Origin: an uncultured Pseudomonadota bacterium
Lineage (GTDB): Bacteria > Oederibacteriota > Muellerivitia > Muellerivitales > Muellerivitaceae
Assembly: GCA_963843375.1 (NCBI GenBank)
Contig: CAWJKT010000006.1
Location: 192,001 to 256,000 of the forward strand
Direction: 5' to 3'
DNA length: 64,000 nt
Notes under the pieces: model-generated
The model's input: the letters and a program-made list of their open reading frames with translations, nothing else
What the model was told of the DNA's origin: nothing
Databases searched by the model: none
Program-made: the position numbers and the translations under genes
Shown here: positions 1 to 64,000 of the stretch, piece after piece
Position numbering within the stretch: the first letter of the stretch is position 1
Layout: each line of letters starts with the position of its first letter

Positions 1-9
1 GGCCAGTTA

Positions 10-597
10 GTGGATGAGCTGAACTCACCGGAATTTTTAACTTTTTTAAGCAAATTAACGGGGATTCCCGGCCTTTTGGCCGATCCCATGTTGGACGGGG
101 GAGGAATGCATCAAAGCGCCCGAGGCGGTTTTTTGAATATCCACGCGGACTTTACCCGGCATCATTACTTTCCTTGGCGCCGACGCATCAACATCATACT
201 TTACTTAAACGAAGGGTGGAAAGAGGAATGGAACGGCTGTTTGGAACTTTGGGATAAGCAAATGAAGAACTGCGTGGAGAAAGTCATTCCACTTTTAAAC
301 AGGGCCCTCATTTTCAACACGGATGAATATTCCTACCATGGACTACCCGAGAAAATCACCTGCCCGGAAGGCATGACCCGAAAAAGCCTCGCCCTTTACT
401 ACTACACCGCCCTGGAAAACCTGGATTTTAAAGCCACTTCCACCAACTATAAAGCCCGGCCCGGCGACGGCTGGAAAATCCCTTTCATCTGGCTGGATAA
501 GAAAATTCTTCATGTTTATTCGGTTTTCAAAGCCAAATTCAAACTTTCAGATGATCTGGCCAGCAAGATCTTGGGAATTTTTGGCGGTCACAAGTAA
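10..597 (+). CDS. 2OG-Fe(II) oxygenase family protein (probably 5'-truncated by the window edge)
   Basis: HxD motif (IHADF), RRINIILYLN, WNGCLELW, distal H (SYHG) and RKSLALYYY, typical of 2OG-FeII_Oxy_3-like proteins. Confidence 0.8.
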   Translation: MDELNSPEFLTFLSKLTGIPGLLADPMLDGGGMHQSARGGFLNIHADFTRHHYFPWRRRINIILYLNEGWKEEWNGCLELWDKQMKNCVEKVIPLLNRALIFNTDEYSYHGLPEKITCPEGMTRKSLALYYYTALENLDFKATSTNYKARPGDGWKIPFIWLDKKILHVYSVFKAKFKLSDDLASKILGIFGGHK

Positions 598-644
598 TTA
601 TTCAATAACTTCTTCTATTAACGGGCCATTGCTTCCATTTTCTA

Positions 645-1427
645 TTAGTGGACCGCCCTCAAAATCCGGGAATGAACCCTGCCATTGCTCGAAAGAGCGT
701 TCCCTCCATAAATCGTCTTCTTACCCGAAAGGTCGGTAAACTTGCCGCCAGCCTCTTCCACGCAAATCTTGATGGCGGCGACATCGTAAGGTTTTACCAC
801 TGGATCCAGCATGGCTTCCGTCATCCCTTGGATGACCAAGGTGTGGCCGAAACAATCACCGAACCCCCGGTCGTCATAACAAAGCGCGATCAAGTCGGAT
901 AACTTCTTTCGATAGGCTTGGGGAACTAACCTGAGTCCCCCATAGGTTAAGGTTCCGCCTTTCAGGTCAGGTATCTTGGAAACATGGACTCTCTTGCCGT
1001 CAGCATAACAGCCTTGTCCTTTGGCGGCCCAAAGGGTCCTGGGAAATGTGGGAAGATGGATTACGCCCGCCACGACTTCTCCGCGGTATTCAAGAGCGAT
1101 GAGTGTTCCCCAAAAAGGCAAGCCGCGAATAAACTGGCGGGTTCCGTCCACCGGATCGATCCACCAGCGGTAATCGGCGCGAACCTTTTTATCCCACCCG
1201 AATTCCTCCCCGCAAAGCTGATGGCCGGGGAAAGACTTTCCCAGGATTTCCCGGATGACTTGTTCGGCTTCTCGGTCGGCTCGGGTGACCGGCGAGCGGT
1301 CTACTTTCTTGATAACTTGGACATTCTTTTGGAAATACTTGAGCGCCCTTTGTCCGCCTTTTTGGGCGGCAATTTTGCCAACCGCAAGGAAACGCTGCAA
1401 TTGTTCGCGGCTTAGGGAGTTGGACAT
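645..1427 (-). CDS. hisN: Inositol monophosphatase family protein, histidinol-phosphatase-like
   Basis: SPVTRADREAE, GEEFG, WWIDPVDGTRQFIRG and PYDVAA..VEEAGG IMPase motifs. Confidence 0.75.
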   Translation of the reverse strand: MSNSLSREQLQRFLAVGKIAAQKGGQRALKYFQKNVQVIKKVDRSPVTRADREAEQVIREILGKSFPGHQLCGEEFGWDKKVRADYRWWIDPVDGTRQFIRGLPFWGTLIALEYRGEVVAGVIHLPTFPRTLWAAKGQGCYADGKRVHVSKIPDLKGGTLTYGGLRLVPQAYRKKLSDLIALCYDDRGFGDCFGHTLVIQGMTEAMLDPVVKPYDVAAIKICVEEAGGKFTDLSGKKTIYGGNALSSNGRVHSRILRAVH

Positions 1428-1536
1428 GGCGGCATTTTACAGGTGGAGCGGAATGGATTGATTAATTTTTTTCCCCACCCTTCCCAAAATTTCAAAATCT
1501 CGTTCCAAACCTCATCCTTTTAAAGGCTTAAAAGTT

Positions 1537-2013
1537 TCAAGTTAACCGCTCAATTTCCCTTGCTGCCGCGGGAAAAAGCTCTAAAAGCTTCTTCCGGTCA
1601 CCCAAAACAAAGTCTTCGAACTCAAATCCCGGGGCTACAGTGGTTCCCATCAGGGCGAATTGACCACCTTCATTCAAAAAGCCCCCAAACCATGTGCCCG
1701 CCGGAATCACCAATTGTAGTTGCTGATCCTTCTTAAGATCCTGTCCTAGGACAGTTTTTTGGACCTCTCCAGCAGGCCCCAATAGCACCCAAGTCACCGG
1801 ATCTCCCACATAAAAGTGGAATATTTCATCGCAGGCAAGACGGTGCATCTTGGAAACTGAACCTGGAACGAGCAGATAATAAATGGCAGTGGAGAAGACC
1901 CGTTGCGGTTTGAATCCCGGGATGGGTGAGGGTCCCCGGTAGGTTTCCCGATAATAGCCCCCCTCGGGATGTGGCTTCAGGTTTAGAAACTGAATCAATT
2001 GATCCGCGTTCAT
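1537..2013 (-). CDS. Cupin_5 (DUF985) family protein
   Basis: LKPHPEGGYYRETYR, STAIYYLL, HRLACDEIFHFYVG, VAPGFEFEDF. Confidence 0.9.
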   Translation of the reverse strand: MNADQLIQFLNLKPHPEGGYYRETYRGPSPIPGFKPQRVFSTAIYYLLVPGSVSKMHRLACDEIFHFYVGDPVTWVLLGPAGEVQKTVLGQDLKKDQQLQLVIPAGTWFGGFLNEGGQFALMGTTVAPGFEFEDFVLGDRKKLLELFPAAAREIERLT

Positions 2014-2065
2014 CCGAAAACCTTTTTAAATGTGGCTTTGGGCCTTTGCGTTTTTACAGGAGAAT

Positions 2066-3163
2066 TTAAACACCAAAAGAAACACCAATGTTTCGGGCAG
2101 CCTGGATGAGTTCGTGGTTGGCTGGAACTTTGCGGGTTTTGCCACCCACTTGGGACAAAGGAACAGAATCCAGTTGACCCCTCTTGAGAGCCACCATCCG
2201 CCCAAATTTTCCCTTGAAAACCAGATCCATGGCGCGGACACCAAAAAGGGTGGCCAAATTGCGGTCCAAAGCTGTTGGCGTTCCTCCTCGAACCACGTGG
2301 CCCAGAATGACCGACCGGTTCTCAATGCCGGACTTAGTCTCCAAATGATGGGCTAACTGGCGGCTGATGCCGCCCAGCCTGATCCTTTCGGTGGACATAA
2401 GATTGATACGATCCACCACCATCTTTCCGCCCCTGGGGTGAGCCCCTTCGGCAATGACGATGATACTGCTCTTTTTGCCGCGCCGCCGGCGGCTCCAGAT
2501 GGCTTCCACCACCTTTTCTTCCACGTAAGGGATTTCGGGAATGAGAATGATGTCGCCTCCCCCCGCGATGCCGGAACGAAGCGCCAGCCAGCCCGTGTAG
2601 CGCCCCATGATTTCCACGATGATGACCCGGTGATGGGAATCGGCCACGGTATGCAATCGATCAATGGCCTCGGTGGCGATAGAAACGGCCGTATCATGGC
2701 CAAAAGTCTGTTCCGTCCCCATCAGATCATTGTCAATGGTTTTGGGAACGCCGATGATCCGCACGCCCATTTTGGAAAGCTTGTTGGCGACCGTCATGCT
2801 TCCGTCACCGCCCAGAACAACGAGGGCGTCGATTCCAAGGTTCGCTAGATTTTTCGGGATGTCCTTGCTGCGATCGTGGTAAATGATCTTACCCGACTTG
2901 TCCTTTTCAAAAAGGTGAAAAGGGTTGTCCTTATTGGATGAGCCCAGGATGGTTCCGCCCAGAGTAAGGATATTAGAAACGTCACCCGAGCCCAGTACTT
3001 TCGTGGATTTCTCGACCAGGCCCAGGAATCCATCCAGGATACCGACTACTTCGACGCCCTTTTGAATAGCCGTTTTCACCACCGCGCGGATGACGGCGTT
3101 CAAGCCGGGACAATCGCCTCCAGCGGTAAGAATGCCGATACATTTAACGCGCGGGGAGGACAA
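2066..3163 (-). CDS. pfkA: 6-phosphofructokinase
   Basis: GGDCPGLNAVIRAVV, GGTILGSS, GGDGS, PKTIDND, EIMGR, LGHVVRGG. Confidence 0.93.
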   Translation of the reverse strand: MSSPRVKCIGILTAGGDCPGLNAVIRAVVKTAIQKGVEVVGILDGFLGLVEKSTKVLGSGDVSNILTLGGTILGSSNKDNPFHLFEKDKSGKIIYHDRSKDIPKNLANLGIDALVVLGGDGSMTVANKLSKMGVRIIGVPKTIDNDLMGTEQTFGHDTAVSIATEAIDRLHTVADSHHRVIIVEIMGRYTGWLALRSGIAGGGDIILIPEIPYVEEKVVEAIWSRRRRGKKSSIIVIAEGAHPRGGKMVVDRINLMSTERIRLGGISRQLAHHLETKSGIENRSVILGHVVRGGTPTALDRNLATLFGVRAMDLVFKGKFGRMVALKRGQLDSVPLSQVGGKTRKVPANHELIQAARNIGVSFGV

Positions 3164-3169
3164 GGCTTT

Positions 3170-3685
3170 TTATTGAACGCCGAGCAATTCGACATCAAAA
3201 ACCAATGTCGCGTTAGGCGGAATCACGTTTCCCGCTCCCCGCTCGCCATATCCTAGATCAGAGGGAATGGTTAATTTACGCTTCTCGCCCACCCTCATTC
3301 CGGCAACGCCTTCATCCCAGCCCTTGATGACCTGGCCCGCTCCAAGGGTAAATTGGAAAGGTTGACCCCGGTCCACCGAACTGTCGAACTTGGTTCCATC
3401 CGTCAACCAACCGGTATAGTGAACTGTAACCATTTGTCCAGCGATGGCAAAAGCTCCATGACCCACTTTCAACACTTGGTACTGTAGGCCCGAAGGGGTC
3501 GTTATAATTTTATGACCGGCCTTGGAGTGTTTCGCGGCAGGGGTTGGCGTGGCGTCATCGGAAGCCGCCGCAACGGCGGGGGTGGAACTGGAAGACGTGG
3601 CATCCTGTGCCTTCGCGTAATTCGTCACCAATACAACCACTGCGATAATCACGGCCAAGCCAATAAACAGGTAGCGGTAATTCAT
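3170..3685 (-). CDS. FKBP-type peptidyl-prolyl isomerase with signal peptide
   Basis: [41 protein letters not shown]; hydrophobic N-terminus. Confidence 0.93.
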
Positions 3686-3929
3686 GCCGATTCCTCCGTT
3701 TTAGATGTGGATGAAACGGCGAAAGTATACCTTATCGTTGGGCGAGTTTCAGCAGAAGTTGAGGGAGAAACTTAAACTCCTAACAAAAATCGAATGAACC
3801 GCGAAGGCGCTACAGACGGCGGAATTCAAAATAATCGACCTGCCCTAAATTTAAACACAGTTTTTCTCAATGAACCGGCCGCCCTTCGTGTTTCAAATGG
3901 TCAGTCTTTTAGATTTTTATTCAAAACTC

Positions 3930-4172
3930 TTAATCGGCAACCCGTGCAACGCGGATACTATTGACGATGTCATGGACGCCGCCAACACCGTGGACTATTG
4001 AGGAAATGTCCCTTTTGGTCTCAAAGTCATCCACGACCCCTGTAAGCGTCACATGCCCCCCCCGGGCGCTGACATGGATTCCACCTCCAAGGCTTCGAAC
4101 GGCCCGGCTAATGGCCGCTTCCAACTCAACGTCTTTCGGATCGGAAATGTTATTGTTGAATGGATCTGCCAT
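3930..4172 (-). CDS. Single BON-domain protein
   Basis: IHVSARGGHVTLTGVV...GVHDIVNSIRV; likely start MADPF after a G-rich RBS. Confidence 0.75.
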   Translation of the reverse strand: MADPFNNNISDPKDVELEAAISRAVRSLGGGIHVSARGGHVTLTGVVDDFETKRDISSIVHGVGGVHDIVNSIRVARVAD

Positions 4173-4266
4173 AGGTCCCCCTTTTTCAAAATCATTCTCT
4201 GGATTAATGGTACGTCCAATATTTAACACTTTCAACGGATCACGGTTAACCCGTCTTTAGGGGAGC

Positions 4267-4776
4267 CTAAAAATGGTTGAAATTCCTTTTTTCTTCCCAG
4301 GTTTTTAGGTGCAGATGGTTGGTAACCGTTCTCACACCCGCTGTCGCTTCCACAATGAGACCGATTTCCTTTTTATCCTCAAGTTTGTCCACCCAGCCCA
4401 GGAGATTGACGTAACCATTGCGCACCACCACTTGAACACTTTGTTTTTTACCGCTGTCGCGAATTTCCCGGTCAATCGTCTTTTCCAATTCCACATCTTT
4501 AATATTCAGAAACGGGTGAGTTGCCATCTGGACTCCCCCTTCCTGCCAAGGTTTAATATGAACGTGGTTAGTCACTATTTTTACCCCTGGAATCTTCTCC
4601 ACCATCAGACCAATCGCCTTTTTCTCCTCAAAGTCCTCCACCCAGCCAATGAGATTGACATAACCATCCTTTACGACAACTTGAATCTCCCCTCCTGTTC
4701 CACAGACGTGAATTGACCGCACAATCGTTTCTTCCAGTTCAACATCCTTAAGCTTGAGAACGGGTTGGATGACCAT
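4267..4776 (-). CDS. Dual BON-domain protein
   Basis: Two repeats of KDVELE...VVV.DGYVNL.GWV...GV..VTNH; AGGAGG RBS upstream. Confidence 0.8.
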   Translation of the reverse strand: MVIQPVLKLKDVELEETIVRSIHVCGTGGEIQVVVKDGYVNLIGWVEDFEEKKAIGLMVEKIPGVKIVTNHVHIKPWQEGGVQMATHPFLNIKDVELEKTIDREIRDSGKKQSVQVVVRNGYVNLLGWVDKLEDKKEIGLIVEATAGVRTVTNHLHLKTWEEKRNFNHF

Positions 4777-4968
4777 GTCAAACCTCCTAATTTCAAAAGG
4801 AAATTTTATGAATTATTGTCGTCTTCAAATTCATAATCCCCTTTTTTCGTGAATTCCTGTATGACCTATTTCATATACCTTGCGGATTGTTGGTACGTTG
4901 ACAGGCTCTTTTTCGACCCATAAGATGCTCCCTTTATTAAAGAAAGCCTTTATTCCCACAGGAATTTT

Positions 4969-5985
4969 ATGCAAAAAGCACTTCATGTCGAAAACCTCTC
5001 CAAAAGCTATAAACGCCGCTTGCGTCAACCCGGGCTTTGGGGCGCGATCAAAGGACTCATATCCAGCCAATATGAGGAAGTGGGAGCGGTCAAAAAAATC
5101 TCTTTTTCCATCACCCGGGGGGAAAAGGTAGGTTTGATCGGTGAAAACGGCGCGGGCAAGTCGACCACGCTCAAAATGCTCACCGGTATTATCGCGCCCA
5201 CAAGCGGAAACCTTGAAGTTCTAGGTCAACTACCCTGGAAGGATCGCCGCAAATTGGCGCTCAATATTGGCGTGGTCTTCGGCCAAAGACCCCAATTGCT
5301 TTGGGATATTCCGGTACGGGAAACTTTTCGGCTCCTGAAAACCATGTACCGTATTCCGGATGAGGTTTACAACGTGACTTATAAGGAAGCCGTCCGGCGG
5401 CTGGGTCTGGAACCCTTGTTGGGAACGCCGGTTCGCCAATTATCCCTCGGCCAACGTATGCGCTGTGACCTGGCCGCGGCCCTTTTACACGCCCCGGCTA
5501 TCGCGTTTCTGGATGAACCCACCATCGGCCTGGATCTATCCGTAAAGGAACAGGTGAGGGAATACATCGGTGACATGCAGGAGAAATTCGGCACCACCCT
5601 TTTAATCACCACCCATGACCTGAAGGATATCACCGAAACCTGCGACCGATTGCTGTTATTGGACAAGGGAGCTCTTCTTTTTGACGGTTCCCTGAAAGCG
5701 TTTGAAAAGAAGTTCGCGAACGAATCAAGAATTGTGGCCGAATTGCATCAACCCGTCGCTCCCGCCACCTTGAAAAGATTGGGAGCGGAAATGAAACGCC
5801 ACGGTGGAAAGATCATCCTTTCTGATGGCCATCGGATGATCGTGGAATACCATAAAACCGGGGCCGCCCCGGCCTTAACCCAGATTCTTCTCAAAAGACA
5901 AAAGGTCGTGGACTTAGCCCTGGAAAAAACAGATATCGAAACAATCGTGACCCGGATTTACCGCAAACCTATCGACTCGAAATAG
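4969..5985 (+). CDS. ABC transporter ATP-binding protein (ABC-2 exporter)
   Basis: Walker A GENGAGKST, signature LSLGQRMR, Walker B FLDEPTIGLD. Confidence 0.92.
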   Translation: MQKALHVENLSKSYKRRLRQPGLWGAIKGLISSQYEEVGAVKKISFSITRGEKVGLIGENGAGKSTTLKMLTGIIAPTSGNLEVLGQLPWKDRRKLALNIGVVFGQRPQLLWDIPVRETFRLLKTMYRIPDEVYNVTYKEAVRRLGLEPLLGTPVRQLSLGQRMRCDLAAALLHAPAIAFLDEPTIGLDLSVKEQVREYIGDMQEKFGTTLLITTHDLKDITETCDRLLLLDKGALLFDGSLKAFEKKFANESRIVAELHQPVAPATLKRLGAEMKRHGGKIILSDGHRMIVEYHKTGAAPALTQILLKRQKVVDLALEKTDIETIVTRIYRKPIDSK

Positions 5986-5992
5986 GAGCCCT

Positions 5993-6826
5993 TTGATGCG
6001 ACCCCTTCAACCTGCCCTCACCCCCCTGGAGTTCCTTAAAGGTTATATCTCGCTTTTCGTCCGTTCCCTCAAGGCCAGTTTCGCCTATCGGGCCACCACC
6101 GTCACCTCGCTTCTCACCGCCTCAGTGGCCTACGCCATACCCATGCTGGTCTGGCGCCAGGTTTACGCCCAAAATCCATCGGGACCCTCGATATCCCAGG
6201 CCAAAATGTTTCCCTACCTGCTTCTGGCTTGTTGCGTGAATTATTCACTCGGCATGAGCGTGGAATTCAGGATCAGTCAACGAGTGCGCATGGGCCTCAT
6301 CGCCACCGACCTTTTGAAACCCTTAGATTTCCAAGTGGCTCAGGGCGTCCAATCCATCAGCGACGGTCTATTCAACGGGTTCCTGGGAATGACGGTTTTC
6401 TTTTGTGGTTATCTTTTTCTCGGCCCCGAGGTTTTCCCCGCCGGCTGGGAGGCATTCGGGCTTTTTATCCTTAGCTATCTGCTGGCTTTTATGGTGATGT
6501 ATGGCATTTGCTTTATTTTCGTCCAAGGGGCCTTTTACACCTATAGCGGTTACGGTATCCTCACGGCTCGAATAGCCCTGCAATATACTTTTTCGGGCAT
6601 GTCCGCTCCCCTATCCCTTTATCCGGCTTATCTGGCGACTATCGGACGTTGGCTTCCTTTCCAGCACACCATCTTCACGCCCGTCTCCATCTACATGGGT
6701 TGGGTCCAGGGTGAACAGGCCTGGGGTCTCATTGGGCAGCAAGCTCTTTGGGTTCTTGGCCTCTTTATTGTTGGAAAACTCCTAATGAATCAGGCGTTAA
6801 AACAATTAGAAATCCAGGGAGGCTGA
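5993..6826 (+). CDS. ABC-2 family transporter permease
   Basis: Multi-TM protein with G.IATDLLKP and LPFQ..IFTPV, ending in QGG; follows the ATPase. Confidence 0.85.
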   Translation: MMRPLQPALTPLEFLKGYISLFVRSLKASFAYRATTVTSLLTASVAYAIPMLVWRQVYAQNPSGPSISQAKMFPYLLLACCVNYSLGMSVEFRISQRVRMGLIATDLLKPLDFQVAQGVQSISDGLFNGFLGMTVFFCGYLFLGPEVFPAGWEAFGLFILSYLLAFMVMYGICFIFVQGAFYTYSGYGILTARIALQYTFSGMSAPLSLYPAYLATIGRWLPFQHTIFTPVSIYMGWVQGEQAWGLIGQQALWVLGLFIVGKLLMNQALKQLEIQGG

Positions 6827-6833
6827 TCCTGCC

Positions 6834-7616
6834 ATGGAAACGATAAAATTGTATTGGTTGGCTTTTAACACGGCGCTCCAGGCCAAATTTGAATACCGGG
6901 TGGATTTTGTCCTCGGGGTTTTGACTTCTTGCATGATGCAGATGTCGAACCTCGCCTTTCTATTCGTGATTTTCCACCAGACACCGGGTTTGAATGGCTG
7001 GGGACCGGATGAAGTCATTCTTCTTTTCGGCCTGACCGCGGCGGCTTTGGGAACCTCCGAACTCTTTTTCAATCATATCTGGATGGTCCCTTATTACATT
7101 GTCATGGGTGAATTGGACCGGCTTTTGACCTACCCGGTCAACTCGCTCTATTTTCTCCTGGTTACCCGGCCCGAGCTTCATGCCTTTGGCAACTTGGCCA
7201 CCGGCTTCGCCTTGGCTTCCATCGCGCTCATTCATCTTCACGCGCCTTGGACCGCTTGGTTCCTGCTTCCATTCGCGGCCTTTTTCGGCTGCCTGGTTTA
7301 CACCTCCGCCCTAGTGATCGCGGCGAGCCTTTCCTTTGTCTTTATCAGCGCCACCTCCATGCACCTGATGATTCCCCATACCCTGCTTCAGTCCACCCGC
7401 TGGCCCCTGAACATTTATCCCTACGCCCTGCAATACATTCTTTTATTGCTGATTCCTTACGGCGCCTTCAATTACCTTCCAGCCGGCTTTATCTTTGGAA
7501 AGGGTCTGGCACCTTGGCTTTTGGCGGCAACACCCCTGGCCTGCCTGGCCTTTATGGTCGCCTCGCGCCGGATGTGGCAATGGGGTATTGGCAAATACGA
7601 AAGCACAGGCTCCTGA
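6834..7616 (+). CDS. ABC-2 family transporter permease
   Basis: EYRVDF, GELDRLLTYP, WPLNIYP and terminal YESTGS. Confidence 0.85.
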   Translation: METIKLYWLAFNTALQAKFEYRVDFVLGVLTSCMMQMSNLAFLFVIFHQTPGLNGWGPDEVILLFGLTAAALGTSELFFNHIWMVPYYIVMGELDRLLTYPVNSLYFLLVTRPELHAFGNLATGFALASIALIHLHAPWTAWFLLPFAAFFGCLVYTSALVIAASLSFVFISATSMHLMIPHTLLQSTRWPLNIYPYALQYILLLLIPYGAFNYLPAGFIFGKGLAPWLLAATPLACLAFMVASRRMWQWGIGKYESTGS

Positions 7617-7631
7617 TTTTTGACCCAAAAT

Positions 7632-7670
7632 AAAAAAGCCCTGCGGCTCTCTTGCCTTGCCACAGGGCTT
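7632..7670 (-). terminator. Intrinsic terminator-like hairpin (minus strand)
   Basis: Minus strand reads AAGCCCTGTGGC-loop-GCCGCAGGGCTT followed by a T-run. Confidence 0.6.
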
Positions 7671-7859
7671 GCCCAATGTGATACGACAACCAATAAATCT
7701 CGACTTCAAATAAAACTCACTCATACCGTGAAGGAAGGCCTCTCATCCCGATCGGTCCTTAACCCTTCACACTCTCTAGACGGGCATATGGTTTTTTAGT
7801 CCGAATTTTTTTAACTTTTTTCGCGCGCTAAAAGAATAAGTTTTCAAGTTAAACTAAAA

Positions 7860-9170
7860 TCACGGTTGGTATTGTTGGAGCCACTGCTTTAAACGGTCAT
7901 TATCGGGATCCAATTTTAAAACCTTACGGTAAGAATCCAGGGACTTGTCGAAATAAAGCTTTCCCAACCTGCTCCAGGCTTTTTCAAATTGGGGGTCCTT
8001 TTCCACCGCTTTCAGGTAAAGATCCAGAGCCTCCTGTTCAAGCCCCATTCCAAGCTTTTCTTCCGCCTGATCGAACAGTTGTTGTGGGGTCATATCATCC
8101 GGGGATGTAACTTGGAATTTCAATACAACGGGTTTTTTGCCAATGACTGGCGGCGGAAGTGTGGGATTGGAACCAATCTCCGGAAAAACCGGTGGGGTAT
8201 TAACCGCGGCTGGAGTGGTTTTGGCGGGGGGATGGAAAAATATCGAAAGACCGAAGCGCTGGATATTTCCTAAATCCCCCTCAAAAGAAAATGAATAATC
8301 AAATTGAAAATCCCCCACCCTCACACCCGCGCCGAAGTCCAGCCCCTCTATTCCCCCCAATTGGGTATCATTTAAATCGCAGGAATATCCTGCCCTTAAA
8401 AAATAACTTCTTTGAAAGGCATATTCGAACCCTGAATTGAGGTGGCTGTCCCCTTGAAATGCCAAATCCCCTCCCGCGCTAACCAATAGGGAATGTAATT
8501 CCTCTTTACCCAAGCTGAAGCGGTAAGCGGCACCCCATAACAGGTCAGCCGGTAAATTAAATCCGCCCGATTCCACCCCTAAATTTTTCATATTTAAACC
8601 GATTGAAAAACGCTCAAAGGGTTTCGCCAAAAAACCCAGATCCCAAAGCAAACCCGAATGAACCACACCGTCGATTTCCTGGCGTATCCATTGGCTGGAG
8701 AGACCCAGGAAAATGTCTTTGTCGATCGGGAAACCAAAGCCGCCCTGGGCGCCGATATCAAAAGGAGTATAAGTGCCGATTAAATTTCCAAAGTTATCGC
8801 GTTGATCAATGCTTCCATAGTTGAGGTAATTGATTCCAAAAGCAAAGGTTCCCACCGAATCCAGGGGATAAAGGCCATCGACATTTTCATAAAATCCATC
8901 CAATAGGTAGGCGTTATGGGTCAAAACCGCTTCGGGCTGTTGGATTTGGGCCAATCCGGCCGAGTTGTAGTAAAGCGCCGATAGATCATCCGCTACTGCG
9001 GTAAAACTTTCTCCCATCCCCACCGCCCGAGCCCCCATTCCAGAAGTGAGTATGGGAAAAGAGGTGGAGCTATTGGAGGAAAGCGTTTGGGAGAAGAGGT
9101 GGCCTGTGGAAGCGATTGTCCCCAAGCCCAGCAAGACCATGAATAGCCGCTTTTTCACGATAGGCCTCAA
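7860..9170 (-). CDS. PorV/PorQ-family outer-membrane protein with C-terminal TPR
   Basis: Signal peptide, GARAVGMGESFTAVADDLSALYYNSAGLA motif, beta-barrel-like body (FLRAGY, DFQFDYSF), Pro-rich linker, TPR. Confidence 0.75.
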   Translation of the reverse strand: MRPIVKKRLFMVLLGLGTIASTGHLFSQTLSSNSSTSFPILTSGMGARAVGMGESFTAVADDLSALYYNSAGLAQIQQPEAVLTHNAYLLDGFYENVDGLYPLDSVGTFAFGINYLNYGSIDQRDNFGNLIGTYTPFDIGAQGGFGFPIDKDIFLGLSSQWIRQEIDGVVHSGLLWDLGFLAKPFERFSIGLNMKNLGVESGGFNLPADLLWGAAYRFSLGKEELHSLLVSAGGDLAFQGDSHLNSGFEYAFQRSYFLRAGYSCDLNDTQLGGIEGLDFGAGVRVGDFQFDYSFSFEGDLGNIQRFGLSIFFHPPAKTTPAAVNTPPVFPEIGSNPTLPPPVIGKKPVVLKFQVTSPDDMTPQQLFDQAEEKLGMGLEQEALDLYLKAVEKDPQFEKAWSRLGKLYFDKSLDSYRKVLKLDPDNDRLKQWLQQYQP

Positions 9171-9443
9171 AATAAATTCAAATAATATACCGGATCAGCT
9201 GACATCCCAATCTAACCCGAAACGGAACCCTCCGCCAAACTCATTTATTATAGTCGGGAATAATGTGAGGTCTTCAGGGGATTAAACCAGAATAAAAAGT
9301 CCCGTTATTCGAAAAATTTCACCAAGGAAATGATAACTTGGATGCCATCAGAATCAGGGAAACCACGGGGGTTGGAGGCGCTTTAAAGGCTGAACCACCC
9401 TTTAATGTGAAAGACGGGCGGAAGTGGGGGGGGGGTAAAAATT

Positions 9444-10442
9444 TTATGGATTCGGCAGGACTTTTAAAATACCCGACATTTTCTTATTACCCAGGTCAAG
9501 GACGACGGTATAGTCTCCCGGAAAAACCACATTCCCCAGTTCATCTTTCCCATCCCAATCGACATAATCTTCCCCCGTTCTTAGTACTCCCTGGTAAAGA
9601 TGCCGAATCAAGAGTCCATGGGTGTTGTAAACCGTCACGGTGACATTTTGGGTCTTTGGAATGTCGATGGTCACTCGCAGGGAATCCCCCTCGGCTGTGG
9701 AACCCGATCCGGAATTGACCGCGGGCATTTCCGAAGGCGGGACATTCGAGGCTGGGGATGGAATTGAACTGGTCCAATTTTTTCCATTCACTTGCGGGAA
9801 AGCCGCTGAATTTGAAGCGAGAGGGGCGGTTTCAACAAACCCGCTTCCATTGTCCGATGGAACCGAGGATTGGACGGAAGAATTCTTCCCATTAAGATCG
9901 GGGTTCGAAGACTGCACGTCTTCGGAAGTTGTCACCCGCGAGCGGGAAGCCGTTAATTCGGATTCCGGATTGTTCAAGGTTGAAGCGGAATTTTCCCCCG
10001 ATGTGACCATTAAGGTTAGGCCCTTTTGGGTTTGATTCTTAGGACCCGATAGGGGGACTCTTGAAATTCCGGTCGAGGGAATCATGGCGGAGAGTTGGCC
10101 GCCAAGCGATTTTTCAAACTCGGGCCAAAGATGTTGGACACCAAAATAAAGAATACCTGCCGATGCGAAAACGAAGGCGATCGTACCGGTGAGTTTGAGG
10201 AAACGATAAATGGGAGAGGGTTTATATTGGCTCCAGACAGCGTCTATTTTTCCGTCTAAACGGCCCGCCATTTGGTCAATCTGAGCTTCCGATAAGGGGC
10301 CCAATCTTTCCGCCACAGCCTGGGTCACTTGTTCGGCAAAAACAGGGTCTTTTCGAATAAGGGCGTCGAATTCGGCTTGGGCTTCCTCGGTAAAAGAGCC
10401 ATCCAAATATATTTGCAACAAGGTTTCAGGCGTGAATTTCAC
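9444..10442 (-). CDS. Putative anti-sigma factor: N-terminal ASD-like segment, one TM helix, S/T-rich linker, C-terminal FlgD Ig-like domain
   Basis: In-frame GTG at 10442 (LLQIYLDG...EFDALI); TM TIAFVFASAGILYFGV; C-terminal VTVYN..G.LIRHL...WDGKDELGNVVFPGDY. Confidence 0.6.
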   Translation of the reverse strand: MKFTPETLLQIYLDGSFTEEAQAEFDALIRKDPVFAEQVTQAVAERLGPLSEAQIDQMAGRLDGKIDAVWSQYKPSPIYRFLKLTGTIAFVFASAGILYFGVQHLWPEFEKSLGGQLSAMIPSTGISRVPLSGPKNQTQKGLTLMVTSGENSASTLNNPESELTASRSRVTTSEDVQSSNPDLNGKNSSVQSSVPSDNGSGFVETAPLASNSAAFPQVNGKNWTSSIPSPASNVPPSEMPAVNSGSGSTAEGDSLRVTIDIPKTQNVTVTVYNTHGLLIRHLYQGVLRTGEDYVDWDGKDELGNVVFPGDYTVVLDLGNKKMSGILKVLPNP

Positions 10443-10997
10443 GAGTTTCTTTCTTCCCATCCTCGGGAATTTTTCCCGAACTTTTTCAATCAACTTTTGC
10501 CTTGCCCGGAACAATCCCGAGGTGACACTTCCCACCGGAATCTTCAAGCGGTTCGCGATGGATTCGTAGGAGAGTCCCTTGAGTTCCCGCAGGGTGATCA
10601 GTTCCTTGTCCCGCCCCTCCAGTTTTTGGATTTCCTCCCGTAGCATCTGCAGGGCTTCTTCCGGATAAGGCGTTGTCTGTTCTCTAGACGGGTGACCGGC
10701 GAAAAAATCCACTGAAAAAGGCATTGTTTTTTTCTTCTTTTCCAATAAATCCCGGCAAAGATTAACCGCGATGTGGTTCATCCATGTGGCCAAAGAGCAT
10801 TCAAATCGGAAGTTTTCGAGGTTTTTAAGGGCCTTTATGAAGGTTTCCTGGACTATATCCTCGACTTCACTATCGTTTCCGAGGAAATACCAGCAGGCGC
10901 GGATGAGGGCTTTTTTATGCGTATCGTAAAATTCTTGGAAAGCGGCGGAATCGCCCTTGAGAATGCGCTTAACGAGTTCCTTTTCGTTTGGATTCAA
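10426..10997 (-). CDS. ECF RNA polymerase sigma factor
   Basis: Region 2 EDIVQETFIKA...WMNHIAVNLCRD and region 4 LSYESIANRLKIPVGSVTSGLFRARQKL; GAGG-N-TTG start at 10997; stop inferred (reads in frame into the next gene as assembled). Confidence 0.8.
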
Positions 10998-11113
10998 GGA
11001 ATTCCTCAAATAAGGACTTAGGCATATGGATCCGTTAAAAGATGGTGAAATTATACAAAAGAAAAGGCGATTAACACATTGCGCAGGGAAACAAAAGAAG
11101 ACGGAAATATTTT

Positions 11114-12984
11114 CTACTGACCCAATTGACTGAGGACCTGCAATCGTCTCGTTGACCACGGCAATCATGCGGGAATCGGTGTCAAAACTTCTCTGGGCAA
11201 GGATCATATTCGTAAGTTCGGTCGTTAAATTCACGTTGGATCCTTCCAAGGAATCGTCCTGGATCGTTCCAAAATTACCTTGTCCCGCCAGTCCCACTTC
11301 GGAGGATCCAGCGTTGGCGGACGGAGTAAACTCGTTGTTTCCGACTTGGTTCAAGCCGTCGGGGTTTTGGACTTGTTCTAAGGGCACCTGGGCCAAACTC
11401 ACGGTTTGACCGTTGGAAAAAGAACCTTGGATAATCCCACGTCTGGTTGATATTCAGCCCTTGGAGGACTCCTTCCGCGATATCCGTCCTGTGAAGAAGC
11501 GTAAGGGGTGTTATTGGGCACATAAGTGTTCACCCCGTTAAGGATCTGGTAACTGCCATCTGCGTCGCTATAAAGACCGTTTCTTTCGCCCGTGCCCAAT
11601 AACCCGAAGGTTCCGAAATTAAGGGTGATCGGGGTGATTTCGGCCCCTTCGGTGGGAAGGGGAGAAACCGGCGGATTAAAGTTCGCCGGAGGGAGGTAAA
11701 TCCGGGGCATGGTCATGTAATTCGCGTTCAATCCCGGTGGACCCAGTACCCCTCCGACTCCCCCGCTGGAACCCAGCGAGCCATCGGTATTAAACCAAAG
11801 GAAATCCCCGAAAAAATCCTGTGCCGGCAAATCTCGATTATAAAAAGGGTCGACCCCTCCCCAATTCCGGTTCCGCCCAGCAGATCCGCGGTGGAAACAG
11901 GCTGACCTCCCGTCGTGTCAAAGGCATACCAAGCATAACAAACCTGGTTGGGGCCATCCGGATTATTGATGCCGTCCGCGCCCAGGTCATTCACTTGGTA
12001 AAACTGGACGGTAATCTGCCGGGGATTGCCTACGGAATCATAAACCGTTTCCGTAACCTGCGCGGCGGGAGGCGTGGGGGGCTGTTGATCCCAAACATAA
12101 CTTCCGGCGAAGGCCTGTACAAAACCCAGGTTAACAAATCCGTTTTCCAATGGCGCCGGGGGCGGGTTAACCCCTGGGATAAAATCCGAGAGATCCTCCA
12201 GTTGCTTCAGGGCGAATCCACCCGTAGGCAACGGCTGGATGGTCATGCGGGCCGGATCAATGGCATTGGCCGCCCCAATGTCCGCGATCGTCAGGCCAAC
12301 GGGAAGGCTGGGCCCTCCGCCAAAAATACCTCCCGGAAACAAATTCAAAACGTTGGGCTGCTGGAAGGCATCCAGGTTTCCTTGAAAATCAACTTCCGTG
12401 GTGGCCTTGGGCGCAAGGGTCATGCCCTGGTTGATCTGGATGGAGGTAAGGCCGGAGGTATCATTTGAATCCAATGTTAAGTTCGCTTGGGTCACCGTCA
12501 ATGGCTGGCCGGGGACGTTGGAAGTACTATTGATAAAATCCTGGTTATATTGGTAGGAAGCCTCAATGCCTTGAATACGATCCCCGTTGGGATTGACCAG
12601 ATAACCCTGACTGTCAAAAGTTAGGTCGCCCGCACGGGTCAAAAAGCTTTGGTTCCCTTGCTTGGCGACCAAAAATCCATTCCCTTGGATGGATATATCC
12701 GTAGCGATCCCGGTATTGATCGTCGTTCCCTGGGTAAAGATTGTTTCAATCGAAGCCAATCGGGTTCCCAATCCAACCTGTTGCGGGTCGACGCCGCCTG
12801 ATCCGTCCGCGGGATTATCACCCAAACCTTCCATAAGTGTTTGGCTGAGCTGATCGGAAAATTCAGCACGGCTGGCCTTAAAAGCCACCGTGTTGACGTT
12901 GGATATGTTGTTTCCAATCACGTCCAGCCATTGGCTGTCGGATTGCAAACCGGAAATAGAGCTGAACATGGCTTGAAGGCCCAT
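11114..12984 (-). CDS. flgE: Flagellar hook protein FlgE (split over several frames by apparent indels)
   Basis: N-terminal ISGL...LDVIGNNISNVNTVAFKASR, TRAGD, VYDSVG; C-terminal LEGSNVNLTTELTNMILAQRSF; one-base correction gives ..QVLSQLGQ* at 11114. Confidence 0.85.
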
Positions 12985-13225
12985 GAAGACTCCGCCAATA
13001 CAAGATTTTTCAGGATCGAATGTCGTTTAAGCGCAGTAATCCAAATCAACCTAACGGGTTTTTTCTTTAAAACATGAGTTCATTTTGTTTTCAAATAAAG
13101 AAAAAGCCTAAGCTTGTGGATAACTTTTGGATCCAAAAATCTTCAAAAAAGCTTCAAAAACCGTGAAATGGTGACGCACCTTCCTGTTTGTAAAATTCCG
13201 AGGACATTTCGCCCCTATTCAAAAT

Positions 13226-13262
13226 AAAAAAAGCCGGCCTCCCCGAAGGAAGAACCGGCTTT
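13226..13262 (-). terminator. Intrinsic terminator after the SET-domain gene
   Basis: AAGCCGG..CCGGCTT stem with an adjacent A-run on + (T-run on minus). Confidence 0.65.
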
Positions 13263-13284
13263 ATTCGAAAAGCGAAGTTTCGAA

Positions 13285-13788
13285 TTAATTGGAAGCGGCT
13301 GTCATCTTTTTGCGGTATTGAGGCCCGACTTGAACCATTCCCGAGCAATTAGCCGAACCACACTGGCACTTGAACTCATAACTCCAATTGCCCACATTGT
13401 CGGTATGGCGGTAATCCCAGCTGATTTCTTCCCCCGCAGGAATGTCCCGGGTGGAGATCAGAACGATACCGTTAACGACCTTGGCACTCGGATCACAAGC
13501 ATGGTTTACGAAACAAAGGGGATCACAACCATTCTCATAATCATGAAGCATGATGAAACCCGGATAAATGTACATCGCATGGTCAATGTTTAATCGATCC
13601 GCGGGAACTGTCCGGGCAAGGGACTCAATTTCTTCCTCGGGAATGACGATCCCGCCGAACACTCCGACGACTTCATTTTCCTTAATGTCACGTACCGCGT
13701 AGACACCCTTCCCTTCCATACCGCTTTGTTTGACTTCCACTGCGTCGCTAACCCAAGGCTTGATTTTCATTGGATTTTGTTGAACCAT
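13285..13788 (-). CDS. SET-domain protein with post-SET motif (putative protein-lysine methyltransferase)
   Basis: GKGVYAVRDI, FVNHACDP, RDIPAGEEISWDY and C-terminal CQCGSANC; exact start uncertain. Confidence 0.85.
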   Translation of the reverse strand: MVQQNPMKIKPWVSDAVEVKQSGMEGKGVYAVRDIKENEVVGVFGGIVIPEEEIESLARTVPADRLNIDHAMYIYPGFIMLHDYENGCDPLCFVNHACDPSAKVVNGIVLISTRDIPAGEEISWDYRHTDNVGNWSYEFKCQCGSANCSGMVQVGPQYRKKMTAASN

Positions 13789-13983
13789 CCTTTTAACAGT
13801 TTGGCCGGTCCCCAAACCCGGTCCTTAATGGGGGAGATTCTATCGCAAACCCCCCGGCGGGTTCATCGGTTCTTTATATTTTTTTAGGCCATTTTTAAAG
13901 GCCTTTTGGGGGTCGGCAAGGCAGGGAAACCCCTCCCAGCCTCGAAGCTCCCGGCGGATTCCCTCACCTCCGGGGCCTTTGTT

Positions 13984-14451
13984 TCAAATATGGCAGGAAC
14001 CCAACCCTCGTTTGGCAAGATACTGTTGATGATAATCCTCAGCTTTCCAAAAAATAGCTGCGGGAACAATTTGAGTCACAATCGGACTCTTGTATCCGGT
14101 CTTTTGAAGTTTTTCCTTGGACTCCTTGGCGGCCTTTTCTTGTTTTGAATCATGGAAAAAAATCACCGACCGATATTGTGTGCCGATATCCGGACCCTGT
14201 CGGTTCAAGGAAGTCGGATTATGGCTGCTCCAAAACAAATCCAATAATTGCTCGTAGGAAACCTTTTGGGGATCAAATTCGACCTGGACCACCTCGGCAT
14301 GGCCGGTGCGATCGGTGCAAACATCCTTATAGGTAGGCGCATTAGTATTTCCGCCTTCATAACCAACCGCAGTTGAAACAACGCCCTTCATTTGTCTAAA
14401 GGCCTCTTCCACTCCCCAAAAACATCCCGCTCCAAAGGTGGCTTTTTCCAT
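13984..14451 (-). CDS. msrA: Peptide-methionine (S)-S-oxide reductase
   Basis: [28 protein letters not shown]. Confidence 0.95.
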
Positions 14452-14540
14452 GACATCCCTTTCTACCTTTTCAATTTAAAAAAACAAACCGAAACAAGGT
14501 TCTTTTGTAGTCAATACCTTCTCGAATTTAAAGAGGTTAC

Positions 14541-17500
14541 TTATTTTAGGATTAAGAGTTTAGAAATCCAACGGTTGGTAGGCGTGGTGACGACCACGTA
14601 ATAAAGGCCGTTTGCGCCTGATTCCCCGATAAAACCAGATGGATCTAGGCTGAAATTAAATATTCCGGCAGGTACAAAATGGCTCGTGTTCTCATAAACC
14701 TTCCGGAAAGCCGTGGTGAAAACCTTCACGGTTAAGTAATCGTGGGGATTGGTTAAAGAAACGGACAAAGTTACCGTTCCAGGACCTTTCAAGGGATTAG
14801 GAAAGAGAATAGGAGTGGGAATCACGACAACCGTTGTTGTTTGGGTAACGTTTGGCGTCAATGTACCTGAAACCGTGAAAGTTGGAGTAAAGGTGGGGGT
14901 TGTACTGGGTGTAATGGTCGAATTTGGTGTAACGGTGCCTGAAGGAGAAGCCGTTGGCGTCGAGGTATAACTCGGGGTAGCTGTATCGGTAGGGCTGTTG
15001 GTGGGAGTAGCCGAATCGGTATTGGTGACGGAGGAGGTCGAAGTCAAGGTAAGGGTATTGGTAACGGTGGGCGTCGGAGTGCCCGTAGCGGTAGAAGTTG
15101 AAGTCCAGGTCAGATTAGGTGTATCGGTCACTGTGAAGGTGGGAGTAAGGGTTGGGGTGGAGGTGGGTGTTCCAGTCAAAGTAGGGGTCGATGAAGGGGT
15201 GTCGGAGGGAGTGGAACTCGGGGTAGCGGTAATTGTGGGACTATTCGTTGGAGTGAAGCTGGACGTGGAAGTGGGCGTAAGGGTAATGGTTGAAGTAACG
15301 GTAAAAGTCGGGGTTAAAGTCGGGGTTCCGGTTTGAGTGGGAGTTTCCGTGATAGTGGATGTTGGCGTCAACGTAAAGCTGCTGGTGGGAGTTCCAGTAT
15401 CGGTAGTGGTGGCCGTTAAAGTGGGCGTACCGGTCAAAGTATTGGTCGGGCTGTTTGTGAGAGTGGCGGTAATTGTTGGAGTTCCAGTAGAAGTGGATGT
15501 GATGGTGATGGTGGGTGAATTAGTGGGCGTAGCCGTGACCATGTTTGCCGGACAATAATTGGCATAAATCGATTGATACCCAGTGGTGTAGGTTGGAAGC
15601 ATCGTCGCGGCGACGGTGGGATAAATCCAGGAGGAAGGATTGACAACAAAAGCCGCCGAGTTTTGGGTCACAGAGGCTTGATAAACAAAGGAATATTGCG
15701 TTACCGGATAACTGGAAAAGATATAAGCCAACCAATAGTTTCCAGCCGTCACGGGGGATGCGGGGATCGGAAAAACGTTCCAACCTGCTGTTAATATTTG
15801 GGGACCGGGGCCCGATTGGTTTACCAAGTTTGCCATAGTAGTCGTCGCGGCGTTGTTGGAGAAGAGAGCGACATTCGCCTGAAATCCCGCGTCCGCCGGG
15901 GGAACGTAAAGAGAAATGGTGTCTACCGTACCCGCGGAAGTAACGGGATAGCAGCTAGCCCACATTTCAGCAACATCAGAGGCGTAAACCGGCGTGGGAG
16001 TGATATTGGTACTCCCAAAAAGCAGGGCGGAAGCTCCGCAAACAGGAGTCAGGCTCAGGTTGGGAGTCGCCGTTATGGTGCTGGTATTCGTGGAACTGGG
16101 AGTGCTGGTAAAGATTGTCCCGGTAATGGTGGGTGTCGAGGTAAAGGTAGCGGAGGGGCTTGCAGTGGGAGTGCTTGTATTTACCGTACCAGGGCAATAG
16201 TTGGCCACCATAGGTTCATAAAAACCACTTCCATATTCGGAGACACTCGATCCATTGGAAGGAAAAGTCCATGAACTCAGAGGTGAACTATAGGCGTAAA
16301 TAATGGAGGTTCCCCCAACGTAGTCTTCAATGACGTTTAAAGCACTGACGGGACCAGAATAGTCATAAGCCAGCCAATAATTCCCTGCCGTTACCGGAGT
16401 ATTAGGAACTGAAAAAGAATTCCATCCAGCCGTTGAAAGCTGATAGGTAGCGGCTTGGGCCAATAAATTGCCCATCGTCGTGGTTGATTGATTGTTGGAG
16501 TAAATAGCCGGTTCAACATAAAAAAGACCAGCGTCCTGTGAAGGCAGGTAAATCGACATGGTTTCAATGTCTCCCGACTGGGGCATGTTATATAGAAAAG
16601 CGATCATTCCAGTAGAGGCGACTACCGTTTGGGGTGAAGCGCTTGATACCGTTGCTTCCCCGAAGAAGGTGGCCGATGCCCCACAATCCGGTGTCAGACT
16701 GGGATTCGGGGTGTTTGTTACAGTCAAAGTAATCGTTGCCGTAAGGGTGTTAGTGGGAGTCGAGGTAGGTGTGGAACTGGGCGTGTTGGTAAAAATGGTT
16801 CCCGTAGCGGTTGGGGAAAATGAAATGGTCGCTGTTGGACTAAGGGTAGGAGTATTTGAAGCGGTGAGCGTAAAGGAGGAGGTAGGTGTCGCTGTGGGCA
16901 CTTCGCAATAAACCGCGTAAATTGCATCCGAAATATAAGGAGAGACCGAGTCATAGGATATGGTTGTCGGCATGTTGGCAGGCATGGTTCCCGCGCTAAA
17001 CGTAACGGATCCCGAGGTATAAGCCAAGCCATTGGCAGTCGTCGAAGAAGCTGTAACAACCTCATAACTTCCGGTCGTATCGTAACAATAAGCCAGCCAA
17101 TAAGTTCCAGCCGCAAGATAAGTAGGCGTAATGGAAATCCCATTCCATCCTTCAATGGTTGTCTGGGGGGCCGACGAAACAACCAGGCTTCCAATATTGC
17201 TCGCTGGACCGCTGTAAATTCCTGCCATGACTTGGACACCGGAAGCGGGACAATCCAACCACAAGCTGTAAATCGACGCGGGCACGCTTAAACTAAACAT
17301 ACTGGCTCTCATGGTATTGGTGGAGGTTCCAGCGGGATTTCCCACGGTGACTCCCATGGTGTGAGCCAAAGCCCCACAAGGCGGAGTTAAAGTCGGATTA
17401 GGCGTAAAAGAATTGGTCGGGGTATTGGTGTCGGTGGGGGTACCGCTTGGAGTTCGGGTGGGTGTTAGGGTAGGCGTGTTGGTAGGGGTGTGGCTGGCCG

Positions 17501-17609
17501 TGGTGGTTGGGCTATTGGTCGCAGTGTTCTGAGCGAAAGTAAGGACCGGAAACGCCAAGAACATGAGCCATACAAACGATATTATATAAAGGCGTCGAGC
17601 CGAAACCAT
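14541..17609 (-). CDS. Secreted Thr/Ser/Pro-rich multidomain surface protein with T9SS-CTD-like C-terminus
   Basis: Signal peptide; three Cys-bracketed domains with GWN...AGxYWLAY; long TPT linkers; C-terminal LFPNP...VKVFT...GLYYVVV...KLLILK. Confidence 0.75.
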   Translation of the reverse strand: MVSARRLYIISFVWLMFLAFPVLTFAQNTATNSPTTTASHTPTNTPTLTPTRTPSGTPTDTNTPTNSFTPNPTLTPPCGALAHTMGVTVGNPAGTSTNTMRASMFSLSVPASIYSLWLDCPASGVQVMAGIYSGPASNIGSLVVSSAPQTTIEGWNGISITPTYLAAGTYWLAYCYDTTGSYEVVTASSTTANGLAYTSGSVTFSAGTMPANMPTTISYDSVSPYISDAIYAVYCEVPTATPTSSFTLTASNTPTLSPTATISFSPTATGTIFTNTPSSTPTSTPTNTLTATITLTVTNTPNPSLTPDCGASATFFGEATVSSASPQTVVASTGMIAFLYNMPQSGDIETMSIYLPSQDAGLFYVEPAIYSNNQSTTTMGNLLAQAATYQLSTAGWNSFSVPNTPVTAGNYWLAYDYSGPVSALNVIEDYVGGTSIIYAYSSPLSSWTFPSNGSSVSEYGSGFYEPMVANYCPGTVNTSTPTASPSATFTSTPTITGTIFTSTPSSTNTSTITATPNLSLTPVCGASALLFGSTNITPTPVYASDVAEMWASCYPVTSAGTVDTISLYVPPADAGFQANVALFSNNAATTTMANLVNQSGPGPQILTAGWNVFPIPASPVTAGNYWLAYIFSSYPVTQYSFVYQASVTQNSAAFVVNPSSWIYPTVAATMLPTYTTGYQSIYANYCPANMVTATPTNSPTITITSTSTGTPTITATLTNSPTNTLTGTPTLTATTTDTGTPTSSFTLTPTSTITETPTQTGTPTLTPTFTVTSTITLTPTSTSSFTPTNSPTITATPSSTPSDTPSSTPTLTGTPTSTPTLTPTFTVTDTPNLTWTSTSTATGTPTPTVTNTLTLTSTSSVTNTDSATPTNSPTDTATPSYTSTPTASPSGTVTPNSTITPSTTPTFTPTFTVSGTLTPNVTQTTTVVVIPTPILFPNPLKGPGTVTLSVSLTNPHDYLTVKVFTTAFRKVYENTSHFVPAGIFNFSLDPSGFIGESGANGLYYVVVTTPTNRWISKLLILK

Positions 17610-17730
17610 TTCCCTTCCCTTTCAAAAGCGTGGTTATTCTAACGGCTTTTAAAGGGAAAACTTGATAAAACCAATTGGCGGCTGGCAGTTATCGTTATCC
17701 AAAAAGTCGTATAACCGGCAAAACAGGCTA

Positions 17731-18444
17731 TTATTCGTTCGCCCAATAAACCACTAAGTCCCCCACGAAAACCCCCGGACCATTCTCTTTAATCGTCTCA
17801 AGCCCAAGATCCAACTCAAGCCGTTGTTTCAATTGGCTATTATTCAGTTGAAAATTCGCCTTTAGATTCAATGTGGCTCGAACCTCGAAATCAATCTTGA
17901 TCTTGGGGAAATTAGGTTTAGGCGGATAAGGGAAAATAAGCCCGCATCGTCCGGTTTTCCTCGGATTTAGGAGGTTTATTGGATTTGGATGCGTCCGTGG
18001 CCGCCACAATCCGGTATACGCTGACCGCATTGGGGTCTTTAAGATTTCCCTGAATAGCCTTAAACCAGCCAGGATATTGTTCCGGATCCACCGGGGAATA
18101 GACCATATCCAGTGGATGGACTTCGGCCTTCCCGCCTTGCGAATCATCATTCACCAAAACTCCGCTGATATAAACGGGTTTACTTTGCATGTTTTGCACG
18201 GAATGCAAGAAGTTCTGCCGTCCCGAAGGCTCCAAGCTTTACCTTGAGATCCAGATGTCCGCTGGAATTCGCCGCTTTGTTACGATTCAATAGGTACTGC
18301 TTGTCATCTGGAACAAACCTGACGGAGAAATCACCTTCTGGGCTTACACCTGGAACGTCCGGTAATTTTACCGGCGATATTGGAAAGATAAACATTACAA
18401 TCCACAAGGGTGTTTTTCTTGCCGAACAAGTCCATTAGACCCAT
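17731..18444 (-). CDS. Hypothetical protein broken by about three apparent frameshifts
   Basis: Consecutive overlapping minus-strand frames running from MGLMDLFGKK.. to ..VVYWANE*. Confidence 0.45.
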
Positions 18445-18662
18445 AAAACCCTTCCCTTCCAAAACTTTAAAATTACCTGGCCATTGGATGATTAATAATA
18501 CACCCTTTTTAGGGCTCCACCACCCTTTGACCTCAATGGGTAAATAACCCTTGGGAATTCCACCTTTAAAACAACTTCAAATAAAGCCTAACCTTATATG
18601 GAAATTACCCTATTTCCTCCCCTAATCTAGGATCCATTAAAAAAACACTCGGGGAGTTCCTA

Positions 18663-19650
18663 ATGGAAAAAAGAAAATTGGGTCAGCAGGGCCTGGAAGT
18701 CCCGGCTTTGGGTCTGGGTTGCATGGGGATGAGCTTCGCTTATGGGAAGGCTGATGAGTCCGAATCCCTTCGAACCCTCGACCGTTCTTTGGAGTTGGGA
18801 ATCAATTTCTGGGATACCGCCGAGGCCTATGGTCCCTATCTAAACGAGGAATTATTAGCCAAAGCCCTCAAAGGGACGACGCGAAAAAGTGGTCATCGCC
18901 ACCAAATTCGGATGGAAGAATGGCTTGTCCAAACCCGAAAACCTGGATGGCTCGGCTCAAAATGTTTATCAGGCAGTGGAAGGTTCCCTCAAAAGATTGG
19001 GAACCCACTACATCGACCTACTTTACCTCCATCGTCTGGATCCCAAAACACCCATTGAGGAAACGGTCGGTGCCATGTCCCAGTTGGTCCAGGAAGGGAA
19101 AGTAAAATATATCGGCTTAAGCGAAGTCGGCCCTCAAACTCTGCGCCGGGCCCACCAAGTCTATCCTCTCACGGCCCTCCAGAGCGAATACTCCCTTTGG
19201 GAAACAGGCGTAGAAGAAAGGGTACTTCCTACTTTAAGGGAATTAGGTGTTGGTTTTGTTCCCTTCAGTCCCGTAGGCCGAGGTTTTTTGACCGGGGAAA
19301 TCAAAAAATTCGAGGACTTGGGGGAAAATGACAACCGACGAAACCTACCCCGTTTCCAAAGGGAAAATTTCCTGGATAACATGAAGCTCGTAGAAGAGGT
19401 AAAAAAATTAGGGGCTGCCAAAAATTTTTCAGCCTCCCAAATTGCCCTTGCTTGGCTACTACACCAGGGAAAGGACATCGTTCCAATCCCTGGCACCACC
19501 AAAGTCAAACACTTGGAAGAAAATGCCAAAGCCACCGAAATCCGGTTAGGCACTGAAGACCTCGCAAAGATCGGCCAAATCCTTACGGGGATCAAAATAT
19601 CTGGAGCCCGTTATGGGGAAATGATGGGCAAGATGGTGAGTTTGGAATAA
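18663..19650 (+). CDS. Aldo/keto reductase (one apparent +1 indel at 18873-18875)
   Basis: LGLGCMGMS, WDTAEAYG, IATKFG, IDLLYLHR, IGLSE, PIPGT; removing one G restores KGRREKVVIATK. Confidence 0.9.
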
Positions 19651-19663
19651 GCGTCTCTAGGAA

Positions 19664-20443
19664 TTATGGTGCTTTAGGAGTCGTCACGGGTGACTCGGCA
19701 AATTGAGTGGTGGCATTGCCATAGAAGGTCATGGTTCCGGTATGAGATAAGCGGCTTTGAAGATCGATCCACAGTTCCCCGCCCAAATCGGTCCATCGGC
19801 GGCAAAAGCTGTAATCCTCACTTAAATAAATCCCGGTTTCCCTGTCGACAATACAATTAAAAAGCCCCGATCTCCACTTGCTTCCCCGAAGAGGATCTTC
19901 CGCCTGGTGCTCCCGGGTGTAACGAAGATCCGGGTAGGATTCGACCATCTTGATCAGTGTCGCCCTTTTAACCATCATAAAACCCGTTCCAGCGTACCGG
20001 ACTTTAGCGAACCCGTTTTTGGATTCGATCTTGGCGGGGTCCTCGAACTCCAAGACATAAGACAAAGAGGCGGATTCTAGATTGGCCATGCCGGCCTTAG
20101 CCATCAGTCCCACTTTCATCCAATCGATGCGCTTAGTGGGATAAACCCCGGCCACCAAATCGGCATTAAAATCCAATAACCGGAAAACTTGTTCGGGGTC
20201 AAAAGAAATATCGGCATCCACGAACAAAAGGTGGGTTCCGGAACTTTCGAGGAAATGCGCCGCGACATTTTGTCGGGCGCGGGTAATCAGGGCATCCCCC
20301 GATAGCATATTGACGCTTAAGTCAGTATTGCCTCGTTGGAGACAAGCGTGCTGAAGCCGCATGAGAGATGTGGTGAAGAGACTGGTGACCAGGCCGCCAT
20401 AACAGGGCGTTCCGATAACCAGGTGAGTGCGGGGTTGGGACAT
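19664..20443 (-). CDS. GT-A fold glycosyltransferase-like protein
   Basis: IGTPCYGG, LITRARQ, HLLFVDADISF (DxD), GTGFM, YLSEDYSFCRRW. Confidence 0.65.
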   Translation of the reverse strand: MSQPRTHLVIGTPCYGGLVTSLFTTSLMRLQHACLQRGNTDLSVNMLSGDALITRARQNVAAHFLESSGTHLLFVDADISFDPEQVFRLLDFNADLVAGVYPTKRIDWMKVGLMAKAGMANLESASLSYVLEFEDPAKIESKNGFAKVRYAGTGFMMVKRATLIKMVESYPDLRYTREHQAEDPLRGSKWRSGLFNCIVDRETGIYLSEDYSFCRRWTDLGGELWIDLQSRLSHTGTMTFYGNATTQFAESPVTTPKAP

Positions 20444-20781
20444 GCGCTTATATTACTGAAATTCCTTGGCCTTTGCAGGCGGAAAAGCTAAGCCTTTTTC
20501 CATCCAAAAAAGATTATTTTCTTCGTGATAAATACATCCTGCGACTCCTGAAAGCCAAATAGACTTACGGAGTAAATATACCTATCCCATCCATTCAACC
20601 CAGGAAGTGGAAAACGGTCTAAACTTTATCCTCAATGAGTTTCAAAGCTACATTCCCTGGTAGTTCGATAACCCCAAAACCGAACCCGGGCCATAATTAT
20701 CCTCTATTTACCGTATTCTTGGGGCACAAGGACTATACTCAATGAGTAAACAAAATCTAGCGACAGAAGGAAAAAACCAAT

Positions 20782-21042
20782 ATGGAAATCCAAGAAAATG
20801 ATTTGGGAAAAATCGTTCAATTACCAGTCAAACCCGAATGGGGTTTGGGAATCATCAGCAAGGTGGAGAACCGTTTCGCTTTCATCATATTCCGAAGCAC
20901 GGAAGAGAAAACCGCCAAGAAATACTACCGAGTTGAAAATCCGTTGAAGTTGGCTTCCGATCAGGTACAACCGGATCTTACGAAACGGGCTCGTGCGAAA
21001 AACAAGAAGGTCAAAATCGTCGTTGCCAGGCCGGCTGAATAA
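20782..21042 (+). CDS. Small basic hypothetical protein (DUF3553-like)
   Basis: V..P.KPEWGLG.I motif; AAGGA RBS upstream. Confidence 0.5.
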   Translation: MEIQENDLGKIVQLPVKPEWGLGIISKVENRFAFIIFRSTEEKTAKKYYRVENPLKLASDQVQPDLTKRARAKNKKVKIVVARPAE

Positions 21043-21370
21043 AAGAATTAATACAACCGATAAACAACCTCAACTTCCGTTCCCCAATTACTAGTCCCCT
21101 CTAATAATCCAGTGGAAGCGATGGCTTTCTTTACCGAATAACCAAATTCCAGCCTTTAGCTGGCATTTTTTTCTTATAATCAGTTTTACCTTTTGATAAG
21201 AATAAATTAGCCCTTTCATCAGGCTACCCCTTGTTGTATATCAACTGGCGGAACAATCTTCAAAATGGGCTCCTTAACGAAAGGAAGGTGCATACCATCC
21301 AAATTGATCCAAGGCACTCGAATGAATGGAGCCATTCCACTTACAACTAGCCTATCTTTTAACCTTTGCC

Positions 21371-23726
21371 TCAATTGAGTTTAATATTCACCATCTCTTC
21401 AATTTCCCTGATAAAGGTCCTTTGCTTTTCGTTAACCGGACGAATAAAAAATACTTGTTTCCGTGCTCTTGTGATTGCCACGTACATCAGATGTCTTTCC
21501 TCAGCAAACCGGAAGTTTTCCCTTGGGGCCGCTACCAAATCCAACACAGGGTCATCTTCAATTACGCTCGGGAAGCTGTTCTTCTTGGGCGGTATAATAA
21601 AAACATAATCCGCTTCCAGCCCTTTTGATTTATGGATTGTCATATATTCGATCTTTAGGTTTTTAAAGGCTTTTTGTAAATCAGAAAAATATTCCGGGAC
21701 ATCTTCGTTGTAACGCCCTAAAAAGTAGACGCTGGCCCCCTTGTCTTTTTCAGTCTTATCGATTGATTCAAGGAACATTTTTCACGACGCCTCGATTATG
21801 AATTCTAACAACTTGGTTAATTTTCTGGGTTTGATGAAAACTTCTTACCGACTTTGAGCGTTGATGAGGATTCTTTGTGATGAACTTTTTCCCTAATTCC
21901 ACCACATTGGGGTACGACCGGTAGTTAACACCGATTTCCATGACTTTATTGTTTGGAAAAATTTTTTCAAAATTTTGGATCATTCCCACATCACTTCCAT
22001 TAAACCGGTAGATGGATTGCCAGTCATCGCCGACAAAGAAAAGGCGACAATTGTCGTTTTTATCTCCTATGGCCCGAATTAATTTAATGGCTCCCTGGGC
22101 CGTATCCTGGAACTCGTCGACAATGATGTAACGAAACCTCAAGCCCAAAACCGGGAAAGCCTGAATGACGTATTGGAAGGATTTGTTCAGCATATCGCCA
22201 AAATCAATTTGCCCTTCCGACTCAATGGAAGATTGGTATGAATCGTAGAAGATCCTGAAAATTTTAAGAAAAGCCAGGTTACGTAATCTAGAGATGGAAG
22301 GCCCTTCTTGCGCCTTAACAGTTAAGTCATCAATATTCAGGCCGCTGGTTTTAAACAGATCAGTGAATTTCCTAAGGATTTTTTTCAAGAATTGGCTAAC
22401 ATCACTTTTGCGGATTAATTTATCTAAGTCAACTGGTTGCTCGTTGAACACAACCCCTTCTTTTTGAAGCATCTTCTCCAATTCGGTCTCAAGGATGCCG
22501 TCGGCTTGTTGATGACTATAAGTACAAATTAACTTCGTTTTATTAGCTTTGTGGAGCAATTCCTTCCAGTTCATTCCCTCAACATACCTTTTCTTTTCCT
22601 CACTTGTGAAGAAAGGCGGTGGATTCCCTTTTTTATCCACGCCGAAATGTTCAAGATATATCTGGTAGTCCGTTAAATAAAAATCAGGCTGGTACTGCCT
22701 TTTCTCCAGAGTTTCGGTCGGAATTACATATGGCTTTTCGTATTCAAACCTCACCCCTTTTCTGAAAAGAAAATTCGCGATAACTTTTTCCTCAATGCTT
22801 TTGACTTTGTGGTTTGAAAGTGTATAGAGATCCCCTAATTCCGCTACATACTCATCCCATTCATTTCTCGACTTGAATTCATATTTGGGAATATAAGGTT
22901 TCAGGAAACCAGAGAAATAATTGTTAACCCCTTCATAGAATTCCTTGTTCTTAATGTAAAGCTCTTTAAAAATCTCTAAATCCAGGAAACCTTGGCTGTT
23001 TCGGATGGGAGCATCATCTTCCTCCAAAATCCGAAGCTTCTTTTTCGAACCTCTAGAAATGATCTGGTAACCCAGACTATGGATGGTTCGGCATTCAACG
23101 TCCTCAATTCCGTACCAATCCTTAACCCTTCGTTTCATTTCCCCTGCGGCCTTCTTCCCGAAAGTCAAAAGAAGGATATCCCTCGGATCAACGTTTTTAC
23201 ACTTCACAAGGTATCCTACCTTGGCAGAGATCACGGCGGTTTTACCACTCCCTGCGCCTGCCAAGACAAGAGTGTTGTCCTCGTCACAAATGACAGCGCG
23301 GCGTTGGTCTTCGTCTAATGGATTGAAACCGGATTTATCAAAGAAATCCTTGAATTTAACTAATTCATGATTAACGAAAGCTTCATTATAGGAGCTTCTT
23401 AATTGCAGTTCATTTTTGCATTGGGATTCAAATCCGTTCCATTTATTCCGTAGTCCCGGTTCGATGTCGAAATCGTCCAATAAAGCGAAGCCTTTTTCGA
23501 GAAGGTCAATTGCCTTAACAGACCAACCCTGAGCCTTTTTCTGATTGAAATACCCGCATCGAAATTCCCGATAATCCTCAAATTCTTCGATTAGGGAATT
23601 CAATTGATAATCGAATTCTTTTGTTTTTTCTGGCCCAAGTTTTTGTTTAAGAAAGTTTGGCTTAAGCTTTCTTCTTTTCTTTCCAAACAATCGGAGAAAA
23701 AAAAGGATCAAATTGAAAATTTTCAT
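21371..23726 (-). CDS. UvrD/helicase IV-like DNA helicase with embedded PD-(D/E)xK-like segment (frameshift near 21775)
   Basis: AGAGSGKT, IIVDEFQD, VGDDWQSIYRFNG, NYRS, then TIHKSKGLEAD and EERHLMYVAITRAR in the second frame; insert KSIEE..IANFL..YQPDFYL..IYLEHFG. Confidence 0.85.
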
Positions 23727-24104
23727 TTTTCCACCTTGAATCTTTTACGTTTCTTGAGGTTATACCTCTATCAATTGCTTTAATTCCAACCAAAAACGGG
23801 TTAAATATACCCAGAACCAATTACAAAATGAAATTGACGGTGAAATTGTGCCTTTACAAAAGGGGGGCCGAAAGGTGTTGAGTTATACTGGACAAATGGT
23901 GGGGTTAGACCAATTAAGCCCCAGCGTCCAAGTGGTTCATACCAAGATGCAAATTAGCGATACTCCACAAATAAACTGTGTCGCCAATATTCATTAGTGA
24001 TTCGTATTGTTTTTGATTTATTAAGAAAAGTATTTCTTTGTAAGATTTAATATAGCCGTCGATATCAAAAACATCTGGATTGCTCTAAAAAATCCAATAG
24101 TTCA

Positions 24105-24504
24105 TTACTTATTCCTAAATTCAGACAAAGCATCTAATATTTTTTGTACGTATTTATTTGGATTTTTTAAAAGATCAAATTCCCATATTCTTATTATTCG
24201 CCAACCGTCCTTCTTTAAAACTTTATTAACAAATTTATCTCTTTGGATATTGCCTTCTATTTTATTTATCCAATATTTCTTGTTTGATTTTGGCATCCTA
24301 CATCTCGAGGGATTTCCATGCCAGAAATCAGAATCTATGAATACAATTAATTTCCTACTGCGGAAGACTATATCTGGTTTGCCAAATATCGATTTAACAT
24401 TTCTGGAAAAATATAAGTTATGTTTTTTTAAAGCTTTTGAAATAAACAATTCCGGTTTTGTGTTTGAAGACCGGATATTCTTCATGTTCTTTTTACGTTG
24501 GGCG
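24105..24504 (-). CDS. vsr: Very short patch repair endonuclease, native 5' end removed by the IS3 insertion
   Basis: (AQRKKN)MKNIRSSNTKPE, GKPDIVF, FIDSDFWHG, WINKIEGNIQRD, GWRIIRIWE. Confidence 0.85.
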
Positions 24505-24578
24505 TGACCTGCCCCCCAAAAATCGGTCCAGAAATAAAGTCACAAAAACTTTAAAATGGACCCACAAAGGGGGCATAT

Positions 24579-25732
24579 ATGCCACGCAAAGGACATACTG
24601 CTGAACAGATTATATCCATTCTCCGTCAGGTGGAGGTGGAACAATCGAAGGGAAAAACGGTAGAAGAAGCCTGCCGCGAATCCCAGGTAGCACCTCACAC
24701 CTATTACAGCTGGCGCAAAAAATATGGCGGAATGAAAGTCGATGAAGCCAAGCGCCTCAAAGAGCTAGAAAAAGAGAACGCTAGGTTGAAACACCTGGTG
24801 GCTGATCTCACTCTGGATAAACACATGCTCCAAGAGGTACTCAAGGGAAACTTCTGAGCCCGGCCAAATTGCGCCGGGCGGCCTTGTGGATGATAGAAAC
24901 CTTTCGGGTTTCCCAACGAAGAGCCTGTCAGGTGACGGCTCAACACCGAAACTCGTACCGTTACTTGCCCCAAATCAGGTCAGACGAACCACCCTTGGTG
25001 GCTCGAATGATCGAGTTGGCTTGTATGTATGGCCGATACGGTTACCGACGGATAACGGCCATGCTGAATTGGGAAGGGTTCCGGGCGAACCACAAGCGGA
25101 TTGAAAGGTTGTGGCGGGAAGCAGGACTTAAAGTACCGCAAAAACAGCCGAAAAGACGGAGGCTATGGTTCAACGACGGGTCTTGTTTACGTCTGAGAGC
25201 TGAAAGACCCAACCATGTATGGAGCTATGACTTTGTAGCGGAAAAAACCACAGATGGAAGGCCCTTTCGGATTCTAACGTTGATAGATGAATTCACCCAT
25301 GAGTGTCTCGCCTTGCCGGTAGAGCGGAAGTTCAAGGCCCACGACATCCAAGGGATATTGGCCGACCTGTTCATGCAAAGGGGTGTGCCGGATTACATTC
25401 GTTCGGATAACGGCCCTGAGTTTGTGGCTAAAGAACTCAAAGACTGGCTGCCAAAGGTAGGAGTGAAAACGGCCTACATCGAACCAGGCAGTCCTTGGGA
25501 GAACGGCTACAACGAGAGTTTCAACGGCAAGTTTCGGTATGACTTGCTGGATGGGGAGATCTTCGATACTCTTTGGGAGGCAAGGGTGATCGTCGAGAGA
25601 TGGCGGAGGGAGTACAACACAAGGAGACCGCACAGCTCCTTGAGGTTACTTCCACCGGCACCAGAAGCATGGATCTTAGAACCTAAGACAAGGCCGATGC
25701 CGCTGTTGGGTTCAATAAATCTGCTGGTCTGA
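24579..25732 (+). CDS. IS3 transposase OrfA (24579-24857) / OrfB (to 25732), -1 programmed frameshift
   Basis: HTH orfA; DDE orfB (WSYDF, IRSDNGPEF, PWENGYNESFNG); G_GGA_AAC at 24845-24851 followed by a GCCCGGC/GCCGGGC hairpin. Confidence 0.92.
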
Positions 25733-26942
25733 ACCCCGAAAACTGGTCCAATTATAATGTTAGTTGAAAAATTGGATTTTGGGGGAGGTAGAGATGAGAA
25801 AAAGTCGATTTACAGCCGAGCAGATCGCGCATGCAGTTCGGCAAGCTGAAGCAGGAACACCAATAGCCGAAATCGTCCGTCACCTGGGAGTTTCCCAACA
25901 AACCTTCTTTCGGTGGAAAAAACAATACATAGGCATGGGTGTGTCCGAGATCAGAAGGCTTCGCCAACTGGAAGAAGAAAATAAAAAACTAAAGCAGTTA
26001 GTCGCTGACCTTTCGTTGGACAAACAGATGCTTCAGGATGTGTTATCAAAAAAATACTGAGGCCCGCCAAGAAACGCGTAATGGCCGAGGATTTACGCGA
26101 AAGATATAGGGTGAGCGAACGGCGGGCCTGTAAGGTAGTTCAAATTCAACGGAATAGTTATCGATACCAAAGTACAAAAGATCCACAGGTCGCTTTGCGA
26201 ATGCGGTTGAAGGATTTGGCTGAAACCAGAGTACGGTATGGGTATCGGCGATTGACGATTCTTTTGAACCGAGAGGGTTGGCGCGTTAATCACAAACGCA
26301 TTCATCGGCTCTACCTTGAAGAAAACCTAATGATCAGGCGGAAAACGCCACGTCGTCGAGTAAGTGCCAAAATCAGGATGGACACACTTCAAGTAACGGG
26401 GCCAAACCAATGTTGGGCGATGGACTTTGTTTCCGAAAGTTTGTATGACGGACGGACTTTTAGGATTTTTACGTTAGTAGATCACTTTAGTCGTGAGAGT
26501 CTTGCTGCGGACGCGGGACAAAATTTCACGGGAGAACGAGTTGTAAAAATTTTGGATCGAGTTGCGGCTCAAAGGGGATACCCGCAACGAATTCGAATGG
26601 ACAATGGACCCGAGTTCACCTCGAAGGCATTGGATAAATGGGCGTATCTCAATGGTGTTGATTTGGATTTCAGTCGGCCTGGAAAACCAACGGACAACGC
26701 ATTTATCGAGTCGTTCCATTCCAACTTTCGAAAAGAATGCTTAAATCAACATTGGTTCTTTTCTTTGACGGATGCAAAAGATAAGATTCAGGAATGGAGG
26801 CAGGAGTACAATACGACTCGGCCGCACAGTTCTTTGGGGAACCTGGCACCGCTGGAGTTCGCGAAGCAACGACCAATGACGAAGGTGTCGTAAAAAGAAA
26901 AAAACTAACATTCTGAATGGTACAAAGATGGGGGCCGGCTCA
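25725..26942 (+). mobile_element. IS3-family element (inner), nested in the 3' end of the outer IS
   Basis: TG..CA ends with imperfect IRs sharing AATGTTAGTT; CTGC target duplication at 25721-25724 and 26943-26946. Confidence 0.92.
25794..26893 (+). CDS. IS3 transposase OrfA (25794-26060) / OrfB (to 26893)
   Basis: MRKSRFTAEQI HTH; A7 run at 26048-26054; WAMDF, RMDNGPEF, PTDNAFIESF. Confidence 0.92.
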
Positions 26943-26989
26943 CTGCTCTTTGGTGTGAGTTAATAAATGGTGCAAAAGATGGGGGCGGG

Positions 26990-27532
26990 TCACATTCTTA
27001 TACCAACAATTAGCACACGTTCCCTGAATTGCGGGACTCCATACTCCGCAAAATTATAGAGTTTCGGCTTTATCAAATAACCAGGAACTATTTTTTCAAA
27101 ATCATTAACAATTTGTTCTATTGCTTTTCCAGCATTAGCGGTCAGTAAACCTTTAACATTTTCAGCAACAAATGCTTTTGGCCGCTTAGCATCTACAAAC
27201 CTTAAATAACTCTTGTAGAGATTTCCGCGTTCACCCTCTAAACCGGGGCGTTTCCAAATAACTGAAAAATCCTGGCAAGGAAATCCGCCCAACATAAAAT
27301 CACAAGCGGGTATTGTTTTATCTTTGTAGGGGTCAACCTTCTCAATATCACCCCAAAACATCACATCACCAATATTTTTCCTAAATGTTTGAGCAGCCCA
27401 CTCGTTGTAATCGTTGGACCAAACGACGTCATACCCTTGTTGGTGAAAACCAAGGTCCAACCCTCCACAACCGGCAAATAATGAAATTGTTTTTGGTTTT
27501 TTAATACTTCTCTTCAACGTAGGCTCCGTCAA
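26990..27532 (-). pseudogene. dcm: DNA (cytosine-5) methyltransferase, C-terminally truncated by the IS3
   Basis: Motifs I (FAGCGG), IV (GFPCQ), VI (ENV) and VIII (QFRER); the stop codon comes from the IS end; TRD and motifs IX/X missing. Confidence 0.88.
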
Positions 27533-27969
27533 ATTTTATAGATCATTGATTTTCTGATTTTAGCTGGATGGTAATTAAAATGCCGCATTATTCGGAAACT
27601 TAACTATCCTCCAAAACCCGGCCCATTCCCACTTAGTCTTCAGAAAGCCAACGAATTCCTTGGCTTTTGAGAACCTTTCAAAAAAAAACCGGTTTTTCTC
27701 TCAACTGGAATACCAACCCATAATGAATTGGATTGGTTTTGATTTCATTCGTTCTTCCTATTTTGCCTGATTGCTACACCACTAAACTTTATCAATCTTG
27801 GAGAAGCCTTTCGGGCTTATTGGGAATTGGGGCAATTTCGGAATTGACTAAGCGTTCAAAATAACATTTCACTAGCTTTTGGTTTGAATTGGTACTTGGA
27901 ACCCTAAAGGTAGACGATCGGACATACAGTTCTGTTTGGAATTACCATTAGTGAAAAATCCTTTAAATA

Positions 27970-28015
27970 ATGGCGGGGTTGACGGGGCTCGAACCCGCGA
28001 CCTCCTGCGTGACAG
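27970..28015 (-). repeat. att site: 46-bp duplication of the tRNA-Asp 3' half
   Basis: Identical to 35168-35213 (atggcggggttgacggggctcgaacccgcgacctcctgcgtgacag). Confidence 0.95.
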
Positions 28016-28192
28016 TGAGTCGCAAGCTTTTCGCCGACCTCGCCGGTTGAGTTAGTAAAAAAATTCAGTCCCCAGCACAATTTCAAAGGCCTTTGCCTGT
28101 AAGGGTTTTGCCACCCAAGCAAGCGGAGGCCTTTTTTTGTACGCGACGGTCAAGGACACGGTGCGACGGTCAAAACCCGATTTTGACGGTTG

Positions 28193-28313
28193 AGTTTGAC
28201 ACGTATATGACACCAAACGAGCCCTTAACCGGAGAAAAATGACCTCCTGTTTTCCATGGAGGAGGTCAAAATTCAAGCCGTTTTCCTTCCCCCTTGTCAT
28301 ATACGTGTCAAAC
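28193..28313. promoter_or_regulatory. Putative integrase arm-type sites (19-bp perfect inverted repeat)
   Basis: GTTTGACACGTATATGACA (28194-28212) and its reverse complement (28295-28313); 20/21 match to 35101-35121. Confidence 0.65.
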
Positions 28314-28385
28314 ATGCTCACTTATGAGTGGCAAAAGATAACCAACATTTTTGACGTTAACGACAGGTCCCCGTCGTTGAATTTT

Positions 28386-30350
28386 TTAATTTACCGGAGT
28401 GGTTACTGGAGAAAGTTTCATGTGGTGATGTTTGTAATGGATTGCGCCGGGTTGGGCCATTTGATGAATATGTGTAAATTGGCCAAAGGCCGAAGGCCCG
28501 CCTTTTAATGCGGCATTCTTAAGGGCGGACATTACTTTTTCCTGCTCATCTTTTTGATCCGTCCAATTTATTCCTTTGTCCAAAACAATATCCACCCCTT
28601 TAGTTTTATAAAAATCGGGAAAATCGGAGCTTGTATCCATCCACTCTCCGCCAATGTAAGAAAATATCCAAGGCCATTTGATTGATTCGGCCACTTCCTG
28701 AACAATTATTATGTCGTAATGACCATTCTTTCTTAAGTCCAATACCTGATCGCCTGTTTCAGCCGCATCGCATTCAAAGGAAAATAATTTCTGGTTAATC
28801 AAATCCAAATCATAAATATGAATAAACGCACCGCCGGTGTCCCCGTGACGCCAGACTATTATTCGATATTTATCATTACCCAAGGATTCCATTTCCATTC
28901 TATCAACATGATTCATGCTTCCATCGATCAAGAAGGCTTTGTTAGAGTGGTTCGTAGGAATGAAATATAGGCAATTGTAAAAACCCCATAAATACCCCCA
29001 GCTTGTTTCCTGATATCTTTCCAAATCCTCATTCCCACCAACATTGTCTTCCGAAAAATCAAAGCCTAAATCCCCGAGGGTCTTGAAATCCTGTTTAAAT
29101 TTAATGAAATCTTTTTTTGTGTAATTCGTATCTTCAACCGTATCGTCATCGGCTGAATCATCGGTAGTTGGGTCATATTGGGCAATTTTTGCAATCGGAA
29201 GGTTTGCTTCACCAATTGATTTTGCAAATGCCACAAGACTTTGAGATGCTTTTATCATCCTAAATTCATCTTCACCAAAACCAGGAGACGGAGGTGAATA
29301 CTTCCAAAAATCCTTACCAATTTCGCCTTTCTCATCCAAGGTAAAAGGACGAGAAGGTCGAACATTTTGATCGTCTTTTCGGCCCTCATTAACAAAATAA
29401 TTAATATCTTTTTTTAGCAAATCGCCGTTAAACTTCAAAATATTTCCTCCCGCCAAAACCCAAACATCGTTGTTTTTATCTACAGCCAAACCCTCCATCA
29501 GTAATCGATCGCCTACCTTCCATTGGGCGATGAAATCACCATTGGTATCGAACCTTTCAATGCGGCCATTCGCATCAGCAACATAAATGTTATCATCCGG
29601 TCCACATGCGATTGCCCGTGGAAATAATAGGTGTCCTGATTCACCACCCCGCCCCCCGAAAGCACCCAGGCATTCTCCCCCGGAATTAAACTTAAAAATG
29701 AAATCCTCGGCGGTAATAATGTAGACGTCACCTTTTGAATCAAAAGCGAAATCCCACGAATGAAAAACGGTTGGGAAGGTCAAATTTAGTTTGGGTTTAA
29801 GTTCTAAGGTTTTAAGCGGGGACAAATGCTCGTTGAACATAGTAATTTTACAATTACTTTGAAGTACCCAAAGAAACCCACTCGGATCAAACTTAATATT
29901 CATACAAAAGGACAATCTATCCGTTGTTTTATCCGGCCAATTAGAAATCAGTTTTAATGAATTGTCATATTTCGTAATTTTATCTAAACCTAAAAAGTAA
30001 AAATTATTTTTGCTATCAATTGCTGTTTTCTTGTAACCCAACGGCGAACTCGGGTTAACCTTTATTGGGAAAACACTTGTTTTGGTATTCCCTTCAGAAT
30101 CTAAATGAATTAATTCCGAGGTTCTAGAGGTTAAAACAAAAACTTCCCCTGTAGGATCAAGGGCCATACTTGCGAGTGAATCATTAATATCTTTAGATTT
30201 AGCCGATAAAGGAGCAGAAAATACCAACGGGTTCACAAAATCAACTGAAGGTCCACCGGCAGGTTCTTCAGCTCCAAAAAGACGAGAAAAAAGGAAAAAC
30301 AAGGTCAATATTACTAAATGTGGTTTTAAGTGAATATTTTTATGTATCAC
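28386..30350 (-). CDS. Exported NHL-repeat beta-propeller protein
   Basis: Signal-like N-terminus; NHL repeats (FGGRGGESGHLLFPRAIACGPDDNIYVAD, IERFDTNGDFIAQW); acidic C-terminal region. Confidence 0.7.
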   Translation of the reverse strand: MIHKNIHLKPHLVILTLFFLFSRLFGAEEPAGGPSVDFVNPLVFSAPLSAKSKDINDSLASMALDPTGEVFVLTSRTSELIHLDSEGNTKTSVFPIKVNPSSPLGYKKTAIDSKNNFYFLGLDKITKYDNSLKLISNWPDKTTDRLSFCMNIKFDPSGFLWVLQSNCKITMFNEHLSPLKTLELKPKLNLTFPTVFHSWDFAFDSKGDVYIITAEDFIFKFNSGGECLGAFGGRGGESGHLLFPRAIACGPDDNIYVADANGRIERFDTNGDFIAQWKVGDRLLMEGLAVDKNNDVWVLAGGNILKFNGDLLKKDINYFVNEGRKDDQNVRPSRPFTLDEKGEIGKDFWKYSPPSPGFGEDEFRMIKASQSLVAFAKSIGEANLPIAKIAQYDPTTDDSADDDTVEDTNYTKKDFIKFKQDFKTLGDLGFDFSEDNVGGNEDLERYQETSWGYLWGFYNCLYFIPTNHSNKAFLIDGSMNHVDRMEMESLGNDKYRIIVWRHGDTGGAFIHIYDLDLINQKLFSFECDAAETGDQVLDLRKNGHYDIIIVQEVAESIKWPWIFSYIGGEWMDTSSDFPDFYKTKGVDIVLDKGINWTDQKDEQEKVMSALKNAALKGGPSAFGQFTHIHQMAQPGAIHYKHHHMKLSPVTTPVN

Positions 30351-30396
30351 AATGTCGCCTTTTCATTACCGCTATTAACGACTGTTCCCCAGGTCC

Positions 30397-31053
30397 TCAC
30401 TTATTGTTTTCAAATCCCCAACTCAACCAACTCACGTACTGCTCCGTAAGAGTTTCCGATATATCAATTACTGCATCAGCTTCAGCCTTTGTAACGACTC
30501 TTCCATGCAACGCCGCATTACATAAATCCAAAACTTTTCTTGTTAGTTCAAATTGGTTCGGTGTTATTGCTCTATTTAAAATTAGTCTCTTAAGCAAAAC
30601 TCCCGTCGAATCTCTCTCATCAAATTTTAGTTTGAAACCTTTTACGAGGTTTTTAACCATCGTTTCTATTTCCATACGAAGTCCAGCCAAGGCCCAATTT
30701 GGATCTTCATTGGCTAAATTTCTATAGCGTGCCAAATCAAGTCCACTTAATGAAGGTTGTAAACCGGCTTTTATCATTTTTGAATTTGCTTCTGTTAGTG
30801 GGATAGTTGGCGTTTTCTTTGCACCCTTTGGAGGTTTAGGTGGCTTTGTCTTCATCGAGAGCGCTCTCGCCTCTAGAATCTCTTTTTCGAAATCAAGAGA
30901 AACGCCTCCTGGTAAATTGGCTGATTTGATCCTTCCCAGTAATGCCGACAATTGTCGATGAAATAAAATCACCAAAAAAATTACAACAATCGGCCAAATT
31001 AATGCCTTGATATATTCAAGAACCAAATTCGCAATATCAAACCAAGACTCCAT
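30397..31053 (-). CDS. Membrane-anchored protein with HEPN/DUF4145-like helical C-terminal domain
   Basis: TM ALIWPIVVIFLVILF; ALAGLRMEIE...LDLCNAALHG; GGAG RBS. Confidence 0.55.
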   Translation of the reverse strand: MESWFDIANLVLEYIKALIWPIVVIFLVILFHRQLSALLGRIKSANLPGGVSLDFEKEILEARALSMKTKPPKPPKGAKKTPTIPLTEANSKMIKAGLQPSLSGLDLARYRNLANEDPNWALAGLRMEIETMVKNLVKGFKLKFDERDSTGVLLKRLILNRAITPNQFELTRKVLDLCNAALHGRVVTKAEADAVIDISETLTEQYVSWLSWGFENNK

Positions 31054-31137
31054 TTAAGGCTCCTAATAACCTAATCATTCAAGGCAAGACTTTGTCCACT
31101 ATGGGTTCCAGTTATGGACAACCATCTTTTCTGTTTA

Positions 31138-31490
31138 CTACTCTCGTACCCTAACTCGATCTTTTTCAATAATCCACAATCTCTGGTTCACCTGTTCCTT
31201 GGCTAATAAATCCAAAACAGGGCGAAATAGTTCAACCATTGTGGGCTTATCCTGACGGTCTGACCGGATCACCATAATTCCAGGGTATTTATCGGGCGGG
31301 TAGGCTCGGATATCGGAGAAATCCAGGTCACAGGTGATGAAGGCCCTGCCTTCTTTGGCGCAAACTGCCGCTAAATTCGTGTCGGGATTTCCGGTTAAGC
31401 CTTGGTCATTCACCGTAAGGGCGTCATGGCCGGCTTGTGTCAAAAAATGCTTTATTTCAAAGGGGAGGTTTTCGTCGATTTTGAACTTCA

Positions 31491-31491
<1 letters not shown>
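31138..31491 (-). CDS. DUF5615 PIN-like toxin
   Basis: MKFKIDENLP, GHDALTV, PDTNL, RAFITCDLDF. Confidence 0.85.
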
Positions 31492-31754
<263 letters not shown>

Positions 31755-31824
31755 CTATTCCTCTTTGAAAGCCACCCATGGAACTATAAGACCCAACCAA
31801 AAGCTAAATAAGCCCCCTCTGATG

Positions 31825-32379
31825 TTAACTTTCCCGGCCCCCCGGCACAAGGCCGGACGGGGCGCCGGGAAAGTTAAAGCCAGGTTTCGAAATCAAATTT
31901 CATCACAAAAACATAAAGAGCCGACCTTCAGCCTTTGTGCCAATTCGCCTTTTAATTGGCACAAATGGTTGCCCCGCAAGTCGGCTCCAAAGCCAAAGAA
32001 TGAAATTTGATTAAGAAACCATCCATCACCTTAACCCAAACTCTAACCCCTTAATTCCCTAACTACCCCAACCATGTCAGCCAAAACATAACCCCCAAAC
32101 TAATTACCCCATTAAAACCTTCTAACACCCGCCAATCTTTTCCACCTACCCACCCATTTACACCTACCCTGATATACCCCACCTACTACCTCTGAATACT
32201 GCTCCGGTTTGCCTTGCCTTGCTCTTGAATCTGATTTGAATTTGAATCTGTCTCATTCTCGATTTTTAAAAATAACGTCTTCTGGTTTTCCCATGCGGAG
32301 AGGGCGAGCCCCCCTATCGTTTCTCGCATCCGTACTTGATGCAGAGATAGGGGGGCTCGCCATCGGAGCATGGGAAAAC
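31825..32379. other. Structured non-coding block: three long hairpins and a nearly G-free tract (candidate origin region)
   Basis: IRs at 31825-31877, 31934-31965 and 32285-32379; C/A-rich tract at ~32016-32192. Confidence 0.6.
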
Positions 32380-32464
32380 ACCCCCTTTTAAACCGAAAAA
32401 TGAAAATTTGGAGTTCCGTCCGAATGAAAGACCGAATGAAATGATTTCCACGGCCAACGGGGTG

Positions 32465-33352
32465 TTATTCCGACAAGGGACGACTTATCTGGAACCAGAC
32501 TCTCTCAAATGGCAGGGTCGTTACCCGGCCAAAGTCGCTTACCAACCACTTGGACCGGTCCCTTTCCATGACCCAAGCTTGCAGGTAGCGGATCATCCGC
32601 CGGGAGTGGGGATAGGTTTCCGAGACGACAAGCCGCCAGGCCTGGGGAAAGGCGTCGTCCAGGTTGTAGACCATCCGCTGGACCATGTTCCAGTGATAGG
32701 CCGTCCGTTCGAATTCCAGGACAAAGGCCCTCCTCTCCCCCTGGAAGTCGGCCTCGAAGTATCCGTCCGGCGTCCTTCGGACCAAGGACTTGGCCCTTTC
32801 ATAGGCCCTAACCCGCCAGTTCCTTTCCAGCTCCCCATTGAGGAATTCGGCCTTGGTTCGCGGGGTGATACCGGCCCGCATTTCGAAGTCGCTGACCCAA
32901 AAGATGTCTTCCAGGGTAGGGGTGGCCTCCAAGGTGATTCTTAGCTCCTGAACCATAAGGTCATGCTGTCTCTCGTAGGGGTTGATTCGGATGGGGTGTT
33001 TTCGGCCCATGACAATCATCCGCCCTGTCTCGTCCAGGGTACGGATGGCCGGAAGGGTCAGGAAGTAGAAGTTATGCGCGAACATATTTTCCTTTTCAAA
33101 AAGCAGAAAACCTTTTTTGACGTATTTGCTGAGGACGTAACAGGCGTTTCGGTAGGTGCCTTGGGGATAAAACTTTTTTTGGAAAAGCTGTGGGATGGTG
33201 AACTTGTTGGAGTGAATCCAGGCGAGGTGTTGGGCTTCGGTATCGTTGATTTCCAGGTATTGGCTCACGGGCGGCTTCCTTGCAGGGAGATTGCCTTCAT
33301 GCCTTTTGGACGATTCATTTCTCCTTTCCCTCCCAAAAATTTTAAGTGTCAT
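32465..33352 (-). CDS. Replication-relaxation (Replic_Relax-like) protein
   Basis: N-terminal wHTH-like region, QHDLMV, and RTPDGYF...FVLEFERT PD-(D/E)xK-like core. Confidence 0.7.
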   Translation of the reverse strand: MTLKIFGRERRNESSKRHEGNLPARKPPVSQYLEINDTEAQHLAWIHSNKFTIPQLFQKKFYPQGTYRNACYVLSKYVKKGFLLFEKENMFAHNFYFLTLPAIRTLDETGRMIVMGRKHPIRINPYERQHDLMVQELRITLEATPTLEDIFWVSDFEMRAGITPRTKAEFLNGELERNWRVRAYERAKSLVRRTPDGYFEADFQGERRAFVLEFERTAYHWNMVQRMVYNLDDAFPQAWRLVVSETYPHSRRMIRYLQAWVMERDRSKWLVSDFGRVTTLPFERVWFQISRPLSE

Positions 33353-33786
33353 AAAAATCTATTGCGTCCAATCCATGGTCATCCATGGTTAACGATGGTT
33401 ACGGAGAATGCTCATAAAGCATCACTACCGATCACAAGTGGCAGTCAGCGGCAGTAAGTGACGGTCAGTGACATTTCAAAAAATTATTTACTTTTCAAAG
33501 AAACGTTTAGGGTCGCAAAACAGTCAAAAGAAATATCACAAAGTACGGCGGTGACGGATGACACGAACAATTTGAATTTCAGATTTTGCATTTAAAGGGC
33601 GATTACTGCCCCGAAGATTTCGCCCTCGCAAGTTGTTCCGCTTCGACAACCAAAAACAAAATTCCAAGTCAATCAGCCCGGAGAATCCCCCAAACCTTGA
33701 ACGCTTCACAACCCAATTTTCCACCCCTCCAAAGAGGACTCCTAGGAGGGTCTTTTATTTTAAATTTTGAAAAAGGGAGGTAGGTC

Positions 33787-34041
33787 ATGGTGGATCGCAG
33801 AAAGAATATCGAGCGGCGGAATTTCCTAATGTCGGACAAAGACATTGCCGAAAAAGCCGGTGTTTCCCCCAATACCGTCCGCTATTGGCGGCAGACCGGC
33901 ATCCTCCCTTTCGTGAAGGTCGGCAAGTATCCGAGGGTTTGGCATTCGGTGTTCCTGCAAGTTTTTAAAATACCCCTTTCATCTTGGACGGACCCTGCTG
34001 ATAAAATGCCAAGTGCTGGGGACATTAGGAGGGACGAATGA
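33787..34041 (+). CDS. Excisionase-like HTH DNA-binding protein
   Basis: DIAEKAGVSPNTVRYWRQTGILPFVKVG; GGAGG RBS; ATGA overlap with the integrase. Confidence 0.8.
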   Translation: MVDRRKNIERRNFLMSDKDIAEKAGVSPNTVRYWRQTGILPFVKVGKYPRVWHSVFLQVFKIPLSSWTDPADKMPSAGDIRRDE

Positions 34042-35153
34042 GTAGACCTAATGTTCATGGATTGCCCCAATTTCTCCGCAAGGACGAAAAGGGGTATTTC
34101 CTGGATTACTTCGTTGAAGAAGGGGGAATCAAAAAGCGCAAGAGGGTGAGGCTGGGCCAGATACCCGTGGCCCAAGCCAAGAAGGTGCTGGCCCAACACA
34201 TGCAAGAAATGGTGGAGTGTAAGTACTTGGCTCCCGAAAAACCGGAGGTCACTTTTTCCGAGGCGGCGGATTCGTTCCTGGCCTATTCCGAGGCAAGAAG
34301 GAAAAGCCATGAGAACGACATCCAGATGGTCAAGAGGCTCAAGGACTATTTCGGCAACAGGCCCTTGCGAAGCTTGACGCCCGATGTGGTGGAGGGGTTC
34401 TTGACTCACCGGCGGAAGGTGGGCAACCAGGCCCCCGGCGAGCAGAGGACGGGAAAGCCCCTATCCAATAGCACGCTGAACCGGGACCTCGGCGTTCTCA
34501 AGAGCATCGTGAACCGGGCGGTCTTCAACGGCTTGTTGGAGAAAAACCCGATTCAGCGGGTGCGGGCCTTCAAGGAAGAATCCCGCGACCGCACCTTGAC
34601 GAACGAGGAATACCAAGCCCTTTTGGGTTATTGCTCCCCGCGCCTTTCCGCCATCGTCCAGTTGGCTTATTGGACGGGCATGAGGAAGGGGGAGATTTTG
34701 GGTTTGCGGTGGGAACAGGTGGACTTTCAAAACAAGGTCATCATCCTGGAAGCCGCGGACACCAAGACCCAGGAGAAACGGGAGGTTCCCTTGACGGAGG
34801 CCCTAGCGAGCCTCTTGAAACGGATACCCAAAACCCTGGGATGCCCCCAGGTTTTCACCGAGAGGGGAAAGCGCATCCTCGACATCAAGACCGCTTTTCT
34901 CAAGGCCGTCCGCGCGGCGGGGATCAAGAACTTCCGGTTCCATGACCTCCGGCATTGCGCGGTCACGAACCTAAGAAAGGCGGGGGTGAACGACTCGGTC
35001 ATCATGTCCATATCGGGCCATAAGACCTACGCGATGTTCAAACGGTATAACCGGATCGACCGGCAGGACCGGGTGAACGCGCTGAAGCAGGTTGAGAGGC
35101 AGTTTGACACGGATATGACACGGAGCGGGTCCGGGCAGTTGGTGAAGTCGTAG
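34038..35153 (+). CDS. Tyrosine recombinase / phage-type integrase
   Basis: TGMRKGE, TKT, RFHDLRH and SGHKTYAMFKRY catalytic residues; adjacent to the tRNA 3' end. Confidence 0.95.
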   Translation: MSRPNVHGLPQFLRKDEKGYFLDYFVEEGGIKKRKRVRLGQIPVAQAKKVLAQHMQEMVECKYLAPEKPEVTFSEAADSFLAYSEARRKSHENDIQMVKRLKDYFGNRPLRSLTPDVVEGFLTHRRKVGNQAPGEQRTGKPLSNSTLNRDLGVLKSIVNRAVFNGLLEKNPIQRVRAFKEESRDRTLTNEEYQALLGYCSPRLSAIVQLAYWTGMRKGEILGLRWEQVDFQNKVIILEAADTKTQEKREVPLTEALASLLKRIPKTLGCPQVFTERGKRILDIKTAFLKAVRAAGIKNFRFHDLRHCAVTNLRKAGVNDSVIMSISGHKTYAMFKRYNRIDRQDRVNALKQVERQFDTDMTRSGSGQLVKS

Positions 35154-35168
35154 AATCGTTGAAAAATA

Positions 35169-35246
35169 TGGCGGGGTTGACGGGGCTCGAACCCGCGACC
35201 TCCTGCGTGACAGGCAGGCGCTCTAACCAAGCTGAGCTACAACCCC
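35169..35246 (-). tRNA. tRNA-Asp (GTC)
   Basis: Full cloverleaf GGGGTTG..CAACCCC, anticodon loop CTGTCAC, TTCGA loop, encoded CCA. Confidence 0.97.
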
Positions 35247-35338
35247 TAGCAGAAGGAAGAAAAAGCGGAAGGAACATCTATCGCTTTGTCACGACGACCC
35301 AAAGGCCATTCCCCTCAAGGGAAGCGAAACGAGGACGT

Positions 35339-35367
35339 ATATTAATGGGCAGGTCCTATTTAGTCAA
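35339..35367 (-). promoter_or_regulatory. Sigma70-type promoter for tRNA-Asp
   Basis: TTGACT-17 bp-TAATAT on the minus strand about 90 bp upstream of the tRNA. Confidence 0.55.
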
Positions 35368-35394
35368 GCAACTCAAAATCCGGGTAGTGGCCCA

Positions 35395-38300
35395 TTAAGA
35401 AACGGGCTGTGGGGCTAATTCTTTGACGGGTTTTTGAATTCTGAACTTCTTCACCGAAAATCGTGACATGGAGTTCTTCGTGATGCTCTTGGCGGAAAGC
35501 TTGTAGAGATACTCGCCGTCGAGTTTTCCCGCAGCGTCCCAAATGGTCACGGCATAAGCTCCGCCTTCCCTTTTCTCCTCAACTTTCCCCACTAAGCCGC
35601 CCGTTGAATCAAAGACTTCCAAAGTCACGTTGCAGTCTTCTTTCAGAAAATAGTAAAAACGCAAGGGTCCGGGCTTGGGAGGCTGGGGAAAAATTCCCAT
35701 ATCTTCCGTAAAGACCGCGTCTTCAAGTACTTCATCCACCGAGATCGTGATGTCCTTTATGCGCAAAACCGGAAACTGGTCGCTGTAAAGACGAATCTCG
35801 TATTTTCCCTCGGGAAGACCCGAAAAGTTGAAATGTCCTTTGGGATCGGTCATCACCGTGGCCGCCACTTTATCACCTTTCATCATTTCTAATTTAGTGC
35901 CGGAAATGGGGGTCACCCCGTCCTTGCGGAGGAATGTTCCATAAACCTTGCCCAACCGCTGGATTTTCACCCGACGCCGCGAGGACAGGAGTCCGGGCTT
36001 GCCCTTTTTCCCGACCGCCGCGACGTGGAAATACCAGGTTCCTTCCTGGATGTCCCTTAATTGGATCGAACGTTCGGTGGTGAACTGGTCTTCGGAAGTA
36101 AGCGTTTCGATTTCGTTGGAGCTAAATTTATAAATATATCCCACGGGTTTATAACTGCCATCGTGCCGGTCATCCCAGGTGAAAAGGGGTTCATAGTGGT
36201 TGACCGCCTCATCCTCCGCCGGATGGGTGGGGCTTGACACCACCGGGGGAGGCATTTCCCCCGCCGCGACAAGGGCCATAAAATGGGTAGGCTCGGAAAG
36301 ATTACCCGCCTTGTCCTTGACCACCGCGTGAAAGTACCAAACTCCGGGCTCGGAGGATTTCAAGCTCACGATATTTTCCGTCGTCCTTTGGGCCTCGTTG
36401 GGTAGGGGCCGGGTGTCCGCCTTGCGGTCAAAAACATAATAGAAGCTCTCAACCCCTGACAATTTTGGGGCCGAGGCCATGTGAAACTCCAGTTTGTTGG
36501 AGGCGTACCAACGCTGCGAATCGGGATGAGTGGTTGAGGTGACCTGGGGAGCGGAAGGTTTGGAAAGGTCAATTTTGAGTCGGTAATGGGCCGCCTGTTC
36601 GCTGATATTGCCCGCTTTGTCCTTTGCGATCAGATGGAAATACCAAATGCCGCCTTCTAGGTTGGATAATTCCATTCGTCGGCCATCCACGAAATTGGAA
36701 GCTTCCGCCGTGGGTTTAGCGTTGGGGCTTTGATCCAAAAGATAATAGTAACCGGCGATGCCGGTGGCGTCCGCAGGGGCGTCCCAAATGAGAACGGGTG
36801 AGTTATGTGAGCTCCAGTCATCGCTGGAATGGGTGGGACTAGTGACCGTTGGAACCCCCACGCCATGGTCCGAAAGGGAAGCCGCCGTGGTGTTACCCTC
36901 ATGCTGTTCGTTGCCCATCCGGTCCACGGCCTGGATGCAATAATAGTAAACTGTGTTTTCTTTAAGCCCATCGCCCTTATCCGTGAAAACCGTTGTCTTG
37001 ATTTCCCCGTCAGTGGAGATTTTTTCTTTCTTGCCGCCTTCCAGCCACCGGTAGATCCGGTAATAGTCGGTGCCGGAAACCTTGTCCGCGACCGGGTTCC
37101 ATTTGAGTTCAATGTCTCCCCCCGTCTTGGGTGTAGCCTTTAACTGGGTAACCGCCGCCGGGGGTGAGATATCCGGGGTGGTGGCGGCCATCTCGCTCTC
37201 GGGGTAGAGTTCCAAGTTGCCGGCGTTGTCTTTGGCTCGGCATCGAAAGGCGTGCCGCTTTCCATCCTGCCCCTGGTAAACACCGTTGGATTCGGTCACG
37301 TTGGTCAGCCAGTCGGTCCAAGAGCCGTTATCGGTCTTGACCTGGACATCGTAAGAAGAGATGCCGCTATGAGCGTCGGTAGAACTCCATTCAAGGTAAA
37401 CCTGGGTCTTGTCCAACATGGCCGCAAGGGGTTTCATTTGAGACTTGGGTGCCGCGGTATCGATCAAGATGGGATAGTGAGCCGCTTCCTTCCCAACGTT
37501 ACCTACCATATCTTTCACGTTAACGTGGAAGAACCATTTACCATCCTTGAGAGCCGGGGCCGTAAGGGATGTTTCGGTGACCCACTTGCCATTTCCCGGT
37601 CCCGGTATGGTATGGGGTTGAGAATCGAGCGCGAGGTAATAACCTTCCACTCCCGATTGCTCCCGGGGTGGGTCCCACATGAATTTCGGGGCTGTCGTCT
37701 TAACCCATTGGTTTGGGGGATGGGTGGAGCTTTTGATAAAAGCTACCCCCGCTTCACTGTCTATCCGCATCTTGAAATGGGCGCAAGCGCTGACGTTTCC
37801 CGCCTTGTCCTTGGAACATACATGGAGGAACCAGATGCCATCTTCCGCGACCGTGGCAATGGTTCCCCGCCCCGTGGTCCAGGTCATGGATTTCAAGTCG
37901 GCAGTCCAGTTCTCGTCGCCGTTGAGCGCGTAGTAATAACCATCGATGCCCGAAAGGTCTCCGGGATCTTTCCACACGAATTCCACTCGCCGGGTTCCAT
38001 ACCACTTTTCGGGCAAGGAATGACTGGGTGACGAAACAACCGGGCTTTCGGCAATCGTGTCCAGACGGACGCGGAAAGTGGCAACTTCCTTTGATATATT
38101 CCCCGCCACGTCCTGGCAAACCACTGAAAGGATATGCACCCCGTCCCGAGGAATATCCAGGTTGATTTCGTTCTTATCCGTAAAGGAAGAAGATCTGGGA
38201 TCGGGGGTAATTTGGGGGTCTTCGGAAAAGGTGTAATAAAAACCCGTGATCCCCGAAAGATCATCGGGCGGCGTCAGTTTAAACACCGCCTTGGGCTTGG

Positions 38301-40968
38301 AATACCATTGTTCCTGTTCCGGGTGGCTGGGGGAGGAGACAAAAGCCCTAGCTACCTCCGTATCCACGTGCAGGGGGTAATGCACCGCCTTCCAATCCAC
38401 GTTGCCCGCCTTGTCCTTGGTGGTGATGTGGAAGTACCAAAGTCCGTCGTCGGTGAGTTCGAAGGAAACCATGCGCTGGCTGGTAAAAAGGGAGTTTTTG
38501 TCGTTGGGTACCGTATCGGCCTTGCGATCGATGTTGTAGTAATATCCCTCGATTCCGGAATGTTCGAATGGGTCCTCCCAATTCAAAACCACCCGTCGGT
38601 CCCGGTACCAGTGGGTCGTTTCCGAATGGGTGGAGGAAGATACCTGGGGCGGGCTGACCAAGGTATCGACGCAGATTTTGATATGCCCCGCCTGGGGAGA
38701 AATATTTTCGGCCTTATCCTTGGTGCGGACATGAACGAACCATTGGCCGTCCTGAATCTCGTCAAAGGTGATCTTGGTCTTTTCGGTCCATTGAGCATTC
38801 TCCGGATCCGGCAGGGTCATGGGGTCGTGGTCAATGCAGTAATAATATCCTTCCACACCTGAAAGGTCGTGGGGAGGGTTGATATGAACTTCCACTTTGT
38901 TGTTGGAATACCATTGGTCGCTCTGGGGATGGCTGGTGGAAGAAAGAGTAGGGGCCAAGGCTTTGGTGTCGATGCGAATGGGGTAATGGGAGGCCCGGAT
39001 ACCCACGTTGCCGGCCTCATCCTGGGTGGAGATGTGCAGGTACCAAAAGCCGTCCTCGAAGGGCCCCAGCGTCTTGCGGGTTTCCTGCGTAAAATCCCCC
39101 GCTCCCGGGCCCGGTACGGTGGTCGGCTCGTGATCGGCTTTTATGAAATAGCCTTTGATGCCCGATAAGTCCTTGGGTGTTTCCCAAGAAATAACCGGAG
39201 TGGGATTGGCAACCCACTTCTCGCTCTCGGGATGAGTAGAACTAGTCACCTTGACTGGCGGGGCCGCCTCCGTATCCACCAGAATCTTGAAATGGGAGGC
39301 TTGGCTCCCAATATTTCCCGCTTCATCCACTCCCACCACGTGGAAGTACCAGGTTCCCTGGGGGGTTGAGGAAAGAGCTACCCGCTTGTCCTCGGTATAA
39401 GAGGCTTCGGGCGGAGCGGGTAAAGTTTCGGGATAATGGTTCAAAAGGAAATAATAGCCCCGCAGCGGGGTGAGCGAATGCAGAAGGATTTCAATATCAC
39501 TGTTTTTCTCCCATTTCCCCGGATGAGAATGGGTGGGAGAGGTGATAGAGGGTGGCGGAACGCTCGGCGTAAAAAATGAAGCCGTCTCGCTCACCGAGAG
39601 CGAGGAAGTGCGATAGGCGCTTACCACCTTGAATTCATACTCGGTTTCGGATTTCAAGTCGGTCAAATGAATCCGGTGCCGTAATTTCATTCCCTTATCA
39701 ATGATGACTTTGCGTAAATCCTGATCTTCTTTTTTCTCGCCGTAATGGACTTCGGAAGTGGCGGAAATGTCGGTGGTCCAGGTAAGAAGAGCGCTGGAAG
39801 AGGAAAGCCTTTCCACCGTTAATTCCGAGATCGCCGGCATTCGGGCCATGTCAAAGGTGGAGCGTATAAGAGTGCCTCGGTTTTCGGTTCCAGCATAAAG
39901 GTAGTCGCCGAAAAGGGCGAAGGCCCGGACGCCCTCCTCATCGCCGGCAAAAGCCGTTTTCCAATCGGTCCCTTCGCTGGTCTTTAAAACCCTTCCCGAG
40001 TTGCCAGTCCCGGCGTAAAGAGCGTTCTCGAAAACTTCCATGCAGTAGAGGTTCAATTCACGGGCCGTCTCGTAAACGCATAGCCAGTCCAGACCGTTTT
40101 CGGTTCGGTAAATTTTCACGCCCTTGGGGCTGGAGGTTCCAGCGTAAAGGGCCCCGTTGAATTCCTGAAAGCACTGGATGAAATTCTGTCCCGTGGCGGT
40201 CATTTCCTCCCAATTAAATCCATCGGTGGAGGCGAAGATAAGCCCGCTGGGATAGGTGCCCGCGAAAATTTGGTCGTTGAAAATACCCAGGCAGGTGACG
40301 GCCACCTCGCTGAGGGAACCCACGGTGTTCCATTGGGTTCCGTCATAGGCGTATATCTTGCCTTTGGAACTGGTGCCCGCGTAAAGCCTTCCCTTGAATT
40401 CCAAGAGGGAATGGATGCGGTCCTCATCGGTGGTAAAGGCTTCCTTCCAATTTTCCCCATCGGTAGTCTGGTAGATACCGCCGTTGAGGTTGGTTCCGGC
40501 GTAAAGGACGGCTTCCTTGCCGGGAGAGGCGTAGACGCAAAGGCAGTAAATCTGGGTGACATAATCCCCCTTGCCTTCCTTGGCGTCCCCGACGGTGGAG
40601 AAGAACTTGGGATTCATTTGGGTAACGGGGATTTTTTTCCAGGAACCCGGCGCGCCGCTGCTGGATCGAAGGATCAGGTCCTGTCCCGTGGCGGCATAGA
40701 GATAACCCCGGTACTCCACCAAATCGTAAATAGTGGTAATGCCCTTGAATTCCTCAAGGCTTTCGAAAAAAGCGGGCGTGGCGGAGGTGAAATAAAGGTC
40801 GATGACGTTTTTGAGCTGTTCGAGGGCTTCTTTGGGGGTCTTACCCTGGGCCTGACAACCGGGAAGAAGCGAACAGCGGGCCACCACGTTGCCATGGGCG
40901 CGGGTTTCCAGTTCAATGGGAAACTCGTAAGGAAAATATTTTTTTTGGATTTTTTCTTCTTTTTTCAA
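35395..40968 (-). CDS. 1857-aa protein: HicB-like N-terminus, beta-propeller, FN3-like domains, ten ~98-aa repeats, carboxypeptidase-regulatory-like and FlgD/T9SS-CTD-like C-terminus
   Basis: ARCSLLPGCQAQGKTPKEALEQL; repeated F.G.LYAGT blades; repeats S.THP..W..DLSG..GYYY..G.WYFHV..DKAGN. Confidence 0.8.
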   Translation of the reverse strand: MKKEEKIQKKYFPYEFPIELETRAHGNVVARCSLLPGCQAQGKTPKEALEQLKNVIDLYFTSATPAFFESLEEFKGITTIYDLVEYRGYLYAATGQDLILRSSSGAPGSWKKIPVTQMNPKFFSTVGDAKEGKGDYVTQIYCLCVYASPGKEAVLYAGTNLNGGIYQTTDGENWKEAFTTDEDRIHSLLEFKGRLYAGTSSKGKIYAYDGTQWNTVGSLSEVAVTCLGIFNDQIFAGTYPSGLIFASTDGFNWEEMTATGQNFIQCFQEFNGALYAGTSSPKGVKIYRTENGLDWLCVYETARELNLYCMEVFENALYAGTGNSGRVLKTSEGTDWKTAFAGDEEGVRAFALFGDYLYAGTENRGTLIRSTFDMARMPAISELTVERLSSSSALLTWTTDISATSEVHYGEKKEDQDLRKVIIDKGMKLRHRIHLTDLKSETEYEFKVVSAYRTSSLSVSETASFFTPSVPPPSITSPTHSHPGKWEKNSDIEILLHSLTPLRGYYFLLNHYPETLPAPPEASYTEDKRVALSSTPQGTWYFHVVGVDEAGNIGSQASHFKILVDTEAAPPVKVTSSTHPESEKWVANPTPVISWETPKDLSGIKGYFIKADHEPTTVPGPGAGDFTQETRKTLGPFEDGFWYLHISTQDEAGNVGIRASHYPIRIDTKALAPTLSSTSHPQSDQWYSNNKVEVHINPPHDLSGVEGYYYCIDHDPMTLPDPENAQWTEKTKITFDEIQDGQWFVHVRTKDKAENISPQAGHIKICVDTLVSPPQVSSSTHSETTHWYRDRRVVLNWEDPFEHSGIEGYYYNIDRKADTVPNDKNSLFTSQRMVSFELTDDGLWYFHITTKDKAGNVDWKAVHYPLHVDTEVARAFVSSPSHPEQEQWYSKPKAVFKLTPPDDLSGITGFYYTFSEDPQITPDPRSSSFTDKNEINLDIPRDGVHILSVVCQDVAGNISKEVATFRVRLDTIAESPVVSSPSHSLPEKWYGTRRVEFVWKDPGDLSGIDGYYYALNGDENWTADLKSMTWTTGRGTIATVAEDGIWFLHVCSKDKAGNVSACAHFKMRIDSEAGVAFIKSSTHPPNQWVKTTAPKFMWDPPREQSGVEGYYLALDSQPHTIPGPGNGKWVTETSLTAPALKDGKWFFHVNVKDMVGNVGKEAAHYPILIDTAAPKSQMKPLAAMLDKTQVYLEWSSTDAHSGISSYDVQVKTDNGSWTDWLTNVTESNGVYQGQDGKRHAFRCRAKDNAGNLELYPESEMAATTPDISPPAAVTQLKATPKTGGDIELKWNPVADKVSGTDYYRIYRWLEGGKKEKISTDGEIKTTVFTDKGDGLKENTVYYYCIQAVDRMGNEQHEGNTTAASLSDHGVGVPTVTSPTHSSDDWSSHNSPVLIWDAPADATGIAGYYYLLDQSPNAKPTAEASNFVDGRRMELSNLEGGIWYFHLIAKDKAGNISEQAAHYRLKIDLSKPSAPQVTSTTHPDSQRWYASNKLEFHMASAPKLSGVESFYYVFDRKADTRPLPNEAQRTTENIVSLKSSEPGVWYFHAVVKDKAGNLSEPTHFMALVAAGEMPPPVVSSPTHPAEDEAVNHYEPLFTWDDRHDGSYKPVGYIYKFSSNEIETLTSEDQFTTERSIQLRDIQEGTWYFHVAAVGKKGKPGLLSSRRRVKIQRLGKVYGTFLRKDGVTPISGTKLEMMKGDKVAATVMTDPKGHFNFSGLPEGKYEIRLYSDQFPVLRIKDITISVDEVLEDAVFTEDMGIFPQPPKPGPLRFYYFLKEDCNVTLEVFDSTGGLVGKVEEKREGGAYAVTIWDAAGKLDGEYLYKLSAKSITKNSMSRFSVKKFRIQKPVKELAPQPVS

Positions 40969-41159
40969 CCCAACCCACCTGAGTTAAAGCAATGTCGTAA
41001 AGGTATTGTCGCCGGAATCGCCAGCCAAGGGGACTATTTTAATCAAAGGCCCGAAGGTTGACAGTAACATTATCAACCGGTAATTCATCAGGAATGAGAG
41101 CGATTAGGGGGGGCATTCTCATATTCATGGGGCTTTAGCGGAACAGGGATCTTCTCGAC

Positions 41160-41690
41160 CTAGGGGGTACTGGAATCCAAATCGGTCGCTTCCGGTTTCA
41201 ATTCGGCGAAGGTCCTCAAAACCTCGGTGGTTAGATCCACCCCGTTTTTGACGCCGACCACATCATTCTTATTCAGCACCAGGGCGATTTGGTATTTCTT
41301 GGCGATCCCGATTATAACGTCCTTGATGCGGACCGTCAGCTTTTCCATCATTTCCTGGTTGCGCTCTTGCAATTCGTTCTGGATGCGGTTTTTCTCTTCC
41401 TGATAGTTCTGGTTTGCTTCCTCGAACTCTTTTTCCTTCTGCTTTCTTTCCCGGCTGGACAAGGCGCCCTTCGGGTCGCTCAGTACCCCTTGAAGGTCTC
41501 TCAAGGCCGATTCCAAATCGGCCAAATCCTGCCTTTTCTCCTGGGCTAATTCGTCAAACTTCTTCTGGGCCTTGGTGGTTCCGGGATATTGTTTGTAAAG
41601 TTCCTGCATATCCACGACGCCCACCACAAAATCTTTCGCCGTCGCCGCCGACGCGGCCAGAAAGAAACACAAAAGGATCAGGAAGCGCAT
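41160..41690 (-). CDS. skp: OmpH/Skp periplasmic chaperone
   Basis: Signal peptide, VGVVDMQEL, coiled coil, IAKK..IALVLNK..VDLTTEVL. Confidence 0.8.
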   Translation of the reverse strand: MRFLILLCFFLAASAATAKDFVVGVVDMQELYKQYPGTTKAQKKFDELAQEKRQDLADLESALRDLQGVLSDPKGALSSRERKQKEKEFEEANQNYQEEKNRIQNELQERNQEMMEKLTVRIKDVIIGIAKKYQIALVLNKNDVVGVKNGVDLTTEVLRTFAELKPEATDLDSSTP

Positions 41691-41832
41691 AAGACATCCT
41701 CTCAAAAAGATTGAAATTCCATCCGAAACTTCGCTCGATAGAATAACCCCAATTTTTGTTTTGAGTAGTAAAAAAACTTAGAAAGCGGAATTTTCTTTCC
41801 CCTTATCTAATCTAAGTGCAGGACGGTTAAAT

Positions 41833-44457
41833 CTATCCTTCGATTTTCTTTTTCCACTCCCCCATTAGGTTCAAGGCTTCGCGGGGAGTTAGGCCGTCCA
41901 CATCCAAACCCTTTAACTCTTCTAAAATCGGATGTTGGGCGCCGGTGCCGAAAAAGGAGAGTTGGGGGGCCGCCGATTCCTGGGTTTCGGCCTTGGAAAG
42001 CGCGGGGGCCTCGGTGGTTTTGGAAAGAAAGGTCCCCGTTTCCAGGCTCGCCAATATTTTCTTGGCCCGGACCACGACTTCATTCGGCACCCCCGCCAAA
42101 CGGGCCACCTGGATACCGTAACTCTTGTCCGTTCCGCCTTCCACGATCTTGCGCAGGAAAAGGATCTGTTCGTTCCATTCCCTCACCGCGATATTGAAAT
42201 TCTTGACGTTGGGAAAAACCCCCGACAGGCGGGTCAATTCATGGTAATGGGTCGCGAAAAGAGTCCGGGCTTTGAGTTTTTGGGCGATATATTCCACCAC
42301 CGCCCAGGCGATGGAAACCCCGTCGTAAGTGGAGGTGCCCCGGCCCACTTCATCCAGGATGAGAAGACTCTTGGCTGTCGCGTGGTTCAAGATATTGGCG
42401 GTCTCCACCATTTCCACCATGAAGGTGCTCTGTCCCTGAGTCAAGGCGTCGGAAGCCCCTACCCTTGAGAAAATGCGGTCGACGATCCCCGCCTTCATTT
42501 GTTTGGCGGGGACATAAAAACCCACTTGGGCCATCAGGGAAAGCAGGGCCACTTGCCGGATATAGGTGCTTTTGCCCGCCATGTTGGGTCCGGTGAGGAC
42601 GATGATCTCGGTGCCGTCCACGCCCAGGTGGGTGTCGTTGGGCACGAATTGGTCAGAGGAAAGAATGCGGTCCAAAACCGGGTGCCGTCCATCGACAATG
42701 GATAGCTCGGGGGAATCATCCACTTCGGGCCGAACGTAACGGCCCCGGTCGGCCACCGCGGCCATGCAGGAAAAGGTGTCCAGTTCGGCGATGATGCGGG
42801 CCACCCGCTGAAGCCGGGAAAGTTCCTTGGCCACCTGGGCGCGGATGCCCTCGAAGATTTCGTACTCCAGGCGGTCGGCCTTGTCCTGAGCCCCGAGCAC
42901 CTTGCCTTCCATTTCCTTGAGTTCGGGCGTGATGAAACGCTCGGCGTTGACCAGGGTTTGTTTGCGGTGGTAATCCTTGGGCACCTTATCCAAGTTGGCC
43001 TTGGAGACTTCGATGTAATAGCCGAAGACAGATGTAAAACGCACCTTGAGGGAGGCGATACCGGTACGGGATTTTTCCTTTTCTTCCAATTGGGCGATCC
43101 AGCTTTTGCCCTCGAGGGAGGCGCTTTTCAACTCATCCAGTTCCTTGTCGTATCCCGCCTTGATGAGTCCCCCTTCTTTCAGGGCCAAGGGGGGCTCGTC
43201 ATGAATGGCCTTTTGCAGCAAATGCTGGACTTCCTTCAGGTTGTCCCAAACCTCCACCCTTTCCTTGATGGCCTGGGCCTTGAATCCCGAAAGCACCTGA
43301 TAGAGCTTGGGCAAGAGGGTAAGGGTATTCTTTAAAGCCACCATATCCCGGGCATTGGCGGTGCCGCAGCCGATGCGGCCGGATAACCTTTCCAAATCGG
43401 ATACTTCCCGGAAATGGTCCCGCATGGTTTCCCGGTCATCCTTGCGGGCCAAAAGCTCCTCAACCGCGTCCTGGCGCCTCTTGATTTGGGAAACCGAAGT
43501 CAAGGGGGTGATGAGCCACTGTCGAAGAAGGCGCCCGCCCATGGAGGTGACCGTCTCATCCAGCACGGAAAGGAGGGTTCCCTCTTTACCGTCATCGCGC
43601 ATGGGCTTGATGATTTCAAGGTTCCTTTGGGTGGTGGCGTCCAGCACCATGCCTTCCCCCACCTGGAAAGTGGAAAGAGAGACCAAATGCGAAAGGACGC
43701 TGTGGGTGGTTTCCTTGAGATATTGCAGGATGGCCCCCGCCGCTTGGATCGCTTGGTCCTGGCCCGACAGGCCAAACCCGTCAAGAGACTTGACCAGAAA
43801 ATGCTCCTCGAGCATATCCTTGCCCTCATCCGTGGAAAATTTCCAATCATCCATATGGGATCGTTTGGCGCCGTTGACCGACTTCAAAAGCCGGCCCCAT
43901 TCCTCAGCCTCGGGCTGGGTATGGGGCAGGAGGATTTCGGAAGGGTTGAATTTGAAAAGTTCGTTGGAAGCCACGGAAAACCGGTCCGGCCCCTGGAGTT
44001 GACAGGCTTTGAACTCGCCGGTCGTCACGTCCACGACTGCGATCCCTAATCCCTGGGCCGATGGGGCGAGGGCGACCAGGTAATTGTTGGATTTCTCCTC
44101 CAGCATGGAGGCCGACAAAATCGTGCCCGGGGTGATGACGCGCGCGATTTCCCGCTTCACCAATCCCTTGGCCAAAGCGGGATCTTCCATTTGCTCGCAA
44201 ATGGCGATGGAATAGCCGTTCTTGACCAGCTTGGAAATGTAGTTATCCGCGGCGTGGAAGGGGATGCCGGCCATAGGGACTTTCTGGTTATTGCCCCCGG
44301 CCCGGGCGGTGAGGGTCAGGTGGAGCACCCTTGCCGCCGTCTTGGCGTCGTCGAAGAACATCTCGTAAAAATCACCCAAACGAAAAAAGAGAATCTCCTC
44401 TTTATGGATTCTCTTCAGGTCGAGGTACTGCTTCATCATGGGCGTCAAATCATCCAT
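41833..44457 (-). CDS. mutS: DNA mismatch repair protein MutS
   Basis: TPMMKQY, FRLGDFYEMF, TGPNMAGKSTYIRQ, DEVGRGTST, SYGIQVARLAG. Confidence 0.98.
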   Translation of the reverse strand: MDDLTPMMKQYLDLKRIHKEEILFFRLGDFYEMFFDDAKTAARVLHLTLTARAGGNNQKVPMAGIPFHAADNYISKLVKNGYSIAICEQMEDPALAKGLVKREIARVITPGTILSASMLEEKSNNYLVALAPSAQGLGIAVVDVTTGEFKACQLQGPDRFSVASNELFKFNPSEILLPHTQPEAEEWGRLLKSVNGAKRSHMDDWKFSTDEGKDMLEEHFLVKSLDGFGLSGQDQAIQAAGAILQYLKETTHSVLSHLVSLSTFQVGEGMVLDATTQRNLEIIKPMRDDGKEGTLLSVLDETVTSMGGRLLRQWLITPLTSVSQIKRRQDAVEELLARKDDRETMRDHFREVSDLERLSGRIGCGTANARDMVALKNTLTLLPKLYQVLSGFKAQAIKERVEVWDNLKEVQHLLQKAIHDEPPLALKEGGLIKAGYDKELDELKSASLEGKSWIAQLEEKEKSRTGIASLKVRFTSVFGYYIEVSKANLDKVPKDYHRKQTLVNAERFITPELKEMEGKVLGAQDKADRLEYEIFEGIRAQVAKELSRLQRVARIIAELDTFSCMAAVADRGRYVRPEVDDSPELSIVDGRHPVLDRILSSDQFVPNDTHLGVDGTEIIVLTGPNMAGKSTYIRQVALLSLMAQVGFYVPAKQMKAGIVDRIFSRVGASDALTQGQSTFMVEMVETANILNHATAKSLLILDEVGRGTSTYDGVSIAWAVVEYIAQKLKARTLFATHYHELTRLSGVFPNVKNFNIAVREWNEQILFLRKIVEGGTDKSYGIQVARLAGVPNEVVVRAKKILASLETGTFLSKTTEAPALSKAETQESAAPQLSFFGTGAQHPILEELKGLDVDGLTPREALNLMGEWKKKIEG

Positions 44458-44577
44458 TCAGCACCTGGCCCTAAAGTTTGGCCTCGGAGGGCCTGAGAAC
44501 CATCGAGAATTCGCCGCTGCTTTTCCATCTTCCACAAAAGCCTTTTAGAGCCGCTTCGTAAATTCAAAGGGGCTTGG

Positions 44578-45570
44578 TTAATTGATAACGACAATGGGGA
44601 TGCCTTTGGCCATATAGGACAAACTTTTCTGGGCGGGCACATAGCCTTGGTCCGCTGATTTTTGAAAGAATTCTTTCGCCTTATTCAAATCCTTGTCGAC
44701 TCCCTCTCCCTGCTGGTAACAGGCGCCCAGGTAAAACTCGCCTTTGGGGTCGCCTTGATCCGCAGCCTTCCGGTACCAATTGAATTCTTCATGATAATCC
44801 CGGTTAACGCCAAGACCCTTTCGATAAAGGCTGGCCATGGACGTTTGGGCATAGGGGTTTCCAGCATCGGCGCTCTTCCTTATCCATTGGACGCCCGAAT
44901 TGACATCTTTGGGGATTCCAAGGCCTATGAGATAGTGGGTTCCCAACTGGGCTTCCCCGGCGGTATTGCCCGATTCCGCCGCTTTTCGAAACAAGGAAAC
45001 CGCGCCGCTATAATCCTCTTTTTGTTCATCCACCATGCCTTGGGACACCCAAGAGTCCGCTTCGTCGCTCCCCCTATCGGCAAGATGATTGGTAAAAACG
45101 GGAATATTTTTTTTCTTGTCTTCTTCAGCCGCGGTTATGGAGGCTAACCTCTTCAGGGCGTTTTCCGCCCCGATAAACCCCTGCTGAAGGGCCGTCTGAT
45201 AATATTTCTTGGCTTCCCCCAGGTTCAGAGCCACACCCCAGCCGTTCTCATAACAGCTTCCCAGGTGAAACTCGCTCCTGGAGTCTCCCTGATCCGAAGA
45301 CTTGCGGAACCATTTCACCGCCAGCTGCTCGTCAACCCTGACGCCCTGACCCGTCAAGTAACAATAACCCAGGTGATACTGCGCCTCCGAATTACCGGCT
45401 TCGGCGGCAATCCGGAACCATTGGAATGCCTTGCCATATTTCCCCATTTTTTGGGCGTCCAAACCCTTTTGCAGAATCCCATTGACTCCGCTTTGGGCGA
45501 AGGCTGCGTTTTTTCCTGATCCCAAAAGGCTCAGGGCCAAAACCAACCCCAGAAGCGCTCGTTTCATCAT
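44578..45570 (-). CDS. Sel1-like repeat protein, exported
   Basis: Signal peptide; repeated AQY.LG..Y..G.GV..D...A..W.RK.A..G. Confidence 0.88.
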   Translation of the reverse strand: MMKRALLGLVLALSLLGSGKNAAFAQSGVNGILQKGLDAQKMGKYGKAFQWFRIAAEAGNSEAQYHLGYCYLTGQGVRVDEQLAVKWFRKSSDQGDSRSEFHLGSCYENGWGVALNLGEAKKYYQTALQQGFIGAENALKRLASITAAEEDKKKNIPVFTNHLADRGSDEADSWVSQGMVDEQKEDYSGAVSLFRKAAESGNTAGEAQLGTHYLIGLGIPKDVNSGVQWIRKSADAGNPYAQTSMASLYRKGLGVNRDYHEEFNWYRKAADQGDPKGEFYLGACYQQGEGVDKDLNKAKEFFQKSADQGYVPAQKSLSYMAKGIPIVVIN

Positions 45571-45645
45571 TTTTTCCTCCCTTCGCCCAAAACCCAGAAT
45601 ATCTCCCTAGTCCAGCTTTCACCTTTGAGGACGCTCAACTAAAGA

Positions 45646-46824
45646 TTATTCCTCGATGACAATGGCTTTTTCTTTGGTCTTTCGCGCCAATTCTCTGGCG
45701 ACTTTTTCGGCGGAAGCCCGGTCGGCAAAATGTCCGACACGCACTTTGTAGTAGGTATAGGGTACCCCATCCTGTTGGGCGGTTACCACGTAAGAACCGT
45801 ATCCCGCTTTTTTGATCAATCTTCTCGTTTTATCCACGTTGAACTTCTTGGAATAAACCCCCACCTGAACATGGAAGGGTTTTGAAATCACGACTTCTTG
45901 AGTATTTTGAGTTTCGGTAGCTGGAGATGAGGTAACCGTTTCAACCGTCGGGGTCGGTTCCGCTAAAACAGCGGCCATGGTCGCCGTGGGCTCGGGGGCT
46001 TGGGCTTCGGGGGAACGAGGCAATTCCGCGTGCTGGCTTTCCAGGTCCCGCAGGCGTTCCCGGGCCTCCGCGACCTCAAAAGACTTGGGATATTGATCGA
46101 TCAGGTTCTGGTAAGCGGCGTGGGCCTCTTTCCATTTCTTTTCAGCCTCGTAGGTTTGCCCGAGCCTGAGGTAAACCAGGTTTAATTCATCGTAAAGGTG
46201 GTATTGGTCGAGGATTCTTAAATATTGGTTCTGGGCGTCGGCATATTTTTTCAATTTGTAATAAGCCGTTCCCATTCCCACCAGTGACTTGGGAGCCCAG
46301 GGGCTGTCCTTGGCGCCGTTCAAAGCCCTTTTAAATTCCTCGGCCGCCTCCTTGTTTTGGTCCATGGCCAAAAGCGAGGACGCGTACCAATAGTGGATCT
46401 CCGGCAAGGAGGCGCTTTTGGGGTAGTTGTCGAGGAAATCCTTATAGCTCTGGGCGGCGTCCGCGTACTTATCCGCCAGGTAATAACGGGCTCCCAAATC
46501 CTTTTGGGCCTCTTCCCCCTCGGGCCGGGCGTTATATTCGGCCGCGAGATCCTTGAACTGGGCGATGGAAATGTTGAAGTCCTCCTGGAGGTTGGCCAGA
46601 AGCAGGCGGGCCTTGGGAATAAAATCCTCCATCGGGTGCTTGGCCACCAGTTGGTTCAGGATGTCCTTGGATTCCTGGTAATTCTTTTGGTCGAATAGCT
46701 TTTGGGCCTTTTCAAAAAGGGAGCGGCTATCCTCCGGGGTGGCGGTTGGATCCGGCATCCCCTCCGAGGCTCGAAGAAGACAGGGACCGGCGCAAAGAAG
46801 AAGGATTAAAATAATTTTTTTCAT
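45646..46824 (-). CDS. TPR-repeat protein with C-terminal SPOR domain
   Basis: Signal peptide; TPRs ending in YPKS; FHVQVGVYS...YKVRVGHFADRASAEK. Confidence 0.85.
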   Translation of the reverse strand: MKKIILILLLCAGPCLLRASEGMPDPTATPEDSRSLFEKAQKLFDQKNYQESKDILNQLVAKHPMEDFIPKARLLLANLQEDFNISIAQFKDLAAEYNARPEGEEAQKDLGARYYLADKYADAAQSYKDFLDNYPKSASLPEIHYWYASSLLAMDQNKEAAEEFKRALNGAKDSPWAPKSLVGMGTAYYKLKKYADAQNQYLRILDQYHLYDELNLVYLRLGQTYEAEKKWKEAHAAYQNLIDQYPKSFEVAEARERLRDLESQHAELPRSPEAQAPEPTATMAAVLAEPTPTVETVTSSPATETQNTQEVVISKPFHVQVGVYSKKFNVDKTRRLIKKAGYGSYVVTAQQDGVPYTYYKVRVGHFADRASAEKVARELARKTKEKAIVIEE

Positions 46825-46836
46825 GGAACCTCGCGA

Positions 46837-48195
46837 TTATCGTGAATGCGCAACCGACCCAAAGAGATTGGCGACTTTGTGGTTTTCGATATTAACCCAA
46901 ACCTTGTCCCCCGCTTTGTACCCTTTTCCTGGAAAAACAACGGTGCGGTTTTGGCGGCTTTTGCCGTAGAAAGCGTTAGGCGTCTTGTCCGCCGGGCCTT
47001 CAACGAGCACTTCCTCGATCCTGCCCAGGCGGGCCTCGCAACTTTCAAAAGCGTGCTTCCAGGCCTTCTCATTGAGCCGGGCCAACCGCTCATCCTTCAC
47101 TTCCTCCGGCACTTGATCCAGCATCCGTGCCGCGGGCGTTCCGAGCCGCGGGGAGTATTTAAAGCTATAGACGGCGTCATATCGGACTTGATCCAGCAAA
47201 TCCAAGGTCTGCTGAAAGTCTTCATCCGTTTCCCCGGGGAATCCGATAATAAGGTCGGTGGTGATAAAAAGATCCTGGATGGAGGATCTAAGCTTTTGAA
47301 CCCGTTCCAGGTAATGGGCCACGTTGTATTTGCGGCTCATCCGCTTCAACACTTTGTCCGATCCGCACTGCACCGGCAAATGAATGGACTCGCAAACCGA
47401 GGGCACCCTGGCCATGACTTCCACCAACTCATCGGATAAATCCAGTGGATGGGAAGTCATAAAACGCACCCGCTCGATCCCTTCCACTCCGCCCACTTGT
47501 CCCAATAGCTCCGGGAAGGTGATCGTCTTGGCCCTTCGACTTCAACCCCAATCCATAGGAATTCACGTTCTGGCCCAGCAGCATGACTTCCTTCACGCCC
47601 GCCCTCGCAATCGCCTGTAATTTCCTCCAGAATACTCTCGGTGGGGCGGGAAACTTCCCGGCCCCGGGTAAAAGGAACCACGCAAAAGGTGCAGAACTTA
47701 TCGCAGCCCTTCATGATTTCAATAAAAGCCCGGTGGGGCTGGGAAAGCCGGGACGGGATCGTTCTGCGGGAAATAAACCGGGTCGAAATCCGCCAGCACC
47801 TGGCTTTGGCCCGTCCTGAAGCCTCCCGGATGACCTGGGGAACCTTTAAATATTGGTCGGGTCCCACCACCATGTCCAAATGGGGCGCCCTTTCCATCAA
47901 TTGGTCTTTATAGCTGGTAGCCATACAGCCCAGGACGCCGATGACCCGGCCTTCCCTGCCGCGTTTCCAATCGGCCAGTTGGCCCAGGCGGGAAAAAACC
48001 TTGTGTTCGGCGTGGTCGACGGATGGAACAGGTGTTAAAGAGAATGACGTCGGCTTCTTCAATCGATTGGGTCATGGAAAAATCGTTTTTGAGGAGAAGG
48101 CCCGTGACGTGGTCCGATTCCAGAACGTTGGACTGGCATCCAAAGGTTTCCATAAAAACCTTTTTTTCTTTCGTTTTCGCGGTCAAAGTTTCCAT
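46837..48195 (-). CDS. miaB: tRNA methylthiotransferase MiaB (several apparent frameshifts)
   Basis: TFGCQSN, NTCSI, GVLGCMA, GCDKFCTFC radical-SAM motif, TDLIIGFPGET, TRAM-like C-terminus. Confidence 0.9.
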
Positions 48196-48349
48196 GATTT
48201 TCCTATGTTATTAAGGGTGAAGGGTTTTGATTTTACAGGATGGCGTAAAAGTCTTAAAGCAGGACTTTACATGAATATGGGGGAAATCCCTGTTATTCGT
48301 TGTCCTGGCTGGCGGGAGGAGCCGATATATCCCCAAGCTAGGGGAAAGG

Positions 48350-48637
48350 TTATCGATGGTGCATAATCAATAAAGCCAGCAATAGGGCGAAAAGGATGAC
48401 ACAAAACCGAAGGATCCACCGGGCATTGCCCGGGGAAAAACGGGCTCCATACAAACCCCTGGGGATCTTCCCAACGATGTCCCTGGGATGAAAAACATTT
48501 CCTTCTTCATCATAAATCAGAGGTAAGTTGGCGCCGCAACGGCCGCAAATTTTGTTTTCGGGGATATTCATGGCCCCGCACCGAAGGCACTCCACATCGT
48601 TGTTCCGGCGGGGTTTGGAAGGAATCGTTTCCGGCAC
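48350..48637 (-). CDS. Zinc-ribbon membrane protein
   Basis: CLRC...CGRCGANL and a C-terminal TM helix. Confidence 0.6.
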   Translation of the reverse strand: MPETIPSKPRRNNDVECLRCGAMNIPENKICGRCGANLPLIYDEEGNVFHPRDIVGKIPRGLYGARFSPGNARWILRFCVILFALLLALLIMHHR

Positions 48638-48642
48638 GGGTT

Positions 48643-49899
48643 TTATTTAAGCCCCGAGAGGCGGGTCAGGATCAATCCCACTTTCTTGGCTTCCTCCGGC
48701 ATTTTTTTCTGCGTGAAAACAACCTGAAGCTTTTTGTAGATATCGATGACTTCCTGCTTCTTTCCCATCTTCAGGCAGATTTCGGCTTTTTTCTTGAGGA
48801 CTTCGATATTGTCGGGCTCCAGCGCCAGGATGGAATCAAAATAACCGAAGGCGGCGTCCGTCTTGTTATCCTTCAAAGCGCCCAGCGCCAGATTGAGATA
48901 TATTTGAAGGGCCTCGCTCCTTTTGCCCACTTGCAAAAGTATGCGGGCCAAGCGGGGCTGGAGTTTGGGATCATCGGGGCGTTTTTGAAGCAGGATGGCG
49001 ATGTGGCTTTGGGCAGCGTTCCAATCCTTGGTTTCCTCTGAAAGAGCCAACAATTGTTCCACCAGGCCTATATCCTCGGGGTTTTCCTTGAGGATGGCTT
49101 CCAATTGCTGCTTGGCTTCGGCGGTTTTTTTCAATGCCATGAAAGTCTTGGCCAAGAGGAGTTTCAAATCCCCCCTGCCGACCTGGGTCGCCGCCTCAAT
49201 CGCGTTCTTGGCTTCTTCATACTGACCGGAATCAAAAGCCAGCTGGGCGAGTTTTCCGTAATGCTTGGCGGCGGCCTCCGAATCCCCCTTTTGCTGGGCC
49301 AGGCTCGCCAGCAAGCGAAGGGTGTCGATGCCTTCCGGATCGATGAGGGAGAGTTTACCCGCGTAGGTTTGAGCCATCTCCAGGCGCCCCTCAGAAAAAT
49401 GGATATCCGCGACCGCTTTCAACTGGGCTGCCGCCTCGGAAACCATGGCGTTCTCCAGGAATAAGTTGGCCAGCCTCTCCCGGTAGGAGAAATTGATGGG
49501 CTCAGCCGCGATTAACTGTTGGAAATAAGCCACCGCCTCGTCCAGCCGCCCGTCGGCCGCCAGACGATCGGCTTCCTGGGTCTTGGTGATGGAGAGAAAA
49601 TATTGCTTTTGTTTGATGTCCATTCGATCGGGCGAAAGCTTGGCAATTTTTCTCTCGATGGAGGCGACTTTGTTGGACTGTCCCTGCTTTTCGTAAATTT
49701 CCTTGGATTTCAGGTAAGACTGGAAGGCGTCGGCGTCATCTTTTTTCTTGGCGTAGGCGTCGCCCATCATATTGTGAACGTGGGCGTCCTGGGGATCGAA
49801 CGCCAAGAGTTTTTTGTATTCCTCGATGGCCTTATACCACTCTTCTCCCTGAACGTAGAGAAAGGCCATCTTGACTATCATCGCCTTATCGTCTGGCAT
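48643..49899 (-). CDS. TPR-repeat protein (cytoplasmic)
   Basis: TPR motifs throughout; no signal peptide. Confidence 0.8.
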   Translation of the reverse strand: MPDDKAMIVKMAFLYVQGEEWYKAIEEYKKLLAFDPQDAHVHNMMGDAYAKKKDDADAFQSYLKSKEIYEKQGQSNKVASIERKIAKLSPDRMDIKQKQYFLSITKTQEADRLAADGRLDEAVAYFQQLIAAEPINFSYRERLANLFLENAMVSEAAAQLKAVADIHFSEGRLEMAQTYAGKLSLIDPEGIDTLRLLASLAQQKGDSEAAAKHYGKLAQLAFDSGQYEEAKNAIEAATQVGRGDLKLLLAKTFMALKKTAEAKQQLEAILKENPEDIGLVEQLLALSEETKDWNAAQSHIAILLQKRPDDPKLQPRLARILLQVGKRSEALQIYLNLALGALKDNKTDAAFGYFDSILALEPDNIEVLKKKAEICLKMGKKQEVIDIYKKLQVVFTQKKMPEEAKKVGLILTRLSGLK

Positions 49900-50100
49900 A
49901 TAAAAACCTCATGAACCAACCACAAGTCGCCAAGACAAGGTACCCTTGATTGGAAGCGTTTTTAAAAGATCTTTTCATATTACCGGCTGCCTTTGCTTTT
50001 TCCGGGGATGGAACGTTTAAAAAGAAATGACTTAAAACCAATTTTCCGGTCTTTTCATTGGGTCTTCCTATTTCAACGGTGAACTTGTTTTTGGGAAATA

Positions 50101-51798
50101 TCAAGGCTTCAATCCCTGGACACTATAGGCCACGACCTTCTCGGTTTTGCCTTTGACTTTGATGGGATCCAGCATAACGGCTTCAACTTTGTTTTTGACC
50201 CGTTCGTAGGTCGAGGCTGAAATCAGGATTTGTCCCTTTTCCGCGACCGATTCCAGGCGCTGGGTCAGGTTGACGTTATCGCCGATGGCGGTATATTCCA
50301 TCCGCTCGTTGGAGCCGATATTGCCGACCACAACTTCACCCGTGTTGATGCCGATTCCAATGTTCACTTCCAGCTTTCCCTCCATCCTCCACTTGGCCTG
50401 GAGTTCCGTCATTTTCCGGGCCATTTCAATCGCCGTCAAAACCGCCCGTTCCGCGTGATCGGCAATTTCAATGGGCGCCCCATAAACCGCCATGATAGCG
50501 TCACCCATGAATTTATCCAACGTTCCTTCATATTTAAAAATGATGGCCGTCATGGCCGTGAAATATTCATTCAACAATTGGACTACTTCCTCGGCGCTCA
50601 AAGTCTCGGCCATGGAGGTAAATCCCCGAATGTCGGAAAAGAAAACCGTAACCACTTTTTTCTCCCCTCCCAGTTTCAAACCGTCCCGGTGCTGGAGGAT
50701 CCGGTCCACCACGCTTTTGGTCACATATTTGGAAAAAGCCCCTTTAATGACTTCTTTCTCCCGCAGGGACTTGGCCATGTCGTTGAAGGCGTCGGTTAAA
50801 TCCCCCAATTCATCCGAGCGCTTAATGTTGATCTTTTGGTCCAGGTTGCCCGCCGCGATGGCCGAAACCCCCTTCACCAAAAGGCGGATAGGCTTGATCA
50901 TGACCGTTACGAAAACCATCATGACGAGAATGCCTAAAATGAGAACTCCCACGGTGCTGAGGATGATGGCCACCGCGACGTAACGCACCACCCGGGTGAT
51001 GATGTTTTGGTTCATTCCCAGGTGAACCTCGCCGATTTTGATCGCCTTTCCTTCCGCCGCCACATTGATTGGCGCCGCGATGTCATAAATCAGGCGGCCA
51101 TGGTCCTGGAAAGTCTGGACAAGGATGGTATCCGTGTCGGCCATGGGATGGACTCCCGGGGGCGGCGTATAGGTCTCATGCTCGGTGTATTTTTGAATAT
51201 CGCCCTTGAGGTCGGAATAGGCCAGGTACTTGTTGTTCTTATCGATGATGAAGGAGTACTCGGTATTGCCCCTCTTGGTGTTTTCAGCGTCCGGCCAGAT
51301 GTATTTTTGAATATCTTCATTATAAATGTTGATCAAAGCCAGGACTTGCTCCTCCAAGGGGGTTAAGTCGGACGGGATATTCTGGTCGGACTGGCTGGAT
51401 TCCATCTTTACGGCGTCATTGACGAATTGCATCAAGGGGAGGGTGGGATCACCCGCTTGGGAGACGGGCTGATTGAGTTGGAGAACCAGATCCCCGCTGT
51501 TCAAGGCCAGACTTCGGGCCTGTGACTCGCCGCGGTTAACCACCTGTTGGACCAGGGTTTCCTTCATTTGGCTAAGAACCAGCCAAGTCACCGTGCCCAT
51601 CACCAGGAATATCAGCAAGGTCAAGAACAGGATGAATTTGACACGAAGGGAAAAAAGGTGGTGCCTGCGGCCTTGCCTCGCCCCTGAAACACCTGGATTC
51701 TTAGGCGCGGACTGGCTCAAAAAAGCTCTCCTGAAACGGTTTGACGAAAAAGCGCGGCAAGACGGGTTTACTATAAACAAGCGGTTTTGGCGTGTCAA
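50101..51798 (-). CDS. Class III adenylate/guanylate cyclase with HAMP and periplasmic sensor
   Basis: Two TM helices, HAMP (DELGDLTDAFNDM), FFSDIRGFT, DKFMGDA, YTAIGDNVN...RLE. Confidence 0.9.
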   Translation of the reverse strand: MTRQNRLFIVNPSCRAFSSNRFRRAFLSQSAPKNPGVSGARQGRRHHLFSLRVKFILFLTLLIFLVMGTVTWLVLSQMKETLVQQVVNRGESQARSLALNSGDLVLQLNQPVSQAGDPTLPLMQFVNDAVKMESSQSDQNIPSDLTPLEEQVLALINIYNEDIQKYIWPDAENTKRGNTEYSFIIDKNNKYLAYSDLKGDIQKYTEHETYTPPPGVHPMADTDTILVQTFQDHGRLIYDIAAPINVAAEGKAIKIGEVHLGMNQNIITRVVRYVAVAIILSTVGVLILGILVMMVFVTVMIKPIRLLVKGVSAIAAGNLDQKINIKRSDELGDLTDAFNDMAKSLREKEVIKGAFSKYVTKSVVDRILQHRDGLKLGGEKKVVTVFFSDIRGFTSMAETLSAEEVVQLLNEYFTAMTAIIFKYEGTLDKFMGDAIMAVYGAPIEIADHAERAVLTAIEMARKMTELQAKWRMEGKLEVNIGIGINTGEVVVGNIGSNERMEYTAIGDNVNLTQRLESVAEKGQILISASTYERVKNKVEAVMLDPIKVKGKTEKVVAYSVQGLKP

Positions 51799-52508
51799 AC
51801 ATAACGGGGATTTCCAAGCGAACTTAATTCTCGGAAGTGGGTTCGGGTGGCGGGATTGGGATCCGCGGGCGGCTCGAAATTCGACGATTCATTTTCCATC
51901 GCGGGAGCCAGTCCTAATTTGGTTTCCCGGCGGCGCAATTCCCCCTCCATTTCTTTCAAGAACTCCGGGGAAGGCTTGTCGCCGGCCAATTCCTGGATTT
52001 CGGAAACTTTGGGAAGGTCGGATAAATCCTTCAGGCCAAAATGCAACAAGAACTCATGGGTGGTGGCGTAAAGCAGGGGCCTTCCCGGGGTTTCGGCCCT
52101 TCCCAATATCCTCACCATCTTTTTTTCCAGGAGGGATTGGACCAGGTTGCTCACTTCCACTCCGCGGATGGCCTCAACTTCCGCCCGGGTGACGGGCTGT
52201 TTATAAGCAATGATGGCCAGGGCTTCCAGGGCCGCCTTGGAAAGGCGGGTTTTGGAAATAACCTTGTAAAGTTCCTTCGCCCACTTGTGATACTCGGGGC
52301 GCGTCACGAGTTGGAAGCCTTCGGCGATTTGGATAACCTGGAAACTTCGATCCATCCCGTTGATATCCTCCTGAAGCGAGGCCAAGGCCTGTTGGACTTC
52401 GTCCAGGGTGGTGTCCTTCACGAAAGAGACGATTTTCTTCGGAGCAAGGGGGATTTCGCTCACGAAAAGAAGGCTCTCAAGGATTTTTTTAAGTTTTTCT
52501 AATTCCAT
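51795..52508 (-). CDS. scpB: SMC-Scp complex subunit ScpB
   Basis: LSKAALEALAIIAYKQPVTRAEVEAIRGV, GRPLLYATT..FL.HFGL..L.DLP. Confidence 0.93.
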   Translation of the reverse strand: MELEKLKKILESLLFVSEIPLAPKKIVSFVKDTTLDEVQQALASLQEDINGMDRSFQVIQIAEGFQLVTRPEYHKWAKELYKVISKTRLSKAALEALAIIAYKQPVTRAEVEAIRGVEVSNLVQSLLEKKMVRILGRAETPGRPLLYATTHEFLLHFGLKDLSDLPKVSEIQELAGDKPSPEFLKEMEGELRRRETKLGLAPAMENESSNFEPPADPNPATRTHFRELSSLGNPRYV

Positions 52509-52560
52509 GGGTTGGATATTCCTCCGTAAATTATTGGTGTTGAAAGCCGGTTCAATTGGG

Positions 52561-53383
52561 TCAAGACACGCTCGGAGAATTACCGGGTGTTTCAATCGTG
52601 GACAAATGAACTTCGATTTCCCCAAAAACCTTATCTTGAAAAACCCGCACCAGTTTCAATCGAACCATTTCTAACAGGGCCAAAAGAGCCACGATTTTTT
52701 CGATTTTGGTACGGCAAGCCGTCAAAAAAGGGCGAAATACAACTTTTTGGTCGGTTTGAAGCAAATCCATCAAATCATTGATCTTCTGACTCACCGTGAT
52801 CTCGGGCCTGGTCAATTCGGCGGTCACATCTTCTTGGGTGTGAATCAGGACGTCTTTAAAGGCGGCCAAAAGGCCGAAAAGGGTGACTTCTTCCAGATGT
52901 TCCTCCTGTCCCACTTCCTTCATATCCATCGGAACGTTCCGGGGAAAGAGATAGTGCTTGTTTTTTTCCATGTCCAATAATTGGTCCGCGGCGTCCTTGA
53001 ATTTTTTATACTCAATCAACCGCCGCATCAATTCCAGACGGGGGTCCTCTTCGGGTTGGTCGGGTGTAGGGTCGACGGGCAAAAGCATCCGGCTCTTAAT
53101 TTGCATGAGAGTGGCGGCCATCACCAAAAAATCACCCGCGATTTCCAAGGTTGAGGGACTCCATGATCTCGATATAAGCCAGGTATTCCTTGGTGATTTT
53201 GGAGATGGGAATATCGTAAATATCCAGTTCGTGTTCTTTGATGAGGTGAAGAAGCAGGTCCATGGGCCCGTCAAAATAGGGCAGGGTAATTTGATAGGTC
53301 GAGCGTTGGTCGTCCTGATTGATGATTTCCTTGATGACGACCTGGGTGGTGGAAGAAGAAAGGGATAACGGCCACCGGCTCAA
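52561..53383 (-). CDS. scpA: Segregation/condensation protein ScpA (apparent frameshift near 53150)
   Basis: FDGPMDLLLHLI..ELDIYDIPI, AGDFLVMAATL..IKSRMLLP, LLALLEMVR..Q..FGEI. Confidence 0.9.
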
Positions 53384-53409
53384 TGTCGGCGTTATTTTCC
53401 GGATTCATT

Positions 53410-54465
53410 TCAGTCATGGGCAGCTCGATCAAGGCCGTTGTTCAAAATGGCCTTCTTTATTTTAGACAGGGGTAGTCCGGTGGCCTCATAGACCTGTTCC
53501 ATCGTCGCGGCGGCCACCCGCCGGGCCTTGCGGGCCCCTTGAATGAGGATATCTTCCACCTGATCCGGTTTTTCCTCCAGCTTTTTCCGCTTTTCACGAG
53601 CTTCCCCGCCGAAAAACTCCTCCAATTTGGCGATCAATAATTTTTTAGCGTCGCCATAGCCCATTCCCCCTTGCCGGAAACCCTTTTCCATTTGGGCGGT
53701 TTCCTCAGGCTTGGCCATCAGGCGGTACAAAAGATAAATGACATTTTGTTCCGGGTCCTTGGCTTCGTTCACCCCTTTGGAATCCGTCACGATCCCCATC
53801 ACCTTTTTCTTGATTTCCGAAGGCTCTCCAAAAATGGGAATCACGCTGGCCTCGTCGCTCTTACTCATCTTTCCGCCGGTTAAGCCCATGACTTTCGGGG
53901 CTTCGCTTAAGATTCCTTCGGGCAGTTTGAAAACATCCTTTTTAAAAGTGTGGTTGAAGTAACCCGCCATATCCCGGCACATTTCGATATGCTGGATTTG
54001 GTCCTGTCCCACGGGAACCTTGTCACTCTGGTAGATGAGGATGTCGGCCGCCATCAAGGCCGGGTAAAAAAACAGGCCCAGACTGGATGGAAATTCCCTT
54101 GGCCACTTTGTCTTTATAGGAATGGGCCCTCTCCATCAGCCCCATCCCCGTGACCGTGCTTAAGATCCAGGCCAACTCGGTGACCTCGGGCACATCGCTT
54201 TGGCGGAAAAGAAAGGCTTTCGCTGGGTCCAACCCCAGGGCCAGGTAATCGGCCGCGGCCATGAAAGGTGAATTGGCCCAGCTGGTCTGGCGTCTTGGAC
54301 GGTGTTGAGGGAATGGTAATTGGCGATGAAATAAAAGCATTCGCCCTCATCCTGCAGGCGGATATGGTTGCGGATGGCCCCGAAATAGTTGCCCAGGTGC
54401 AGCCGCCCGCTGGATTGGACGCCTGAAAGGTAACGGGTTTGTTTTTTGACTGGTTCTTGTGGCAA
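53410..54465 (-). CDS. trpS: Tryptophan--tRNA ligase (apparent frameshifts)
   Basis: [43 protein letters not shown]. Confidence 0.93.
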
Positions 54466-54479
54466 GAAATCCTCTGTTT

Positions 54480-55093
54480 TTAAAAAGATTGAATCCTTAT
54501 AAATTCGAAGCAAGAAGAAAACCGCGAAGAGAATGATATAGCCATAACGGTCCAATCGGGAAACTTGATAGGACCACTTGGGAGGCAGGATGGATTTAAT
54601 ATCCAGGAGCCATCCAATGGATAAATGGGAATCAAGTTAAACAGGGCCAGGGCGACGTTTATATAAATAAAAAATTGGAGCAAGGCTCCCCAGCGTCATG
54701 AACGTAGCCTCATCCCCGAAAGAGGAGAAGGTTCCCATCAAAACCAAAATACCAAAGAACAAAAGCGCCAAAAGCATATTCATGGCGGGCCCGGCTAATG
54801 CCACCAAGGCCCCATCCCGTCCGGGGTTTGTTCAAATTTTCAACGGTGACGGGAACAGGCTTGGCCCATCCAAACAAGAAAGGTCCGGGATATAAAAACA
54901 TCATGAGGGGGAAAAGAATCGTCCCGACCGGATCCACATGGGCCCGGGGATCAATTGTCATTCGCCCAAGCATTTTTGCGGTGGGATCGCCCAGCCGATA
55001 GGCGGCGTAGGCATGGCCAAACTCATGAAGGCACAAGGAGAAAACAAGGACTCCGAGTTTCATGACAGCATCCAGGATTCGAGCTTGATCCAT
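54480..55093 (-). CDS. Site-2 protease (M50) family protein (apparent frameshifts)
   Basis: HEFGH, GDPTAK..GR, GWAKPVPV, AGP, FNLIPIYPLDG. Confidence 0.85.
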
Positions 55094-55231
55094 TTTCCAT
55101 CCAGTTTGAATAAGGGGTTATAAGCCGGACAACTTTAACGGATTAAACTACCGTAAAAAACAAAAAATTAAAGTTCTCAACCGATACCGGTTCAATCTCC
55201 CACCGGAACCATTCATGGCGGATTCCTGCCA

Positions 55232-56494
55232 TCAGGAAACAAAAGATTTTTTCACCCAGTCCAAAGCCGCCTTGCGGCTCTTGAACTTTTCATCCAGCTG
55301 CCCGTTCAGGGCTTCCAACAAGATGAAGGTATAACGGAAACCCGGCGGAATTCCCATGGCTTGAAGATCCCGGCCTCGAATCCAGGGAACGGATTTTTGG
55401 ATCTTCATGAAATAATGCTCCATTTTTTTGCGCAGTCCGTTCGAAGCGGCGGCCATGAGGAAACATTGAACCTCGGCTTTTAAGGGACAAAGGAGTTTGT
55501 ACATCCGGCTGACCGTCATTTCCTCTTTATCCAGCTGATGAAGAAAAGAGGGATAGGCTTTAATCGATTGGGAAACGATCTTTTGTTCGGATCGGGACAG
55601 GGTCAACCTTTTGATGAGGCCCGCCCCGCCTTTTTCGTCCGTCGTCTTCAACAGGGCCTGAAACCAAACCATCTTTTCGTCTTCCAATAGAATCTTATTC
55701 TTTTTAAAAAAAGCGATACTTCCTGAAATTTTAGGAAGCACTTTTTTCGCCGCTATCGAAACTCCCAGGGAAGGGTGGATGTGGGGTAAAACCCCCAGTT
55801 CATCCAGACGCCAAACCGCGCCTTCGGGATGAGCTTCCTGGAAAATCAGCCGCAATTCGTTACGGAGCCTTTCGCCCGAAACCCGCTGGATATAATCACC
55901 CTTCACCGCCTCCAAGAGCCACCGCTGGGTTCTTTCCTCGATCTTTTTTTTAAAGCGCTGTTCAAAACGCACGGCCCGGAAGATACGGGTGGGATCATCG
56001 ATGAAACTTTTCTCATGCAATGCCCGGATTCTTCCCTTCTTCAAATCTTCCAGCCCCTCAAAAGGATCCAGCAATTTCAGGAAATATCCCGGGGAAAGGC
56101 TCAAGGCCATGGAGTTGATGGTGAAATCCCGGCGGTAAAGATCCTGGATGATTCCCCCTTTTTTTACCGAGGGAAGGGCGCCTGGATGGTCGTAACTCTC
56201 GGTGCGGGCTGTAGCCACGTCCACTTTCCCAAATCCCGGAACAATCACGATGGAGGTGCCAAAACGGGTAAAAGCTTCCACTTCCGATCCGGTCATTTTG
56301 GCCAAATTTTCCGCGAACGTCACCCCATCCCCCTCGACGGTAATATCAATATCCACGCCCGGATGTTTCAAAACCAAGTCCCGAACGAATCCTCCAACCG
56401 CATAAGCGGCTTCACCCCGCTCATCCGCCAACTGGCCGATTTTTTTCAGGAGTCCGGCGGTTTTCGAAGGAACTTTGAATTTAACGTTTTTCAT
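55232..56494 (-). CDS. tRNA nucleotidyltransferase / poly(A) polymerase family protein
   Basis: VGGFVRDL, DIDI, DVATARTESY, DLYRRDFTIN, DDPTRIFRAVRF. Confidence 0.9.
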   Translation of the reverse strand: MKNVKFKVPSKTAGLLKKIGQLADERGEAAYAVGGFVRDLVLKHPGVDIDITVEGDGVTFAENLAKMTGSEVEAFTRFGTSIVIVPGFGKVDVATARTESYDHPGALPSVKKGGIIQDLYRRDFTINSMALSLSPGYFLKLLDPFEGLEDLKKGRIRALHEKSFIDDPTRIFRAVRFEQRFKKKIEERTQRWLLEAVKGDYIQRVSGERLRNELRLIFQEAHPEGAVWRLDELGVLPHIHPSLGVSIAAKKVLPKISGSIAFFKKNKILLEDEKMVWFQALLKTTDEKGGAGLIKRLTLSRSEQKIVSQSIKAYPSFLHQLDKEEMTVSRMYKLLCPLKAEVQCFLMAAASNGLRKKMEHYFMKIQKSVPWIRGRDLQAMGIPPGFRYTFILLEALNGQLDEKFKSRKAALDWVKKSFVS

Positions 56495-56572
56495 AAATAC
56501 CTTTCTGGAACATTAAAGTACTCCCCGGCCAAAAAAGCATTCTCAAAATGGGGGTTTTTCGCGGGCTCCAGC

Positions 56573-57550
56573 TTACCCTTTTTGGCTGTCCCATTCATTT
56601 CGCTTGGCCCGGAATAGACCTCGGAGGGTCTCTAATTCCGTTCCCGCCAGATGGGACAAGGCGACACGTTTAATTTGGATCCCCGTTTGATGCAGTTCCT
56701 TTAAATTCTTGGAACGCGCCAATTTCTCTTTCCAATAGCCAAAGGGGCCGCCTGGAGATTTTTGGGCCAGGGTTTCCATAACCGGACCAAAGGTCAACCT
56801 ATGTTCAGGGCAGATGCCATGGTTTTCCAGGGCCTTCAGGTGTTCTTCCGTCCCGTATCCTTTGTGACCCTCAAAACCATAGACCGGGTATTGTTGATGG
56901 AGCTGCCCCATGATCCTGTCCCGGGTGACTTTCGCGATAATCGAAGCCGCAGCGATGGTTGTGGACAAGGCGTCCCCATGGATCAAGGGCTCTTGGGTAA
57001 TGGAAGAAAGCCGCGGGAGGGGCATGGCATCTGTCAATAAATAATCCGGTTTTTGGCCCAAGGCCTCCACCGCTCGTTCCATGGCCAATTGGGCCGCTCG
57101 ATAGATATTCAACTCGTCAATTTCAGCAACGCTGGCCTGGCCCACCCCGACCCCGATGGCTGATTGTTGTATTCGAAAAAAAAGTTCCTCCCTTTTGGAG
57201 GCTGTCAACTTCTTGGAATCATCCACGCCGGTTAAAACAATGTTGGGGGGAAGAATAACCGCTGCCGCCACCACAGGCCCCGCCAAGGGCCCCCGGCCCG
57301 CTTCATCAACCCCGGCTATAAACCGGAAACCTTTTTTTTTAGCTATTTCCTCGTGTTTCCAAAGTTCTTTGAGCCTTTTAGTTTCCCGGGCGTCTTTGGC
57401 GGCCCTTTTCTCAAATTTCCCAAGAAGGTTCGCGGCTCCAGTCCGGTTGTCATCTTTTAATTGAGCCCTCAAAAACTCCAGAGCTTCCGCAGCCGACCCT
57501 TTTTTTAAGGCCAGGGCCTCAATTTCCGGGAGTGGTTGTAGGCTGGACAT
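56573..57550 (-). CDS. rnhB: Ribonuclease HII
   Basis: AGVDEAGRGPLAGPVVAAAV, DSKKL, IAAASIIAKVTRD, HKGYGT. Confidence 0.95.
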   Translation of the reverse strand: MSSLQPLPEIEALALKKGSAAEALEFLRAQLKDDNRTGAANLLGKFEKRAAKDARETKRLKELWKHEEIAKKKGFRFIAGVDEAGRGPLAGPVVAAAVILPPNIVLTGVDDSKKLTASKREELFFRIQQSAIGVGVGQASVAEIDELNIYRAAQLAMERAVEALGQKPDYLLTDAMPLPRLSSITQEPLIHGDALSTTIAAASIIAKVTRDRIMGQLHQQYPVYGFEGHKGYGTEEHLKALENHGICPEHRLTFGPVMETLAQKSPGGPFGYWKEKLARSKNLKELHQTGIQIKRVALSHLAGTELETLRGLFRAKRNEWDSQKG

Positions 57551-59288
57551 TCGGTGAACCGCCTTTTTGCGAAATGGCCCCGGCTTGGGAGGCGGGGGTT
57601 GCACCAGTGCTTTGGACTGCCGTGGGAGTGGTGGAAACCGCAACCGGAGTGCTCGTTCCTGTGGCTAGTTTTGATCCCGTGGAGAGGATATCCGTCTTTG
57701 GTTCGGCGGCCAACATAGTTACGGCGGCCGCTTCCGACATGACCTTATCAAGTGAAACAAGGAAGGCCTTCAGCAGAACAGGATATTCTTTTTTCTCGCC
57801 TTTTTTCTCCTGAAGCAAGACCGTGACCGTCTTGAGCTCGGAGGAGGCGACATTCCCGATTTCCCACTCCAAATCGTCCCCTTTCATTTTCCAAGAACCG
57901 GTGACACTCGTGGCAATTTTCGAGGAACTCCCGCCACTTTGGGACGTTCCAGAGGCGGAAGGAGCTGATACTGAATTGGTGGAACCAGAGATCGGGGCGG
58001 CGGTTGATGGGGTCGAACTAACCTGGGAAATTGGCGTTGGGGTTCCCACAATCGCAGCCGCTTTGCCCGCGCTGGTGGGTACCGCGGTCCCGTTAGGGGT
58101 GGGAGAGGCTTGTGGCTGGTAAGCCTCAAATCCCTTGGGAATCGCCAGCTCATAGGTCATCAATGGAGATGCTTTCGGACTTTGGTTCATCAAAGTGTAA
58201 GTTACGGTCCAATAAGGGCTGGACTTGGATGGTTCTTTGGCCGTGCCTTTGAAGAGGAAAGAAAACTTGGTCATTTCCCCATTTGGCTGGAATTTCAGGA
58301 TCGTTCCGTTTGCCCCCACAATAAAACCTACATCCTTATAAAAAGAGATGTAATTCAGGGAAGGTTTTCCTTCCGGTTTTTGGTGTGAAATCCAGCGGGT
58401 GCCATCGTAATAAATCAAGGTCCCGTCCTGGCCGGTAGCCCAACCATCGTCGTCGCTTTTCATGTAAACCTGATACAAGTCGAAACCGGAGAAGGCGCTG
58501 GTAATTTTGCTCCAAGCGGTCCCGTTATAACGAAGAATGGTCCCATAAGCGCCCACGATCCAGGCCTGCACGTCGTTGATGACGGAAACGGAGTTAAGGC
58601 GTTCGGTCGAGGGACTGGCGGCATAAGTGGTCCATTTCTGACCGTCGTAGTGCAGAATCAGTCCCAGGTTTCCGACGGCCCAGCCGTTGTTTTGGTCAGC
58701 CATGCCAATGCTGTAAATATCGCTGGTGACTGTGGAAGCGGCCCCGGAGGCGGATGAAACCGCGCTGATGCTGCCCCAGGAAAGACCGTTATAAGTGAGA
58801 ATCGTGCCGTTAGAACCCACGACCCAAGCTACACGAGCCGGAGATATGGTGATGCCATAGAGTGTTTCCTCAGTTGGGGAATTGTCCTGGCTCCAGCTTC
58901 CGTTGAGGTAATGAAGAATCACCCCATGGGTTCCGACAATCCAACCTTCCGATTCATTGAGGAAGGCAACCGCCATCAGATTTTCATTTGGAGCCAGGCC
59001 CGTGGTCACTTTTTCCCAAGTATCCCCGTCATAATGAAGGACAATGCCATTATTGCCACAAGCCCAGCCCACCTTTTTGTTCAGGAGGAAAACCCCGTTC
59101 AAGGGATCCGTCAGGGTGAAAGTCACAGGAAAGGATGTCCAATAAACCACATCCGAATCAGTGGTGAGGGAGGTATCCGCCTCGGAAGCCTTGGTTGGAG
59201 TAAGGGGGGTCACCGCGCCGCTGCCGGTGCAACCGGCCTCGAAACAAGCGGATAACAGGAGGACCAGGAGAATAGACATTATTTTCAT
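57519..59288 (-). CDS. Predicted lipoprotein with YCF48/BNR-like beta-propeller repeats
   Basis: LSAC lipobox; repeated GW.VG..G.IL.Y.G..W; S/T-rich linkers. Confidence 0.75.
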   Translation of the reverse strand: MKIMSILLVLLLSACFEAGCTGSGAVTPLTPTKASEADTSLTTDSDVVYWTSFPVTFTLTDPLNGVFLLNKKVGWACGNNGIVLHYDGDTWEKVTTGLAPNENLMAVAFLNESEGWIVGTHGVILHYLNGSWSQDNSPTEETLYGITISPARVAWVVGSNGTILTYNGLSWGSISAVSSASGAASTVTSDIYSIGMADQNNGWAVGNLGLILHYDGQKWTTYAASPSTERLNSVSVINDVQAWIVGAYGTILRYNGTAWSKITSAFSGFDLYQVYMKSDDDGWATGQDGTLIYYDGTRWISHQKPEGKPSLNYISFYKDVGFIVGANGTILKFQPNGEMTKFSFLFKGTAKEPSKSSPYWTVTYTLMNQSPKASPLMTYELAIPKGFEAYQPQASPTPNGTAVPTSAGKAAAIVGTPTPISQVSSTPSTAAPISGSTNSVSAPSASGTSQSGGSSSKIATSVTGSWKMKGDDLEWEIGNVASSELKTVTVLLQEKKGEKKEYPVLLKAFLVSLDKVMSEAAAVTMLAAEPKTDILSTGSKLATGTSTPVAVSTTPTAVQSTGATPASQAGAISQKGGSPNVQPTTTPGN

Positions 59289-59340
59289 GCCCGTATCCTA
59301 CCTATGAAATGAAGGTGGTGCAAGGTAGGGGTCGGGAAAT

Positions 59341-59372
59341 AAAAAAACCGCTCCGGTTTAGAGGAGCGGTTA
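59341..59372 (-). terminator. Intrinsic terminator after rplS
   Basis: AACCGCTCC/GGAGCGGTT stem with a minus-strand T-run. Confidence 0.75.
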
Positions 59373-59398
59373 ATGAAGATGCTTTTGGAACTGGATAA

Positions 59399-59869
59399 TT
59401 AAGCTTTTTCCGTCTTGGGCTCGGAAGCGGTCGCGGTAGGAGCCTCCACCGGAGCCGGAGCAGGTTCAACGTTCGTGGCGGAAACCGTCTCGGCAACGCC
59501 TTCGCTGGGAACCTGGACGGCTTTTTTGCTTTCCTGAATCCTCGCGTCCTTCTTGTTGAGCTTGGCCCGCAAGTAAAAGAGTTTCGCGCGTCGGACTTTA
59601 CCGGAACGGACGCTTTTAACTTCTTTGATCATGGGTGATTGGTAATAGAAAGACTTTTCCACGCCAACCCCGTAAGAAATTTTACGGACGGTGAACTTCA
59701 TTTTGCCGCCGGCGCCTTGAATCCCGGTGACGACACCTTCGTAAATCTGGATACGTTCTTTTTCACCTTCTCGGATTCTCACGGAGACTTTCACCGTATC
59801 GCCCACCTTGAAGGGGACGTTTTTACGGATGATTTGGCTTTCTTCTATTTTTCGAATCGTCGCGTTCAT
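59399..59869 (-). CDS. rplS: 50S ribosomal protein L19 (with C-terminal extension)
   Basis: FKVGDTVKV..I.EGEKERIQ.YEG, FTVRKIS.GVGVE, GKVRRAKLFYLR. Confidence 0.97.
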   Translation of the reverse strand: MNATIRKIEESQIIRKNVPFKVGDTVKVSVRIREGEKERIQIYEGVVTGIQGAGGKMKFTVRKISYGVGVEKSFYYQSPMIKEVKSVRSGKVRRAKLFYLRAKLNKKDARIQESKKAVQVPSEGVAETVSATNVEPAPAPVEAPTATASEPKTEKA

Positions 59870-59916
59870 GACTTAACAACTCCTTCTCTCTTCAAAATCT
59901 CTTGAGGCCTGATTGG

Positions 59917-60667
59917 TTATTCACCCGCCTCAAGTTCTTCTTGGGCTTCCATTAAAAGCTTTTGTTCTTCCTCGGTTAAACGAACCCGGGCTAAAAGGTC
60001 GGGTCTTTTTGCCAAGGTATTCTTGAGGGATTCCTTTTTTCTCCAGCGCTCAATTCGGGCGTGATTGCCCGATAAAAGAACCTCCGGCACTCCCATTCCC
60101 TTAAAGAAGCGGGGACGAGTATAGTGCGGATAATCCAATAATCCATTAAAAAAGCTGTCCTTTTCCACCGATTCCCTTTGTCCCACAACACCCGGTAGGA
60201 ATCGCACCAACGCATCCACTATCACGGCGGCAGCCGGTTCCCCACCCGTCATCACGAAATCCCCCAGGCTCACTTCCCCATCAATGGATTTCATGGCCCT
60301 TTCGTCCAGGCCCTCGTAATGCCCGCAAACGAGCAGAAGATTCTTTTCCCGGGAAAGCTCCATGACCATCGCATGGTCTAACCTTTTTCCCTGGGGCGAC
60401 ATCAAAAGGGTCTTCACTTTTTTACGGCCTTTTTTAATGGCCGCCAAGGCCTTGGCCAGCGGTTCGGGCTTCATCACCATTCCGGCGCCCCCGCCATAAG
60501 GGGACATCATCCGCGGTATGATGTTTGTCCGTCGTGAATTTTCTCAAATCGTGTAGACGAATATCGACCGCTTTTTTGGCCAGCGCCCGTTTCATCATGC
60601 TCACGGTGAAAGGCCCCTGAAAGTAATCGGGAAAAAGCGTTAGGATGTCAATCCGCGGTGTCCGCAT
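59917..60667 (-). CDS. trmD: tRNA (guanine37-N1)-methyltransferase (one extra base in the 4-nt homopolymer at 60500-60503)
   Basis: IDILTLFPD, PYGGGAGMVM, CGHYEGLDER, SLGDFVMTGGE, YPHYTRP. Confidence 0.95.
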
Positions 60668-61180
60668 CGATCTCTTCCGGCAGGTCAACCACCATCCTCC
60701 GGCCTTTCAAATCCACTTCCCGGATAACGGATTTCAAGGCAGGAATAAGGATTTCTTTTTCTCCATTCCGCACCACGCAAACACCGTTGGCCAGGTTCTC
60801 CATAATTTCAGCGATTTGGCCCAGAGTTTCACCGGTAGTATTCACCACCGCCAAACCCACCAGGTCATCCAAATAATAATGATCCGGCCGGCAAGTCCGG
60901 CTTTTCTTCCGATAAAATCGCCAACTGGGCGCCTCGCAAGGTTTCCGCTTCCTCGATGCCCACCACTTCCTTTAATCGAACCACCGCGTCCCCATCCGGA
61001 TGCTGGAAAGACCGAATGATCGTCACCTTTTTTAATTCTTTCCCATCCTTCACGAGCCTCAAGGTTTTACAGGAAACCAATCGATCTAGTCCCGAACAGG
61101 ACAAGGAAACCTTCACCTCACCCTTCAACCCATGAGACCTCACGATGGTCCCAAGGACAATAAAGTCGTCCGATGGATTT
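60648..61180 (-). CDS. rimM: Ribosome maturation factor RimM (apparent frameshift; start uncertain)
   Basis: GTIVRSHGLKGEVKV, AETLRG, DLVGL.V...LG.I, EILIP..VDL. Confidence 0.88.
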
Positions 61181-61202
61181 TCGGAGGTTTGAACCTTCGG
61201 TG

Positions 61203-61433
61203 TTACTCAACGACTTCGAGGGAATACTTCAATCCGTTTTTGGCGCAAGAGGCCGAAACGAGTGTGCGAAGGGCCTTGATCGTGCGCCCTTGCTTTCCGA
61301 TGATTTTGCCGTAATCTTCCTTGGAAACGCGAAGTTCCAGGACTGTCAAATTGCCTTCCAGTCTCTGTTGGATCGCGACATTCTCGGGCTTATCTACCAG
61401 CGACTTGGCCACATACTCAATGAGTTCTTTCAT
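61203..61433 (-). CDS. khpA: KH-domain RNA-binding protein
   Basis: ELIEY.AKSLVD.P, GKIIGKQGRTIKALR; position between rpsP and rimM. Confidence 0.9.
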   Translation of the reverse strand: MKELIEYVAKSLVDKPENVAIQQRLEGNLTVLELRVSKEDYGKIIGKQGRTIKALRTLVSASCAKNGLKYSLEVVE

Positions 61434-61518
61434 ACTGCCCTTCTTTCAAATCAATGATTCGTCTTCGGCCAGCCGTTTTGGGTACCAGGTACCAACCACG
61501 GCCCGGGGGATAGGGTAA

Positions 61519-61770
61519 TCAGACTTTGACGCCGGCTTTTTTCATGATTCCTTGAACGGTATCGGAAGGAATGGCGCCTTTTTTCACCCACTCGACGAAT
61601 GATTCTTTTTTTAAGTTCAAAACTTGGCTTTCTTCTTTGGCCCGGGGATTGTAGGTTCCCAGATCTTCAACCCGGCGTCCCTTACCCGACATCGTGGAAT
61701 CCAAAACCACAATCCGGTAACAGGCTTTTTTGTTGCTTCCCATGCGCTTCAAACGAATCTTAACGGACAC
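61519..61770 (-). CDS. rpsP: 30S ribosomal protein S16
   Basis: VKIRLKRMG.KK..YRIVV.D, LGTYNP, W.KKGA.PSDTV; AGGAGG plus GTG start. Confidence 0.95.
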   Translation of the reverse strand: MSVKIRLKRMGSNKKACYRIVVLDSTMSGKGRRVEDLGTYNPRAKEESQVLNLKKESFVEWVKKGAIPSDTVQGIMKKAGVKV

Positions 61771-61870
61771 AATTCCTCCTAAGGCAAACTTCAAAATTAT
61801 TTTGATTTGGTTAACAGCGGGCTTGAATGAGGCCCAGCCTTTTTTTCCCAAAGGGATAAAGGGAAGGAGG

Positions 61871-61899
61871 ATTTTAAAAATCCATCCTGGCTTTGTCAA
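61871..61899 (-). promoter_or_regulatory. Sigma70-type promoter of the rpsP operon
   Basis: TTGACA-17 bp-TAAAAT on the minus strand. Confidence 0.7.
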
Positions 61900-61988
61900 G
61901 GAAATAGCCCCAAAACCCCAGAAAACCCATGATCTGCTGGTTGAATAATTTGTTTTGTCGGCGATCTTGAGAATTTGTAGACCAACTT

Positions 61989-62281
61989 ATCCGCCATTCG
62001 GGTTTATAGGCTGAACCAACGCTAAATACGTGCCGCTGGCAACGTTGGAAGTGTTCTAGGAGATCTCGTTGGGTCCGGCAGCGCTGTTTCTGACGTGGAT
62101 CAACTCGTCCGCCACCCTGTATATCGTTGCCTCTAATTTGGAGGGCCATGGGTAAGTTGGCATGAAAAATTGTCGTCAAAGGGTCTTTGGAAGATATATT
62201 CGGCCAAGTCGTCAACGATCCAATTCTAATATCGTTGAGGTCCTCCACGGTGCTTTCCCAGCCGTGGACAAACATTTTTTT
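61989..62281 (+). ncRNA. Candidate structured non-coding RNA, family not recognised
   Basis: Dense series of stems with G-U pairs favouring the + strand, and a terminal hairpin near a T-run. Confidence 0.45.
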
Positions 62282-62813
62282 ATTTAACTATTGAGTAACA
62301 ATAAACATCTCGGGGTTCGTTGCTGATGTTGGGATGAATAATCCGCCGGCGCAAAATTCCCTCCCGTTTCATCCCGACCTTTTCCATCACCCTGGCCGAT
62401 CCGGGATTATCGATATCGCAAATCGACCAAATCCTGAAAATACCGCTTTGAGCGAGGCCCCAATCGACGAAAGCCTTGAGCGCTTCCGTCATATAACCCT
62501 TTCTCCAATAGGTCTTGGCAAGGACGTACCCAACGTCCGCCATATACCCGTCGAGCCTGATTTCGAACATACCGAGCAATTGGCCGTCAGGTTTCCGGTC
62601 GATCACATAGGTAAACTTGGTGTTGTTTTCTGGAATTTTCAAAAGACTCTCAAGAAAATTCCTGGTCTCTTCAATATTTTTGTGAGGGTGCCAGGTCAAA
62701 TATTTCACGACTTCCGGGTCTTGGGCATAGCCAAGGAAGATCTTATCTGCATCTTCCATCTTTGGGGGCCGCAAGCGAAGACGGGTGGTTTCAATAATTT
62801 CAGGTGGCTTCAT
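62280..62813 (-). CDS. GNAT (RimJ/RimL-like) N-acetyltransferase
   Basis: IETTRLRLRP, VGYVLAK.YW.KGYMTEAL, N..SARVMEKVGM..EG. Confidence 0.9.
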   Translation of the reverse strand: MKPPEIIETTRLRLRPPKMEDADKIFLGYAQDPEVVKYLTWHPHKNIEETRNFLESLLKIPENNTKFTYVIDRKPDGQLLGMFEIRLDGYMADVGYVLAKTYWRKGYMTEALKAFVDWGLAQSGIFRIWSICDIDNPGSARVMEKVGMKREGILRRRIIHPNISNEPRDVYCYSIVK

Positions 62814-62896
62814 ATGGCACTTTCCACAAAATCAACATAGGGTCCCCGGTTATTTAAGGTTGTCCACGACGGATCCCCGTAGTGAACAAGTACGGT

Positions 62897-63061
62897 TTAA
62901 GGTTTATAGACGAGTGTGGCTTTGATGTACATGGCGATGGCGCCGACAATCCAGCCCGCGAAAAATATAGCGACGGGCTTAGTTTGTTCCATACCACCCT
63001 TGAGCCAAAATAGGCCGAGAACGATGGCCACCGCGATCCCCCAACTAACGAATGGATTTAT
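62897..63061 (-). CDS. Small two-TM membrane protein (54 aa) with apparent ATA start
   Basis: AGGAGG 7 nt before ATA; two hydrophobic helices; too short for the ORF track. Confidence 0.55.
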   Translation of the reverse strand: MNPFVSWGIAVAIVLGLFWLKGGMEQTKPVAIFFAGWIVGAIAMYIKATLVYKP

Positions 63062-63220
63062 GATGTACCCTCCTAAAAAATTGTTTTTTTATCGTCCAAT
63101 CCGGGTCCCAATCGTGGACAACCTTTTAAAGACAATCAAACCTCTTTCCGGGACAAAGGAACCATTCCGGCCCATTGCCCAACCTTTCGCTTTTAAAAAG
63201 GAAATGAAAACCGTTTCAAG

Positions 63221-63252
63221 AAAAAAAGCCCGGGCTTTGAGGCCCAGGCTTT
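63221..63252 (-). terminator. Intrinsic terminator
   Basis: AAAGCC.GGGC/GCCC.GGCTTT stem with a minus-strand T-run, just downstream of the stop at 63274. Confidence 0.7.
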
Positions 63253-63273
63253 CGAAATCCCGTTAATTATTAA

Positions 63274-64000
63274 TTAAAAAGTACAGCTATTGCTGACCGT
63301 TACACTAATACCGGATACATTGCTGTAAGTGCCGCTGGAGGTTGCCGATGCCCCGCTCAGCACTTCCTGCTCGGTAAAGTTGCCCTGGGAACAACTGGTG
63401 GCACTGGGGTTGTCGTAAACGGCCCAACCGTCCCCGGCAATATTCCCCGGATTGTAATTCTGCAGGGCGCTGACGATGGCATTAAAACCATAGCCGCTGC
63501 CGCCATTACCGTTGTCGTTGATAATGACCAGTTCAGTATTTTCACCCGGAGCGGCTTCGACGGAAAAGCTTCCGCCGGAACCCGACGCTCCATTGCTTAA
63601 CGCTTCAAAATTGCCGTTCTGGTCATAGGTCGCCACAAAAACATTTCCGGGGGCCGCGCTCCAGTTCACCGTACCGCTGAGCGTGATCCCTTGGTAAGTA
63701 TTGGCGGTGTTAAAAGTGATACCTACGTTGTTGACGACGCCCACCGTATAGGGACCCATGATGGTGACCGGATCCCCGATACAAGGTTCCTGACCGTTAT
63801 CGCAATTATTACCGTTGGAGGAGTACCAAGCCTGGAACCAATATTGGGTGATTGTGGAGGGAAGGCTGTTGTCGATCATGTCATACCGGCCGCCATTCAC
63901 GGTCACGCTATTTCCCGAGTTGAGGTAGGAAACACAGTTGGAATCGGTGTAAACCGCCCAATCGATCTGGTCCGAATTGCTGACACCCCCCGGCGTATAG
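63274..64000 (-). CDS. C-terminal part of an N/G/S/T-rich, probably secreted protein (starts beyond the window)
   Basis: Open frame running to the window edge; extracellular-type composition with Cys residues. Confidence 0.6.
   Translation of the reverse strand, partial: YTPGGVSNSDQIDWAVYTDSNCVSYLNSGNSVTVNGGRYDMIDNSLPSTITQYWFQAWYSSNGNNCDNGQEPCIGDPVTIMGPYTVGVVNNVGITFNTANTYQGITLSGTVNWSAAPGNVFVATYDQNGNFEALSNGASGSGGSFSVEAAPGENTELVIINDNGNGGSGYGFNAIVSALQNYNPGNIAGDGWAVYDNPSATSCSQGNFTEQEVLSGASATSSGTYSNVSGISVTVSNSCTF

Follow-up and report, generated by a model that had tools for sequence, protein, structure and literature searches.

A domain with the fold of HicB antitoxins stands at the head of a giant protein, where a signal peptide would be, and continues in the same frame into a body of the type found in exported proteins. 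The fusion is a single-copy core gene, present in 68 of the 71 genomes that represent 17 families of a single phylum (candidate division FCPU426 by record titles, equated with Goldbacteria in PMC7031533) and in 0 of the 28 genomes from the phylum's other six families. The architecture is new as a class, because the protein departs in a defining feature from HicB antitoxins, T9SS cargo, flagellar axial proteins and type I adhesins; its mechanism we infer. The explanation that we favour, and rate as somewhat short of probable, is that the protein is a cytoplasmic rod which pairs with itself through a domesticated HicB fold. The exported-type body would stay in the cytoplasm, the rods would pair head-to-head through the HicB fold into a two-armed scaffold, and the propeller and the tail may bind partners. 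A beta-sandwich module is about 4 nm long, and about 15 of them would give a chain of roughly 55-60 nm. Our leading guess, drawn from co-occurrence only, is that the partner would be the cytoplasmic side of a flagellin-less motor or of a T9SS-like machinery. Against a cytoplasmic rod it has to be said that the tail, which is among the best-kept domains within its own family (72-92% identity), would also suit an export role.

The gene and its domains are listed in Table 1, with positions counted in the window, i.e. the whole stretch of 64,000 nucleotides that was analysed. An initial annotation, made from the letters of the window, had described an in-frame run from a HicB-like domain into a propeller; this fusion is real, since the open reading frame is intact and independent contigs across the junction revealed no indel. 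The junction was checked because the assembly has frame breaks elsewhere (in miaB). It is spanned, with 0 mismatches and 0 gaps, by contigs of the runs X2 (40564-41238), X3 (40319-41074) and X4 (39970-40828), which belong to study P2 and not to the possible source of the assembly; run X6 had no coverage there. An assembly artefact or a split gene is therefore ruled out by the intact frame, the bridging contigs and the orthologues that are in one frame. The miaB-like gene itself (UPF0004, radical SAM, TRAM; window 46837-48195) is split over three frames, probably by sequencing indels, and is whole (about 450 aa) in relatives.

Table 1. Coordinates of the giant gene, its domains and its promoter elements in the window.
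Feature	Position	Strand	Description
Whole gene	35395..40968	-	1857 aa; starts with TTG and is uninterrupted by stops; the genome has one copy
HicB/UPF0150-fold head	40783..40935	-	residues ~12-62; three strands and a helix; position 54 is Asn (typically Glu/Asp in stand-alone HicBs)
Beta-propeller	39853..40773	-	residues 66-372; no enzyme family assigned
Fn3-like domain	39565..39843	-	residues 376-468; Pur_ac_phosph_N match, E 9e-7
Seven ~100-aa beta-sandwich repeats (THP..W..GYY..WyfH..D.AGN)	37459..39564	-	residues 469-1170; Big_13 match
Two Fn3-like domains	36871..37458	-	residues 1171-1366
Three further repeats	35956..36870	-	residues 1367-1671; all-beta in the structure model
CarboxypepD_reg/SdrD_B-like domain	35695..35955	-	residues 1672-1758
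FlgD-Ig/T9SS-sorting-like tail	35425..35691	-	residues 1760-1848; homologous to tails of the host's signal-peptide-bearing cargo proteins
Sigma70-like promoter CTGTCA-17-TAAAAT	41036..41064	-	-10 region seen again at loci of the same family
Operator-like palindrome GGTTGATAA-N5-YTRTCAACC	41056..41078	.	23 bases; overlaps the -35 element; sole match in this genome

The domains lie in the order in which they had first been placed (propeller, Fn3, repeats, two Fn3, repeats, CarboxypepD_reg-like domain, tail). The ten repeats are indeed arranged as seven plus three, but their period is 99-101 aa, not the ~98 aa of the initial annotation. Residues 1-12, ahead of the head, are predicted to be disordered, and the structure model of the N-terminus has three strands and a helix at 18-62 and the propeller at 66-372. 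The best structural matches of this model (head and propeller) are generic propellers, with the propeller filling the list, and an atlas look-up of residues 1-470 returned a best score of 0.82, a lead only. The top Foldseek rows of the C-terminal model are tandem Ig/Fn3 chains with a TM of only 0.17-0.28.

The HicB-antitoxin-like domain that had been proposed at residues ~10-60 was confirmed by the profile matches of 21 orthologues, by PDB matches and by the model. The head of this protein alone (residues ~12-62) gives weak, sub-cut-off matches against Pfam (HicB_lk_antitox E 0.055, UPF0150 E 0.013); among the 21 orthologous N-termini, 11 match HicB_lk_antitox and 14 match UPF0150 (E<=0.01). 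A profile of the orthologous N-termini, compared with the PDB, matches 4 sequences at E<=1, all of HicB/UPF0150 type (2dsy, 6g1c, 6g1n and 2yzt; E 1e-4 to 2e-3), and several homologues bear the source name 'predicted RNase H-like HicB family nuclease'. The N-terminal partial RNase H fold of HicB antitoxins is present in the head according to both the profiles and the model. HicB N-domains are described in PMC6159526 and PMC11594946 as forming homodimers via strand 1 and helix 1. The corresponding hydrophobic positions are well kept: 16, 18, 52, 56 and 60 in 70 of 70 fused heads and 49 in 66 of 70 (vs 23 of 44 stand-alone HicBs), while 59 is hydrophobic in 49 of 70 and the others of strand 1 and the helix in 66-70 of 70. 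Because these dimer-forming positions are kept, and HicBs are homodimers in solved structures, self-pairing is probably the simplest retained function of the head. When 20 fused and 28 stand-alone heads were placed in a tree, a single branch, with bootstrap not settled, split the two groups, save one very long-branched stand-alone row.

For the residues that touch the toxin we compared 70 fused heads with 45 distinct stand-alone HicBs, taken from 51 loci (50 around hicA matches, and the host's own hicB); the compared sequences are kin, so that the counts below are not independent. Position 54 is Glu or Asp in 35 of 41 aligned stand-alone HicBs, whereas Glu occurs there in only 2 of the 70 fused heads (P0128, P0146); the host's own stand-alone HicB is among the 6 of 41 without it. 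Likewise, position 40 is Ser or Thr in 30 of 44 stand-alone HicBs vs 7 of 70 fused heads. In the HicB of S. pneumoniae, as described in PMC6159526, Thr33 and Glu47 hold the catalytic His of HicA, and the E47A variant loses neutralisation, which frees the toxicity. We equate positions 40 and 54 with Thr33 and Glu47 by the shared spacing of 14 residues and by the Glu at 54 in two solved HicBs, not by an alignment of the S. pneumoniae sequence. The HicA family (PF07927) has no match in this genome (80% complete), and none of the HicA matches listed for 41 genomes is closer than 60 kb to the fusion gene, which agrees with the initial annotation, where no hicA had been seen nearby. Because of the missing linked hicA and the replaced acidic helix residue, the head, although it has the fold of HicB, is probably not an antitoxin, and a fold co-opted as an oligomerisation or targeting module, which the initial annotation had offered as one of its two readings, fits the evidence of these comparisons.

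Its other reading, a HicA-type partner bound in trans, is disfavoured. In the fuller form of this explanation the giant protein would serve as antitoxin or as defence sensor and keep a HicA-type RNase bound until infection releases it, which we consider very improbable. It would account for the HicB fold, HicA genes are found in 19 of 33 carriers, and the host has a stand-alone hicB with a short frame before it; but the remaining 14 carriers have no HicA match, 8 of them at 97-100% completeness, and four carriers (97-99% complete) without a HicA match are also without a stand-alone HicB. Moreover, 68 of 70 fused heads have another residue in place of the key Glu, and the steady single-copy inheritance of the fusion is unlike that of toxin-antitoxin modules (HicA matches range from 0 to 13 per genome). 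An orphan hicA as partner was looked for in genome searches and none was found. It is less improbable, yet still unlikely, that the HicB surface has been redirected to another protein or to RNA or DNA, in which case the head would be a sensor or an autoregulatory module and would not pair with itself. The retention of the fold alongside changed HicA-contacting residues would suit such a change, as would the palindrome on the promoter, which is unique in the genome; HicAB operons are described as autoregulated at such repeats (PMC11594946). Its 18 exact matches in 99 genomes all lie within about 200 bases upstream of the giant gene, but only part of family f1 has the palindrome in this exact form. 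In addition, no Pfam match to an RHH or HTH domain is found in the 1857-aa protein (HicB antitoxins are small proteins with or without one), and the head is near neutral (mean charge -0.5) and not basic.

The two remaining explanations take the protein out of the cytoplasm. In one of them it would leave through a flagellar export gate that has no flagellin to carry, the HicB fold being an export handle, a chaperone site or a plug, and the tail would then engage PorV/SprA-like machinery or an enlarged FlgK tip. We regard this as rather unlikely. The carriers mostly have FlhA with flagellin undetected, PorV-family genes in the cluster and an enlarged FlgK (see below), the giant gene adjoins porV in four genomes, and no carrier is proven to be without the gate; all of them, however, belong to a single clade, where co-occurrence is uninformative against any core gene. 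A terminator and an own promoter separate the gene from porV in two of the four genomes (G033, G039), the neighbours in the other families examined are housekeeping genes, and no sigma28 site is conserved in 49 upstream regions (one suggestive site is seen in the window). Models of both ends of the protein have no terminal coiled-coil helices, FlgK, FlgE and FliK are far less charged in G001, and the tail is unrecognisable in family f5. The least likely explanation, in our opinion a very remote one, is a giant adhesin of the LapA/SiiE style, secreted by a type I system and held in the periplasm by the folded HicB head as a retention plug. Such adhesins have no signal peptide either, and the tandem Ig-like repeats with a DxAGN motif (Big_13) would be in keeping with it; but the protein has no match to an RTX family, no transporter genes (ABC/MFP/TolC) are seen beside the gene, the repeat number is mostly 10 across families, and the composition is unlike that of exported proteins.

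Returning to the cytoplasmic rod, its location has to be judged from the protein itself. In a hydropathy scan, none of 45 orthologue sequences (some duplicates included) showed a hydrophobic signal or membrane segment, so that the lack of a signal peptide noted at the outset extends to the whole set. The host has 70 proteins of at least 300 aa with a similar tail, 60 of them with a hydrophobic N-terminus, and the tail of the giant protein is homologous to theirs (HHalign probability 95%, E 3e-8). A tail-only model recovers the giant protein weakly in the host genome (E 0.003), an iterated tail search of the genome drifted to Thr/Pro linkers and did not recover it, and the tail of the orthologue P0029 matches FlgD_ig (E 3e-5) and Por_Secre_tail (E 6e-4), both below the cut-off. 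Relatives of the repeat outside the clade often start with a hydrophobic segment, and one protein (P0054) combines a signal, propellers, the repeat and the tail. The body therefore appears to derive from exported proteins, because its tail is homologous to those of cargo and the outside relatives of its repeat are often signal-bearing.

The composition of the giant protein differs from that of the cargo. Lys, Arg and Glu make up 16.7% of its residues vs 6.2+/-2.0% in the 70 tail-bearing proteins, none of which is as high (0/70), and their share exceeds that of the same genome's FlgK in 20 of 20 genomes; in G001 it is 16.5% vs 3.6% in FlgK, with FlgK, FlgE and FliK spanning 3.6-5.4%. However, a charged-residue content as high as that of the giant protein is reached by 83 of the 243 signal-peptide proteins that have no such tail, and a classifier trained on all signal-peptide proteins (AUC 0.91) gives it a score of 0.78 for 'exported', so that composition is also compatible with the periplasm. 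Periplasmic FlgI, with 9-18% of the three residues, overlaps the giant protein, and cysteine parity does not separate it from cargo (p=0.29). Given the missing export signal and a composition unlike that of the host's exported proteins, the cytoplasm would be the simplest reading.

About 70 host proteins combine a signal peptide, a Thr/Pro-rich linker and a T9SS-like tail, and PorV-family paralogues are present as well. SprA_N has weak matches in 20 of 99 genomes, none of them the host, in frames of mostly 1,850-2,220 aa. These matches occur in carriers and non-carriers alike, so a co-distribution of SprA with the giant gene was rejected. Taken together, the tail-bearing proteins, the PorV paralogues and the SprA_N matches suggest a T9SS-like system outside the Bacteroidota.

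The fusion was found again when other genomes were searched for homologues, as the initial annotation had proposed. A profile of head and propeller matched 66 of 99 genomes, or 65 after G018, a propeller-only match, was dropped, and the whole profile is matched in one frame in 61 genomes; in two of these the match opens with a stop, and the frames are 1845-1846 aa long. In G014 and G016 the gene has frame breaks, and in G076 and G082 it runs off the contig; in G016 the frame is broken at the junction and also in several other places. Six genomes of the carrier families had no match to this profile; five of them were searched again with a profile of the C-terminal part, which located the gene at the start of a contig in three. 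Head identity is 51-96% among members of the order and 20-35% when distant families are compared, and the other domains behave similarly. Repeat numbers of 13, 14 and 16 also occur; the length of the protein is therefore not fixed. Outside the clade, head and propeller were not found together among the best 150 of 32,946 profile matches, where only clade proteins covered both, and the head was present in 55 of 261 collected proteins, all orthologues.

FlhA is found in 62 of the 71 carrier-family genomes but in only 7 of the 28 others, all of which have flagellins, whereas Flagellin_N has no match in 66 of the 71; the five carrier-family genomes that do match have a second set of FlhA and FlgK. 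Five near-complete genomes gave no match to Flagellin_N (E<=0.05), to Flagellin_C or, over the cut-off, to FliD, and four gave none to FliS or FliW; the flagellin-bearing control G037 did give such matches. The cluster contains the export gate, the motor (MotAB), rings, rod and hook, FlgB to FlgK, FliA/FlgM/FlgN and PorV-family genes, and its FlgK is mostly 690-900 aa long vs about 470 aa in flagellin-bearing clusters. In G033 and G039 the giant gene comes after flgK-cargo-porV, with a terminator and a separate sigma70-like promoter between porV and the giant gene; in G068 and G069 it comes after porV. No carrier was shown to lack the flagellar system: the cluster of G013 ends at a contig end, and G022 is also without both flanking genes, so these gaps look like assembly gaps; the genome of G008 is 65% complete. 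PMC13277936 reports for FCPU426 a loss of about 35% of ancestral flagellar genes. We rate as doubtful the wider idea that this lineage rebuilt its flagellum as a filament-less rotary machine of motor, hook, enlarged FlgK and PorV-family proteins, of which the HicB-headed rod would be a dedicated part or substrate, its domesticated antitoxin fold linking surface proteins of the T9SS-like kind with a flagellar motor or export gate. The flagellar link is a lead only, because all carriers form one clade and any clade-specific core gene would give the same pattern.

It is instructive to compare the giant protein with the known systems. With the HicB antitoxins (COG1598/PF15919; PDB 6G1N, 4P78) and the UPF0150 proteins (TTHA0281, 2DSY; TTHA1756, 2YZT) it shares the fold of three strands and one helix with the LPG...G motif. 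In contrast to HicB antitoxins, its head is fused to 1,800 residues, has no DNA-binding domain, no linked hicA and a replaced acidic helix residue, and its gene is core rather than patchy. The 14 classes described in a survey of HicA contexts, which started from HicA, include no HicB-giant fusion (PMC10865869). Type A cargo of the T9SS (PF18962/FlgD_ig PF13860) is similar in its homologous tail and in the propeller, Fn3 and CarboxypepD modules that are typical of exported proteins, and the host has PorV-family genes; the giant protein differs in having no signal peptide, no Thr/Pro linker and 2.7-fold more charged residues. The type I Ig-repeat adhesins LapA, SiiE and BapA are likewise large and signal-less with tandem Ig-like repeats, but the giant protein has no RTX match, no neighbouring exporter, a near-constant repeat number and a T9SS-like tail. 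In the way it might work, although we claim no homology, the bacterial protein resembles filamin and titin, which are intracellular chains of beta-sandwiches where an end module may dimerise. Among the papers listed by full-text searches, largely outside the subscription journals, none dealt with the giant protein, with a fusion of HicB to a propeller or with flagellar clusters of this phylum that have no flagellin.

A toxin-antitoxin domain that is fixed in a core gene of 17 families after an apparent loss of its antitoxin contacts is a clear and testable case of domestication, and the head, with 60 residues, is small enough for an assay in E. coli. Beyond this, the protein draws attention to a still unexplored side of the cell biology of an uncultured phylum: export-type modules make up a rod of 200 kDa that carries no export signal, in cells that have retained the motor and hook of a flagellum but in which flagellin is not detected.

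Several further observations concern the host and its relatives. The host's stand-alone hicB (72 aa; L063 1210-1680, G000:C14) lacks the usual Glu, and the 70-codon frame before it has no Pfam match; this frame, which we take to be HicA-like in its look, may be frame-broken. The cluster without detectable flagellin, FlgL, FliD, FliS and FliW extends across 17 families; in the host it is represented by L141 (G000:C25) and in G001 by L127-L128 and L146 (C4), with equivalents in L129-L155 and L162-L181. Stand-alone flgK/flgD sets (L180, G012:C7; L182-L183, G022:C20, the latter with flgE too) lie among tail-bearing cargo genes and away from the main cluster of flagellar genes; they belong to the genus in which the giant protein has 16 repeats. 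The palindrome was also considered as a dif site and rejected, since there is no GC-skew inversion there.

In its own family the gene stands in the order miaB, SPOR/TPR gene, mutS, giant gene, tRNA-Asp, and its neighbours vary by family. An integrated element lies at the tRNA-Asp (35169-35246), in the window at about 27900-35153, with a tyrosine integrase, an HTH gene, a DUF433/DUF5615 pair and a DUF4145 gene; a stretch like the 3' part of the tRNA-Asp recurs near 27900-28100. An island-borne origin of the giant gene was rejected, since this element lies on the far side of the tRNA-Asp and 68 of 71 genomes have the gene. Genes of the OmpH/Skp-like and Sel1-repeat type (window 41160-41705 and 44578-45570) flank mutS and are not common to the loci of most relatives, and the gap between mutS and the giant gene is a variable slot.
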